Counted from the stretch's first letter, positions 1-64,000 are shown. The stretch is 64,000 nt of DNA from an uncultured Alphaproteobacteria bacterium (GCA_902601455.1 CACKNC010000007.1:3537-67536), one strand, 5' to 3'. Numbers and translations are program-made. Notes: generated from the letters alone by a model not told the origin.

Positions 1-600
1 GTTATTATAAAAGCCGATGTACAAGGTTCGGCAGAAGCAATAGAAAATTCTGTAAAAAAACTTTCAACCAATGAAGTTGAAGTTACTGTAGTGCATAAGG
101 GTGTAGGAGCTATTACAGAAAGTGATGTCGCACTCGCTAACTCAAGCAGAGGTTTTATTATAGGTTTTAATGTTAGAGCCTTACCTCACGCCAGGGATGC
201 AGCAAAAAGAGATGGTGTTGATATGAAATATTATTCAATTATCTACGAGTTAATTGATGATGTTAAAAATTTACTTTCTGGATTACTTACTCCTGACATT
301 TCTGAAAAAATTACTGGTAACGTTGAAATTAGAGAAGTATTCAATATCTCGAAAATTGGAAATATTGCAGGTTGTATGGTTAAAGATGGTTCAGTTTCAA
401 GAAATTCTCAAATAAGATTATTAAGAGACAATGTTGTTATTCATACAGGAAGCTTAACAAGTTTAAAAAGATTTAAAGAAGAGGTTAAAGAAGTGAAAAG
501 TGGATTTGAGTGTGGAATTATGATTGAAAATTATTCTGATATTAAAATAGGGGACATAATTGAAACCTATGAAGAAATTAAAACAGAAAGAAAGCTGTAA
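1..600 (+). CDS. infB: Translation initiation factor IF-2, C-terminal part (truncated by window start)
   Basis: Frame 1 is open from base 1 (VIIKADVQGSAEA); VGAITESDV, IIGFNVR, SLKRFKEEVKEVKSGFECGI are IF-2 C-terminal motifs; followed by rbfA-truB. Confidence 0.97.
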   Translation, partial: VIIKADVQGSAEAIENSVKKLSTNEVEVTVVHKGVGAITESDVALANSSRGFIIGFNVRALPHARDAAKRDGVDMKYYSIIYELIDDVKNLLSGLLTPDISEKITGNVEIREVFNISKIGNIAGCMVKDGSVSRNSQIRLLRDNVVIHTGSLTSLKRFKEEVKEVKSGFECGIMIENYSDIKIGDIIETYEEIKTERKL

Positions 601-615
601 AGAATTATACTATTT

Positions 616-996
616 ATGACAGATCAAATGTCTTCACAAAGACAAATGAGATTTAGTGAACTAGTTAGATCTTTAATTAGTGAATGTCTTTTAGTGGAAG
701 ACTTTTATAATATTTCATTTGAAACCACATCTATTACTATATCTTATGTAAAGATGAGTAAGGACTTAAGGTCAGCAAATGTTTATGTCATGCCACTTGG
801 AGGAGAAAATAAAATTAAAATAATAGAAGAATTAAATAAGCAAAAATTTGTTTTTCAAAAATTTATTTCTAAAGCTAGACTTAATTCTAAATTCACACCA
901 AAAATTAATTTTTTTCTGGATGATACTTTTGATGAAGCTGAAAAGATTGAAAAACTTTTATTAAAAAAAAATGTTGCTAGAGATTTAGATGGATGA
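616..996 (+). CDS. rbfA: Ribosome-binding factor A
   Basis: SQRQMRFSELVR, VKMSKDLRSANVYV, FTPKINFFLDDTFD; canonical infB-rbfA-truB order. Confidence 0.92.
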   Translation: MTDQMSSQRQMRFSELVRSLISECLLVEDFYNISFETTSITISYVKMSKDLRSANVYVMPLGGENKIKIIEELNKQKFVFQKFISKARLNSKFTPKINFFLDDTFDEAEKIEKLLLKKNVARDLDG

Positions 997-1897
997 AAAA
1001 TTACAGGGTTGGCTGAATCTTTACAAACCATTCGGAATTAGTTCTTTCTCAGCTATATATAAAATAAAAAAAAAATTTAATATAAAAAAAATAGGGCATG
1101 CAGGCACTTTAGATCCTAATGCGCAAGGAGTTCTACCTATTGCAATAGGTAAAACAACTAAATTAATTCCATTTATAAACTTTGATTCAAAAATATATAA
1201 TTTTACAATAAAATGGAGAGAGCAAACTTTAACTGATGATGCTGAAGGTAAGATTATCAATTATAGTAAAAAAATTCCTCAAGTTAATGAAATTAATCAA
1301 ACTATTCCCTCTTTTCTTGGTTACATTAATCAAATTCCACCGAAAGCTTCAGCAATAAAAGTAAAAGGAAAAAGAGCTTATTCTCTTTTACGTGATCATA
1401 AAATATTTAAATTACAGCCAAAAAAAGTTTTTCTTAAAGAGATTAGATTACTTTATTCAGAAAACGATACTTCTAAGTTTTCTATTGAATGTGGAAAAGG
1501 TTTTTATGTGAGAAGTTTAGCTAGAGATTTGGCTATAAGATTAGGAACTTTTGGTCACGTAATTCACCTAAAAAGAACAAAAGTAGGCAATTTTGACTAT
1601 AAAAGATCAATTTTGCTGGACGATCTTCTAAAAATAGGGCAAAGCGAGTTCGAATTTAATTATTTTCACTCTTCAATTTCCATGCTGGACGACATCTTGG
1701 CTTATGAAATTGAAGAAAGGAAAGATTTATATGATCTTTCCTTAGGTAAATCAATTTTTATTAATAAAAATAAATTAATAAAAAAACCGTTAAATTCAGA
1801 TAAAAAAGAATTAGTTTTTTTATCAAATAAAGGGAAAATTATTTCCTATGGCAAATTAAGTGATGATTTGTTTCAACCAAATAAAGTTTTAATATAG
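989..1897 (+). CDS. truB: tRNA pseudouridine(55) synthase
   Basis: [16 protein letters not shown] catalytic motif, [31 protein letters not shown]. Confidence 0.96.
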
Positions 1898-1905
1898 GAG
1901 TTATG

Positions 1906-2175
1906 ATGTCGATAAAAAAAGAAGTAAAAAAAAATATAATTAGTAAATTTTCAATAAATGATAAAGATACTGGTTCTGCTGAAGTCCAAATTGCCGTACT
2001 TACTGAAAGAATTAATAACTTGATTGAGCATTTTAAGAATCATAAACATGATAATCATTCAAGAAGAGGGCTGGTAGCTTTAGTTAATAATAGAAAAAAA
2101 TTATTATCTTATCTATTAAAGAAAGATGACGAAAAATATAATAAATTAATAAAAGAACTAAAAATTAGAGGTTAG
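1906..2175 (+). CDS. rpsO: 30S ribosomal protein S15
   Basis: [32 protein letters not shown] at 1896-1900 favours the second ATG (1906) over 1903. Confidence 0.97.
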
Positions 2176-2197
2176 TTTAATTTGAAAGAGAAAAAAG

Positions 2198-4282
2198 ATG
2201 TTTGATATAAAAAAAGTAGAATTAGAATGGGCAGGAAAAAATTTAACAATAGAGACTGGAAAAATAGCAAGACAAGCTGATGCATCTGTAATTGTAACTT
2301 ATGGTGGAACAACAGTAATGACAAATGTTGTTGCTGCAAAAAAAGTAAAACCCGATATGGATTTTTTCCCATTAACAGTTAATTACCAAGAAAAATTTTA
2401 TTCAGTTGGTAAAATACCAGGTGGTTTTTTTAAAAGAGAAGCAAGACCAACTGAAAAAGAAACACTAATTTGTAGACTAATTGACAGACCAATTAGACCA
2501 TTATTTCACAAAGATTTTAAGAATGAAACCCAAGTTACCTGTACAGTTTTATCACATGATCAGGAAAATGACTCTGACATTGTTGCTTTAGTAGCAACTA
2601 GTGCAGCTGTTACTTTGTCAGGTTTACCTTTTATGGGCCCTTTGGGAGCTGCAAAAATAGGCTTAGTTGATGATAAGTTTATTGTTAATCCAACAATACA
2701 AGAAATAAAAGAATCAAAGTTAGACTTAGTTGTTGCCGGAACAAAAAATGGTGTTCTTATGGTAGAGTCAGAAGCTCATCAATTAAGTGAAGAAAAAATG
2801 CTCGAAGCAGTTGTTCTTGGTCAAGAGTCATACTTGCCAGTAATAGATGCGATAATATCTTTAGCAAAAAAAGCCGCTAAAGAACCATGGGATATTCCAG
2901 AAAAAGATAGTGAGATTTCAAACCTTCCTAAATTAGTAGCTGATGAATATGCAAGTAAATTTAGTGATGCTTATAAAGTAACAGAAAAACAAAAACGTGT
3001 AGAAAAACTTAATGAAATAAAGCTTGAGATTGAAGAAAAATACTTAAGTGATACTCTTACTGCCGTTATAGTCTCAGATGCTATTAAATCAGTTGAAAAA
3101 GATGTTGTTAGAGGAGAGCTTCTAAAAACAGGCAATAGAATTGATGGACGAGATACTAGCACAGTAAGACCTATTGTTTGTGAAACTGGTGTTTTAAGTA
3201 GAACTCATGGTTCAGCATTATTTACTAGAGGTGAAACACAAGCATTAGTTGTTACAACTCTTGGAACGGGAATGGATGAGCAAAGAATTGATGCCATCGA
3301 AGGTGAATATAAAGAAAATTTCATGCTTCATTATAATTTTCCACCATATTCAGTTGGAGAGGTTGGAAGAGTTGGTTCAACAAGTAGAAGAGAAATTGGT
3401 CATGGTAAATTAGCATGGCGAGCTATTCACCCAATGCTTCCTTCCAATGATAAGTTTCCCTATACATATAGAGTTGTATCAGAGATAACTGAGTCAAATG
3501 GGTCAAGCTCTATGGCTACAGTATGTGGAACTTCAATGTCAATGATGGATGCTGGAGTACCCCTTGAAAAACCAATTGCTGGTATTGCAATGGGTTTGAT
3601 CAAAGAGAACGATGATTATGTGGTCCTGTCAGATATACTAGGTGATGAAGATCATCTAGGTGATATGGATTTTAAAGTAGCTGGAACAAAAGATGGAATA
3701 ACATCTTTGCAAATGGATATTAAAATTACCAGTATTACATCTGCTATAATGAAAGAGGCCCTTGAACAAGCTAAAGAAGGCAGAATTCACATTTTAGGAG
3801 AAATGTCTAAAGCAATAAAAAAACCACAAGAAAAAATATCTGACTATGCGCCTACAATTACTACATTTCATGTTCATAAAGATAAAATAAGAGAAGTGAT
3901 TGGTAAAGGTGGTGCGGTTATTAGAGAAATTAGTGAAACTACTGGTGCTAAAATTGAAATTGATGATGAAGGTTTAGTTAGCGTTGCAGCCGTCGATGCA
4001 AAATCAGGCAATGATGCAATAGAATGGATTAAGGGTATTGTAGAAGAGCCTGAAATTGGAAAAATTTATGAAGGTAAAGTTGTAAAACTAATGGATTTTG
4101 GAGCTTTTGTTAATTTTATGGGTTCTAAAGATGGACTAGTTCATATTAGCCAGCTTAAAAATGAAAGAGTTGAAAAAGTAAGTGATGTCATAAATGAAGG
4201 CGATATAGTTAAGGTAAAAGTTCTTGATATTGATGGCAGAGGTAAAGTTAAGCTTTCAATGAAGGAAGTTGAGGCTGAGTAA
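2198..4282 (+). CDS. pnp: Polyribonucleotide nucleotidyltransferase (PNPase)
   Basis: [42 protein letters not shown]-terminal KH and S1 domains. Confidence 0.98.
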
Positions 4283-5015
4283 GAAATTTACCCTACCAAA
4301 ACTAATTGGTCATAGAGGGGTAAAAAATTTAAAGCCTGAAAATACTTTAGAGTCGATTAATACAGCTTTCGATCTTGGTCTCGAATGCGTAGAAATTGAT
4401 GTAAAGGTAAGTAAGGATAATATCCCTCTATTACTTCATGATGATACTTTAGACAGAACTACAGATGGATCTGGTTTAGTTTGTAATTTTACATTTGATC
4501 AAATACAATCTCTTGATGCTGGTTATTTTTTTTATAAATCAAAAACAGACATTAAAGTACCAAGTTTAAGAAATGTTTTAGATTTAATTAAAAGAAAAAA
4601 AAAATATTTAAACATTGAACTTAAACCAAACAAAAATTATGAAGAGTTAAACGTAAAAAATATACTTAAAGAAATAGGCCGAATTTCATATGATAAGATT
4701 TATTTTTCAAGTTTTGATCTTTCAAGTTGTATAATTTTAAAAGAAACGTCACCGTATTTGCAATGTGGTTTCTTAAATGATGATTTTACAAAATTTAATA
4801 TTGATGAGACTATTGATATTTGTAAAAAATATAGTCTTTTTAGTTGTGGAATTAATTTAAATTTTTTCTCTAATTTTATCGTAAATAAATTTATAGAAAA
4901 TGATATTCATGTTACAGTCTATGCTGACAATAATATTTCTAAAGTGCAAGCTTGCAACTTATGGAATAACAACGTTACAAGTATATTTATTGATGATCCA
5001 ACAGAGTATATTTAA
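4269..5015 (+). CDS. Glycerophosphodiester phosphodiesterase (UgpQ/GlpQ family)
   Basis: [30 protein letters not shown] motifs; TTG start overlapping pnp end. Confidence 0.9.
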
Positions 5016-5785
5016 CTTTTGGGCATCCCAACAATATTAAAACCACAATCAACATAATGAATTTCTCCAGTTATTGCTGAAGATAAATCACTTACTAAAT
5101 ATAAGGCTGAATTACCCAATTCATCAAGTTTTACGTTTCTTTTTAGTGAAGAATTTTCACTTGTATAATTAAAAACATCTCTTGCATTAGCAATGGCAGC
5201 ACCTGCAAGTGTTCTCATTGGGCCAGCAGAAATTGCATTAACTCTTACATCTTGGTCGCCTAAATCAACACTTAAATATTTTACACTTGTTTCAAGAGCA
5301 GCTTTAGCAACTCCCATCACATTATAATTTGGCATAACTTTACTTGCTCCATGAAAGCTTAAAGTTACTAAACTTCCACCTGGATTTATTATTGGCTGAA
5401 AAATTTTTGCAATTCTAGTAAAAGAGTAACATGATATAGATAGACTATTTATAAAATTATCTTTTGAAGTATCAACATATCTACCGTTTAATTCATTTTT
5501 ATCAGAATAAGCAACAGCATGAATAATGAAATCAATTTTTCCAAATCCTTTTTTAATTTGTGTAAATGTATTTTGTAGATGATCTTCATTATTTACATCA
5601 CATTCAACTAAGATATCTGAATTAACTTTATCTGCTAAAGGTTTAACTCTTTTTAACAGTGTATTATTTTGATACGTAATAGCTAATTGAGCTCCACTTG
5701 CATGAAGTTGTTTGGCTATACCCCAAGCTATTGAATGATCATTTGCAATCCCAATTACAATACCTTTTTTACCTTTAATCATCAT
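5012..5785 (-). CDS. fabI: Enoyl-ACP reductase
   Basis: [38 protein letters not shown]. Confidence 0.96.
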
Positions 5786-6992
5786 ATCTAGACATTAATA
5801 GAGTTGCGTTTGTGCCACCAAAACCAAAACTATTTGAAAGTATATTTTCAATTTTATTATTTTCCTCAGTTTCTAAAAGAATATTATGATTTTTTGCATT
5901 ATTATCTAATGAACTTATGTTTGCTGAACCACTGAGAAAATTATTATTCATCATTAAGAGACAATATATTGCTTCATGAACACCCGTTGCTCCCAGAGAG
6001 TGTCCTGTTAAAGATTTGGTAGAGCTTATCTTAGGCATATCTTCACCAAATGTTTTTTTAATTGCTTCTAGCTCTTTTAAATCACCAATGACTGTGCTTG
6101 TGCCATGTGAGTTTATATAGTCTACTTTACCTTTGATATTTTTTATCGCCATATTCATACATCTTTCGGCACCTTCACCAGATGGTTGAACCATATCATA
6201 TCCATCAGAAGTAGCGCCGTACCCAGTAATTTCACCGTAAATTTTAGCTCCTCTAGCTTTAGCGTGATCAAGTTCCTCAAGCACTAATGTTCCACCGCCT
6301 CCTGAAATAACAAAACCATCTCTTTCAGAGTCATAAGCTCTCGATGCAACTGAGGGGTTGTCATTATATTTTGACGATAGTGCGCCCATTGCATCAAAGA
6401 GTATTGATAAAGTCCAATGTAGTTCTTCACCACCTCCAGCAAATACAATATCTTGTTTGCCCATTTGAATAAGCTCATATGCATTTCCAATACAATGAGA
6501 ACTTGTTGAGCAAGCTGAGGTAATTGAATAGTTTACTCCTTTAATTTTGAATGGAGTGGCAAGAGTTGCAGAATTAGTACTAGACATACTTCTTGGAACC
6601 ATAAATGGTCCAACTTTTTTTGAACCACTCTTTTTACCTAACTCAGAGGCCTTATATAAGTTCATCGTAGACGGGCCACCAGATCCAACAATAATACCAG
6701 TCATTTCATTGGATACATCTTTTTCATCCAATCCAGAATCCTCAATTGCATTTTTCATAGCTATATAATTGAATGCTGCACCATCACCCATGAAACGCAA
6801 AAGACGACGATCAATATTTTCTTCTAAATTAATGTGTGGTTTACCATGTACAAGACTTCTAAATGAAAACTCTTCATATTCAGGAGCTGAGGAAATTCCA
6901 GAATTCAAGTTTTTTAAATTATTTGTAACAGTTTCAGCATCATTGCCTATGCATGAAACAATACCTAGTCCTGTTATTACAACTCTTTTCAT
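5775..6992 (-). CDS. fabB: Beta-ketoacyl-ACP synthase I
   Basis: [14 protein letters not shown] catalytic Cys, [24 protein letters not shown]; between fabA and fabI. Confidence 0.95.
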
Positions 6993-6994
6993 TT

Positions 6995-7504
6995 TTATTT
7001 ATTATCAGATTGAAAAAGACCAACCTTCATATCTTTAGCTTCGTATATAGGTTCTCCGTCTGCTTTAAGTACACCATCAGCTACCCCTAAAATTAATTTT
7101 CTAAGTATTAATCTTTTTATAGAAATGTGGTAACTCACTTTTTTTACTGTATTTAATACTTGTCCAGTAAATTTAACTTCACCAACACCAAGAGCCCTTC
7201 CCTTCCCTGGCTGCTCTAACCAACCTAAATAGAAACCAACTAATTGCCACATTGCATCTAATCCTAAACAACCAGGCATTACGGGATCTCCTTTGAAATG
7301 GCAGTCAAAAAACCAAAGTTCAGGCTTGATATCTAATTCAGCAACAATTTCACCTTTTTGAAATAAACCGCCTGTTTCATTGATGTTTGTAATTCTATCG
7401 AACATTAACATTGGAGGATATGGTAATTGTGCATTACCTTTGCCAAATAAATCACCATTAGCACAATCAATAAGGTGCTCATAAGAAAAGGAATTTTTTT
7501 TCAT
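6995..7504 (-). CDS. fabA: 3-hydroxydecanoyl-ACP dehydratase/isomerase
   Basis: [38 protein letters not shown]. Confidence 0.97.
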
Positions 7505-7545
7505 ACTGATATCAAACTAAGTCTTAAATGATAATATAGTATAAG

Positions 7546-8289
7546 TTAACTATTATTTAACACACAATTAATATTATTTTTTATCTTAATATTACTGATA
7601 CTTAAATCTGAAACATCAATCTGTGTTAGGGTATGATTCTCATCTTTAGTATTTAATAATGTGTTAATTATTTTTTGAGCGGTTATTAAACCAGCAATAC
7701 CGGCACAAATACTAGAAATTCCTACAGTCTCACATCTTGGCAAATCTGCATCTTCTTTATTCGGATACAAACAGTTTAAACAAACGTGATTTTTTTGATT
7801 ATTAAAAAGACATATTTGAATATTTTGATTAATTGCTGATGAAAAAATATAACTTAATGAGTTTTTTAAACAAAATTCATTAATTAACTTTGAAGTATGC
7901 CAGTCATCCGTTGCATCAATTATGATATCTGAGTCCAATAATAAAATTAAATTATCTTTGATTAAACGTTGACAGTAAGCTGTAATATTACAATTGGGGT
8001 TTGTTTTTGAAAGTTTTTCTTTTGCAACTAAAGCTTTGAATTTTCCAACATCTTCTAGTGAATATAATATTTGTCTAGCTAAGTTACTATTTTCAATTAG
8101 ATCACCATCAAAAAAAGTTAAATTCTTAATACCAGATGAAACTAAATATTGAGTAAGTGGACAGCCTATTCCACCAAGTCCAATTATAGATATTTTAGCT
8201 TTCTCTAACTTTTGAATATTTTCTTCATTAAAATTTTTAAGAATAAAAAGTCTTGAAAATATTTCATACTCTAAGTCAGAATAACTCAT
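7546..8289 (-). CDS. MoeB/ThiF-family adenylyltransferase
   Basis: IGLGGIG, DGDLIENSNLARQ, DATD, CLNC and RCETVG; the C-terminal CxxC is degenerate (CVLN). Confidence 0.85.
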   Translation of the reverse strand: MSYSDLEYEIFSRLFILKNFNEENIQKLEKAKISIIGLGGIGCPLTQYLVSSGIKNLTFFDGDLIENSNLARQILYSLEDVGKFKALVAKEKLSKTNPNCNITAYCQRLIKDNLILLLDSDIIIDATDDWHTSKLINEFCLKNSLSYIFSSAINQNIQICLFNNQKNHVCLNCLYPNKEDADLPRCETVGISSICAGIAGLITAQKIINTLLNTKDENHTLTQIDVSDLSISNIKIKNNINCVLNNS

Positions 8290-9464
8290 ATTTTCTTTAT
8301 TTCATTATAGATAGAATCTACAATTAAATTAGCACACTTGAGTTTTGAAAATTTAGAATAATTTACAATTTTATTTTTAGTTAAAATTGAAATTTTGTTT
8401 TCATCTAAACCAAACACTTTATTTTTTTTACTTATTTTATTATAAATTATCATATCACAATTTTTTTCTTTTAGTTTTTTTCTGGCTGGTATTTTACTAT
8501 CTGTTTCTGCGGAAAACCCTACTACAAATCTAGGTCGATTCCTTTTTTGAGTTGATATTTTCTTTAATATATCAATATTTTTTACTAATTTGAGTGTTGT
8601 CAAAGTATTCTTTTTTATTTTCTGATTACTAATTTTTTTTACTTTAAAATCAGCAATTGCAGCACTAAACACTGCTACATCTATTTTTTTATTATGCTTA
8701 TTAGTTTGGATAAGCATTTCATAAGCGGTTTTAACTTTAATTAATTTCACATTTTTTGGAGGCTGAATATTAGTTGGTCCAGAAATTAATATCACTTTTG
8801 CCCCTCTATTAACTAGTTGTTTGGCAATTTCATAACCTTGCTTTCCAGATGAATAATTAGAAATATATCTTATTGGATCAATATTTTCTAAAGTTGGTCC
8901 TGCAGTTATCAAACATTTCTTATTAATAAGCTGCTTATTAGAGTCAAATTTAGATAATAAAATACTTACAATATTTTTAGTATCTTCTATTCTGCCTTCA
9001 CCAAATTCACCACATTTTAATTTTCCAATTTTAGGTCCAATAAAATCAATGCCAATTGAATTAAGATATTGCACATTTTTTTTATTTATAGGATTGTTCC
9101 ACATCATCGTATTCATTGCTGGAATTAAGATAATTTCCTTATTTGAGGCTAGTAAAGTAGTTGAAGCCAAATTATCACCATAGCCATTGGCTAATTTTGC
9201 AATTGTATTAGCAGTCGCAGGGCATACCACTATTAAATCATTTACTCTCGATAAATTAATATGAAGCATTTTTTCTTTTTTTTCACTTGCATCAGTATAA
9301 ATTTTACCTGAAATACTTTTTTTTAATATTTTTGAATTTAATAATCTTTTAGCATTATTTGTTATTATACAATTTACTTCAATTTTACTTACCTTTAATT
9401 CATTTAATATTTCATAACATTTAGAAATAGCTATGGAACCAGTAATTATAAAAAGTATCTTCAC
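8286..9464 (-). CDS. coaBC: Phosphopantothenoylcysteine decarboxylase/ligase
   Basis: TGSIA, PATANTIAK, PAMNTMMW, LKCGEFGEGR, ITAGPTLENIDPIRYISNYSSGKQG; GTG start. Confidence 0.96.
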   Translation of the reverse strand: MKILFIITGSIAISKCYEILNELKVSKIEVNCIITNNAKRLLNSKILKKSISGKIYTDASEKKEKMLHINLSRVNDLIVVCPATANTIAKLANGYGDNLASTTLLASNKEIILIPAMNTMMWNNPINKKNVQYLNSIGIDFIGPKIGKLKCGEFGEGRIEDTKNIVSILLSKFDSNKQLINKKCLITAGPTLENIDPIRYISNYSSGKQGYEIAKQLVNRGAKVILISGPTNIQPPKNVKLIKVKTAYEMLIQTNKHNKKIDVAVFSAAIADFKVKKISNQKIKKNTLTTLKLVKNIDILKKISTQKRNRPRFVVGFSAETDSKIPARKKLKEKNCDMIIYNKISKKNKVFGLDENKISILTKNKIVNYSKFSKLKCANLIVDSIYNEIKKI

Positions 9465-10192
9465 TAATATTTAAATCCTTTATGAATTGAAACAATTCCA
9501 TCAAATAGATTTATGTATTCAACAGATTTAAAACCCGCAGCTTCTATTTTTTTCTTCAGTTCATCTTGTTTTGGAAACATATCTATACTTTCATTTAGAT
9601 AATTATATGCCTCTTGATTATTAGAAAATATTTTACCAAATACTGGAATTAAATTGGATTTATAATAGGAATATATATTGCCAATTACAAAGGAGCTGGG
9701 TTGACTGAATTCAAGACAATAATATTGTCCTCCAGGCTTAAGTATCCTGAAAGCCTCTTTAAAAGATTTGTCAATATTGGTTATATTTCTTAAGCAAAAG
9801 GAAATAATATATTTGTCATAAACATTATCGGCAAATGTCAATTTTTCTGCATTTTGTTGATAAAAGCGTATGTTACCCTTTTTAAGACGTTTTTTCCCCT
9901 CAAGAAGCATTTTTTTGTTAAGATCAACGATATCTATATTTGCATTTAAAATTTTTTTTTGTATTTCTGATACTAAATCTCCTGATCCAGATCCAACATC
10001 TATAATTTTATCAGCCAAAGAAGGGTTAACTATATCTATAAATATTTTTTTCCACAGTCTATGTGTCCCAAAACTCATTACATCATTCATTAGGTCATAA
10101 TTTATGGCAACATTTGAAAAAACTTTTTGAACTAGTTTAGTTTTTTCTTTAGGGGTTACTTTTGTATAACCAAAGTTTGATGTTTTACTCAT
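9464..10192 (-). CDS. ubiE: Ubiquinone/menaquinone C-methyltransferase
   Basis: VFSNVAINYDLMNDVMSFGTHRLWK, DVGSGSGD, LRNIT, RILKPGG. Confidence 0.94.
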   Translation of the reverse strand: MSKTSNFGYTKVTPKEKTKLVQKVFSNVAINYDLMNDVMSFGTHRLWKKIFIDIVNPSLADKIIDVGSGSGDLVSEIQKKILNANIDIVDLNKKMLLEGKKRLKKGNIRFYQQNAEKLTFADNVYDKYIISFCLRNITNIDKSFKEAFRILKPGGQYYCLEFSQPSSFVIGNIYSYYKSNLIPVFGKIFSNNQEAYNYLNESIDMFPKQDELKKKIEAAGFKSVEYINLFDGIVSIHKGFKY

Positions 10193-10195
10193 TTT

Positions 10196-11005
10196 ATGCC
10201 TGAATTACCTGAAGTTGAAACTACTGTTAAGAGTCTAAATATATTAAAAAACAAAAAAGTCATTAGTGTTGATATTCATTCCAAAAAACTGAGGTATTCA
10301 GTACCTCATTTAAAAATAAAAAAAATAATTAATTATAGAATTATAAACATAAAGAGAATTTCTAAATACGTTATTATAGATTTTGCAAATTTAAAAAGTA
10401 TTATTACTCATTTGGGAATGTCGGGTAGGTTAAGAATAACTACAATTAATTCAGCAATAAAAAAACATGATCATATAGTAATTAAATTTAAAAATCTTAA
10501 GTTAACTTATAATGATCCCAGAAGATTTGGATTCGTTGATATAGTTAATTCTGATAAAATAAATAACATCAAATATATTAAAAAACTTGGAAAAGATGCC
10601 TTGGACAAAAATTTTTCTGAAGATTATTTATATGATAAAACTTGTAAATCTGAAGTTCTAATTAAACAGATTTTACTAAATCAACATATAGTAGCAGGAA
10701 TAGGTAACATTTATGCATCTGAAATACTTTACGATGCAAAAATATCACCTTTGAGAAAAGGAAGTAGTCTAAAAAAGTACCAGATTGGTACGATTATTAA
10801 ATCAACAAGAAAAATTTTAAAAAAAGCAATTAAATATGGAGGGTCATCTATTAATGATTATGTTGCACCAGACGGTACATTGGGTAATTTCCAAAACAGC
10901 TTTAAGGTCTATGGTCGTGATGGAAGTAAAATTAGAGGTCATGAGATAAAAAAAGAGGTTTTGTATGGTAGATCAACCTTTTTTTGTCCTCAAATACAAA
11001 AATGA
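10196..11005 (+). CDS. mutM: Formamidopyrimidine-DNA glycosylase
   Basis: N-terminal MPELPEVE, HLGMSG, DPRRFG, AGIGNIYASE; zinc finger degenerate (one Cys left). Confidence 0.96.
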   Translation: MPELPEVETTVKSLNILKNKKVISVDIHSKKLRYSVPHLKIKKIINYRIINIKRISKYVIIDFANLKSIITHLGMSGRLRITTINSAIKKHDHIVIKFKNLKLTYNDPRRFGFVDIVNSDKINNIKYIKKLGKDALDKNFSEDYLYDKTCKSEVLIKQILLNQHIVAGIGNIYASEILYDAKISPLRKGSSLKKYQIGTIIKSTRKILKKAIKYGGSSINDYVAPDGTLGNFQNSFKVYGRDGSKIRGHEIKKEVLYGRSTFFCPQIQK

Positions 11006-11019
11006 TTTAAATATAAAAG

Positions 11020-11049
11020 TTGACTTTAAATATATTAAATTTATAGACT
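11020..11049 (+). promoter_or_regulatory. Sigma70-type promoter for rpsT (probably leaderless)
   Basis: TTGACT at 11020-11025; TATAGA/TAGACT at 11042-11049; ATG at 11057 with no SD. Confidence 0.55.
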
Positions 11050-11056
11050 TTTTTTA

Positions 11057-11317
11057 ATGGCTAACCATAAATCTGCTAAGAAAAGATCTGTTCAATCTAA
11101 AGTAAAAAATACTGTTAATAAGCAATATTTAACCAAAATTAGAACGACTATAAATAAATTCAACAATTCTCTTAAAAATAATAATGCAGATGAGACTATT
11201 ACTTCATTAAGGGATGTCAACTCTATTATGGCAAAAGCTGTAAAAAAAGGCATTTTAAAAAAAGAATATATGTCTAGAAAGTTATCCTCGTTATCAAATT
11301 ATATTAAAAAAAATTAA
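11057..11317 (+). CDS. rpsT: 30S ribosomal protein S20
   Basis: MANHKSAKKR N-terminus, AVKKGIL; upstream of dnaA as in other alphaproteobacteria. Confidence 0.95.
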   Translation: MANHKSAKKRSVQSKVKNTVNKQYLTKIRTTINKFNNSLKNNNADETITSLRDVNSIMAKAVKKGILKKEYMSRKLSSLSNYIKKN

Positions 11318-11481
11318 TTTTTTTTTTAGTTTTTTCACTTTTATTCTTGAAAAAAATACTTAAAGAGTGTTCATTGTCTTTATTATAATTGGTGATTATA
11401 ATTAATGATCTTGATTTTACGTCTTTGATTTTTTTACGTAAAATTTAATAAAAAAAAAATCAAAAAAATATTAGGGGGCCA

Positions 11482-12876
11482 ATGAGCAAAAACTTTGATT
11501 TGTCTGAAGATAAAAATTGGCTCTCACTAAAAAAAGATCTAAAAAACTCTGTTGGTCAAAGTGCTTATAATAATTGGATCAAATATCTTAATTTTGTTTC
11601 ATTAGAAAATACCACTCTTTCTTTTTCTCTTCCAACAAAATTTCTTAGAGACTGGATTGTAAATAATTATTCTGATCAAATAAAAGTTGAGTCAAAGAAG
11701 TACATAGATAACATTGAAGTAATAAAGTTTGTTGTAAAACCTAATGGCGGTAGAATTGTTCCTGGCACGACCAGAACTATCAAAAATACTGATAATCAGT
11801 GGAAATCTACCTTAGATATAAGAACAAATCAGCAATCTTCTTACCCAAATGAATTTGGTGCACCTCTAGATCCAAGATTTACATTTGATAACTTTGTGGT
11901 TGGGAAACCAAATGAACTTGCATTTGCAGCATCTCAGAGAGTTGCTGAGGCGGATACTGTTTCATTTAATCCTTTATTTTTATACGGTGGTGTTGGTTTG
12001 GGAAAAACACATCTTATGCATGCAATAGGTTGGAAAGTAAAAGAGTTACAGCCAGATAGAAAAGTTATCTATCTATCAGCTGAAAAATTTATGTATCAAT
12101 TTGTTAGAGCGCTCAGATACAAAGATACATCAGCTTTTAAAGAGCAATTCAGATCTATAGATGTATTAATGATTGATGATGTTCAGTTTATAAGTGGTAA
12201 AGACAACACTCAGGAAGAATTTTTTCATACATTTAATGCATTAATAGAACAGAATAAACAAATAGTAATTTCAGCAGACAAATCTCCTTCAGATTTAGAT
12301 GGAGTTCAGGATCGTTTAAAATCTAGACTTGGCTGTGGTTTAGTGGCAGATATTCATCCCACAACTTATGAATTAAGACTTGGTATTTTAATTGAAAAAG
12401 CTCAAAAGAGAGGAGTAGAAATACCATCTAAAGTTCTGGAGTTTTTGTCTCACAGAATCATTTCCAATGTAAGAGAAATGGAAGGAGCCCTAAATAGATT
12501 AGTTGCTCATGCTACTTTAGTCGGAACACCCATCAGTGTTGAAACAGCTCAGATAGTTCTTCAAGACTTATTAAAATCATCAAACAAAAAAATTACAATT
12601 GAAGAAATTCAAAAAAAAGTTGCTGAGCATTATAATATTAGGATAACAGATATGCATTCTCCCCGAAGGTCAAGATCAGTCGCTAGACCTAGACAAATAG
12701 CAATGTATTTAGCTAAATCTATAACATCAAGATCATTGCCTGAAATTGGTCGCAAATTTGGTGGTAGAGATCATACAACAGTTATGCATGCAGTTAAAAA
12801 GATTGAAGAATTGAAATTACTAGATGTGAATTTTAATGAAGATATAGAGCTTTTAAAAAGACTTATAGATTCTTAA
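11482..12876 (+). CDS. dnaA: Chromosomal replication initiator DnaA
   Basis: FTFDNFVVG, NPLFLYGGVGLGKTHL, IDDVQF, QEEFFHTFN, RPRQIAMYL, GGRDHTTV. Confidence 0.99.
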   Translation: MSKNFDLSEDKNWLSLKKDLKNSVGQSAYNNWIKYLNFVSLENTTLSFSLPTKFLRDWIVNNYSDQIKVESKKYIDNIEVIKFVVKPNGGRIVPGTTRTIKNTDNQWKSTLDIRTNQQSSYPNEFGAPLDPRFTFDNFVVGKPNELAFAASQRVAEADTVSFNPLFLYGGVGLGKTHLMHAIGWKVKELQPDRKVIYLSAEKFMYQFVRALRYKDTSAFKEQFRSIDVLMIDDVQFISGKDNTQEEFFHTFNALIEQNKQIVISADKSPSDLDGVQDRLKSRLGCGLVADIHPTTYELRLGILIEKAQKRGVEIPSKVLEFLSHRIISNVREMEGALNRLVAHATLVGTPISVETAQIVLQDLLKSSNKKITIEEIQKKVAEHYNIRITDMHSPRRSRSVARPRQIAMYLAKSITSRSLPEIGRKFGGRDHTTVMHAVKKIEELKLLDVNFNEDIELLKRLIDS

Positions 12877-12900
12877 AAAAAATCATTTATATTTCATCTA

Positions 12901-14019
12901 ATGAAATTTGTAGTTCAAAAAACGGTAATATTCAAAACTCTATCACACTTGCAAAACATAGTTAATAAAAAAAATTCATTACCAATACTTTCAAATATTT
13001 TAATTGAGGCTGAAAATAGTTCTTTAATATTATCATCAACTGACATGGATATCTCAATCAAAGAAACCATAAATTGTAATATCATTGAAGAAGGTTCTAC
13101 CACATTAAACGCTCAAATAATGTTTGATATTATTAAAAAATTGCCTGACTCAAGTGAAATCGAATTCATTTCTAATGATGCAAAAATTTTAACAATAAGA
13201 TCAAATGTGTCTAAATTTTCATTATCTTGTTTACCAAAAGATGAATTTCCAATTATTGAAACTAAATCAAGTAATGGTAAAAAAATCAAGGTCAAAGCGC
13301 AAACAATTTTTGATTTAATTAATAAGACTAAATTTGCAATTTCTAATGAAGAAACCAGATATTTTCTAAATGGTTTATATTTTAATACTATTTCTAATAA
13401 TAATGACAGTATAATTACATTTGTTGGAACTGATGGTCATCGACTTGCAACTTCTAGTTTCACAACAAAAAGTTTTGATAATGAAATATCAGGAGTAATT
13501 ATTCCAAAGAAAACAATTAATGAATTATCTAAACTTCTTTCAGAAAACATTGATGAAATAGATATAGACATATCTACAAATAAAATAATATTTTACATAG
13601 ATAATTTAATTTTAATATCAAAATTAATTGATGGTAACTTTCCTGATTATACAAGAGTTATTCCAAGTAATAATAATAATCATTTATCAGTAAATAGACT
13701 TAATTTATTATCTGCTGTTGATAGAGTTAGTACAATTGCTAATGAAAAATCACCTTCAATTAAGTTTAAACTATACAATGATTTAATAAATTTAAGCACT
13801 ATAAATAGTGAGAATAGTACTGCTACAGAGGATATAGTTGCTAAGTATGGTGGTAGTGAAATAGAGATCGGATTCAACTCACGATATATTATGGATATAT
13901 TAGATAATTTAGATGGTGAAGAAATTAATATATCTTTTAATGACAATTCAACACCTATAATTGTTCAAGAAAAATCTAGCTCTGATACAACCTATGTTTT
14001 AATGCCTATGAGAGTTTAG
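12901..14019 (+). CDS. dnaN: DNA polymerase III beta clamp
   Basis: LPILSNILI, ETRYFLNG, GTDGHRL, SKLIDGNFPDY, C-terminal VLMPMRV. Confidence 0.97.
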   Translation: MKFVVQKTVIFKTLSHLQNIVNKKNSLPILSNILIEAENSSLILSSTDMDISIKETINCNIIEEGSTTLNAQIMFDIIKKLPDSSEIEFISNDAKILTIRSNVSKFSLSCLPKDEFPIIETKSSNGKKIKVKAQTIFDLINKTKFAISNEETRYFLNGLYFNTISNNNDSIITFVGTDGHRLATSSFTTKSFDNEISGVIIPKKTINELSKLLSENIDEIDIDISTNKIIFYIDNLILISKLIDGNFPDYTRVIPSNNNNHLSVNRLNLLSAVDRVSTIANEKSPSIKFKLYNDLINLSTINSENSTATEDIVAKYGGSEIEIGFNSRYIMDILDNLDGEEINISFNDNSTPIIVQEKSSSDTTYVLMPMRV

Positions 14020-14022
14020 TAT

Positions 14023-17573
<3,551 letters not shown>

Positions 17574-17585
17574 AAAAATATTATT

Positions 17586-18812
17586 TTGAATACAATTCTC
17601 TTAGTAAACTTAATAAAAATAAGATGGTTAGCAATATTTGGACAATTTACAACTCTGTTAATAATAAACTTTTTATTCAGTTTTAATATCCCACTTTTTG
17701 AATGTTTTATTGTTGTATTTTTATCAATTATTATAAATTTGTATTCATTATATACTCAAAAAAATAATCCTACATTAAGTTATGAAAAAACCTTTACATT
17801 TCTGTTATTTGATATCTCTCAATTAGTTGCATTATTATATTTAACAGGTGGTGTTTTTAATCCATTTATAATATTGATTTTAGCACCCATTATAATTTCT
17901 GCATCCTATTTGCCAGCTTTGTGGACAATTATTTTATCTTCATATTCCATTGTACTAATTTTATTAATCAATTATTTTTTTGTTCCTTTGGATTGGAATC
18001 AAAGTTTTGTTACACCAGCAATTTATAAAACTGGGATAATATTAGCATTAATTATTACAATTATATTTGTTGCAATATATGCTTACTTATTTGCAAGTTC
18101 ATCTAGAAGAATATCTGAAGCATTATCTGAAACAAAACTCAAATTATCTAATCAAAAAAAAACTACCGAAGTTGCTTATCTAAGTGCCGCTGCAGTACAT
18201 GAATTGAGCACACCACTTAATACAATATTTTTAGTGTTAAATGATTTAATCAAAGAAGAAGTCTTTCATAAGGAGTCTTATTTAATGAAAGATATTGAGT
18301 TGTTAAAATCACAAGCAGAAAGATGTAAAGAAATACTATTAAGATTGTCTAAAAATCCAGATAATCTAAAAGACAATTTTTTAGAGAAAGTAAAAATAGT
18401 TGATTTAATAAAAATAAATTTTGAAAAATTTAATAATGGAAAAAAGTTTAATATTTGTTTCAAAAATTTTAATAAAGAATATCAAATTCTTTTTAAAGAT
18501 GAAATAAATTATGCACTGAGTAATATAATTCAAAACTCTATACTATATTCTTCATCTAAAATTAATATAACTCTTGATACTAATAAAAACGATATAGTTA
18601 TTATAATTGAAAATGATGGAGGTGGATTTTCAAGGGATGTTTTGGATAAAATTGGTGAGCCATATATATCCAAAAACAAGAAAGGCATGGGATTAGGCAT
18701 TTTTATTGCAAAAAATTTAATAGAAAATACTAGAGGGACTATAATGTTTTACAATTCATTAAATAATAATGCAGTGGTTGAAATAAAGTTTAATAAAACT
18801 ATTTTGGTATAA
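17586..18812 (+). CDS. regB: Redox sensor histidine kinase RegB/PrrB/ActS family
   Basis: Multi-TM N-terminus with GGVFNPF quinone-binding motif, HELSTPL H-box, redox Cys in QAERCKEIL, GMGLGIFIA. Confidence 0.9.
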   Translation: MNTILLVNLIKIRWLAIFGQFTTLLIINFLFSFNIPLFECFIVVFLSIIINLYSLYTQKNNPTLSYEKTFTFLLFDISQLVALLYLTGGVFNPFIILILAPIIISASYLPALWTIILSSYSIVLILLINYFFVPLDWNQSFVTPAIYKTGIILALIITIIFVAIYAYLFASSSRRISEALSETKLKLSNQKKTTEVAYLSAAAVHELSTPLNTIFLVLNDLIKEEVFHKESYLMKDIELLKSQAERCKEILLRLSKNPDNLKDNFLEKVKIVDLIKINFEKFNNGKKFNICFKNFNKEYQILFKDEINYALSNIIQNSILYSSSKINITLDTNKNDIVIIIENDGGGFSRDVLDKIGEPYISKNKKGMGLGIFIAKNLIENTRGTIMFYNSLNNNAVVEIKFNKTILV

Positions 18813-19339
18813 TGACCAATAAGTTACTTATATTAGATGATGATACTCCTTTCAGAGAAAGACTGGCTAGATCTATGGAAAAAAAAGGGTTTAATGTCAG
18901 TACCTTTGCAAGTTATAATACATGTCTTGAAAGATGTAATGAAGAATTTTTTGATTATGCAGTTATAGATATGAGGCTTGAAGATGGATCTGGATTAGAA
19001 TTAATTAAAAAATTAAAACAAGTTTCTCCAGCAACTAAATCTCTTTTATTAACTGGCTATGGAAATATAGCCACTGCAGTTGCTGCTATAAAATCTGGAG
19101 CGATAGATTATTTACCCAAGCCTGCAGAAATTGATCAAATATATGATGCCCTAACCAATTCTGACAAAATTTTACCACCACCTCCAGAAAATCCTATGAC
19201 GGCTGATAGAATTAGATGGGAACATATTCAAAGAGTGTTTACTTTATGTAATAGAAATGTATCCGAAACGGCAAGAAGACTTAGAATGCACAGAAGAACT
19301 TTACAGAGGATATTAAACAAACATGCCCCCAAAGAATAA
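18812..19339 (+). CDS. regA: Response regulator RegA/PrrA/ActR
   Basis: Receiver domain, PPPPENPMTADRIRWEHIQRV, NVSETARRLRMHRRTLQRIL. Confidence 0.96.
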   Translation: MTNKLLILDDDTPFRERLARSMEKKGFNVSTFASYNTCLERCNEEFFDYAVIDMRLEDGSGLELIKKLKQVSPATKSLLLTGYGNIATAVAAIKSGAIDYLPKPAEIDQIYDALTNSDKILPPPPENPMTADRIRWEHIQRVFTLCNRNVSETARRLRMHRRTLQRILNKHAPKE

Positions 19340-19342
19340 TAA

Positions 19343-20266
19343 CTAACTATTAACTAATTTTAAAAAAATATCTTCAAGATCATTTTCATAAGTATTAATT
19401 TCATCAAAATATATTTCATTTTTATTTAAAATATTAATTATACTGTTTAACGAGGTTTGATTTTTATCATATGATATGTGCAAATTCCCATCTTCAATTT
19501 TTGGATTATATTTAAGCATTTCATCAGGTATTTTTTTTATATAATTTATTTGAAAAACAACAGTTTTGTTGGACATCAGTTTTAATAAATTACTTTTTGT
19601 ATCATCTTTGATTACTTTTCCATTATTAATTATAGTAATTTTATCACAAAGCTCCTCTGCTTCCTCTAAATAATGAGTTGTTAGGCAAATTGTTGTACCT
19701 TGCTTATTAATTTTTTTAATGTACTCCCAAAGTGATCTTCTTAATTCTACATCAACTCCGGCAGTTGGCTCATCTAAAATTAACATTTCTGGAGAATGGA
19801 CTAACGCTTTAGCTACAAGCAATCTTCTTCTCATTCCCCCAGACAATGTTCTAGCGTAAGATTTTTTTTGATCTGTTAAACCAACATTCTCAAGTATTTC
19901 ATCAGTTATTCGATCTATTTTTTTAATACCATATAAACCTGCTTGTAACTCAAGTAGTTCATAGGGAGTGAAAAATGGATCAATGTTTAACTCTTGAGGA
20001 ACAATACCTATTTTAAATTTACTTTTTTTAGTTTCAACATCAGTATTTAGTCCACATATATTTATTTTTCCACTATCTTTTTTAACGAGACTACCTAGAA
20101 TATTTATAAAAGTTGATTTTCCAGCTCCATTTGGTCCTAATAATCCATGAATGGAACCTTTTTTAATTTGAATATTAAAATCTTTTAGAGCTACTATCTC
20201 TTTATTTTTTTTTTTAAAAGTCTTATTAACTTCTTTTGCTTCTATTGAGTAAATATAATCTGACAT
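19343..20266 (-). CDS. ABC-2 type transporter ATP-binding protein (YadG-like)
   Basis: GPNGAGKST, LSGGMRRR, LILDEPTAGVD, LTTHYLEEAE; no permease adjacent. Confidence 0.9.
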   Translation of the reverse strand: MSDYIYSIEAKEVNKTFKKKNKEIVALKDFNIQIKKGSIHGLLGPNGAGKSTFINILGSLVKKDSGKINICGLNTDVETKKSKFKIGIVPQELNIDPFFTPYELLELQAGLYGIKKIDRITDEILENVGLTDQKKSYARTLSGGMRRRLLVAKALVHSPEMLILDEPTAGVDVELRRSLWEYIKKINKQGTTICLTTHYLEEAEELCDKITIINNGKVIKDDTKSNLLKLMSNKTVVFQINYIKKIPDEMLKYNPKIEDGNLHISYDKNQTSLNSIINILNKNEIYFDEINTYENDLEDIFLKLVNS

Positions 20267-20298
20267 TTTTTTTAATTCTCTATATATTTAAAAATGAA

Positions 20299-23040
20299 AT
20301 GAATAAACAAAATAGATTAATCTTAATTGATGGATCAGCATACATATTTAGAGCTTACTATGGCTTACCGCCTATGAATAGAGCTGATGGAACACCAATT
20401 AATGCAGTTTTTGGTTTTACAAATATGCTAGTAAAGTTGATAGAGGATTATAGAGATGATAAAATGATTGTTATTTTTGATGCCGCAAGAGAAAATTTCA
20501 GAAACAAAATATTTAAAGATTATAAAGCAAATAGAGGTGAAACACCTGAGGATTTAATTCCTCAATTTGAAATAATTAGAGAGTGTGTAGATGCATTTAA
20601 TATTCCACAATTAGAAATTGAGGGATATGAGGCTGATGATATTATAGCAACTTATTGCAAGCTAGCTGAAGAGCAAAAAATTGACTCAATTATTGTCTCT
20701 TCAGATAAAGATTTAATGCAATTAGTTACAAAAGACACAACAATGCTTGATCCAATGAAAAATAAAAAAATTGGCATAGATCAAGTTATTGAAAAATTTG
20801 GTTTACCTCCAAATAAGGTAATTCAAATTCAGGCTTTAACTGGTGATAAAGTCGATAATATTCCTGGAGCACCAGGAATAGGCCCTAAGACAGCTTTGCA
20901 ACTTATTCAAGAATTTGGTGATGTACATAAATTAATTAAAAAAGCTGATCAAATTCCACAGGAAAAAAGAAGAAATATAATATTAGATAATAAAGAAGAT
21001 ATTTTGGTAAGTCTTGAATTAGTTAAACTGAAAAATGATATTAAATTACCTAAAGATATAAATGTAATTCATACTTATTCTTCAATAAATAAAAATGAAA
21101 ATTTATCTAACTTCTTATCAAACCAAGGCTTTAAAAGTATAGCTGAAAGGTTAAAAAACAATTCATTTTTAAAAAGTAATATCTCTGAAAAATTAGAAAC
21201 AAAAAAAATAGATAATAAATATTTTTTAATTAACAACAGTAAAGATTTAAATAAGTTAATTTCACTCATAAAAAAAACTGGTTACTTTGCAATTGATACA
21301 GAGACCAATTCTTTAAATATTGAAGAGGCTAATTTAGTAGGTGTATCAATTGCTATTAATGAAAGCTCAGCTTATTACATTCCAGTAAATCATAAAAATA
21401 TAGAAAATAATAAAAGATTGAATGAGCAAATAAAAGAATCTGAACTAGTTAAATCACTTCAACCAATTTGCAAGGATCCATCCATATTAAAAATAGGACA
21501 TAACATTAAATATGATCTTAGAATTCTGGAGAAATATGATCTGAAATTAAAATCCATAGCTGATACCATGTTGTTATCATACGCAATTGATAATGGTATT
21601 ACAAAACACAACATGGATGATTTAGCTTACTTACATTTTAATCACACAAATATAAAATTTAAGGAAATTGTTGGATCAGGAAAAAAAGAAATAACATTTG
21701 ATTTTGTAGAAATTAATAAAGCTCTTAATTATGCTGCTGAAGATGCTCTTATAACGTTAAGGTTATATAATTTTTTAAACAATAGAATTAAAAATGAAAA
21801 AGGCAATTTTGTTTATAATGAAATTGATTTACCATTAATATATGTTTTGTCTTCAATTGAAAAAAATGGAATTAAAGTAAATACTAAATATCTTAATCAA
21901 TTAAGTCAGGAGTTCCAAAAAGATAGTCTAGTATTAGAAAAAAAAATTTACAAATTTGCAGGAAAAAATTTTAATATTGGATCTCCAAAACAATTAGGAG
22001 AAATTCTATTTGTTGATTTAAACATTAAGGGAGGAAAAAAAACTAAATCAGGAACTTTCTCTACAGACTCTTCAACATTGTTAAGCTTATCTGATCAAGG
22101 TTATGAAATTGCTAGTTTAATTTTAGATTGGAGAGAGTTAACTAAATTGAAATCGACCTACACAGATGCCTTACAAAATCAAGCAACAAAAAATAATTCA
22201 AGAGTCCATACTTCTTACGGAGTCGCAAATACTCTTACTGGAAGATTGAGTTCAAATGATCCAAATCTTCAAAATATACCCATAAGAACAAGCAATGGAA
22301 GAAAGATTAGAAAAGCATTTATCTGTGAACCAAATAAAATTCTCATGAGTTTTGATTATTCACAAATAGAACTTCGTTTAGCTGCAGAAATTTCTGGAGA
22401 TACAAATTTTATAAAGGCTTTTAAAAATAACGAAGATATTCACAGCTCAACTGCTTCTCAAATTTTTAATGTTAAAACTGAAAAACTTGATGCAGAAATG
22501 AGAAGAAAGGCAAAAGCAATAAATTTCGGTATTTTGTATGGAATAAGCCCTTACGGATTAGCTAAACAGTTGAGTGTAACAAATTCTGAAGCAAAGAATT
22601 ATATTGAAGATTATTTTAACAAATATCCGAAAATTAAAAAATATATGGATGATCAAATTCAATTTGCAAAAACAAATTTATATGTTGAAACAATATTTGG
22701 TAGAAGATGTAATATTAAAAGCATTAATGATAAAAATTTTTCCGTCAGAGGTTTCGCTGAGAGGCAAGCAATTAATGCTCCCATTCAAGGAACAGCAGCA
22801 GATATAATTAAATTAGCAATGATTGAATTAAACAAGATGATAATTTCTGATGATTTAAATGCTAAAATCTTGCTTCAAGTCCATGATGAACTTATTTTTG
22901 AAATTGATCAAGCTAATAAAGAGGTTTCAATAGATAAGATTAAAAACGTAATGGAAAATATACATCTTAGTTTTAAAAATTTTGATGTACCTCTTTTAGT
23001 TGATTATGGTTTTGGAGATAACTGGGGTGATGCTCACTAG
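20299..23040 (+). CDS. polA: DNA polymerase I
   Basis: LIDGSAYIFRAY 5'-3' exonuclease, AIDTET/GHNIKYD/YAAEDA proofreading motifs, DYSQIELR, RRKAKAINFGILYG, QVHDEL; true start most likely ATG 20299, not 20236. Confidence 0.98.
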   Translation: MNKQNRLILIDGSAYIFRAYYGLPPMNRADGTPINAVFGFTNMLVKLIEDYRDDKMIVIFDAARENFRNKIFKDYKANRGETPEDLIPQFEIIRECVDAFNIPQLEIEGYEADDIIATYCKLAEEQKIDSIIVSSDKDLMQLVTKDTTMLDPMKNKKIGIDQVIEKFGLPPNKVIQIQALTGDKVDNIPGAPGIGPKTALQLIQEFGDVHKLIKKADQIPQEKRRNIILDNKEDILVSLELVKLKNDIKLPKDINVIHTYSSINKNENLSNFLSNQGFKSIAERLKNNSFLKSNISEKLETKKIDNKYFLINNSKDLNKLISLIKKTGYFAIDTETNSLNIEEANLVGVSIAINESSAYYIPVNHKNIENNKRLNEQIKESELVKSLQPICKDPSILKIGHNIKYDLRILEKYDLKLKSIADTMLLSYAIDNGITKHNMDDLAYLHFNHTNIKFKEIVGSGKKEITFDFVEINKALNYAAEDALITLRLYNFLNNRIKNEKGNFVYNEIDLPLIYVLSSIEKNGIKVNTKYLNQLSQEFQKDSLVLEKKIYKFAGKNFNIGSPKQLGEILFVDLNIKGGKKTKSGTFSTDSSTLLSLSDQGYEIASLILDWRELTKLKSTYTDALQNQATKNNSRVHTSYGVANTLTGRLSSNDPNLQNIPIRTSNGRKIRKAFICEPNKILMSFDYSQIELRLAAEISGDTNFIKAFKNNEDIHSSTASQIFNVKTEKLDAEMRRKAKAINFGILYGISPYGLAKQLSVTNSEAKNYIEDYFNKYPKIKKYMDDQIQFAKTNLYVETIFGRRCNIKSINDKNFSVRGFAERQAINAPIQGTAADIIKLAMIELNKMIISDDLNAKILLQVHDELIFEIDQANKEVSIDKIKNVMENIHLSFKNFDVPLLVDYGFGDNWGDAH

Positions 23041-23276
23041 AAATCTTCTTCAAAAGAATTTCTTTCTAACCATTTTTCTAATTCGTGATAACCACCTATG
23101 CTCTCTCCATTTATTATTATTTGAGGAAAAGTTCTAGCTGTAGGAAATTTGTTAAAGAAATCTTCTCTAGTATAATCTTGATCAAGCATATGAATTTTAG
23201 GATTTTCATTTGCTAAACGCATTTTAGCTTTGTCACAAAAGATACAATTAGTTTTGGAATATATTTCTACGTCCAT
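23037..23276 (-). CDS. Dithiol glutaredoxin associated with RNR
   Basis: YSKTNCIFC active site, RTFPQI cis-Pro motif, IGGY; directly downstream of nrdB. Confidence 0.92.
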   Translation of the reverse strand: MDVEIYSKTNCIFCDKAKMRLANENPKIHMLDQDYTREDFFNKFPTARTFPQIIINGESIGGYHELEKWLERNSFEEDF

Positions 23277-24266
23277 CTAAAAAGCATCATCAAAACTAAG
23301 AGCCCTATCAGTTGGTCTTTGATATTCGGAAACTCTTTTTTCAAAAAAGTTAGTTACATTTTGTACATCTAATGCTCTCATAAAATCAAATGGATTCTCA
23401 GTATTAAATACTCTTTCAAATTCAAATAAATCTGCAATTCTATCGGCTACCGCCTCAATATATTGGCACATTAAATCTTCATTCATACCAATTAAGTCAA
23501 CTGGAAGTGCGTCTTTAACAAATTCTTTTTCAAATGATACAGCTTCTTTTACTATTTCTTCAAATTGTGATTGAGGTACATCATTTGGTATTAATGATAA
23601 GTCAGATATATCGCTATTAGTTAATGTATTGTTATTAAACTTATCTCTAAGCGTTTTAAACATAAGTGCTGAAAAGCTAAAATGCATTCCTTCATCTCTT
23701 GCAATCCAATCATTAGATAGTGCTAAGCCTGGAAGAAGACCTCTTTTTCTAAAATAATAAATAGCGCAAAATGAGCCAGCAAAAAACAAACCTTCAACTA
23801 AACCAAAACCAATAAGTCTTGTTAATAAATTTTGACTTCCATTAAGCCACTTAGAAACCCATTGGGCTTTACGATTTATACAGGGAACATTTTGAATAGC
23901 ATCAAAAAGATGATCTTTTTCTTTTTGATCTTTAACATATGCTTCAATCTGTAGACCATACATTTCAGCATGAATAGATTCATTAAGCATTTGCATAGAA
24001 ATAAAACATCTTGCTTCTGGTATTAAAATTTCTTTATAAAACCTACTTGCGAGGTTTTCGTTAATCATTGCTTCAGAATTCGCAAAATAAGCCAGTACAT
24101 GTTTTATAAAGTGTTTTTCTCCATCATTAAGTGTTTCTAAATCTCTTAGGTCATCATGCAGAGATACTTCTTCTGGTGTCCAAAATGCTTGTATATGAAG
24201 CTTATACTTATCCCAAATATCTTGATGTTTTATTGGAAAAATTGATTTAACGCCTTTTGATATCAT
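23277..24266 (-). CDS. nrdB: Class I ribonucleotide reductase beta subunit (R2), eukaryote-like type
   Basis: FWTPEEV, E65, ESIH (E96/H99), Y103, VEGLFF (E158), RDEGMH (E192/H195), NFFEKRVSEYQ. Confidence 0.96.
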   Translation of the reverse strand: MISKGVKSIFPIKHQDIWDKYKLHIQAFWTPEEVSLHDDLRDLETLNDGEKHFIKHVLAYFANSEAMINENLASRFYKEILIPEARCFISMQMLNESIHAEMYGLQIEAYVKDQKEKDHLFDAIQNVPCINRKAQWVSKWLNGSQNLLTRLIGFGLVEGLFFAGSFCAIYYFRKRGLLPGLALSNDWIARDEGMHFSFSALMFKTLRDKFNNNTLTNSDISDLSLIPNDVPQSQFEEIVKEAVSFEKEFVKDALPVDLIGMNEDLMCQYIEAVADRIADLFEFERVFNTENPFDFMRALDVQNVTNFFEKRVSEYQRPTDRALSFDDAF

Positions 24267-24279
24267 TATTTATACTCCT

Positions 24280-27048
24280 TTATGCACTACAAGTTAGACA
24301 ATCTTCTGGTTCATTATTTTCTGCTACTTGAGATTTGATAAAATCTTCTTTTGCAACTTTTTCTGAAGAAACGGTTACTTTAACTGCATCAACAGCAGAT
24401 CTACTTCTTAAATAATACATTCCAGTTTTAAGACCTTTTTTCCAAGCATACATATGCATTGAATTTACTTTTCCAAATGTTGGAGTGGATAACCATAAAT
24501 TCATTGATTGAGTTTGATCTATAAATGGTGCTCTATCTGCAGCCATATCAATCACTGATTTTTGTGAGGTTTCCCAAACAGTCTTATATGTTTCCTTAAG
24601 ATCATCAGGAAAATTTGAAATATTTTGAACTGATCCATTTTCTAAAATTATCTTATCTCTCATTTCTTTGTTCCATAGTTTTCTTTTTGATAAAGCTTTC
24701 ACTAAATGTCTATTAACTAATAAAAACTCACCAGATAATGTTTGTCTTTTATATATGTTAGAAGTTTGAATTTGGAATGTCTCAGTGTTTCCTAAAATTA
24801 TACCAGTAGATGCTGTTGGCATACATGCTGTAGTTAGTGAATTTCTAACACCATCCTTTTTTATTTTCTCCCTTAAAGTTTCCCAATCCCACATATCAGA
24901 AGGATTTGTATTCCACATATCAAACTGAAATTTACCTTCAGACAAAGGGGATCCTTCAAATGTTGAATAGGGACCTTTCTCTTTAGCAAGTTCATGGGAT
25001 GCTTCTAAAGCACCAAAATATATTGTTTCAAATATGAGTTTATTTATTTCTTTAGCCTCTTCACTATCATAAGCTATTTCAAGTTCGAAAAAAACATCAG
25101 CCAGTCCTTGAATACCAAGCCCTATGGGTCTGTGTTTGCTATTAGAGGTTTTAGTTTTATTTGTTGGATAAAAATTAATATCTATAACTTCATCTAAATT
25201 TTTAGTAGCTAATTTTGCAGTTCTATAAAGTGCTTTATAATCATATTCTTTTTTCTTACTTTTTGATTGTTTTATAAATTTTGGAAGTGCGATGGATGCT
25301 AAGTTACAAACCGATGTTTCAGACTTATCTGAATATTCAACTATTTCAGCACATAAGTTAGAGGATTTAATTACACCAATATTTTTTTGATTAGATTTGT
25401 TGTTAATTGAATCCTTATAAAGCATATAAGGTTGTCCAGTTTCAATTTGAGCCTCTATAATTTTAGACATTAGATCTCTAGCTTTTATTTTTTCTAGATG
25501 AACTATCTCTTTTTCGTACTTTTCATATAGTTTGACAAACTCATCACCATAAGCATCAGATAATCCAGGACATTCATGTTCACTCATTAAAGTCCAATCA
25601 CCATCGTCTTCTACTCTTTTCATAAACAGATCTGGTATCCAAAGTGCATAAAATAAGTCTCTTGCCCTAAATTCTTCTGCACCTGTATTTTTCCTTAACT
25701 CTAGGAATTGCTCAATATCCGCATGCCAAGGTTCAAGATACACAGCAAAAGAACCTTTTCTTTTTCCACCACCTTGATCAACTGACTTTGCTGTTTCATT
25801 AAAGATTTTTAAGAATGGAATAAGTCCGTTTGATTTACCATTTGTAGATTTTATTCTACTACCACTCCCCCTAATGTTGTGTGCATGCATTCCAATTCCA
25901 CCTGCAGTTTTTGAAATGAGAGCACAGTCTTTAATAGTATTAAAAATACCTTCTATTGAGTCATCCTCCATACCAATTAAAAAGCATGATGATAATTGTT
26001 GCATTTTTAGTCCACTATTAAACAATGTGGGCGTTGCATGTGTATAATATCCATTAGAAAGACTGTCATAAGTTTCTTTTACTTTATCAAAATTAAAAGT
26101 GTCTCCAGAAACTGTTAGAGCTACTCGCATCCATAAGTCTTGAGGACGTTCAATAGTCTTATTTTCAAACTTTAAAAGATAAGCTCTGATTAAAGTAGTA
26201 AAAGCAAAATAGTCAAAATTATAATCTCTGTCGTAATCAATTATAGATTCGATATTCTCAGCGCTCGCCATGACTTTGTTGTAATATTCTTCTCTTAGTA
26301 GACCATCATCAAAAAGGTTTTTTGTGGCAATAATAAAACCAGGTGTGTCTTTATGCAGTGAATTTGCTTTTATTCTTGCTGCTAAATAAGAGTAATCTGG
26401 ATGTTCAACGGTAAGAGATGCCGCTGTTTCAGCAAGATAAGTATCAATCTCTGTAGAGGTAATTTCGTTATATAGGCCTGGTACTGCTTTCTGGACTACA
26501 ACAATTGGATCTATGTTTAGTCCTGTTGAAAGGACTGAAACTCTATTTGTTATTTTATCAAGAGATATAGCTTCTTTATCACCATTTCTTTTGGTCACAG
26601 TCATTGAAGATGCTTTTGCACCTACTTGCTCTTTCAGTTTTTTTGTATGGTATCTGGATGCTGCACGTTGCTCTCGATATAAAACATAAGCCCTTGCCAC
26701 CTTGTGATGCTCATCTCTCATTAAAGCTAGTTCAACCTGATCTTGAATATCCTCGATATGAATCATATCACCATCAGCTATTCTTCTCGTTAATGCAGAA
26801 ACAACTTTATGTGTCAGGTTTTCAACGGTTTTATGGATACTATCCTCTTGCTCTTTTTCTTGAGTTTTACTATTTCTAATCTTTGTTTGTGCTAAGAAAG
26901 CCTTTTTTATCGCATCTGATATCTTATCTGCTTTAAATGAACTTATAGATCCCTCTCTTCTCACCACATTGAGACTTAATAAGTTGACACTTTCTTCTTC
27001 CTTTTTTAATGATACCTGTGAGTTGTCTGCCATTTGTAAATTATCCAT
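24280..27048 (-). CDS. nrdA: Class I ribonucleotide reductase alpha subunit (R1) with two N-terminal ATP cones
   Basis: HATPTLFN, LSSCFL, SSNLCAEI, VCNLAS, MPTAST, GMYYLR, C-terminal CLTC; all catalytic residues present. Confidence 0.97.
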   Translation of the reverse strand: MDNLQMADNSQVSLKKEEESVNLLSLNVVRREGSISSFKADKISDAIKKAFLAQTKIRNSKTQEKEQEDSIHKTVENLTHKVVSALTRRIADGDMIHIEDIQDQVELALMRDEHHKVARAYVLYREQRAASRYHTKKLKEQVGAKASSMTVTKRNGDKEAISLDKITNRVSVLSTGLNIDPIVVVQKAVPGLYNEITSTEIDTYLAETAASLTVEHPDYSYLAARIKANSLHKDTPGFIIATKNLFDDGLLREEYYNKVMASAENIESIIDYDRDYNFDYFAFTTLIRAYLLKFENKTIERPQDLWMRVALTVSGDTFNFDKVKETYDSLSNGYYTHATPTLFNSGLKMQQLSSCFLIGMEDDSIEGIFNTIKDCALISKTAGGIGMHAHNIRGSGSRIKSTNGKSNGLIPFLKIFNETAKSVDQGGGKRKGSFAVYLEPWHADIEQFLELRKNTGAEEFRARDLFYALWIPDLFMKRVEDDGDWTLMSEHECPGLSDAYGDEFVKLYEKYEKEIVHLEKIKARDLMSKIIEAQIETGQPYMLYKDSINNKSNQKNIGVIKSSNLCAEIVEYSDKSETSVCNLASIALPKFIKQSKSKKKEYDYKALYRTAKLATKNLDEVIDINFYPTNKTKTSNSKHRPIGLGIQGLADVFFELEIAYDSEEAKEINKLIFETIYFGALEASHELAKEKGPYSTFEGSPLSEGKFQFDMWNTNPSDMWDWETLREKIKKDGVRNSLTTACMPTASTGIILGNTETFQIQTSNIYKRQTLSGEFLLVNRHLVKALSKRKLWNKEMRDKIILENGSVQNISNFPDDLKETYKTVWETSQKSVIDMAADRAPFIDQTQSMNLWLSTPTFGKVNSMHMYAWKKGLKTGMYYLRSRSAVDAVKVTVSSEKVAKEDFIKSQVAENNEPEDCLTCSA

Positions 27049-27073
27049 TATTATAAATTTTTATTGTCGAAAA

Positions 27074-27120
27074 ACACAATATGTAGTGTCGCCGTTTATA
27101 GACAATACAACATTTGGTCA
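27074..27120. promoter_or_regulatory. Tandem NrdR boxes upstream of nrdA
   Basis: ACACAATATGTAGTGT (27074-27089) closely fits the acaCwAtATaTwGtgt consensus; weaker ATACAACATTTGGTCA (27105-27120) lies 31 bp away, typical tandem spacing. Confidence 0.88.
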
Positions 27121-27132
27121 ATATCGCAATAA

Positions 27133-27147
27133 GAACAAAACATGAAC
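27133..27147. promoter_or_regulatory. Alphaproteobacterial LexA (SOS) box
   Basis: GAAC-AAAACAT-GAAC, an exact GAAC-N7-GAAC (GTTC-N7-GTTC on the nrdA strand), just upstream of a candidate -35 TTGCGA (minus strand, 27124-27129). Confidence 0.7.
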
Positions 27148-27323
27148 ATTAATATAATTCATGTTTATGTCAAACTCTATATTTAATTAAATTTTGATTT
27201 ATTCAAACAAGTAATTGAATTTAATAGATTAAGTTATTAACCTAAGTCACACTTTGTTAGATTATTTATAAATGTAAAAAAAAAATAACTTAAATTTGCC
27301 ATAAAATACTTATAAACTAAGCT

Positions 27324-28037
27324 ATGCCCACAATAGCTTTAGTTGATGATGAGAACTCGATTCGTACATCTGTTTCTTTAGCCTTAGAATCTGAGGGATT
27401 TAAGGTTGATGTTTTTCAAAATGGTGTTGAGGCCTTAGAAGCCCTAGAGTCTAAAAGTTATGATTTGGGTTTGTTTGATATAAAAATGCCGAAAATGGAT
27501 GGTAACGAACTTTTAACAAAGGTTCGATCTAGTAAAAATGATGACTTAAAAAAAATGCCAATTATTTTTTTAACTTCAAAAGATCAGGAACAGGATGAAA
27601 TCATTGGCTTACGAATGGGAGCAGCAGATTATATAACAAAACCTTTTTCTCAAAAACTATTGAACGAAAGAATAAGAACAGTTTTGAGAGTTTATCAAAA
27701 CAGAAAATTGCCTATTAATAATGATAATTCAGATTTAAAAAATTTAAAAAAAGGCAATCTAGAACTAGATGATTTAAAACAGCTTTGTTACTGGAAAAAT
27801 CAAATAGTTGAACTGACTGTCGCAGAATTTAACTTGATAAAATCATTAGCTAAATATCCTGGTGTCGTTAAAGATAGAAATCAATTAATGGATACTATGT
27901 ATGGAGACAATATTTACGTAGACGATAGAACAATTGACAGTCACATAAAAAGATTGAGAAAAAAATTTAAATCTTATGATCCAGAGTTTGATCAAATTCG
28001 CACCAGATATGGATCAGGTTATTCATGGCGTGAATAA
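27324..28037 (+). CDS. chvI: OmpR-family response regulator ChvI
   Basis: MPTIALVDD, DIKMPKMDG, GAADYITKPFSQ, YVDDRTIDSHIKRLRKKF. Confidence 0.94.
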   Translation: MPTIALVDDENSIRTSVSLALESEGFKVDVFQNGVEALEALESKSYDLGLFDIKMPKMDGNELLTKVRSSKNDDLKKMPIIFLTSKDQEQDEIIGLRMGAADYITKPFSQKLLNERIRTVLRVYQNRKLPINNDNSDLKNLKKGNLELDDLKQLCYWKNQIVELTVAEFNLIKSLAKYPGVVKDRNQLMDTMYGDNIYVDDRTIDSHIKRLRKKFKSYDPEFDQIRTRYGSGYSWRE

Positions 28038-29697
28038 CTATCGAAAAATAGCTTTATATAATTTACCTTTATCGATACAAATTTTAGCGATAAATTTATT
28101 TATCACCTGTATTGGTTTTATTATTTTAATCTTTTTCAATTTTTTTTTAATTAATAATGATGATACAATTCAAATAAAAAAAATTAATGCAGATCAAGAT
28201 TTGAAAAAAATTCAATCTTTTCTTGAAAAAAATGCAATTATAAGAGTTCCTGTTTTTGATGAAACCTGTGCAGGTCAAAATAATCAATCATGTGAAGATG
28301 AAAATAATCTTCAACTATCTGACCCTATTCTTGAGCCAAAAATTACACAAGAATTTATCCTAAATAATTTTTTAAATACTGAATATGATATTAAGATTTA
28401 TAATGATGAGTGGATAAGACTCGTTGATACTCAAGACTTGTACGAGATATCAATTGTTGAGGAAGTAGATATAAAGGAAGTTCAGGCTGATGATAACAAT
28501 GTAAATTTATATCAATACTTAACTCAAAAATATCTAAGTCTTTTTTCCTCTTACCATAATTTTATAATTAAGAGACAGTTTGAGGAAATTAAAACATTAA
28601 AAAAAGCAGAAATCTCTTATGTTTCACAAAGCATAAAAGATAGGACTGATAAAGAATACATTGTGTTAAATAGTGAAAATGTTCTATATCAATACCTAAC
28701 GTTACCTATCATAAGTAATGGTAAAGTATATGGTGTTGTAATTTTTAGTTATACTGTTCTAAATCAGTATTCAGGCTTGGGTTTAATTTCTCTAAACATA
28801 TTTATTTTTTACATTTTATTTGTTTTAATAATGATTTTTATGTCTCTTATATTTTCACAAAGTTTGGTTACCCCAATTAAAAGGTTATCAAAATTGACTA
28901 TTCTTGAAAGAGAGAGAGTTAATAAAAATGAAATAACATATCCTCAAAGAGAAGATGAAATAGGTACACTTTCTAAAGAAATACAAAATATGTCAATGGG
29001 ATTGAAATTACAAATTGAACAGTTGGAAAAATTTAGCGCCGATGTTTCTCATGAATTAAAAAATCCTTTAACTAGCCTGCAATCTGCTATTGATTTGATC
29101 GATACAAATAATGTTACAGCAGATAAAAAAAAGCTATTAATAAATAATATTAAGAATGATTTAAAGAGAATGAATCAACTGATAACTGATATTTCAAACT
29201 TTACTAGGTTAAAGGCTGAAATTGAATTAGAAAAAAATGAATATATAAAATTAAATAATTTTTTTGATGAAATTCCGAAAATTTTTACAAATAATAATAA
29301 AAGAGTAAAATTAATTTTTAAGAAATATACTGAAAATTTGAAGATATTAGCTAATAAAGATAAGTTGACACAAGTTTTTATAAATTTAATTGATAACAGT
29401 ATTTCACTATCTCCCGAAGGATCTAAAATTTTAGTAGAATTAGATAAATTTGATGAAAAGTTTATTTCTCTTAGGTTTTATGATCAGGGTAAAGGAATTG
29501 ATTTAAAGGATTCAGAAAAAATATTTGAAAGATTTTATAGTGATAGACAAGAAGACATAAAAAATCACACTGGTCTTGGTTTATCTATAGCTAGGGAAAT
29601 AATTGGTCACATGAAAGGTAAGATTTCTTTGGATAAGTCAAATAAAAGTGATTATCCTGGTGCTTGTTTTTTAATAATTTTACCTATAAAACAATGA
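28030..29697 (+). CDS. chvG: Sensor histidine kinase ChvG/ExoS
   Basis: Two TM helices around a periplasmic domain, HAMP (REDEIGTLS), FSADVSHELKNPLTS, IFERFYSDR, GLGLSI; likely GTG start at 28030 overlapping chvI. Confidence 0.88.
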   Translation: MNNYRKIALYNLPLSIQILAINLFITCIGFIILIFFNFFLINNDDTIQIKKINADQDLKKIQSFLEKNAIIRVPVFDETCAGQNNQSCEDENNLQLSDPILEPKITQEFILNNFLNTEYDIKIYNDEWIRLVDTQDLYEISIVEEVDIKEVQADDNNVNLYQYLTQKYLSLFSSYHNFIIKRQFEEIKTLKKAEISYVSQSIKDRTDKEYIVLNSENVLYQYLTLPIISNGKVYGVVIFSYTVLNQYSGLGLISLNIFIFYILFVLIMIFMSLIFSQSLVTPIKRLSKLTILERERVNKNEITYPQREDEIGTLSKEIQNMSMGLKLQIEQLEKFSADVSHELKNPLTSLQSAIDLIDTNNVTADKKKLLINNIKNDLKRMNQLITDISNFTRLKAEIELEKNEYIKLNNFFDEIPKIFTNNNKRVKLIFKKYTENLKILANKDKLTQVFINLIDNSISLSPEGSKILVELDKFDEKFISLRFYDQGKGIDLKDSEKIFERFYSDRQEDIKNHTGLGLSIAREIIGHMKGKISLDKSNKSDYPGACFLIILPIKQ

Positions 29698-29757
29698 TCA
29701 AAACTACATTAACCAAAACTAATTAAAGTAATTTTATAGAAGAAATAGGATTTAAAA

Positions 29758-31047
29758 ATGAGTCAAGATTATAAAGTAAAAGATATGGAGCTAGCTGAAT
29801 GGGGTCTAAAAGAAATTGCTATAGCTGAGACAGAAATGCCTGGATTAATGGCTCTCAGAGAAGAATACGGTGATAGTAAACCTCTTGAAGGCGCAAGAAT
29901 AGTTGGTTGTCTTCATATGACAATTCAAACTGCTGTACTTATTGAAACTTTAGTCCATCTTGGCGCCTCAGTTAGATGGAGTTCCTGCAACATCTTCTCA
30001 ACTCAAGATCAGGCTGCAGCAGCAATAGCCTCAAAAAACATACCAGTATTTGCATGGAAAGGAATGTCGGACGAAGAATTTTGGTGGTGCATAGAACAAA
30101 CACTAACTGGCCCAAATGGTTGGAAACCTAACATGATATTAGATGATGGTGGAGATGCCACTCAAATTATTCACGAAAAGTACCCAGAGCTTTTAGATGA
30201 TATAAGAGGTCTTTCAGAGGAAACTACTACAGGCGTTCTAAGGTTAAAAGAAATGCAAAAAAAAGGGTCGCTCAAGGTGCCTGCAATAAATGTTAATGAC
30301 TCAGTAACTAAATCTAAATTTGATAATTTATACGGATGTAAAGAAAGTCTAGTTGATGGAATTAGAAGAGGTACTGATGTAATGATGGCAGGTAAAGTTG
30401 CTGTTGTTGCTGGTTATGGAGATGTGGGAAAAGGTTCTGCGGCTAGCTTAAGAGGAGCAGGTGCCAGAGTTTGTGTCACTGAAATTGATCCAATTAATGC
30501 TTTGCAAGCAGCAATGGAAGGCTATGAAGTTGTCACAATGGATGATGCAGCTTCTTATGGAGATATTTTTGTAACTGCCACAGGTAATGTGGATGTTATA
30601 ACTCTTGATCATATGAGAAAGATGCATGATAGAGCAATTGTTTGTAATATTGGGCATTTTGATAATGAGATTCAAACTGAGGCTTTAAGAAACTACAAAT
30701 CTCATGAAGTCAAACCTCAGGTAAGAGAAGTGGAGTTTCCTGATGGTAAAAAAATATTACTATTATCCGAAGGTCGTCTTGTTAACTTAGGAAATGCAAC
30801 AGGTCATCCAAGTTTTGTAATGAGTGCTTCTTTTTCAAACCAAGTAATTGCGCAGATTGAACTTTGGGAAAATTATAAAAATTATGAAAATAAAGTTTAT
30901 GTTCTTCCCAAAAATTTAGATGAAAAAGTTGCTGCATTGCATTTGAAAAAGGTGGGAGCAAAACTTACAGAGCTTAGTGAAAAACAAGCTGAATATATTG
31001 GAGTAAGCAAAGTTGGCCCTTTCAAAGATGAAACTTACAGATATTAG
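29758..31047 (+). CDS. ahcY: Adenosylhomocysteinase
   Basis: [58 protein letters not shown]. Confidence 0.98.
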
Positions 31048-31056
31048 GAGGAAAGT

Positions 31057-32223
31057 ATGAGACCTTATTTATTTACAAGTGAGTCAGTATCAGAAGGACA
31101 TCCAGATAAAGTTTGCGATAGAATTTCAGATATGGTCGTTGATACTTATTTATCATCAGGTGATCCACAAACTCGAGTTGCATGTGAGACTCTTACCACG
31201 ACTAACAAAGTAGTTTTAGCAGGAGAAGTAAGAGGGCCGTCAATTTCAAAAGATCAAATTATATCTCAAGTTAGAGATTGTATTAAGGACATTGGGTATG
31301 AACAAGATGGTTTTCATTGGCAAAATTGTGATATTGATAGTTTTCTCCATGAACAATCATCTGATATTGCCATGGGAGTTGACTCAGGTAGTGATAAGGA
31401 AGAGGGTGCAGGTGATCAAGGGATTATGTTTGGATATGCATGCCGTGATACTGAAAGTTTAATGCCCGCTCCAATTCATTACTCACATCAAATTTTATAT
31501 AAAATGGCTCAAGCAAGAAAAAATGGATCAGCCCCTGGTTTAGAGCCAGACTCAAAAAGCCAAGTAACGATGCTTTATGAAAATGGGAAACCTAGTAAAG
31601 TTACCTCTCTAGTAATTTCATCGCAACATAAAGAGGGTTTATCTCCATCTGATGTTAAAGAAATAGTAAAACCTTATGTTTATGAATGTATACCTAATGA
31701 ATTACTTGAAGGATTAAAAGAAGAGGAATTTTATGTTAACCCAACTGGAAATTTTGTAATTGGAGGTCCTGATGGTGACTCGGGTTTAACAGGTAGAAAA
31801 ATCATTGTTGACACTTATGGAGGTGCTGCACCTCATGGAGGAGGAGCGTTCTCTGGTAAAGATCCATCTAAAGTCGATAGATCAGCAGCCTATGCATCTA
31901 GATATTTAGCTAAGAATATTGTTGCGGCTAATCTTGCTGATGAATGTACAATTCAATTATCTTATGCAATTGGTGTTTCAAAACCATTATCTGTTTATGT
32001 AAATACCAATGGAACTAATAAAGTTGATGAACAAAAAATTGAAAAATCTGTTCAGGATTTATTTGATTTAAGTCCAAGAGGAATAAGAGAACATTTAAAA
32101 CTTACCAATGCTATTTATGTTCCAACTTCAGCTTACGGCCATTTTGGAAGAGAGTCAACTGACCAAGGTCATTTTACATGGGAGAAAACTGATTTAGTCG
32201 ACTCTCTAAAAAATTTACTTTAA
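31057..32223 (+). CDS. metK: S-adenosylmethionine synthetase
   Basis: [57 protein letters not shown]. Confidence 0.98.
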
Positions 32224-32226
32224 AGT

Positions 32227-32685
32227 TTGCAAAAAGAGATTCTTAACTTAAATTTAGAAGGCCTAAAAAAATTTTGTGAAGAAGTATCTCTATATTTAAA
32301 AAAAGGCGATATAATTTGTCTTTCGGGTGATTTAGGATCAGGTAAAACTACATTTTCTAGGTATTTAATAAATTCAATTTACCAAAATCAAAATAAAGAA
32401 CCGCCTAATACTATTAAAAGTCCATCATTTCCAATTTTATTAACCTATGAGTTAAATAATTTTGAAATATATCACTATGATCTTTATCGAGTTTCAAAAA
32501 GCAGTGACTTAATTAATTTAAATATATTCGAAGAGCTAAATAATTCAATTACGTTAGTAGAATGGCCTGGAACTTTACTAGATTCATTACAAAATTATAA
32601 TTATTTTTCTATTCATTTTGATATCCTTGATGAAAATATAAGAAGTTTGAAACACAATTTAATCTTTAGTAAAAATGAAATTTGA
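32227..32685 (+). CDS. tsaE: tRNA threonylcarbamoyladenosine biosynthesis ATPase
   Basis: LSGDLGSGKTT, SPSF, YHYDLYR, LVEWP. Confidence 0.92.
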   Translation: MQKEILNLNLEGLKKFCEEVSLYLKKGDIICLSGDLGSGKTTFSRYLINSIYQNQNKEPPNTIKSPSFPILLTYELNNFEIYHYDLYRVSKSSDLINLNIFEELNNSITLVEWPGTLLDSLQNYNYFSIHFDILDENIRSLKHNLIFSKNEI

Positions 32686-33598
32686 TTTAAGTGAATTATA
32701 TCAAATAGAAAGTGGGGCATCTCAGAAAAAAATTTATAGGTTTAAAAATCACGATAAACAAGGTGTTTTTGTTGATTTTTCGTATAACAATAAAGATTAT
32801 CATTCGTTTTTAGAAGTAAACAAATTCTTATCAACCATAAATATATCTGTTCCAAAAATATTTGACATTGATGATAGTAAAAATTTAATTTTAATGGAAG
32901 ATTTTGGCAATAATAGATATGATAAGATAATAAGCAGCATAAATTTAAAGGAAGTTTTGTTAAATTCAATTAACTCCTTAATTGAAATTCAAAATACTAG
33001 TCAGCAAATAACTAACTATAATTTAAACACATACAACTTTTCTTCATTTAAAATAGAGATAGCTGAATTTGCAGATTTTTACTTACCTTTTAAAAATATT
33101 AGTAAATCAATTACAGATGAATTTTTTTTTATTTGGTATTCTGAGTTTGAAAATTTAAACTTTAATTGGAATTCTTTTGTTCACAAAGATTTTGAGCTTT
33201 CAAATCTCATGTATCTACAAAATAGAAAAGAACATCTAAAGTGTGGTATCCTTGATTATCAAAATGCATTTATCGGTTTCTCTGGTTGGGATATGTTTTC
33301 TTTATTGGAAAATCCACGAATATATTTTGTTGATAAATATAATGATGAATTAATTGAATATTTTTATAATAATACCAGTCAAAATATTTCTTTTGATGAA
33401 TTTTTAACTCAATATTATTTTCTAAATACTGCTAGGCAATCTAGAATTATTGGAAGATGGATAAACTTAGATAAAAAAAATAAAAATTATAATTACTCAA
33501 AGTATCTCAATATAACAACTAAAAGACTTAAAAAAAGTTTACATTACCTTCAAAACCAAAAACTATCTAAACTATACAGTAAAGTAATAACTGAATGA
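32675..33598 (+). CDS. APH-fold sugar kinase, AmgK-like (divergent)
   Basis: GASQKKIYR, LMEDFG, HKDFELSNL, ILDYQNA; tsaE-kinase-nucleotidyltransferase synteny. Confidence 0.75.
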   Translation: MKFDLSELYQIESGASQKKIYRFKNHDKQGVFVDFSYNNKDYHSFLEVNKFLSTINISVPKIFDIDDSKNLILMEDFGNNRYDKIISSINLKEVLLNSINSLIEIQNTSQQITNYNLNTYNFSSFKIEIAEFADFYLPFKNISKSITDEFFFIWYSEFENLNFNWNSFVHKDFELSNLMYLQNRKEHLKCGILDYQNAFIGFSGWDMFSLLENPRIYFVDKYNDELIEYFYNNTSQNISFDEFLTQYYFLNTARQSRIIGRWINLDKKNKNYNYSKYLNITTKRLKKSLHYLQNQKLSKLYSKVITE

Positions 33599-34287
33599 CT
33601 AGTTTTAATTTAATGATATTAGCTGCTGGATATGGAAAGCGAATGAATAACTTAACTCATTCGATTCCAAAACCATTGTTGAAAATAAATAATAAAGAAC
33701 TTCTTAGACACAATATAGATTTTTTTACAAATTTAGGTTGTAAAAAAATAATAATCAATACTCATTATCTTCATGACAAAATTCAACATTGTATAGAGAG
33801 TTACTATTCAGATAGAAATATAATATTAAGTTATGAGCCTACCTTATTAAACACTGGAGGCGGAATCAAGAATGCTTTGTGCTTTTTAGGAAATAATAAT
33901 TTTATTGTTACTAATTCTGATATTTTATGGAAAGATAACAACAGTGCAGATGTTTTAAAATTTATAAATAATTATCAACAGATAGAAACATGTAAGTTAT
34001 TACTAGCTAATGATAATAATTTTGAAGGTTTAAAAAAGTCAGAAGGTGACTTTAAGTATGAAGATAATTTAGTTACAAGGTGGAAAAAAAATGACCCATA
34101 TTTATTTTACACTGGTCTGCAAATAATTAATCCTAATATTTTTAAATTAATAGAAGAGGTTTCTTTTTCTTTAAATAAATTATGGGACTTGCTTATATCT
34201 AAAGACAGCCTTCAAGGAGAAATTTCTCGTTCTAAAATAGCTCATATAGGAGATATAAATGCATTCAATCAATTTAAGGATAACTGA
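33595..34287 (+). CDS. Nucleotidyltransferase, MurU-like
   Basis: MILAAGYGKRM, PKPLL, INTHYL, LNTGGGIKNAL, NSDILW. Confidence 0.8.
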   Translation: MTSFNLMILAAGYGKRMNNLTHSIPKPLLKINNKELLRHNIDFFTNLGCKKIIINTHYLHDKIQHCIESYYSDRNIILSYEPTLLNTGGGIKNALCFLGNNNFIVTNSDILWKDNNSADVLKFINNYQQIETCKLLLANDNNFEGLKKSEGDFKYEDNLVTRWKKNDPYLFYTGLQIINPNIFKLIEEVSFSLNKLWDLLISKDSLQGEISRSKIAHIGDINAFNQFKDN

Positions 34288-34290
34288 GAC

Positions 34291-34318
34291 TTGAATATAT
34301 CATTATAGTGCTTATTTT
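34291..34318 (+). promoter_or_regulatory. Candidate sigma70 promoter for trxA (leaderless)
   Basis: TTGAAT (34291-34296), 16-nt spacer, TATTTT (34313-34318), ATG 6 nt later, no SD. Confidence 0.45.
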
Positions 34319-34324
34319 AAATCT

Positions 34325-34645
34325 ATGAACACACATACAATAACAGATAGTAATTTTGATGAAGAAATTAAAAATTCACCTTTACCCATTTTGGTAGATT
34401 TTTGGGCAGAATGGTGTGGCCCATGTAAACAAATTGGTCCTATTCTTGAAGAAATAGGAGAAGAAAAAAAAGATAAAATTAAAATTTTAAAAATAAATGT
34501 TGATGAAAATCCACAAACTCCTCAAAAATTTGGAGTAAGAGGAATACCAACCTTAATGCTTTTTAAACAAGGAAGTCTTGTAGATACAAAAGTCGGAAGC
34601 TTACCAAAGAATATGCTTGAATCTTGGCTTGATCAAAATTTATAA
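34325..34645 (+). CDS. trxA: Thioredoxin
   Basis: VDFWAEWCGPCK, VRGIPTL. Confidence 0.97.
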   Translation: MNTHTITDSNFDEEIKNSPLPILVDFWAEWCGPCKQIGPILEEIGEEKKDKIKILKINVDENPQTPQKFGVRGIPTLMLFKQGSLVDTKVGSLPKNMLESWLDQNL

Positions 34646-35899
34646 ATATTTTCTTCTTATTTTACCAATTAAGTAAAGCGATCCAGTAACTAAAATATGT
34701 TTATTTGAACTCTTTATCAATGATCGGTTAATAGAATTCAGGTCATCTATTATAATTGTTTTTAAATTAATTTTTTTTGAAACTTTATAAATTTCTTTTT
34801 GTGTATAAGCGTTCTGTTCATCAGGTATTTGAATTGGGTACAAAATGTCTATATTTTTTTTAATTATTGATAAAAATTCAAATGCTTTTTTGTTATTTAA
34901 CATTCCAAAAATTACATTAGGATGAATTTTATTTTCTTTTAAATATTGATTAAGTTTTTCTGCGCCTGATAGGTTATGAGAGCCATCAAATATAATAATT
35001 TTATTTTTATATTTCATTTTCTCAATTCTTCCAGGCCATTTAGTGTTACAAATACTTTTTTTAAATGAACTAAATTTAATATTATATTTATTTTTCTTAA
35101 GGACGATTGCTGCAGTTATTGCTGTTGAAGCATTTTCAATTTGATGATTTCCTTCTAATGAAGGTTTTGAAATATTCTTTTTAATATTTTCAAATTGATA
35201 CAAGAACTTTTTTGAATCAATTATTTTAAAATTATAATCTTTCTTAAAATAATAAACGTTATTCATTTTTTTAAGTTTTTTATAAATGAAACCCTCTACC
35301 TCTTTTGTCTGTTTAGCAATTATAACGTTACTGGTATTTTTTATAATCCCTAGTTTCTCGGTTGTAATTTTTTTTATAGTATTTCCAAGAAATTCTTCAT
35401 GATCTATTCCTATTGATGTAATTATGCTTAAAATTTTTTTTGGAATTATATTTGTTGCATCTAGTCTTCCACCTAATCCTGTTTCAAGAATTAAAAAATC
35501 TGCTTTGTAACGCGCAAAAAGAAAAAATGCTGCAGCTGTGGTAATTTCAAAAAAAGTTATTGGTTTACCCTGATTTATTTTTTTGACAAATTTTAAACTT
35601 GATAATAACCTACTTGCATTCACTTGTTTGTTATTAATATTTATTCTTTCACTAAATTTTTCTAAATGGGGAGATGTGTAAGTGTGAACTGAATAATTAT
35701 TATTTTGTAAAATATTTTTAATAAAACTTAATGTTGACCCTTTGCCATTAGTTCCTGCAATATGAATCGTGGGAGGAAGGTTTTTATGTGGATCACCAAG
35801 TTTTTTTAGTAAATACTCCAATCTGGAGAGAGATAAATCAATAAATTTAGGATGAAGATTGATAAACTCTTTTAATAACCTATCAGTTTTAGAAATCAC
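34640..35899 (-). CDS. folC: Folylpolyglutamate/dihydrofolate synthase
   Basis: HIAGTNGKGST, YTSPHL, ETGLGGRLDATN, WPGR, DGSHN, VTGSLYLIG. Confidence 0.96.
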   Translation of the reverse strand: MISKTDRLLKEFINLHPKFIDLSLSRLEYLLKKLGDPHKNLPPTIHIAGTNGKGSTLSFIKNILQNNNYSVHTYTSPHLEKFSERININNKQVNASRLLSSLKFVKKINQGKPITFFEITTAAAFFLFARYKADFLILETGLGGRLDATNIIPKKILSIITSIGIDHEEFLGNTIKKITTEKLGIIKNTSNVIIAKQTKEVEGFIYKKLKKMNNVYYFKKDYNFKIIDSKKFLYQFENIKKNISKPSLEGNHQIENASTAITAAIVLKKNKYNIKFSSFKKSICNTKWPGRIEKMKYKNKIIIFDGSHNLSGAEKLNQYLKENKIHPNVIFGMLNNKKAFEFLSIIKKNIDILYPIQIPDEQNAYTQKEIYKVSKKINLKTIIIDDLNSINRSLIKSSNKHILVTGSLYLIGKIRRKYL

Positions 35900-35904
35900 T
35901 TTGA

Positions 35905-36747
35905 TTAAGTGATATGGTTAATTATATTTTCAAGATTACTTTTTAATTCTTTTCGGTGACATACTATATCAACCATACCGTGTTCTTTTAAATATTCTGC
36001 TTTTTGAAAATCAATAGGAAGTTCTTCACGTATGGTATCTTGTATAACTCTTTTACCGGCAAATCCAATAGTAGAGCCTTGTTCAGCAATAGTTATGTCT
36101 CCCAACATAGCAAAAGATGCGGTTACGCCACCAGTAGTTGGCTCAGTTAACACAACTATATAAGGGATTTTATTTTGGTTTAGTAGTTCTACAGCTGCTA
36201 CGGTTCTTGGCATTTGCATTAAACTAATTATCCCTTCTTGCATTCTAGCACCGCCAGAAGACGTAAAGATAACGAAAGGACATTTTTTTTCCAATGCTAT
36301 TTTTGCTCCTTTAACAATTGCTCCACCAACTGCTCTTCCCATAGATCCACCCATAAAAGAAAAATTCATTAGACCACAAACAATATTAGATTGCCCAATC
36401 TTCGTATTTAATAAAATAAATGCATCTTCTCTTTTTGTTTTTTTTCTATATTCTCTAAGTCGATCTCTATACCGTTTCTTATCTGAAAAATTTAATGGAT
36501 CATCACTAATTTTATCTAATTCAATTTCTTGTGTTTTTTCATTGGAAAAAAGTAGTTTAATTCTTTCCTCTGCTGACATACGAAAATGATGATTGCATGT
36601 GATGCATACTCTTAAATTTTCTTTAAGATCTTTGTGATGAATCATGTTGCCGCAGGAAGGACAATTTTGCCATAAATTTTCAGGAACCTCTTTTCTTTTT
36701 ACTAAAGCTGAAAGTTTTGGTTTTACAAAGTTTGTTAACCAATTCAT
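35905..36747 (-). CDS. accD: Acetyl-CoA carboxylase carboxyltransferase beta subunit
   Basis: CPSC/CITC zinc ribbon, FMGGSMG, SGGARMQEG, PTTGGVTASF. Confidence 0.97.
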   Translation of the reverse strand: MNWLTNFVKPKLSALVKRKEVPENLWQNCPSCGNMIHHKDLKENLRVCITCNHHFRMSAEERIKLLFSNEKTQEIELDKISDDPLNFSDKKRYRDRLREYRKKTKREDAFILLNTKIGQSNIVCGLMNFSFMGGSMGRAVGGAIVKGAKIALEKKCPFVIFTSSGGARMQEGIISLMQMPRTVAAVELLNQNKIPYIVVLTEPTTGGVTASFAMLGDITIAEQGSTIGFAGKRVIQDTIREELPIDFQKAEYLKEHGMVDIVCHRKELKSNLENIINHIT

Positions 36748-37538
36748 TAATTATTTCCCTCTTTTAGATCTTTTGTAAAAAGATCAATCTCACTAATCAT
36801 TTTATCTTTATCATTAAGATTTTTTTTAATAATATTGATAATACTTGAACCAACAACTACACCATCGGAAAATGCACTTATTTCTTCTACATCTTTTCTA
36901 TTTTTTATTCCAAAACCTGCAACTATAGGTAATTCTGTATTTGATTTAATTTTGTTAATTGACTTGTTTAAATATACTGTATCAGCAGAATTTTCACCTG
37001 TGACTCCTGTAATTGTAACATAATATAAAAAACCAGATGCATATTTTAAAATAGTATTAAGTCTTTCTTCATTAGTTGTTGGTGTAATTAATCTTATAAG
37101 ATCAATATTATGCTCTTTAGTTTTTGTATATAACTCTGAATCTTCTTCTGGTTGCAGATCAACAATTATAAGACCATCAACCTCTGCTTCAGAACATTTG
37201 GAAATAAAATTATCAATGCCTAAATTAAAAATTGAATTATAATAACCCATAAGAATAATTGGTATTTCTTTGTTTATTTTTCTTACTTTCATAATAATTT
37301 CAAAAATATCATTTATTTTTGTTCCATTTTTAATTGATCTAAGGCTAGACTCTTGAATAGTTGGGCCGTCAGCCATTGGGTCAGAAAAGGGCATTCCAAT
37401 TTCTATCATATCAATATTGTTATTTATTATAGTTTTAAGTATTTCTAAACTTGTATCTAAATCAGGATCTCCACCTGTAGTAAAAGTAACCAATTTCTTT
37501 TCTTTTTTTTCAAAGATTTTTTTAATTCTTTCAGACAT
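36747..37538 (-). CDS. trpA: Tryptophan synthase alpha subunit
   Basis: EIGMPFSDPMADGPTIQ, LMGYYN, GVTG, GFGI, DGVVVGS. Confidence 0.97.
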   Translation of the reverse strand: MSERIKKIFEKKEKKLVTFTTGGDPDLDTSLEILKTIINNNIDMIEIGMPFSDPMADGPTIQESSLRSIKNGTKINDIFEIIMKVRKINKEIPIILMGYYNSIFNLGIDNFISKCSEAEVDGLIIVDLQPEEDSELYTKTKEHNIDLIRLITPTTNEERLNTILKYASGFLYYVTITGVTGENSADTVYLNKSINKIKSNTELPIVAGFGIKNRKDVEEISAFSDGVVVGSSIINIIKKNLNDKDKMISEIDLFTKDLKEGNN

Positions 37539-38749
37539 TACAATTTAATATTTAATTCTTCAGCAATTGTAAAAATATCTTTGTCTCCTCTTCCACACAT
37601 GTTCATTACAACAATTTTATCTTTAGTATATTTTTTTGCTATTTTTTTTAAAACTGCTAGTGCGTGTGAGGGCTCAAGTGCGGGAATAATACCTTCTAAA
37701 TTACAACAGTATTGAAATGCCTCTATTGCTTCTTTATCAGTAGAAGACATGTACTGAACTCTTTTTTCTTCAAACAAATATGAGTGTTCAGGTCCAATAC
37801 CAGGGTAATCTAATCCAGCAGAAATCGAATGAGCTTCATCGATTTGACCATCTTGTGATTGTAGTAGATAAGTTTTGTTACCATGTAAAATTCCAGGTTT
37901 ACCTCCACTTAAACTCGCAGCATGTTGTCCAGAGTCTAGACCATGACCTGCAGCTTCGACAGCAATCATTTCCACCTCATTGTCGTCAAGAAACTCATGA
38001 AATAGACCTAAAGCATTAGATCCACCTCCAATACAAGCCATCAATAAGTCAGGAAGTCTTTTTTCTGCTTTTAATATTTGTTGCCTAACTTCCTCTCCAA
38101 TCACTGATTGAAAATCCCTTACCATTGCAGGATAAGGGTGTGGACCTGCAGCTGTACCAATTATATAAAAAGTATCTTGAACATTTGTTACCCAATCACG
38201 TAGAGCTTCATTCATTGCATCCTTTAATGATTTTGATCCTGAGCTGACACTTCTTATTTCAGCGCCAAGTAATTTCATTCTAAAGACGTTTGGTGACTGT
38301 CTTCTAATATCTTTTTCGCCCATATAAACGATACAAGGTAAGCCAAATAATGCACACACTGTAGCTGTAGCAACACCATGTTGTCCCGCTCCAGTTTCAG
38401 CTATAATTCTTTTTTTTCCCATTTTTTTTGCCAAAAGTATCTGACCTATACAATTGTTTATCTTATGCGCTCCTGTATGATTCAATTCATCTCTTTTAAA
38501 ATAAATTTTAGGCCCACCAAGATCCTCAGTTATCCTTTGAGCAAAAAATAATGGACTAGGTCTACCTACATATGTTTCCATATAATAATTTAATTGTTTT
38601 TTAAAATCTTCATCATTTTTTATTTTATTATATTCTTTTTCTACTTCAAGAATTAGTGGCATTAATGTTTCAGAGACGTATCGACCCCCAAACTCACCAA
38701 AATAACCTTTTTCATTAGGAAGATTTTTATAAGAGTTTTTATTTGTCAT
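37538..38749 (-). CDS. trpB: Tryptophan synthase beta subunit
   Basis: [44 protein letters not shown]. Confidence 0.98.
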
Positions 38750-39371
38750 AAAATTTTTTAATTAAATTATTTATTTTATTATTACTTTTAATACCAGGTA
38801 ACTCTTCTACACCTGAAGAAAGATCAATTCCATGAGGATTTAATAAATTTTGTATTTTTTTTATATTGCTTTCATTGATACCTCCAGAAATAAACCATGG
38901 TAAATCAATTTTTTGCCCTTTAAGTAAGCTCCAATCAAAAGATTTTGCATTACCTCCAGGAAGTTCGTCATTATTTGGTTTATAATCAAACAACAAATAA
39001 TCAATATTTTGATAACTATTGATTTTATCAAAATCATTAACAGTTTTTATAGATATTTTTTTTATAATTTTTAAATCAGAATATCTTTTTATTTCATTGA
39101 TATATGATTGATCCTCATCACCGTGTAATTGGATATATTTTAAATCTAGAGATGAAATAATTATTTTTAGATCATTAATGTTGTGATTTACAAATACACC
39201 AACTGGTTCAATTTTAATTTTTTTAGCAAAAGTTGTAAGAGTAATAGCATTTTTTAAAGAAATATTTCTTGGACTTTTTTTAAAAAAAATCATTCCAAAA
39301 AAATTAATTTTATTTTTTTCACAACAAATCAATGTATCTACGTTTTTAATTCCACAAATTTTTAAAATCAT
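38739..39371 (-). CDS. trpF: Phosphoribosylanthranilate isomerase
   Basis: [39 protein letters not shown]. Confidence 0.94.
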
Positions 39372-39372
39372 T

Positions 39373-40062
39373 TTACTGAATTGATTTATTAATATCTCTT
39401 ATTACTTTTAGGGGATTTTTAGATTCTGTTATTGGTCTACCAATAACTAAATAATCTGCCCCAAACTCAATAGCTTCTGTTGGGGTAAGAACTCTTTTTT
39501 GATCATCTTTTTTATTATATAATTTTTTTTCTAGTCTTATACCTGGCACTACTAAAATCATTTCCCTTCCAACTTCTTTTCTAACAGCCTTAATTTCAAG
39601 GGGACTACAAACTAACCCATTGAGCTTGTTAACTTTTGCGTAATGAGAAAATTTTTTTACTAATGTATTGATATTTTTTTCCTTATAATATTTTAATATT
39701 TGTTTTTTATCTAAACTTGTAAGTACAGTAACACCCAATATTCTTGTCTTACTATTTTTTTTTAAGACGGACACTTTTTGCATGTCGTCCCCACCAGTAA
39801 TATGAATAGTTGTGAAGATTGGCTTAAGCTTAAATATAGCTTGTAAACCTTTTTCAACAGTATTTGGAATATCATGCAACTTAAGATCTAAAAAAATTTT
39901 TGGACAGATTTTATAAATTTTATGATATCCATCTAGACCAAAATTATAGAAAAATTCATGACCAATTTTAAAAGCAAATACCTCATTTTTTAATTCTTTT
40001 ACTAATTTTATTGCTTTATTTAGGTTATTTAAATCAATAGCTACGATAATTTTTTTATTCAT
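39373..40062 (-). CDS. pyrF: Orotidine-5'-phosphate decarboxylase
   Basis: IVAID, FLDLKLHDIPNTV, GVTVLTS, PGIR, DDQKRV, VIGRPI. Confidence 0.96.
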   Translation of the reverse strand: MNKKIIVAIDLNNLNKAIKLVKELKNEVFAFKIGHEFFYNFGLDGYHKIYKICPKIFLDLKLHDIPNTVEKGLQAIFKLKPIFTTIHITGGDDMQKVSVLKKNSKTRILGVTVLTSLDKKQILKYYKEKNINTLVKKFSHYAKVNKLNGLVCSPLEIKAVRKEVGREMILVVPGIRLEKKLYNKKDDQKRVLTPTEAIEFGADYLVIGRPITESKNPLKVIRDINKSIQ

Positions 40063-40351
40063 TACCTTTAAGTTCTGAATTTAGCTCATTGTGTAATATT
40101 TTGCCAATCTTAAAATGTAATTTATAATTTTCTTTTTTGTATAGTTTTTCATTTGTTTTAGGATTTCTTACTTGTTTAGCTCTATTGATTTTCTTTTTAA
40201 AAGTACCAAATCCTCTTAGTTCAACATTTTTGCCATCTTTAAGTGCTAAGATTATTTTTTTTGTAAAGATGTTAAATATTTGTTCAATATCACTATCACT
40301 GAGATTATTTTGCTTAAATTCTAATTTTTTAAGAATATCAGATTTAAGCAT
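40055..40351 (-). CDS. ihfB: Integration host factor beta subunit (HU/IHF family)
   Basis: MLKSDI, VELRGFGTF, RNPKT; downstream of rpsA. Confidence 0.8.
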   Translation of the reverse strand: MLKSDILKKLEFKQNNLSDSDIEQIFNIFTKKIILALKDGKNVELRGFGTFKKKINRAKQVRNPKTNEKLYKKENYKLHFKIGKILHNELNSELKGNE

Positions 40352-40357
40352 CTGATA

Positions 40358-42058
40358 TTAATCTTTTTTCTTTAGAATAGATCCTAAAATTTCACCCAAA
40401 GATGCACCTGAGTCACTTGATCCATATTTTGATAATGCTTCTTTTTCATCCTGGATTTCAATTTCTTTGATTGATAAATTTAAAGTTCTTGATTTCTGAT
40501 CAACAGAAATTATGACTGAGTCAACTTGCTCACCAATAGCAAATCTTTCTGTTTTTTGCTCACTTTTATCTTTTGATAAATTTGATTTTTTTATTGTACC
40601 AACAATGTGGTCGTTAACTTGAATTGATACAAGTTTTTCATTTACTTCTATAATTTTACCAGAGATTTTTGATTTTAAGGGATGCTGATTTAGGAAATCT
40701 TGCATTGGATCACTTTCCAATTGTTTTATACCTAAACTAATTCTTTCTTTTTCAACATTTATTTCAAGTATTTTAACCTTAACTTTATCTCCTTTCTTAA
40801 AATTATCTAAAATATTTTGACATTCTTTTTCATCCCAACTCAGATCAGATACATGCACCATTCCATCGATTTCATCATGTACTTTTACAAATATACCAAA
40901 ATCTACAATATTAACAATTTCTGTATCTAGTACATCATTAACATTTATGTCTTCTTTTAATTTATCCCAAGGATTTAATTTTGTTTGTTTTAAACTGCAA
41001 ATTATTTTTTTCTTTTCATTATCAATTTCAAGTATTTTTACATTCAAAACTTCATCAACAGAAACCAATTTTGATGGGTGAGGTGGTTTTTTTAACCAAG
41101 ATAATTCATTTAGAGTCATCACCGCATCGTACTTCTCATTTATTAACAAGTTTATGCCTGTATCATTTAATGAATTAACTTTTGCACTTACATTTTTATC
41201 AATTATTATGTCCTCATCTAAATTATCCCATGGATTTTCAGTTAATTGTTTAATGCCTAAACTTAATCTAGATAGTTCTTCATCAAATTTTAATACTTTT
41301 ACTTTGATATTTTCACCTAAATTTAAAATCTCTGAAGGTGAGTTTATTTTTGTCCAAGAAATATCCGTAATGTGGACTAAACCATCCATACCTCCTAGAT
41401 CAATAAATGCTCCATAATCAGTTAAATTTTTTACTTTACCATCAACTACGGAACCTTCTTTAATTGTACTTAATAGTTCTTCTCTTTGTTCTTTCAACTC
41501 TACTTCTGATATAGCTTTTCGAGATACAACAATATTACCTCTGAATTTATCCATTTTTAAAATCATCAAATCAAGCGGCTTGTTTAATAACTCTTTCGTA
41601 TCTTTTAATATTTGTCTTGTGTCTATCTGGCTGCCAGGAAGAAAAGCAATTACACCATTTAAATCAACACTCATTCCACCTTTAACTCTATTAAAAGGTA
41701 TGCCTGTTACAACTTTATTATTTTCAAATGAATCTTGAAGAGAATTCCAAGATTTTTGTTTTATAGCTTTTTCTCGTGATAAAACTGTTTCTCCATTTGA
41801 ATTATCGACGTTTTCAATAAATACTTCAAATGATTCTCCAACTGAAATTTCTGGTTTTTGCCCAGGTCTATGAAATTCTGATAAAGGAATACGTCCCTCA
41901 CTTTTGGAACCAACATCGATCGTAACCAAATCATTTTCAATTGAAATGACTTTTCCAGAAACTATTGTTTTTTCTTTTACAAATGTATCCTTAAAAGTTT
42001 TACTTATTAGTTTCTCATAATCTTCATTAGATATTTTATTTATTGATGTGTTGTCCAT
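40358..42058 (-). CDS. rpsA: 30S ribosomal protein S1
   Basis: Six S1 repeats; AFLPGSQID, VKNLTDYGAFIDLGGMDGLVHITDISW, GASLGEIL. Confidence 0.97.
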   Translation of the reverse strand: MDNTSINKISNEDYEKLISKTFKDTFVKEKTIVSGKVISIENDLVTIDVGSKSEGRIPLSEFHRPGQKPEISVGESFEVFIENVDNSNGETVLSREKAIKQKSWNSLQDSFENNKVVTGIPFNRVKGGMSVDLNGVIAFLPGSQIDTRQILKDTKELLNKPLDLMILKMDKFRGNIVVSRKAISEVELKEQREELLSTIKEGSVVDGKVKNLTDYGAFIDLGGMDGLVHITDISWTKINSPSEILNLGENIKVKVLKFDEELSRLSLGIKQLTENPWDNLDEDIIIDKNVSAKVNSLNDTGINLLINEKYDAVMTLNELSWLKKPPHPSKLVSVDEVLNVKILEIDNEKKKIICSLKQTKLNPWDKLKEDINVNDVLDTEIVNIVDFGIFVKVHDEIDGMVHVSDLSWDEKECQNILDNFKKGDKVKVKILEINVEKERISLGIKQLESDPMQDFLNQHPLKSKISGKIIEVNEKLVSIQVNDHIVGTIKKSNLSKDKSEQKTERFAIGEQVDSVIISVDQKSRTLNLSIKEIEIQDEKEALSKYGSSDSGASLGEILGSILKKKD

Positions 42059-42696
42059 TAATTAATTCTTTCTATAATTTGTCTAATTTGTTCGATAGTT
42101 TTTTTGAAAGATTGAGAATTATCTATAATTTTAGCACCTTTTGGAATAACCAAAGGTGAGTTTTTGCGTGATTTATCTTTTTTATCTCTCAATTTAATGT
42201 CCTCTAAAATTTTTTGGTATATAGACTTTTCCCCTTTATCAATCAACTGTTTATATCTTCTTTTGGCTCTTATGTTTTCATCAACTTCTACATATAGTTT
42301 TAGAAAGGCCTTTTTAAACACAACAGATCCTATATCTCTCCCATCTATAATAAATCCATTTTTGTTATTATGTGGGGTTTTTGTAGCTAATCTCTGCTGA
42401 AAATTAATAAAATTTCTTACAAAGTCATATTTAGCTATTTCTGAAGCTAATATTCCAAACTGCTCTTCTCTTAAAATATTCAACTTTTTTGAATTCAATT
42501 GATTTATTTTTTTTATAAATTTTTTTATATTCTTTTTTTCACTCATTTTGATTTTATTTCTATAGAGTTCATAAGCTAATCTTCTATAAAAAATACCTGA
42601 ATCTATGTGATGAAAATTATATTTTCTTGCAATGAATTTTGAAATTCTTTCTTTACCTGATCCAGCTGGTCCATCTATAGTGATTATTTTAATCAC
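42058..42696 (-). CDS. cmk: Cytidylate kinase
   Basis: ITIDGPAGSGK, IDSGIFYR, DGRDIGSVVF, RAKRR; aroA-cmk-rpsA synteny. Confidence 0.92.
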   Translation of the reverse strand: MIKIITIDGPAGSGKERISKFIARKYNFHHIDSGIFYRRLAYELYRNKIKMSEKKNIKKFIKKINQLNSKKLNILREEQFGILASEIAKYDFVRNFINFQQRLATKTPHNNKNGFIIDGRDIGSVVFKKAFLKLYVEVDENIRAKRRYKQLIDKGEKSIYQKILEDIKLRDKKDKSRKNSPLVIPKGAKIIDNSQSFKKTIEQIRQIIERIN

Positions 42697-43991
42697 AAGA
42701 AATTGCCACCAGCTTTATTATAAATTTCTGCAAAATTTGGAAAACTAGTATTAATAGACTCTGTATCTTGTATTTTTAAACTACCAATTTTAGAACCCAT
42801 AACAGCAAAAGACATTGCTATTCTATGATCAAAATCTGTTCTGATATTTTTATCAATTGGATTATATGTTTTTGATGGAAAAATATAGAGATCATCATTT
42901 CTTACCTCACATTTACATCCGCATCTAGTAAGATTTAATCTTATTAGTTCAAGCCTATCACTTTCCTTAACCTTTAACTCATTAAGACCTTTAAAAATGC
43001 TTGGCCCATCTGCAAATGCAGCTGCAATAGAAAGTATTGGATATTCATCAATCATTAATTTTGCAATATCAGCATCTAGTTCGCATCCTTTTAATTTAGA
43101 ATACTTAACATCTAAGTCAGCAATTTTTTCCCCTGAGAGATCTCTTTTATTCTTAATAATTATTTTTGCGCCCATTTTTTCAAGTGCAATTAAAATACCA
43201 TTTCTTGAGGGGTTAATATTAATATTCGTCATGGATATATTTGAACCTTTATTAATTAGAGCAGCAACAATAAAAAATGCGCTGCTTGATAAGTCAGAAG
43301 GAACATCAATGTCTATACATTTGAGCTCCTTTTTTCCATTAACATTTATTAATGTTTCTGAGTTTTGATTAATTACATCTATATCAGCCCCAAAAGCTCC
43401 TAGCATATTTTCCGTATGATTTCTTGTAACATGTTTTTCAATTATTGTACTTTTACCCTCTATATTTAATGCTGCTAAAATTAAACCAGACTTTATTTGA
43501 GCCGAGGGTATATCGATTAGTATTTTATTATTTTTAAGTTTATTTCCTTTTATGTGAAGTGGAAGTGTACCTGTAATATTATTAAATTTAGCCCCCATTA
43601 ACTCTAGTGGTTTCATTATTCTTTTCATTGGTCTTGATGATAGAGAATGATCTCCTTCTATGGTAGAATCAAAATGTTGTGCAGCTAATAATCCTGTTAG
43701 AAGTCTAGCGCTAGTACCTGAATTACCAAGATAAATATTCTTATTAGGTTTTGATAATGAATTTAATCCATTTCCGAATATGGTTATTTTTTTTTTTCTA
43801 TTAATAATTTTTACCCCCATATCTTTAAATGCTTGCATAGTGTGCATAACATCTTCAGACATTAAAATATTATTAACTTCTGAAACACCGTTTGATATCG
43901 AAGGTATAATAATAGATCTATGTGAAATAGATTTATCTCCAGGTATTAAAATATTACCATTTATCCCAGAATTGATTTTGTTTGATATCAT
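42693..43991 (-). CDS. aroA: EPSP synthase (class II)
   Basis: PGDKSISHR, GNSGTSARL, SAQIKS, IDEYP, ELKVKESDR, DHRIAMSF. Confidence 0.97.
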   Translation of the reverse strand: MISNKINSGINGNILIPGDKSISHRSIIIPSISNGVSEVNNILMSEDVMHTMQAFKDMGVKIINRKKKITIFGNGLNSLSKPNKNIYLGNSGTSARLLTGLLAAQHFDSTIEGDHSLSSRPMKRIMKPLELMGAKFNNITGTLPLHIKGNKLKNNKILIDIPSAQIKSGLILAALNIEGKSTIIEKHVTRNHTENMLGAFGADIDVINQNSETLINVNGKKELKCIDIDVPSDLSSSAFFIVAALINKGSNISMTNININPSRNGILIALEKMGAKIIIKNKRDLSGEKIADLDVKYSKLKGCELDADIAKLMIDEYPILSIAAAFADGPSIFKGLNELKVKESDRLELIRLNLTRCGCKCEVRNDDLYIFPSKTYNPIDKNIRTDFDHRIAMSFAVMGSKIGSLKIQDTESINTSFPNFAEIYNKAGGNFL

Positions 43992-43996
43992 TTTAA

Positions 43997-44740
43997 TTAA
44001 ATTTTAAACTCTGAACCCAAGTAAAACTTTTTAATCTTTTCGTTAGAAACTGCTTCATGGGGACTTCCTTCAAAATATATTGTTCCTTCATTAACGATGT
44101 AAACTTTATCGACTATTTTAAGAGTTTCTCTTACATTATGATCAGTTATTAATACCCCTATATTTTTTTTTGTTAGAGTTTTAATAATTGATTTTATTTC
44201 TTCAATCGAAACTGGATCTATCCCAGTCAATGGTTCGTCTAACAAAAGAAACTTTGGATTAGAAGCCAGAGTTCTAGCTATTTCTAACCTTCTTCTTTCT
44301 CCCCCAGACAAAACAATAGATTTAGATTTTTTTACATGATTAATATTGAATTCATTAAGTAGGCCTTCAAGAATAATCTGGTGTTTATTTTTGTCTTTTT
44401 CCACAACTTCAATAATTGATAACAGGTTGTCTTCTACATTCATTCCTCTAAAAATTGATGGCTCTTGCGGAAGATAACTTATACCCTTTGAACCTCTAGA
44501 ATAAATTGGAGATTTGGTAATATCTATTTTATCTAAAAGTATAGAGCCACTATCAGGCTTTATTAAACCAACAATCATATAAAAAGTAGTAGTTTTTCCT
44601 GCTCCATTAGGACCAAGCAAGCCAACTATTTCTCCTCTTTGTATCGAAAGAGTTATATTCCTTACAACTTTTTTGTTTCCATAAGTTTTTGATACTTTGT
44701 TAACAATAAGACCATCATCTAATAATTGAAACTTACTCAT
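43997..44740 (-). CDS. lptB: LPS export ABC ATPase
   Basis: GLLGPNGAGKTTTFYM, YLPQEPSIFR, LSGGERRRLEIAR, LITDHNVRETL. Confidence 0.96.
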   Translation of the reverse strand: MSKFQLLDDGLIVNKVSKTYGNKKVVRNITLSIQRGEIVGLLGPNGAGKTTTFYMIVGLIKPDSGSILLDKIDITKSPIYSRGSKGISYLPQEPSIFRGMNVEDNLLSIIEVVEKDKNKHQIILEGLLNEFNINHVKKSKSIVLSGGERRRLEIARTLASNPKFLLLDEPLTGIDPVSIEEIKSIIKTLTKKNIGVLITDHNVRETLKIVDKVYIVNEGTIYFEGSPHEAVSNEKIKKFYLGSEFKI

Positions 44741-45500
44741 TTGAGCCTGTAATTATTGCTTTGACTTTATTTGAATTTTTAGACGAAACTTTATATGAAT
44801 TTTTGTTAGTATTAAGTATACCATAATCTCCCGTGATAATTTCATTTCCTCTATTTATTTCGACACTATTAAACAATTCAATTATTGATTTTTCTTTATT
44901 ATAAATAGCTTTCTTTGATGACATTAAAATATCGTCAGTTTTAATATTCAGTTTTTCTTCATCTTCAACAACAAGATTTACAATATCTCTTATTTCATTA
45001 ATAATTTCAAAACTACCACTTATTTTTGAGCCATTTATATCTATGTTTTCACTAATTAATCTTGAATTATCTCCCATTATTTCAAATAAACCATTTATAT
45101 TATCTACTTTAATATTTCCATTTGAAAACATTTTAGTATTACTTAAAAAAAGTTCACTACTGAGACCATAAATGTGAATTTTTTGATCATCGATATTGAA
45201 TGTAACATTTTCACCGCTTCCTTCGAGATTATAGAGCTTTGATATAAAATTTACATTTTCAGTAGCAATCATTTTTTTTAAATCATGTAAGTCATTTTCA
45301 AAGTATATTTTTACGTTTTGTGCACTTAAATTTAATTCATCAGAATGAATCTCTACATTTTTTTTTAAAAGATAATATTTTTCTTCTTGAAAAACCTCGA
45401 TCCCATCTTCTGTTGTTATTTCTGTTTCACCGACGTTTCTTGATAATGCTGGTTTAAAAATAAAAAAAATAATTATACCAAATAAAAAAAATTTAATCAT
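44733..45500 (-). CDS. LptA/OstA-like periplasmic LPS transport protein (long form)
   Basis: Signal peptide, beta-strand-rich OstA-like pattern, ITGDYG; between the lptC-like gene and lptB. Confidence 0.65.
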   Translation of the reverse strand: MIKFFLFGIIIFFIFKPALSRNVGETEITTEDGIEVFQEEKYYLLKKNVEIHSDELNLSAQNVKIYFENDLHDLKKMIATENVNFISKLYNLEGSGENVTFNIDDQKIHIYGLSSELFLSNTKMFSNGNIKVDNINGLFEIMGDNSRLISENIDINGSKISGSFEIINEIRDIVNLVVEDEEKLNIKTDDILMSSKKAIYNKEKSIIELFNSVEINRGNEIITGDYGILNTNKNSYKVSSKNSNKVKAIITGSNE

Positions 45501-45943
45501 CTTAAGGTTAATTTTGTATTTCCTTTAAAATTTATTATATTACCATTTTCGATAATATCAAATCCAATAGAATCAATTGATGCATTTTTTGAGATGAATT
45601 TTGATTTATCTGAACTTGATGCTATTAAATTTTTTTTATCAAAAATAACTTTATCTCCTAAGATTTCAAATTTTTTAGATTTAAAAATTACATTATTTTC
45701 TAACATTATTTCATTCTCAGTTATGAAATTACCCTCATTAGCAGTAATTAATATTTTTTGTTTGTTACTGTTTATTGAGAATTTAGGTTTAGTAATGTCT
45801 GAGGTATTGTTGAAGCTAATATCAACATTGTTTAGTTCTTCGCTTGAATTAATAAAAAACAATAAAGTTAATATTGAAATACAAAATAAGATTATAGAAA
45901 AAATTAAAAAAATTTTTTTATTTAATGAAAGTAAAAAATTCAA
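45497..45943 (-). CDS. LptC-like LPS export protein
   Basis: Single N-terminal TM helix then beta-rich domain; kdsD-lptC-lptA-lptB synteny. Confidence 0.6.
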   Translation of the reverse strand: MNFLLSLNKKIFLIFSIILFCISILTLLFFINSSEELNNVDISFNNTSDITKPKFSINSNKQKILITANEGNFITENEIMLENNVIFKSKKFEILGDKVIFDKKNLIASSSDKSKFISKNASIDSIGFDIIENGNIINFKGNTKLTLR

Positions 45944-45944
45944 T

Positions 45945-46901
45945 TTAACTGCTCAACCTTAATAAATCATGTACATGAATAATACCAACAGGTTTATTTT
46001 TTTCACAAATAAATAAATTAGTAATTTTTTTAGTATTCATTAAATTTAATGCTTCTCCTACGAGCATATTTTTATTACCTGTTGTAGGTTTTTTGGTCAT
46101 AATATCTAATGCTCTTAAATTGAACAGTTTGCTATTCATTTTCTTTCTTAAGTCTCCATCTGTAATGATGCCAATTAGTTTTTTTTGATTATTTATTACG
46201 CCAACACAACCAAAGCTTTTTTTTGTCATTGTTATTAGCGTATTTGTCATTTTATCTGTTTCTCTAGCCAGAGGTAATGATTTGCCGGTATGCATAATGT
46301 CTGATATTTTTTTTAGATCTTTTCCTAAATTCCCTCCTGGATGAAAATTTTTAAATTGACTACTCTTGAAACCCTTTAACTCTAATAGAGCCATAGCTAA
46401 GCAATCACCAATCACGAGAGAAATTGTAGTTGAGCTAGTAGGTGCTAAGTTCAAAGGACATGCCTCTTTTGGTTTTTTATAAACTATACCAATTGTTGAA
46501 TTTTTATTTAGTAAACTTTTTGAATTACTTGAAATACTAATCAGAGGAATTGAAAAGCGTTTAGTATAATTAATTACATTATTTAATTCAGAAGTTTCTC
46601 CTGAATTAGATATTGCTAAAACACAATCATTTTTCTTAATCCCCCCCAAATCTCCATGACTTGCTTCTGTTGCATGCATAAAATAAGATGGAGTTCCAGT
46701 TGATGTTAGAGTAGCTGCAATTTTATTTCCAATATGAGCACTTTTTCCAATACCAGTTATAATAACTCTACCCTTTACTTTACTAAGAAGTATAACTGCT
46801 TCGTAAAAGTTAGTATTAAATATTTTAGATAAGTTTTTAATTTCTTTAATTTCAGTTGAAAGAGTTTTCTTTGCCCTATTAATTATTTTCTTTTTTATCA
46901 T
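45945..46901 (-). CDS. kdsD: Arabinose-5-phosphate isomerase (KpsF/GutQ family)
   Basis: GIGKSAHIG, EASHGDLG, ISNSGET, EACPLNLAPTSST, HPGG, paired CBS domains; start likely ATG 46901. Confidence 0.93.
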   Translation of the reverse strand: MIKKKIINRAKKTLSTEIKEIKNLSKIFNTNFYEAVILLSKVKGRVIITGIGKSAHIGNKIAATLTSTGTPSYFMHATEASHGDLGGIKKNDCVLAISNSGETSELNNVINYTKRFSIPLISISSNSKSLLNKNSTIGIVYKKPKEACPLNLAPTSSTTISLVIGDCLAMALLELKGFKSSQFKNFHPGGNLGKDLKKISDIMHTGKSLPLARETDKMTNTLITMTKKSFGCVGVINNQKKLIGIITDGDLRKKMNSKLFNLRALDIMTKKPTTGNKNMLVGEALNLMNTKKITNLFICEKNKPVGIIHVHDLLRLSS

Positions 46902-46902
46902 T

Positions 46903-47511
46903 TTAATGTTTAAATATATCTGTATCTTGCCATCCACACAAATCTAGATCTGCTCGATGAGATATAAATTCAAAACAAGCATTAGCAATAGTTATTCGAT
47001 TTTCTCGCTCAAGTATTAAATCTAATTTTTTCTTAAGTTCATGAAGATATAAAACATCAGTTGCAGCGTATTGTTTCTGATCTTTAGAAAGTTTACCTCC
47101 CCAATCTGATGATTGTTCCGCTTTAGAAATTGTCTTATTAAGTAACTCTCTGCATATATCTTTGTAACCATGTTTGTCAGTATACGTTCTAGCAAGTTTA
47201 GAGGCGATTTTAGTGCAGTATATATTTTTAATATTTACTTTGTATGTATGTTTTAAGACTGCAACATCAAATCTAGCAAAGTGAAAAATTTTTTGGATTT
47301 TACTATTATTAAGCAATTTCAATAAATTTTTTGGTCTTTCTCTTAAATCATTGATTTTTATAAGATGACATAAACCATTACCACTAGATAACTGAACTAA
47401 ACAAAGCCTATCTCTTGCAGGATTTAAACCCATCGTTTCTGTATCTATTGCAACAATACTGCCCAAACTTAAATTTTCAGGTAAATCATTTTCGTAATAC
47501 TTTATTTTCAT
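46903..47511 (-). CDS. nrnC: NanoRNase C / short RNase D-like DEDDy exonuclease
   Basis: AIDTETMGL, RDRLCLVQLS, FHFARFD, CTKIASKLARTYTDKHG, QSSDW, YAATDV, C-terminal DIFKH; about 200 aa without HRDC. Confidence 0.8.
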   Translation of the reverse strand: MKIKYYENDLPENLSLGSIVAIDTETMGLNPARDRLCLVQLSSGNGLCHLIKINDLRERPKNLLKLLNNSKIQKIFHFARFDVAVLKHTYKVNIKNIYCTKIASKLARTYTDKHGYKDICRELLNKTISKAEQSSDWGGKLSKDQKQYAATDVLYLHELKKKLDLILERENRITIANACFEFISHRADLDLCGWQDTDIFKH

Positions 47512-47576
47512 CAGCAATTTATTTATTCTTTATTTCAAATAATTATGTTGTTATAGCATCAATCTCTATAAAAATC

Positions 47577-48473
47577 ATGAAATCTATAATTATATTTGGT
47601 GGATCGGGTTACGTCGGAAAAAATTTAATAAGGTCTTTTGTAAAAAAAGGTTACAAAATAATCATTCCTTATCAAAGGCAAATTGATGAAGCTGATCTTA
47701 GACTTTTAGGATCAGTAGGTCAAATAATACCTTTTCACTTCACTACACTGGAAAATCCTAAACTTTTATCCGTCCTAAAGAATGCTGACATATGTATTAA
47801 TTTAAAAACCACATGGGATTCTAAAGAATCATATTTAGAAAAATCTATTTATACATTTAACAAAGAATTAACTGAGATTATTAAGAAATCATCCACAATT
47901 AAAAAATTCATATTTTTCTCTGGTTTAGGAACTGAAAAAAGATCAACTTTACGTAATGAAATAATATCAAAAACTGAAGAGTTAATTACCCAAGAATTAA
48001 AAAATTCAATAATCGTTAGACCAAGTGTAATTTTGGGAAATGGAGACCAGTTTTTATCCAGTCTCTTACCAATTTTTAAAATGTCATTTTTTATTCCTTT
48101 ATTTGGAGATGGAAGTAAAAAATTCCAACCTGTTTTGATAGAAGATATTGTTGATTTCGTATCTAGTTTAATTGAATTGTCGAGTTTAGATGAAAGTTTG
48201 TTTGAACTTGGAGGGCCTGATGTTTTTACCTATAAGGAATTTTATAATTTAATTGCAGATTTGATGAATAAGAAAAGAGTATTTGTTCCTGTTCCAATGC
48301 AAATAATCAAACCAATTGTTGGGATAGGGGAAAAAACACCATTTTCACCCATAAATTTAGAACAGCTATCTCTTTTTGACTCTGATAATGTATTACAACA
48401 TAAAAAAAGAGGTTTTGATTATCTTAAAATGTTGCCTAGAAAAGTAATTTCAGCAGTTAAAAAATCTTTATAA
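47577..48473 (+). CDS. NDUFA9-like atypical SDR (complex I 39-kDa subunit family)
   Basis: IFGGSGYVG, LLGSVGQI, IVRPSVILG, FQPV, FELGGP; start ATG 47577 preferred to 47415. Confidence 0.8.
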   Translation: MKSIIIFGGSGYVGKNLIRSFVKKGYKIIIPYQRQIDEADLRLLGSVGQIIPFHFTTLENPKLLSVLKNADICINLKTTWDSKESYLEKSIYTFNKELTEIIKKSSTIKKFIFFSGLGTEKRSTLRNEIISKTEELITQELKNSIIVRPSVILGNGDQFLSSLLPIFKMSFFIPLFGDGSKKFQPVLIEDIVDFVSSLIELSSLDESLFELGGPDVFTYKEFYNLIADLMNKKRVFVPVPMQIIKPIVGIGEKTPFSPINLEQLSLFDSDNVLQHKKRGFDYLKMLPRKVISAVKKSL

Positions 48474-48595
48474 TCATTCATTTTTTCCACAAATAGTACC
48501 ATCCCTGTACTAATTAATGGTTTTTTATATTTATTTTCGATTATATATTGTCTATTGGCTAGTTTTTTAAAAAAAAAAGTAACAAAAATGTACAA

Positions 48596-50029
48596 ATGTT
48601 AAAATTTACTTCAATTAATAAAGAAAACCCGAGCAAGACTGACTCGAAGGTTAGATCTAAAAATTTCGATGAAATTTATGCTAATTTTGCAAAACAAAAA
48701 GCTGAAGAGCAGGCATCACGTTGTTCACAGTGTGGAGTTCCTTTTTGCCAAGTACATTGTCCACTTCATAACAATATACCGGACTGGTTAAAGTTGACTG
48801 CAGAAAATAGGTTAGAAGAAGCTTATCAATTGTCAAGTTCAACTAATAATATGCCTGAGATTTGCGGAAGAATATGCCCACAAGATAGACTATGTGAAGG
48901 AAACTGTGTCATTGAACAATCAGGACATGGAACTGTCACGATTGGATCAATAGAAAAATATATTACTGATACTGCATGGGATAATGGATGGGTAAAAGCT
49001 ATTCAACCAAGCATTCAAAGAAAAGAATCTGTTGGTATTATTGGGGCAGGGCCAGCTGGACTTGCTGCAGCAGAAGAATTAAGAAAATTAGGTTATCAAA
49101 TCACAATCTATGATCGTTATGACAGAGCAGGAGGCCTGCTTATATATGGTATCCCTAATTTTAAATTAGAAAAAGAGATTGTTCAAAGAAGAACAAAATT
49201 ATTAGAGGACAGTGGTGTTGTGTTTAAATTAAATTTTAATGTTGGAGAAGATAAAACCTTTAATGAATTAAGAGAAGAGCATCATGCTGTAGTAATTGCT
49301 ACTGGGGTGTATAAATCAAGAGATATTAATCTTAATGAAAACAATTTTTCTAATGTAATTCCTGCATTGGATTATCTTACAACAAGTAATAAAGTAGGAC
49401 TTAAGGACAAGATAGAAGACTTTGATAATGGCTTACTTAATGCTTACAATAAAAATGTTGTTGTTGTCGGAGGTGGAGATACAGCAATGGATTGTGTACG
49501 AACCGCTGTTCGGCAAGGTGCTAAAGATGTGAAATGTCTTTACCGAAGAGATAAAAATAATATGCCAGGATCTCAAAGAGAAGTCGAAAATGCTATAGAA
49601 GAGGGTGTAGATTTTAACTGGCTAACTTTACCAATACAATATCAAGGTAGTGGTAAACTAGATCAAGTAAAAATTGCAAAAATGGAATTAGGATCTCCTG
49701 ATGAAACTGGCAGAAGAAAACCAGAAATTATAAAAGATAGTGAAGAGATGCTTAAAGTAGATTTGGTTATTGAAGCTTTAGGTTTTGAACCTGAAGATTT
49801 ACCAACAATGTTTGATGAACCTTCTTTAAATGTAACACGTTGGGGAACCATAAAGGTGGATTATAAAAATCTTATGACTTCACTTGATGGGGTCTTTGCC
49901 GCTGGCGATATTGTTAGAGGTGCAAGTTTAGTTGTCTGGGGAATTAAAGATGGAAGAGACGTAGCTAATCACATTCACAATTATTTAGAAAATAATAATC
50001 AAGAAAATAAAAGAGTCGTGAATGAGTAA
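48596..50029 (+). CDS. gltD: Glutamate synthase small subunit
   Basis: CSQCGVPFCQVHCP, GRICPQDRLCEGNC, IGAGPAGL, GGGDTAMDC, FAAGDIVRGASLVVW. Confidence 0.97.
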   Translation: MLKFTSINKENPSKTDSKVRSKNFDEIYANFAKQKAEEQASRCSQCGVPFCQVHCPLHNNIPDWLKLTAENRLEEAYQLSSSTNNMPEICGRICPQDRLCEGNCVIEQSGHGTVTIGSIEKYITDTAWDNGWVKAIQPSIQRKESVGIIGAGPAGLAAAEELRKLGYQITIYDRYDRAGGLLIYGIPNFKLEKEIVQRRTKLLEDSGVVFKLNFNVGEDKTFNELREEHHAVVIATGVYKSRDINLNENNFSNVIPALDYLTTSNKVGLKDKIEDFDNGLLNAYNKNVVVVGGGDTAMDCVRTAVRQGAKDVKCLYRRDKNNMPGSQREVENAIEEGVDFNWLTLPIQYQGSGKLDQVKIAKMELGSPDETGRRKPEIIKDSEEMLKVDLVIEALGFEPEDLPTMFDEPSLNVTRWGTIKVDYKNLMTSLDGVFAAGDIVRGASLVVWGIKDGRDVANHIHNYLENNNQENKRVVNE

Positions 50030-53000
50030 TTTTAAAAAAAATTGGTTTAAAAATAAAAAAATTTTAGAAGATAATCATGTCTATAATGAATTAGATGAAC
50101 ATTCATCTTGTGGGGTTGGTCTTATTGCATCTTTAGATGGAAGTTCTAAGCGAGAAATTGTAGAGATGGGAGTACAAGCTCTCAGAGTACTTTATCATAG
50201 AGGTGCTGTTGATGCAGATGGTAAAACTGGAGATGGTGCGGGTATTCAATTAAGTATTCCTAAAGATTTTTTTATTGATAAAATTAAACGAACAGGTCAC
50301 GAGCATAACAATCTACCATTTGCAGTAGGGATGATTTTCTTACCAAGAACTGATTTTGCTGCTCAAGAAAAATCACGCACCATTGTTGAATCAGAGATAA
50401 TTAAAGAAGGTTTAAAAATCCATGGATGGCGTCATGTACCAATCGATTCTTCTATTATAGGAGATAAAGCAAAAGCTACAAGACCGGAAATTGAACAAAT
50501 TTTAATTGGCAATGATAATTATGAAGATGAAAAAGAATTCGATAATTTACTTTTTATAATTCGTAAGAGAATTGAAAAGCAAATCCGTGCAAATAACATC
50601 AATGATTTTTATATTTGCTCACTTTCGTGCCAATCTATCGTCTACAAAGGTATGTTCTTAGCAGAACAATTATCTAATTTTTATCCTGACATACAACATA
50701 AAAATTTTGTTTCAAAATATGCAGTCTATCATCAGCGCTATTCAACAAACACGTTTCCTACTTGGTCTCTTGCCCAACCTTTTCGTGTTATTGCACATAA
50801 CGGAGAGATTAATACACTTAAAGGTAATAAAAATTGGATGGCAGCTCATGAACCACGATTAGAACATCAAAATTTTGGTAACTCAATTGAAGATTTAAAA
50901 CCTATAATCGATGCAGACGCATCTGACTCTGCTGCTTTAGACTCAACTATAGAACTTCTTGTAAAATCGAATAAGTCATTACCAATGGCAAAAATATTAA
51001 CAATACCTGAAGCATGGTCACATCGTAGAGATTTTTCGCAAAAACTAAAAAATTTGTATGCTTATGCTACCGCTGTTATGGAAGCATGGGATGGTCCCGC
51101 AGCAATTTGTGGTGCGCATGATGATTGGGCAATTGCAGGAATGGATAGGAATGGACTTCGACCAATACGTTATACATTAACATCTGATTATTTAATTGCA
51201 GGTTCAGAGACTGGGATGGTTGTATTACCTGAAAATGAAATAGTTGAAAAAGGTCGAGTTGGACCAGGTCAAATGATTGCTATTAATTTTAAAGAGAAGA
51301 AATTTTATTCTGATGCAGAAATTAAAAAACATTTGTCCGAAACAAAGCCTTTTGGAAATTGGACAAAAAATATAACTCATATTGATAAGCTAGTTAAATC
51401 AGTTGATGAAGAATTGAGAGAAATTGATGGTCATGATTTAAGAAAACGAATGTCTTCTTTTGATTGGTCGATGGAAGATATGGAGCTTATTCTCCATCCA
51501 ATGATAATGGAGCAGAAAGAAGCAACAGGATCAATGGGTGATGACTCTCCCCTAGCAGTTTTGTCAAAAAAATATAGAGGGCTCCATCATTTCTTCAGAC
51601 AAAACTTTAGCCAAGTTACAAATCCACCTGTTGACTCATTGCGAGAAAGAGTAGTGATGTCACTTCGAACAAGAATTGGAAATTTAAGTAATATTCTAGA
51701 TGAAGATGAAAAACAGTGCGATCATTTACAGTTAGACTCTCCTGTCTTATCAATTAATCAGTTTAAGACAATGAGGCAGTATATGAAAGATACTGTTAAA
51801 GTTCTTGATACAACAATGGATATAACTGATCCACATAATAACTTTGAAAAAACATTACTGGATTTAAATCGTCAAGCCGAGGAAGCTGTTAGAGAAGGAT
51901 TTGTTCATATAATTTTAAGTGATAAAAATTTATCTAAAAAAAATGTTGCACTACCAATGATTTTGGCAACAAGTTCAGTACACTCTCATCTAATTAGACA
52001 AAGCTTAAGAACTTATATTTCATTAAATATTCAATCTGCAGAATGTTTAGATGTACATTATTTTGCCGTATTAATTGGTGTAGGTGCAACGAGTATAAAT
52101 GCCTATGTTGCTCAGCAAGCAATAGCAGAGCGTCATAAAAAAGGATTATTCGGATCCTTATCATACGAGCAGTGCGTGGAGAGATATATTAAATCGATCA
52201 ACAATGGATTGCTTAAAACGATGAGTAAGATGGGCATCTCCGTCATTAATTCTTATCGAGGAGGATGTAATTTTGAAGCAATTGGATTGAGTCGTAATTT
52301 AATGAATCAATTTTTCCCTTCCATGAGTTCAAAAATATCAGGGATTGGTATTTCAGGAATTGAGAAGCGTTCTCTTGCAGTTCACTCAAAAGCTTTTGAT
52401 GATCAAGTTACTACACTACCCGTAGGGGGTTTTTATCGATATAGATTTGGTGGAGAGCAACATGCCTTTGAAGCAAGATCAATTCATATGCTTCAGTCTT
52501 CAGTCGGTAATAAAAATTATTCCCTGTTCAAAAAATACTCAGAAATGATTGATGGTATGTCACCAATAAATATAAGGGATTTACTCAGTTTCAAATCAGA
52601 TAATAAAAAATTAAATATAAGTGAGATTGATTCCGCTCAAGAAATTAGAAAAAGGTTAGTAGCTCCTGGAATCTCTCTTGGTGCACTAAGTCCTGAAGCA
52701 CATGAAACTTTATCTATAGCAATGAATAGAATTGGTGCAAAGTCAGATTCTGGTGAGGGTGGTGAAGATGCAAGTCGTTTTAAGTTGAGACCAAATGGAG
52801 ATAATCCTTCGTCAAGAATAAAACAAATTGCTAGTGGAAGATTTGGTGTAACAGCCGAGTATCTTAATAACTGTGATGAAATTGAAATTAAAGTTGCTCA
52901 AGGAGCAAAACCAGGTGAAGGAGGGCAATTACCTGGTGGCAAGGTAACGGAGTTAATTGCAAAGTTAAGACATTCTACAAAAGGAGTGACTCTTATTAGT

Positions 53001-54536
53001 CCTCCACCGCATCATGATATTTATTCTATCGAAGATCTTGCTCAATTAATTTATGATTTAAAACAAATTAATCCAAGAGCTAAAGTATGTGTGAAATTAG
53101 TAGCGCAATCAGGTATTGGAACAGTTGCAGCTGGTGTTGCCAAAGCAAAAGCAGATGCAATTTTAATCTCTGGTCATAATGGAGGCACAGGTGCTAGCCC
53201 TCAAACAAGTATTAAGTATGCAGGACTTCCATGGGAGCTGGGTTTAAGTGAAGTACATCAAGTTTTATCATTAAATAATCTTCGTGATAAAGTTATTTTG
53301 CGAACAGATGGTGGACTAAAAACAGGCAAGGACGTGGTGATTGCTGCGATGTTGGGAGCAGAAGAGTACGGTATTGGTACGGCGAGTTTAGTAGCAATGG
53401 GTTGTATTATGGTAAGACAATGCCATTCCAATACATGCCCTGTTGGTGTTTGCTCGCAAGATGAAAAACTTCGAGAAAAATTTACGGGGACTCCTGAAAA
53501 AGTTATTAATCTTTTCACTTATATTGCTGAAGAAGTTCGTGAAATTTTAGCTGAACTTGGCTTTAAAACACTCGATGAAATTGTAGGGCGTGCAGATTTG
53601 TTGCATCAAGTAAGTAGAGGAAGCACAGACTTAGATGATTTAGATTTAAATCCTATCATTCAAACAATTGAATCATCAGTTGGTGAATATAATAATAAAA
53701 AAGATAACATTACAAAGGTGGCTGACAGTTTAGATTTAAAAATGATTGAAGATCTTGAGCCTTTATTTACTTCACGTCAAAAAACACAGTTAAGTTATAA
53801 TATAAAAAATACGGACAGAGCTCTTGGAACAAGACTTGCTTCTGAAATTACAACTAAAATTGGAATGAGCGTTTTAGAAGAGGATCAAATCACTATTAAT
53901 TTAAATGGATCAGCTGGTCAGTCCTTTGGAGCTTTTAGTGTTAAAGGAACAACATTAAAAATATCAGGTGATGCTAATGACTATGTAGCCAAAGGTTTAT
54001 CAGGTGGTAAATTAATTATTACTCCGCCTGAAATTTCTTCTCTCCAATCAAATCAAAATGTTATTATTGGTAATACGTGTCTTTATGGAGCTACTAAAGG
54101 AACTTTGTACGCAGCAGGTAAGGTAGGAGACCGTTTTGCTGTGAGAAATTCTGGAGCTCAAGCTGTAATTGAAGGATGTGGAGATAATGGCTGTGAATAC
54201 ATGACAGGTGGAAGTGTTATTATTTTAGGTGAAGTTGGAAATAACTTTGGTGCAGGAATGACAGGTGGAATGGCTTTTGCTTATGATAAAGAAGGAACAC
54301 TACCTCTTCGTATCAATTTGGATGATGTTTTTTATCAGCAACAAATGACTCCATATTGGGAAGATGTTCTCTATGATAAAATTCAACATTACTTCAAAGA
54401 GACTAACTCTCAACATGCAAAAGAGATTTTAGATAATTGGGACCGTCATAAATATTTATTCTGGCAAATTATTCCAAAAGAGATGGTGAATAAATTTGAG
54501 GAACCTGTGTTAGTTGAGACTACTAAAACTGCTTAA
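50022..54536 (+). CDS. gltB: Glutamate synthase large subunit
   Basis: EHSSCGVG N-terminal Cys, HQRYSTNT, AHNGEINT, QGAKPGEGG, CIMVRQCHSNTCPVG 3Fe-4S motif, GCEYMTGG. Confidence 0.98.
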   Translation: MSNFKKNWFKNKKILEDNHVYNELDEHSSCGVGLIASLDGSSKREIVEMGVQALRVLYHRGAVDADGKTGDGAGIQLSIPKDFFIDKIKRTGHEHNNLPFAVGMIFLPRTDFAAQEKSRTIVESEIIKEGLKIHGWRHVPIDSSIIGDKAKATRPEIEQILIGNDNYEDEKEFDNLLFIIRKRIEKQIRANNINDFYICSLSCQSIVYKGMFLAEQLSNFYPDIQHKNFVSKYAVYHQRYSTNTFPTWSLAQPFRVIAHNGEINTLKGNKNWMAAHEPRLEHQNFGNSIEDLKPIIDADASDSAALDSTIELLVKSNKSLPMAKILTIPEAWSHRRDFSQKLKNLYAYATAVMEAWDGPAAICGAHDDWAIAGMDRNGLRPIRYTLTSDYLIAGSETGMVVLPENEIVEKGRVGPGQMIAINFKEKKFYSDAEIKKHLSETKPFGNWTKNITHIDKLVKSVDEELREIDGHDLRKRMSSFDWSMEDMELILHPMIMEQKEATGSMGDDSPLAVLSKKYRGLHHFFRQNFSQVTNPPVDSLRERVVMSLRTRIGNLSNILDEDEKQCDHLQLDSPVLSINQFKTMRQYMKDTVKVLDTTMDITDPHNNFEKTLLDLNRQAEEAVREGFVHIILSDKNLSKKNVALPMILATSSVHSHLIRQSLRTYISLNIQSAECLDVHYFAVLIGVGATSINAYVAQQAIAERHKKGLFGSLSYEQCVERYIKSINNGLLKTMSKMGISVINSYRGGCNFEAIGLSRNLMNQFFPSMSSKISGIGISGIEKRSLAVHSKAFDDQVTTLPVGGFYRYRFGGEQHAFEARSIHMLQSSVGNKNYSLFKKYSEMIDGMSPINIRDLLSFKSDNKKLNISEIDSAQEIRKRLVAPGISLGALSPEAHETLSIAMNRIGAKSDSGEGGEDASRFKLRPNGDNPSSRIKQIASGRFGVTAEYLNNCDEIEIKVAQGAKPGEGGQLPGGKVTELIAKLRHSTKGVTLISPPPHHDIYSIEDLAQLIYDLKQINPRAKVCVKLVAQSGIGTVAAGVAKAKADAILISGHNGGTGASPQTSIKYAGLPWELGLSEVHQVLSLNNLRDKVILRTDGGLKTGKDVVIAAMLGAEEYGIGTASLVAMGCIMVRQCHSNTCPVGVCSQDEKLREKFTGTPEKVINLFTYIAEEVREILAELGFKTLDEIVGRADLLHQVSRGSTDLDDLDLNPIIQTIESSVGEYNNKKDNITKVADSLDLKMIEDLEPLFTSRQKTQLSYNIKNTDRALGTRLASEITTKIGMSVLEEDQITINLNGSAGQSFGAFSVKGTTLKISGDANDYVAKGLSGGKLIITPPEISSLQSNQNVIIGNTCLYGATKGTLYAAGKVGDRFAVRNSGAQAVIEGCGDNGCEYMTGGSVIILGEVGNNFGAGMTGGMAFAYDKEGTLPLRINLDDVFYQQQMTPYWEDVLYDKIQHYFKETNSQHAKEILDNWDRHKYLFWQIIPKEMVNKFEEPVLVETTKTA

Positions 54537-54557
54537 ATAATATATTAAATAAATTAA

Positions 54558-56372
54558 ATGTGCGGTATTGTTGGAATTACAAGCACAGATGATAGTGTCT
54601 CTGACACCTTATCTGGCTTACAAGCTTTGGAATACAGAGGATACGATTCAGCTGGTATTGCTTGTAGTAATGATAATAATTTACATTATCAAAAGAGTAT
54701 TGGAAAAATCTCTAATTTAATTCATCAGTTAAATAATAAACAATTTGAAGGAAAGACAACTATTGCGCATACACGATGGGCAACCCATGGAAAACCACAT
54801 CATTTAAATGCTCACCCTTTTGTAAAAGAAAACTGTGCTTTAGTGCATAATGGAATTATAGAAAATTACGACGAACTTATAAATTCCTTTTCGGTAGATA
54901 GAAATAATCTAGAATCTGAAACAGATACTGAAGTTATTGCTGAGCTGTATTCAAAATTATTAATTAAATTTACTCCCATTGAAGCTTTAATGAATCTATT
55001 TGATAAAATTGAAGGAACATTTGCATTAGCATTTTTAGTTAAAGGGTCGAGTTCAATTTATGCTGCGCGAAAAGGTAGCCCACTTGTTTTAGGACTTTCA
55101 AATAATTCTAAAGCATTGAGTTCCGATTTATTAGGGTTGCCTGAATCTGTTAATCAAACAATATTTTTAGAGGAAAATGATATTGTTGAAATCAATAACT
55201 CTTCTTTTTCAATATTTAACACTAAAGGGGAAGAAGTGGAACGTGAAATTCATTCACATTCGAGTCAAGCTGACTTTAATACTAAAGGTAGTTTCAAACA
55301 CTTTATGCAAAAAGAAATACACCATCAACCAATAAGTATTGAAGATACAGTATTAAACTATTGTGATAAAAAAAATGAGAAAGTTTTACTACCACGTTTT
55401 GACATAGACTTTAATGACGTTTCCCAATTACAGTTAGCTGCTTGTGGTACTGCATACCACGCATGTATGATTGCAAAATATTGGTTTGAAGAAATTGCTC
55501 AGTTGCATACATCAATAGATATAGGTTCTGAATATCGTTATCGAAAAGATTGCATAAAAAAAGAGGAAGTTGGTTTAGTTGTTTCTCAATCTGGCGAAAC
55601 AATGGACACCTTTGAGTGCTTAAAAAAATTTAAAGAAAAAAAATTATATACTATCTCAATTATTAATGTGCTTAAAAGTAGTATTTCAAGAGAGTCAGAT
55701 TATATTCTTCCAACAATCGCGGGACCTGAAATTGGTGTTGCATCAACTAAAGCATTCACATCTCAATTAATTGTTCTGGCTTTACTAGCCTTATATATTC
55801 AACAGCAAAAAAATATTTATGATGAAAAAGATAGATTAATATTTCAATCATTATTTGATTTACCGAAACTTATTCAAAATGTTTTGGAGCAAAATTCGTC
55901 AATTGAAACTGTAGCAAAAACTTTGCGAGATACAAAAAGTATTTTTTATATAGGAAGAGGAACAATGTACCCTCTGGCTCTGGAAGGTGCATTGAAATTA
56001 AAAGAGATAACTTATAAACATTGTGAAGGATACGCTGCAGGTGAGTTAAAGCACGGACCTCTTGCTCTCATTGATAAGGATATAGTGGTGATTGCCCTAG
56101 CTCCTTATAATGATAACTTTTCTAAACTTTTATCAAACATTCAGGAAATAAAAGCTAGGGATGGTAAAGTAATTTTAATTACTGATAAGCTTGGTGCAAA
56201 AAAAGCTCAAAAATATTGTGAAGAAGTTATTATTTTGCCAGAAACTAACAATATAACTTCAGCCATCCTTTATTCTATACCAATTCAACTAATTGCTTAT
56301 CACTTAGGATCAGCCCTTGGAACTGATATTGATCAACCAAGAAATCTTGCAAAATCTGTTACAGTTGAATAA
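54558..56372 (+). CDS. glmS: Glutamine-fructose-6-phosphate aminotransferase
   Basis: MCGIVG, LEYRGYDSAG, HTRWATHG, SQSGET, VASTKAF, PRNLAKSVTVE. Confidence 0.98.
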   Translation: MCGIVGITSTDDSVSDTLSGLQALEYRGYDSAGIACSNDNNLHYQKSIGKISNLIHQLNNKQFEGKTTIAHTRWATHGKPHHLNAHPFVKENCALVHNGIIENYDELINSFSVDRNNLESETDTEVIAELYSKLLIKFTPIEALMNLFDKIEGTFALAFLVKGSSSIYAARKGSPLVLGLSNNSKALSSDLLGLPESVNQTIFLEENDIVEINNSSFSIFNTKGEEVEREIHSHSSQADFNTKGSFKHFMQKEIHHQPISIEDTVLNYCDKKNEKVLLPRFDIDFNDVSQLQLAACGTAYHACMIAKYWFEEIAQLHTSIDIGSEYRYRKDCIKKEEVGLVVSQSGETMDTFECLKKFKEKKLYTISIINVLKSSISRESDYILPTIAGPEIGVASTKAFTSQLIVLALLALYIQQQKNIYDEKDRLIFQSLFDLPKLIQNVLEQNSSIETVAKTLRDTKSIFYIGRGTMYPLALEGALKLKEITYKHCEGYAAGELKHGPLALIDKDIVVIALAPYNDNFSKLLSNIQEIKARDGKVILITDKLGAKKAQKYCEEVIILPETNNITSAILYSIPIQLIAYHLGSALGTDIDQPRNLAKSVTVE

Positions 56373-56421
56373 CTCAATTTTTTTTCTATACTTAAATTTA
56401 TCTTCTATTTCTTCCATTAAA

Positions 56422-56613
56422 TTAATTATACTCCTCGTAAACCTTTTCCCTTTCTAGTCTCTTCATTCCTTTTGTTCGTTCAATGAAATCATTTCTTTGT
56501 TCTCGTGTTTTAAATATAAAAAAACAAACTGTATCAGCACTGTGATAAATGGCTTTTAATTCATCATCAATTTGAGAGAGCTCTTCAGGAATATTAGCTT
56601 TAATACAAATCAT
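56422..56613 (-). CDS. Small hypothetical protein (63-65 aa)
   Basis: Non-overlapping ORF with globular composition; extended -10 (TG-T-TATTAT, 56629-56621) lies 7 nt upstream of the second ATG (56613). Confidence 0.7.
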   Translation of the reverse strand: MICIKANIPEELSQIDDELKAIYHSADTVCFFIFKTREQRNDFIERTKGMKRLEREKVYEEYN

Positions 56614-56652
56614 TATCATTATAATAACACAAGGAAGAGAGGATTAAATAAA

Positions 56653-57387
56653 TTATTTAGTCTTTCTTATATAGTCTATTGATTGTGTAATCATTTTTAA
56701 ATCAGTTTCAATGGATAAGCGGTGATCACTTTCTTTAAGGTAAATAATGTTAACATTTTTACCAGTTACTTTTTTAAGTATTTTCCTAGGCACATCTTCT
56801 TTAACGACATTATCTTTCAAACCATGAATAAGAACTAGCGGTTTTGAATACCGAAAAGGTTTTTTTAGAACTCTATTTTTTTCTGCTTCGATAAAAAATT
56901 TTTTTGTTAGATAATAACCAAAACCATATGAAGTATATTTAGTAATACCTTTTTTTTGAATTTCTTTTTTATTTTTTTTACTTAAGGCATTGTATAAATC
57001 TTTTCCAAAATCTGGAGCAGCAGCCAAACCAATCATCCCTCTTACTCTTTGTGGTCGTGCTTTTGCAGCTAACATCATTAACCATCCACCCATACTGCTA
57101 CCGACGAGGATTTGAGGCCCTTTTGCTACATTATCGATGATATCTAATAGATCTTTTCTCCAATCCGAGATGGTAAATTCTTCAAATTTTCCCTCTGATT
57201 TGCCATGTCCTCGACAATCAAAACGAATAAAATTAAGGTTATTTTTCCTCGCATATTTCTCTACGGCGATTGCCTTAGCTCCATTCATATCGGAATTTAA
57301 GCCATGAATGAAAATGATTCCTAGCCCTCTTCCTTTAAGGGATTTATAGGCAATTTTATGGTTTTGTTTATTCTTATAAAAAGACAT
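56653..57387 (-). CDS. Alpha/beta hydrolase (ABHD10-like)
   Basis: FIHGLNSDM, RFDCRGHGKS, GSSMGGW nucleophile elbow, IHGLKD, DHRLS. Confidence 0.9.
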   Translation of the reverse strand: MSFYKNKQNHKIAYKSLKGRGLGIIFIHGLNSDMNGAKAIAVEKYARKNNLNFIRFDCRGHGKSEGKFEEFTISDWRKDLLDIIDNVAKGPQILVGSSMGGWLMMLAAKARPQRVRGMIGLAAAPDFGKDLYNALSKKNKKEIQKKGITKYTSYGFGYYLTKKFFIEAEKNRVLKKPFRYSKPLVLIHGLKDNVVKEDVPRKILKKVTGKNVNIIYLKESDHRLSIETDLKMITQSIDYIRKTK

Positions 57388-57414
57388 ATTATAGAATACA
57401 AATATTAACTTAAA

Positions 57415-58542
57415 ATGTCATCCTTTAATCTTGTTCAAATTGTTCCTTCTTTAGACTCTGGCGGTGTTGAAAGGGGTACTGTAGATGTGGCTAATTTTTT
57501 AGCTGAAAAAAAAATACAGAACTTTATCATTACTTCCGGTGGTAAAATGATCAAGGAGCTTGATAAAAATTTTACGCATGTTCATCAATTACCAGTAGCG
57601 ACTAAAAACTTTTTTTCTTATCCTTTGATAGCTAGAAAAATTAATCAATTTATTAAAGCCAACAATATTAATATAGCTCATGTTCGCTCCAGAGGTCCTG
57701 CTTGGATGATTAATTTAATGTCAAAAAATAATATTAAAACAATTGCAACCTTTCATAATGTCTATGGGGGAAACTCATATTTGAAAAAAATTTATAATAA
57801 AGGTTTGTCTAAAATGGATCATCTTGTTGCAATTTCTGAGTATGTAAGAGAAACAATTATAAAAAAATATAATCTTAATCCAAATAACATCTCAGTAATT
57901 AACAGAGGTATTGATACAGAATATTTTAATAAATTGCTAGATGATGGGATTAGAGATAATATTATAAATACTCATCAAATTGATACTGCTAAAAAAATTA
58001 TTTTATTTCCTGCAAGAGTAACAAGTTGGAAAGGGCAATTAGAATTTATTGATGTTATAAAAAAAATAGATACCCAAAATATATTAGTACTATTTGCTGG
58101 AGATACAAAAAATGAAAGCTACACAAAGTTAGTTCGAGATAAGATTAAACAAAATAGCCTTGAGGGCGTTTGCAAAATTTTAGGAAGAGTAAACCAGGAT
58201 GAAATGCGAAGTTTATATGAGATAGCTGATCTATCGGTTTCCTTTCCTTTACGAGCGGAGGGATTTGGTAGAACGGTAAGTGAGTCACTATATTCTAAGA
58301 CACCTGTGTTGGCTTTTGACTATGGTGGAGTTAAAAATCAATTGGCAAATTTAAATGAAATATTCAAGGCTAAACATCAAGATTATCAAGCATTACCAAA
58401 AAAAATAGAGAAATTATTAAGTCTATCTGACGATCAAAAAAAAGAAGCATTAGAGGGTGTACAATCATTTATCGAGAGCAATTTTTCAAAAATAAATATG
58501 GTTAATCAATACCTGAAATTATATGAGTCCACTAAGTCCTAA
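57415..58542 (+). CDS. Glycosyltransferase family 4
   Basis: SGGVERGT, HVRSRGPAW, TFHN, RGIDT, ARVTSWKGQ, EGFGRTVSE. Confidence 0.9.
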   Translation: MSSFNLVQIVPSLDSGGVERGTVDVANFLAEKKIQNFIITSGGKMIKELDKNFTHVHQLPVATKNFFSYPLIARKINQFIKANNINIAHVRSRGPAWMINLMSKNNIKTIATFHNVYGGNSYLKKIYNKGLSKMDHLVAISEYVRETIIKKYNLNPNNISVINRGIDTEYFNKLLDDGIRDNIINTHQIDTAKKIILFPARVTSWKGQLEFIDVIKKIDTQNILVLFAGDTKNESYTKLVRDKIKQNSLEGVCKILGRVNQDEMRSLYEIADLSVSFPLRAEGFGRTVSESLYSKTPVLAFDYGGVKNQLANLNEIFKAKHQDYQALPKKIEKLLSLSDDQKKEALEGVQSFIESNFSKINMVNQYLKLYESTKS

Positions 58543-59470
58543 AAAAATATTACTTATTAAGCATGGCTCTCTAGGAGATATTGTGTTTGCACTAGAGCCA
58601 ATTTTAGCAATTCGAAATAAATTTAATAACTCAGTGATTGATTTGGTAACGGAAGAAAAATTTATTCCCTTTTTTAAAAAAATAAAAATGTTTGATCAAT
58701 TCTTGGTTGATAATAGGGTGGGGTTTCTTTCATCATTGGTTCTTGTTCGTAAAATAATTAATGGCAAATATGATTTAATTATTGATCTTCAAAATTCAAA
58801 GAGAACAAATTTTTATCATTTTTTTATCAAAACCTTTTCTAATTCGCATATTTCTGGATCCAGAAGTTTTGTGCATGATCGATATAATATACCAGTTCAA
58901 GGAAAAGAAAGCCCAACAGAGGGTTTATATAATCAGTTAAAGTTTTTAGATATTAATAAAAGTGATCATGATTTTAGTTGGTTAGTATCTAAAAAAGAAG
59001 ATCAAAGTATTGAGAATAAAGATGTTGTCTTGGTCATACCTGGCGTATCAAAATCTGGTCGTGCAAAACAGTGGTCACCTAATAAATATCAAAAACTCTG
59101 TACCTTCTTGGAGTCAAAAGGATATCATATTTGTTTAGTTGGCACTAAACATGATGCTTTATCTTTCCAACCAATTCTTGATGGCTGTAATAATATTATT
59201 AATTTAATCGATAGGTCACCACCTGAGATTATTTATTCGGTTGCCAAAAAAAGTCAGTTAATAATTTCAAATGATACTGGTCCTGGTCACATCGCAACTC
59301 TTAGTAAAGTGAATACATTATGGTTAGCTTTGGATAATAGTGTAACAAAAGCAAATTTAAGTTATCGAGAAAATAGCCATCTGCTTCTTAAAAATAAAAT
59401 GGAAGATTTGAGTGTTAATGATGTTAAGGACTATATTATAAAAAACAAATTGTTAGATAAAGTTAATTAG
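58523..59470 (+). CDS. Glycosyltransferase family 9 (LPS heptosyltransferase-like)
   Basis: IKHGSLGDIV, YDLIIDLQ, AKQWS, ISNDTGPGHIA. Confidence 0.88.
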   Translation: MSPLSPKKILLIKHGSLGDIVFALEPILAIRNKFNNSVIDLVTEEKFIPFFKKIKMFDQFLVDNRVGFLSSLVLVRKIINGKYDLIIDLQNSKRTNFYHFFIKTFSNSHISGSRSFVHDRYNIPVQGKESPTEGLYNQLKFLDINKSDHDFSWLVSKKEDQSIENKDVVLVIPGVSKSGRAKQWSPNKYQKLCTFLESKGYHICLVGTKHDALSFQPILDGCNNIINLIDRSPPEIIYSVAKKSQLIISNDTGPGHIATLSKVNTLWLALDNSVTKANLSYRENSHLLLKNKMEDLSVNDVKDYIIKNKLLDKVN

Positions 59471-60454
59471 TTTTTTATTTAATTCTTTATCATTTGTTTC
59501 TAGAGCTAAATATTCTTTATCCCATGGGGCATATTCTTGTCTAATGCTATTTGGAGAATTATCAGCATCATAGATCACTGCAAGTTTACAAGTTGTTAGA
59601 GAAGCAATATGAGTACATCCACTTTCTGGTGTAATTACATAATCTGCGTGATTTATTAAACTTGTCCAGTTTGCAAAATCAAAGTTATCACATATCAAAA
59701 TATTTTTTTTATTTTTTTGAATGTTGCCAGGTTCCCTTACCATATCAAAAGTTTCAAAAATTTTACTAAATTTATTTTTTGTTGTTTCATCTGTGGTTAA
59801 GTAAGTTGATATATTTTTTTTATTTAATAATTTTAGCAGATCATTAAAATTATCTTCTGAGTAATAATCGTTAATCCATTTTGAAGAGAGATGAATGACG
59901 CATAAAGGTTTATTTTTGTTTAATGTAAATGCATTGTTAAAGGTAAATTTAGTTTGAGTTTTTCTACTTATTGTTACACCGCTTTTTGACACAACATCCA
60001 TCATCATATTAGTTTGGTGGATATTTTTATTTTCTTGTAATGATTTAAATCTATCTATTATTAAAGACTTTGAATAAAATAATTTACTAAAGATTATCTG
60101 ACCAAACTTACTAAATACATTTGAGTTGTACCTCGACTTAAGAATTAGAGAAGATTTGAACTTACTTTTTGAAAAAAATCCCAAACCTAAGCTAAACCAG
60201 CCAGGGCTAAAAGAATAATAATAATCATATTTTTCTGCACTAATAGACTTTGTTAAACTATTGAATGAAGATGATAATTTTGATTTTTCAAATATTTTAT
60301 CAATTAAATTATATTGCATACATATCTTTGAATTTTTTTGTGACGTAATTACATGAATAATAGCCTGTGGATTTTGTTCTTTAATACCTTGAATGACAGG
60401 CAGAGTTAAGATCATATCACCCATACGGTCACTACGTTCAATACAAATTTTCAT
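59453..60454 (-). CDS. Divergent glycosyltransferase family 9 protein
   Basis: RSDRMGDMILTLP, IHLSSKW, ITPESGCTHIAS. Confidence 0.75.
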   Translation of the reverse strand: MKICIERSDRMGDMILTLPVIQGIKEQNPQAIIHVITSQKNSKICMQYNLIDKIFEKSKLSSSFNSLTKSISAEKYDYYYSFSPGWFSLGLGFFSKSKFKSSLILKSRYNSNVFSKFGQIIFSKLFYSKSLIIDRFKSLQENKNIHQTNMMMDVVSKSGVTISRKTQTKFTFNNAFTLNKNKPLCVIHLSSKWINDYYSEDNFNDLLKLLNKKNISTYLTTDETTKNKFSKIFETFDMVREPGNIQKNKKNILICDNFDFANWTSLINHADYVITPESGCTHIASLTTCKLAVIYDADNSPNSIRQEYAPWDKEYLALETNDKELNKKLINFI

Positions 60455-60593
60455 TTATTTATAAATCAACCATTTTTTAAAAACAGACCTTGAATTTAAT
60501 TTCAATTTCATTATATCTCTAGAAAATATGAAAAAAATATTCAATTCCTAATATGCTATTAATAAATAGCTTAATCCACTTAAAATAACAGTT

Positions 60594-61133
60594 TTGGCAG
60601 TAAATTTCAGAGCAAAGAAGAATACCGGTCCAAGGACTAATGAGCAAATCACTGCGAGTGAAGTGCGTGTGATATCCAGTACTGGTAAGCAACTTGGCAT
60701 CATTAGTATCAGAGAAGCTCTAAATCATGCAGAGGATGAAGGTTTTGATTTAGTAGAAGTTTCACCTGAGGCTAGTCCACCAGTATGCAAAATTATCGAT
60801 TATGGAAAATTAAAGTATAGAGAGCAAAAAAGCAAAAAAGAAGCAAAAAAGAAGCAAAAAACTATTGAGGTAAAAGAAATTAAAATGCGTCCTGGAATAG
60901 ATACACATGATTATAATGTCAAAGTTAAGGCCTTGTTAAAATTTATTGGTGGTGGAAACAAAGTAAAAGTTTCTATGCGATTCCGTGGTAGAGAAATGGA
61001 ACATCAAAACCTAGGGTTTGATTTACTGAAAAAGCTAATAGAACAAGTAGTTGAGCATGCAAAAGTTGAGGTCCATCCCAAGTCTGAAGGTAGGCAGATT
61101 ATGATGATTTTAGTTCCACAAGTAGCTAAATAA
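60594..61133 (+). CDS. infC: Translation initiation factor IF-3
   Basis: RTNEQI, DLVEVSP, PPVCKIIDYGK, KEIKMRP, RFRGRE; non-ATG start (TTG at 60594). Confidence 0.97.
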   Translation: MAVNFRAKKNTGPRTNEQITASEVRVISSTGKQLGIISIREALNHAEDEGFDLVEVSPEASPPVCKIIDYGKLKYREQKSKKEAKKKQKTIEVKEIKMRPGIDTHDYNVKVKALLKFIGGGNKVKVSMRFRGREMEHQNLGFDLLKKLIEQVVEHAKVEVHPKSEGRQIMMILVPQVAK

Positions 61134-61143
61134 ATACTAATTA

Positions 61144-61171
61144 TTGATTCTTAGATAAATATCCTTATAAG
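61144..61171 (+). promoter_or_regulatory. Candidate sigma70 promoter for rpmI-rplT
   Basis: TTGATT (61144-61149), 16-nt spacer, TATAAG (61166-61171). Confidence 0.5.
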
Positions 61172-61183
61172 CCCTTAAAACTA

Positions 61184-61208
61184 GCTATGGCCTGCGGGGC
61201 AGCCTAGC
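61184..61208 (+). promoter_or_regulatory. GC-rich bulged hairpin in the rpmI 5' leader
   Basis: GCTA-t-GG-c-CTGC-GGG-GCAG-CC-TAGC pairs fully except two bulges; strikingly GC-rich against the AT-rich intergenic DNA. Confidence 0.55.
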
Positions 61209-61232
61209 AGTAAATTTAACAAGGAGAATAGA

Positions 61233-61433
61233 ATGCCCAAGCTTAAAACAAAAAGTAGTTTGAAAAAACGCTTTTCTAGAACTGGAACTGGTAAAATTAA
61301 GTTCAAGCCTGCTGGTAAAAGACATGGCATGAGCAAAAGATCAAACAAATTTATTCGTAGCACAAAACGATCTGCAATAATGTCACCTGGTGACGCAGCA
61401 CTTATAGATCACATGCTACCATACAATAAGTAG
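61233..61433 (+). CDS. rpmI: 50S ribosomal protein L35
   Basis: [29 protein letters not shown]. Confidence 0.97.
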
Positions 61434-61442
61434 GAGTATATA

Positions 61443-61796
61443 ATGGCAAGAGTTTCTAGAGGCGTTACAGCAAGAGCAAGACATAAAAAAGTAATTAAAA
61501 GAGCTAAAGGTTACTATGGTAGAAGAAAAAATGTTTTTAGAGTCGCTGTTCAGGCAGTCGAACGTGGAATGCAATATGCATATCGTGATCGAAGAAAGAG
61601 AAAAAGTGATTTTAGAGGTCTTTGGATCCAAAGAATTAATGCAGGTGTAAGGTTGCATGGCATGACTTATTCTCAGTTTATTTCAGGACTAAAAAAATCA
61701 TCTGTAGAAATAGATAGAAAAATTCTAGCAGAATTGGCAGTTAATCAACCAGATGCCTTCAAAGCTCTGGTGGAAAAAGCCCAATCAGCTAACTAG
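61443..61796 (+). CDS. rplT: 50S ribosomal protein L20
   Basis: [36 protein letters not shown]. Confidence 0.98.
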
Positions 61797-61827
61797 TATT
61801 TAATTTTTAATAATTTATACTATAAAC

Positions 61828-62889
61828 ATGTCTTTATCAGTTGATTCTGTAGATATTAAAAAAAAGATCGACAATTGTAAAACTATTAAAGAAATAGAAG
61901 TTATACGATTAGAGTATCTTGGTAAAAAAGGATTAATACCATCTGAAATGAAGCTTTTGGGTAAGCTTTCCGTTGATCAGAAAAAAATTAAAGGTCAGGA
62001 ATTAAATAAATTAAAAACATTTATTGAAGATGCGGTTAATGATCATAAAATTTTAATTGAAAATAAAAAGTTAGAAGAAAAATTAAAAAATGAGAGCATT
62101 GATGTTACTCTGCCTCATAATGAAAAAGTTATAGGAAAAATTCATCCTATCTCTCAAACAATTTTTAGTATTATAGAGATTTTTGGTAGTTTAAATTACT
62201 CAGTTGAGGCAGGGCCAGATATTGAAAGTGATTTTAATAATTTTTCTGCATTGAACATACCACCTCATCATCCTGCTCGTGAGATGCAAGATACTTTTTA
62301 TGTCAATAACAATAATGGTGAAGATAATGTTTTGAGAACACATACAAGCCCTGTTCAAGTGAGAACAATGTTAAAATCAAAACCCCCAATAAAAATCATC
62401 GTACCAGGAAGAACCTACCGAAGTGACTCTGACTCCACTCATACACCTATGTTTCATCAGGTCGAAGGTTTAGTAGTAAATAAAGATGCAACTATGGCGG
62501 ATCTAAAATCAACACTAATTTTATTTTTAAAAGAATTTTTTGAAATTGATAATTTGAAATATAGATTTAGACCAAGCTATTTTCCTTTTACAGAACCAAG
62601 TGCTGAAATGGATGTTGCCTATACCAAAAAAAATAATGTGTTAAAAATTGGAGAAGGAGATGATTGGTTAGAAATTTTAGGATGTGGAATGGTAAATCCA
62701 AAAGTTTTAGAAAACTGTAATATAGACTCTTCAGTTTATCAAGGTTTTGCTTTTGGAATGGGTATAGAACGTCTCTCTATGCTTAAATATGGAATAACAG
62801 ATATGCGTGGTCTATTTGACTTAAATCTAAAGTGGTTAGATCATTATGGTTTTTCTCCATTAGATTTAAAAACAAGATCGGAAATTTAA
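61828..62889 (+). CDS. pheS: Phenylalanyl-tRNA synthetase alpha subunit
   Basis: HPAREMQDTFY, LRTHTSPVQ, THTPMFHQVEG, RPSYFPFTEPS, GFAFGMGIER. Confidence 0.98.
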   Translation: MSLSVDSVDIKKKIDNCKTIKEIEVIRLEYLGKKGLIPSEMKLLGKLSVDQKKIKGQELNKLKTFIEDAVNDHKILIENKKLEEKLKNESIDVTLPHNEKVIGKIHPISQTIFSIIEIFGSLNYSVEAGPDIESDFNNFSALNIPPHHPAREMQDTFYVNNNNGEDNVLRTHTSPVQVRTMLKSKPPIKIIVPGRTYRSDSDSTHTPMFHQVEGLVVNKDATMADLKSTLILFLKEFFEIDNLKYRFRPSYFPFTEPSAEMDVAYTKKNNVLKIGEGDDWLEILGCGMVNPKVLENCNIDSSVYQGFAFGMGIERLSMLKYGITDMRGLFDLNLKWLDHYGFSPLDLKTRSEI

Positions 62890-62895
62890 GCAGTT

Positions 62896-64000
62896 ATGAA
62901 ATTTACACTAAGTTGGCTAAAAGATCATTTAGATACAGATAAAGATCTTGATACAATTGTTGATACATTAACAAACATTGGTCTTGAAATTGAAAGCGTT
63001 GAAGACAAATCAAAAGATTTTAATGATTTTACTGTTGCTGAAGTGCTTAAAGCTGAGATGCATCCTGATGCAGATAGGCTTAAAGTTTGTACAGTAAAAT
63101 CTATTGATGGAACATTTCAAGTAGTATGCGGCGCACCTAATGCTCGAGAAGGAATGAAGGGTATTTTTGCTCCAGAGAATAGTTTTATTCCTGGGACTAA
63201 AGTTAAATTAAAAAAATCTAATATAAGAGGGGTAGAGTCCTGCGGTATGCTTGTTTCAGAGAGAGAAATGGGAATATCTGATGAGCATGATGGCATAATT
63301 GAAGTTGACTTAAAATATCCAGTGGGGGAAAAGTTTATTAAAGTATTTAATCTTAATGATCCCGTTATTGAAATAAATATTACACCAAATAGAGGAGATT
63401 GTCTTTCTATCAGAGGAGTGGCAAGAGATTTAGCAGCCACGGGATTGGGAACTCTAAAAGAAAATATATTGATTAAAAATATTGAAGGGACCTTTGATAG
63501 TCCTGTTAAATGGGAAAAAGATTTTACTGGGAAAGAGGAATATATTTGTCCTGGTGTAGCAGGAAGGTATTTTAAAAATGTTACTAATAAAGAAAGCCCT
63601 AAATGGTTACAACAAAGATTAAAAGCAATTGGCCTTAGACCAATTTCTGCTCTTGTTGATATCACTAATTATATTACCTATGATTTAGGAAGGCCTCTGC
63701 ATGTGTATGATGCAGATAAAATTAGTGGAAACCTAAAAATGCGTTATGCTAAAGAAAATGAAAATTGTCTAACTCTTGATGAAGAAAAAAGAGAATGTAC
63801 AAAAGATATGATCGTTATATCTGATGATAAGCAACTACATGGCATTGGTGGTATTATGGGGGGTCTTGATAGCAGTTGTAGTTTAGACACAAAAAATGTT
63901 TTCCTTGAAACTGCTTTATTTGATCCAATTTCAGTTACTAAAACAGGAAGACATCTTAAATTACAAAGTGATGCAAGATATAGGTTTGAAAGAGGTATAG
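62896..64000 (+). CDS. pheT: Phenylalanyl-tRNA synthetase beta subunit (runs off window end; absent from the ORF track)
   Basis: ATG 62896 gives MKFTLSWLKDHL; HPDADRLKVC, VVCGAPNA, IRGVESCGM, ITPNRGDCLSIRGVAR, DARYRFERG. Confidence 0.96.
   Translation, partial: MKFTLSWLKDHLDTDKDLDTIVDTLTNIGLEIESVEDKSKDFNDFTVAEVLKAEMHPDADRLKVCTVKSIDGTFQVVCGAPNAREGMKGIFAPENSFIPGTKVKLKKSNIRGVESCGMLVSEREMGISDEHDGIIEVDLKYPVGEKFIKVFNLNDPVIEINITPNRGDCLSIRGVARDLAATGLGTLKENILIKNIEGTFDSPVKWEKDFTGKEEYICPGVAGRYFKNVTNKESPKWLQQRLKAIGLRPISALVDITNYITYDLGRPLHVYDADKISGNLKMRYAKENENCLTLDEEKRECTKDMIVISDDKQLHGIGGIMGGLDSSCSLDTKNVFLETALFDPISVTKTGRHLKLQSDARYRFERGI

Follow-up and report, generated by a model that had tools for sequence, protein, structure and literature searches.

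Two ATP-cones of apparently different ancestry in a ribonucleotide reductase of ocean Alphaproteobacteria

According to PMC4390871, two ATP-cones are present in 13 % of class I ribonucleotide reductases (RNRs). PMC9669993 states that NrdAe enzymes mostly have a single cone and that inner cones are degenerate, and favours duplication as the origin of multi-cone forms; the recruitment of cones is called unlikely, with little evidence of cone transfer. The proposal made for Pseudomonas aeruginosa, as summarised in the same source, is that a new cone was recruited after the old one had decayed, and the origin of multi-cone RNRs, by recruitment after decay or by duplication, is in dispute. The dATP-induced alpha4 of P. 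aeruginosa pairs through the outer cones (as described in PMC5794259). A transfer of NrdAe from eukaryotes to Bacteroidetes has been described, and no two-cone form is mentioned in the passages of PMC3019208 examined. In the literature searched, we found no description of a two-cone NrdAe or of the RNR of the HIMB59 order, though entries of this kind could be tabulated in Jonna 2015, Johansson 2016 and Martinez-Carranza 2020 or in the supplements of these papers. The short text of the supplements of PMC9531940 and PMC9669993, which is without the sequence tables, contains no match to HIMB59 or NrdAe.

The window, i.e. the whole stretch of 64,000 nucleotides analysed here, is from an uncultured Alphaproteobacteria bacterium (GCA_902601455.1, CACKNC010000007.1:3537-67536). 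We read the host order as HIMB59/AEGEAN-169, which are ocean alphaproteobacteria with small genomes. The relevant features are as follows.

24280..27048, minus strand: nrdA, class I ribonucleotide reductase alpha subunit, 922 aa, with two ATP-cones and an NrdAe-type barrel
26650..26973, minus strand: outer ATP-cone, aa 26-133, NrdAz/two-nucleotide type
26605..26649, minus strand: inter-cone linker, aa 134-148, the putative fusion junction
26602..26604, minus strand: Met149 codon of NrdA
26344..26604, minus strand: inner ATP-cone, aa 149-235, eukaryote (NrdAe) type
24364..26238, minus strand: NrdA catalytic core, aa 271-895
23277..24266, minus strand: nrdB, eukaryote-type beta subunit, 329 aa
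24072-24074: NrdB Glu65 codon, first metal ligand position
27074..27089, no strand assigned: NrdR-box-like palindrome, directly upstream of nrdA

The nrdB gene begins 14 bp downstream of nrdA. Two ATP-cones had been recognised in NrdA from short motifs; these motifs are present in the ORF at coordinates that agree, and NrdA contains two Pfam ATP-cone matches (E 5e-18 and 2e-12 in a genome search) and an RNR barrel. The catalytic residues are intact (C355, N564, C566, E568, C581, Y878, Y879 and C917-x-x-C920), and the NLCxE finger loop, the resolving cysteines, the YY dyad, the C-terminal CxxC and the adjacent nrdB are all those of a class I RNR alpha subunit. Using cone HMMs, the outer plus inner architecture was found in 121 of 121 proteins and in every one of the 115 ORFs from HIMB59 loci that match the barrel; these sets include repeated entries of one genome, and a two-cone query had supplied part of them. 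In RNA libraries from two studies there are contigs that span the linker of NrdA; these runs consist of assembled contigs only (word share 8-17 %) and are not proof of transcription. Because the 115 locus ORFs are alike and the RNA-library contigs bridge the linker, the two-cone NrdA is not an assembly artefact. It is a real, conserved variation on a known mode of RNR regulation and does not amount to a new system.

The original prediction held that the cones differ in ancestry, with cone 1 resembling NrdAz, and cone 2 and the catalytic body resembling eukaryote-type RRM1 (NrdAe). The best PDB match for the outer cone is cone 1 of P. aeruginosa NrdA (5IM3; 77.6 bits, E 9e-21), the next is 5OLK at 28.3 bits, and human and yeast cones are absent from the six PDB sequences that match at E<=1. 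For the inner cone, human RRM1 (79 bits) and yeast RRM1 (66 bits) are the best matches and the 5IM3 inner cone scores 29.5 bits, while the whole of NrdA scores 935 bits with the human enzyme and 604 bits with 5IM3. Relative to 39 NrdAz, cone 1 is 43-56 % identical, cone 2 is 21-32 % identical or gives no match, and the core is 39-42 % identical. Relative to NrdAe, cone 1 gives no match, cone 2 is 32-57 % identical and the core is 45-63 % identical. A phylum sample of 400 genomes contained 77 matches to the outer cone, the top five being alphaproteobacterial (56-60 %). Forty of these were fetched, and 39 were NrdAz with a degenerate inner cone; the remaining one was a weak match, single-cone and without a class I barrel match.

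Separate phylogenies of cone 1, cone 2 and the barrel, which had been proposed as a check, place the outer cone with NrdAz and the inner cone and core with NrdAe. In the cone tree (105 rows and about 95 columns under a mixture model, with a bootstrap that had not fully settled), 10 outer cones and 23 NrdAz outer cones form one clade (96/87), and the 10 inner cones group with eight single NrdAe cones (100/84). In the core trees (FastTree, 127 rows; IQ-TREE, 41 rows), the HIMB59 order and a second order described below are in one clade (100), nested in NrdAe beside single-cone enzymes from Vibrionaceae and Ichthyobacterium (99), and the NrdB tree agrees, with placement beside Vibrionaceae (98). 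Tree rows were picked by hand for diversity, Cocos being the only named eukaryote; human and yeast RNRs were compared by PDB search and are not in the trees. One single-cone row inside the HIMB59 core clade, P0305, has a Bacteroidota-like N-terminus; it was therefore taken for a likely assembly chimera, excluded and left out of later trees.

A tandem duplication of one cone, or an ordinary NrdAz, would fit the best NCBIfam score, which comes from the two-cone model PRK07207 (778 bits, under the cut-off of 965), and the length of the linker, which overlaps the NrdAz range. However, AU tests rejected a single clade of outer and inner cones (dlnL 115, p 5e-88) and the placement of the NrdA core with NrdAz (dlnL 334, p 5e-7), and the identity profile flips sharply from NrdAz-like to NrdAe-like at aa 133-148. 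On the present sample both origins are refuted, and we give them next to no credence. The corresponding test for NrdAz itself, with outer and inner cones as one clade, gave a borderline rejection only (p 0.041). Judged by what defines each group, the outer cone is of the two-nucleotide type found in NrdAz, but the core and beta lie outside the NrdAz/Bz clade and the inner cone is not degenerate; the core groups with NrdAe, but there are two ATP-cones in place of one. Sequence comparison thus indicates that NrdA is very probably a chimera, an NrdAz-type cone fused ahead of a complete NrdAe-type subunit, and the separate trees and AU tests bear out the predicted graft and the mixed ancestry of the cones. 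The donor of the outer cone may lie either inside NrdAz or sister to it (p-AU 0.46).

Met149 aligns with the first Met of all ten close single-cone relatives examined and therefore marks the junction. Together with the similarity crossover at aa 133-148, this upholds its earlier identification as the ancestral N-terminus. A short isoform starting at Met149 had also been suggested, in which case cells would contain a mixture of one-cone and two-cone subunits. The position is Met in 92 of 94 distinct sequences, as such a start would need, but it is Leu in the other two (a TTA codon in the representative read, from one lineage), no Shine-Dalgarno sequence was seen by eye at a usable spacing before it in 21 representatives, and the position is occupied by a hydrophobic strand residue in all cones. 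The Leu variants and the missing Shine-Dalgarno sequence make the isoform very unlikely, and that part of the prediction was dropped.

The residues of the two cones were compared in 21 representatives, drawn at 93 % identity from the 94 distinct sequences. The outer cone keeps R30, R31, K42, D103, E106, M110, R119, Y124, R125, R128 and R132. Residues reported for related cones are K7, R8, Y83, R87 and R91 as the two-dATP ligands of PcNrdD from P. copri (PMC11226230) and D73, M80, K89, I92, I93 and R95 at the helix 3/4 interface of LbNrdB from L. blandensis (PMC5794259). Their outer-cone equivalents, mapped via PDB sequence alignments with inferred tag offsets, are either unchanged or replaced conservatively across the 21 representatives.

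In the inner cone, K153, R154, E159, D164, K165, R169, D202, H232 and K233 correspond to human K5, R6, E11, D16, K17, R21, D57, H87 and K88. Of these, we take human K5, R6, E11, K17, R21 and K88 to be ligand residues. The KRxG and DKI motifs, which had been noted as retained, are indeed kept, K153 R154 and D164 K165 matching human K5 R6 and D16 K17. Using the human numbering, the equivalents of K5, R6, K17, R21, D57 and H87 are found in all 21 representatives, K88 in 20 and E11 in 17, the other four having Q. The roles of D16 and D57 were taken from PMC5819950, where D57 is the residue of human RRM1 that discriminates dATP. Single-cone NrdAe (n=59) keep the ligand positions much as the HIMB59 representatives do, and in NrdAz inner cones (n=40) each is kept in at most about five.

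Both cones are under purifying selection: in 35 disjoint pairs from 90 genes, dN/dS was lowest in the outer cone (0.010), followed by the inner cone (0.014), the linker (0.024) and the core (0.026), and it reached 0.24 in the N-terminal tail. Between the orders, it is the outer cone that diverges faster, the second order being 44-59 % identical to the query in the outer cone and 66-70 % in the inner cone. Packing on the barrel could be a cause of inner-cone conservation. Two potentially functional activity sites had been proposed; the ligand residues and dN/dS agree with this at the level of sequence, and the binding of nucleotide remains a prediction, which is probably correct for both cones. 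If the enzyme worked as in P. aeruginosa, where the inner cone binds no ligand (PMC9669993 and PMC5794259), nucleotide would be bound by the outer cone alone and the inner cone would be a structural spacer. However, the solvent-facing Lys, Arg and Asp ligands of the inner cone are invariant in 21 of 21 representatives and mostly lost in the 40 NrdAz inner cones, and its dN/dS is below that of the catalytic core; a mere spacer is therefore improbable.

All but one of the 21 representatives have a linker span of 31 aa, and none has a proline in it; in NrdAz the span varies between 25 and 43 aa, with proline in 34 of 42. An AF2 model of the two-cone fragment, from a 60-row alignment, has both cones folded (mean pLDDT 83, pTM 0.64), with helix 4 of the outer cone continuing across the linker as far as strand 1 of the inner cone; the continuous helix may be an AF2 default. 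The predicted inner cone superimposes on human 6AUI at 1.2 A and the predicted outer cone on 5OLK at 1.7 A. The two cones together differ from 5IM3 by 18 A rmsd, their relative orientation being weakly predicted (pTM 0.64). The full-length AF2 model was used for the body alone, for which human RRM1 is the best fold match; its outer cone (pLDDT <50) was not resolved because only three of the 26 alignment rows had two cones. A complex prediction for two two-cone fragments with ATP scored 0.03 (mark 0.42) and carries no weight either way.

In the mechanism that we propose, alpha2 with ATP bound would work with beta2. At rising dATP levels, the outer cone would take up two dATP and then pair, via helices 3 and 4, with an outer cone of another alpha2 to give an inhibited oligomer; L. 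blandensis beta4 and P. aeruginosa alpha4 are the precedents for this pairing. One further ATP or dATP would go to the inner cone, which would position the outer cone via the rigid helical linker, so that the switch would read two sites of different stoichiometry. On this analysis we lean slightly towards the outer cone as the driver of the inhibited oligomer, and the full model, in which dATP on the outer cone induces an inhibited oligomer like that of Pseudomonas, with the inner cone as a second sensor, is likewise modestly favoured.

The roles might also be reversed in the chimera: the inner cone would be the working dATP switch, acting through helix 1/2 contacts of the human kind (alpha6 or similar), and the outer cone would bind nucleotide as an accessory module and tune or clamp that switch. 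Of the two cones, the inner is the better conserved across the two orders, and D16, D57 and its hydrophobic helix 1/2 surface (L163, I182, V/I189 and L192) are unchanged from the single-cone relatives. On the other side, the complete helix 3/4 dimer surface is invariant in the outer cone, human F15 is Leu here, and R12, Q23 and M41 are not kept. Human Met1 lies inside the alpha6 interface (PMC5819950), a position that here is extended by 148 residues on what is predicted to be a rigid helix. We consider the reversed arrangement unlikely, though less so than the spacer, and retain the outer cone as the preferred driver of inhibition.

The NrdB protein is NrdBe by its tree position and PDB matches, the best being mouse and human R2. 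Glu65 and Tyr103 are present in 64 of 64 distinct NrdB sequences. Glu65 takes the place of the first metal ligand, which is Asp in mouse and human R2, and the radical-site Tyr103 is kept; the Asp/Tyr pair that goes with the Fe2-tyrosyl radical of class Ia NrdBe is thus replaced by Glu/Tyr. A Glu/Tyr pair is described as the mark of class Id in PMC8463856. However, NrdB has Asn69 at the equivalent of class Id Lys71 in 64 of 64, so that the Lys four residues after the Glu ligand is absent, and the alpha subunit, which is cone-less in class Id, has two cones.

The NrdR-box-like site at 27074..27089 agrees with the consensus at 15 of 16 positions and is the sole match in the window, though 17 of 100 shuffles also give one. 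It is the best-scoring site in the genome, and the site upstream of nrdA agrees at 13-15 of 16 positions in 16 of the 21 representatives and at 12 of 16 in the other five. An nrdR gene is present in relatives and was not found in the window's own genome, which is 86 % complete.

Among HIMB59 order genomes that are at least 70 % complete, 114 of 121 match the NrdA query, including 22 of 22 high-quality genomes. The 114 include a few fragments and one 85 % complete genome, G127, with only a distant short NrdA (35 %). The two-cone NrdA is also present in four of four genomes of a second small alphaproteobacterial order, and is the sole class I/II RNR found in the five genomes checked with the PF02867 barrel, three of them single-contig. 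A sample of the class had 11 of 401 genomes matching at E<=1e-60, seven of these of the two-cone type (often with only two candidates scored per genome). With a divergent outer-cone query, 120 matches comprised 92 NrdAz and 28 two-cone NrdAe, and all 28 are HIMB59-like or from the second order by core identity.

No two-cone NrdAe was found among 150 library representatives (145 with one cone, three with none and two with one cone in two pieces), 120 matches to a Vibrio query (119 with one cone, one with none), 80 viral loci (76 with one cone, four partial) or eight viral loci found with a two-cone alignment (seven NrdAz, one other). A third lineage was thus not seen in the samples searched, which are samples and not proof of absence. 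In an RpoB FastTree (55 rows), the two host orders were joined with one other AT-rich genome (96), a grouping flagged for composition bias. The presence of the two-cone NrdA in both orders may reflect vertical descent or transfer.

As to origin, the NrdAz-type outer cone would have been joined in frame ahead of an NrdAe/NrdBe pair from the bacterial branch that resembles Vibrio and Ichthyobacterium. The simplest route would be in-place replacement of an nrdAz gene from the inner cone onward, although no resident nrdAz was found in either host order. A more ambitious reading, offered tentatively and with more doubt than confidence, would give a single chain two functional activity sites that differ in type, the outer cone taking two dATP and the inner cone one, and an inhibited, helix-coupled oligomer unlike alpha4, alpha6 or alpha4beta4. 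This would be a stage shortly after cone recruitment and before inner-cone decay, and the eukaryote-type beta would have independently gained Glu/Tyr and may use manganese in the iron-poor surface ocean. If this were true, the two live sites would preserve a stage that the duplication model calls unlikely.

With respect to the disputed origin of multi-cone RNRs, the HIMB59 NrdA appears to be a clean combination of a cone and a body from different lineages. As its inner cone has not decayed, it can be asked whether an enzyme that is still regulated can gain a cone and what joint effect two intact switches have. Between the body and human RRM1 the identity is about 55 %, which makes the enzyme a natural experiment on an activity site like that of a drug target, and in the genomes checked from this abundant marine clade the two-cone NrdA is the only class I/II RNR found.

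The nearest relatives of the inner cone, the core (63 %) and NrdB (60-61 %) are the single-cone NrdAe/NrdBe of Vibrionaceae, Ichthyobacterium and Bacteroidota, which differ in having one cone. The nrdA-nrdB order is shared with Vibrio and Photobacterium, and the Glu/Tyr pair with the two Vibrionaceae NrdB examined. As in P. aeruginosa NrdA (NrdAz, 5IM3), there are two tandem N-terminal cones, the outer one of the same family (49 % identical) and retaining the residues for two dATP and for the helix 3/4 dimer. However, the barrel (42 % identical), the beta subunit (27 %) and the inner cone fall outside NrdAz/Bz, ligand residues persist in an inner cone whose P. aeruginosa counterpart is non-binding, and the linker is fixed in length and proline-free. 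Relative to human RRM1 and yeast Rnr1 (6AUI, 3HNF and 1ZYZ), aa 149-922 are about 54-55 % identical, with a target-normalised TM of 0.94-0.96, and the inner cone keeps the activity-site residues of human RRM1, including D57 and D16. Unlike these class Ia RNRs, the HIMB59 enzyme has an extra outer cone, an alpha6 interface that is partly changed (F15L, R12, Q23 and M41), Glu for the first Asp ligand in beta, and a bacterial operon behind an NrdR-box-like site. The class Id NrdBi of L. blandensis (5OLK) is likewise a case of a two-dATP cone moved to another protein, that cone still oligomerising via helices 3/4 (PMC5794259), and the Glu/Tyr pair at the metal site of HIMB59 NrdB is as in class Id. 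However, the L. blandensis cone sits on beta and its alpha is cone-less, and class Id Lys71 is Asn69 in HIMB59 NrdB.

The order gyrB-regB-regA-polA-nrdB-nrdA-chvI-chvG-ahcY-metK (15096-34287; putative gene names) is largely conserved among the five HIMB59 genomes compared, and the complete genome G037 has no chvI/chvG-like pair at the nrdA locus. From G127, a genome of the HIMB59 family, the two-cone NrdA was not returned; the sole match was short and distant (35 % identity, 681-codon frame; locus L295, G127:C6:34953-36764). The database protein P0305 resembles Bacteroidota at its N-terminus and HIMB59 at its C-terminus, and is probably an assembly chimera.

Two-cone NrdAe was also found in four genomes of a second alphaproteobacterial order (G270, G520, G410 and G535; loci L116-L118 and L123), where it lies at another locus, beside putative thiO/thiG-like genes. 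Relative to NrdA and NrdB of the window, the core is 76-80 % identical and NrdB 77-81 %. The outer cone evolves faster in this order. This distribution may reflect vertical descent or transfer. Single-cone nrdA-nrdB pairs of the eukaryote type occur in several Vibrionaceae (loci L274 and L275; proteins P0273-P0293); a literature search found no description of them. In Photobacterium damselae, a glutaredoxin gene follows the pair, and IS elements flank it.

In the cone tree, the inner cones of NrdAz (L234-L272 and L278-L280) cluster with class I cones of the NrdAg/NrdAe type (support 100/98), apart from their own outer cones, and forcing the two into one clade was rejected at the borderline (AU test, p 0.041). 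This separation favours recruitment over duplication for the multi-cone form of NrdAz too, tentatively, as the tree contains long branches.

The metal site lies in the following gene.

23277-24266, minus strand: nrdB (Glu65 codon, 24072-24074; Tyr103 codon, 23958-23960)

The first metal ligand is Glu65, whereas mouse and human R2 have Asp at this place, and the radical Tyr103 is retained. This Glu/Tyr pair was present in all 64 distinct NrdB sequences of the two-cone clade and in both Vibrionaceae NrdB examined; the two Bacteroidota/phage NrdB compared have Asp. A sample of 40 NrdBz included Glu in 12, Phe in 12 and Tyr in 28. No prior report of the pair in NrdBe was found in a literature search. 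The metal cofactor may differ from the usual Fe2-tyrosyl radical. PMC8463856 gives a Tyr/Glu pair as the hallmark of class Id; NrdB of the two-cone clade shares this pair, but the class Id Lys is replaced by Asn69 in NrdB.
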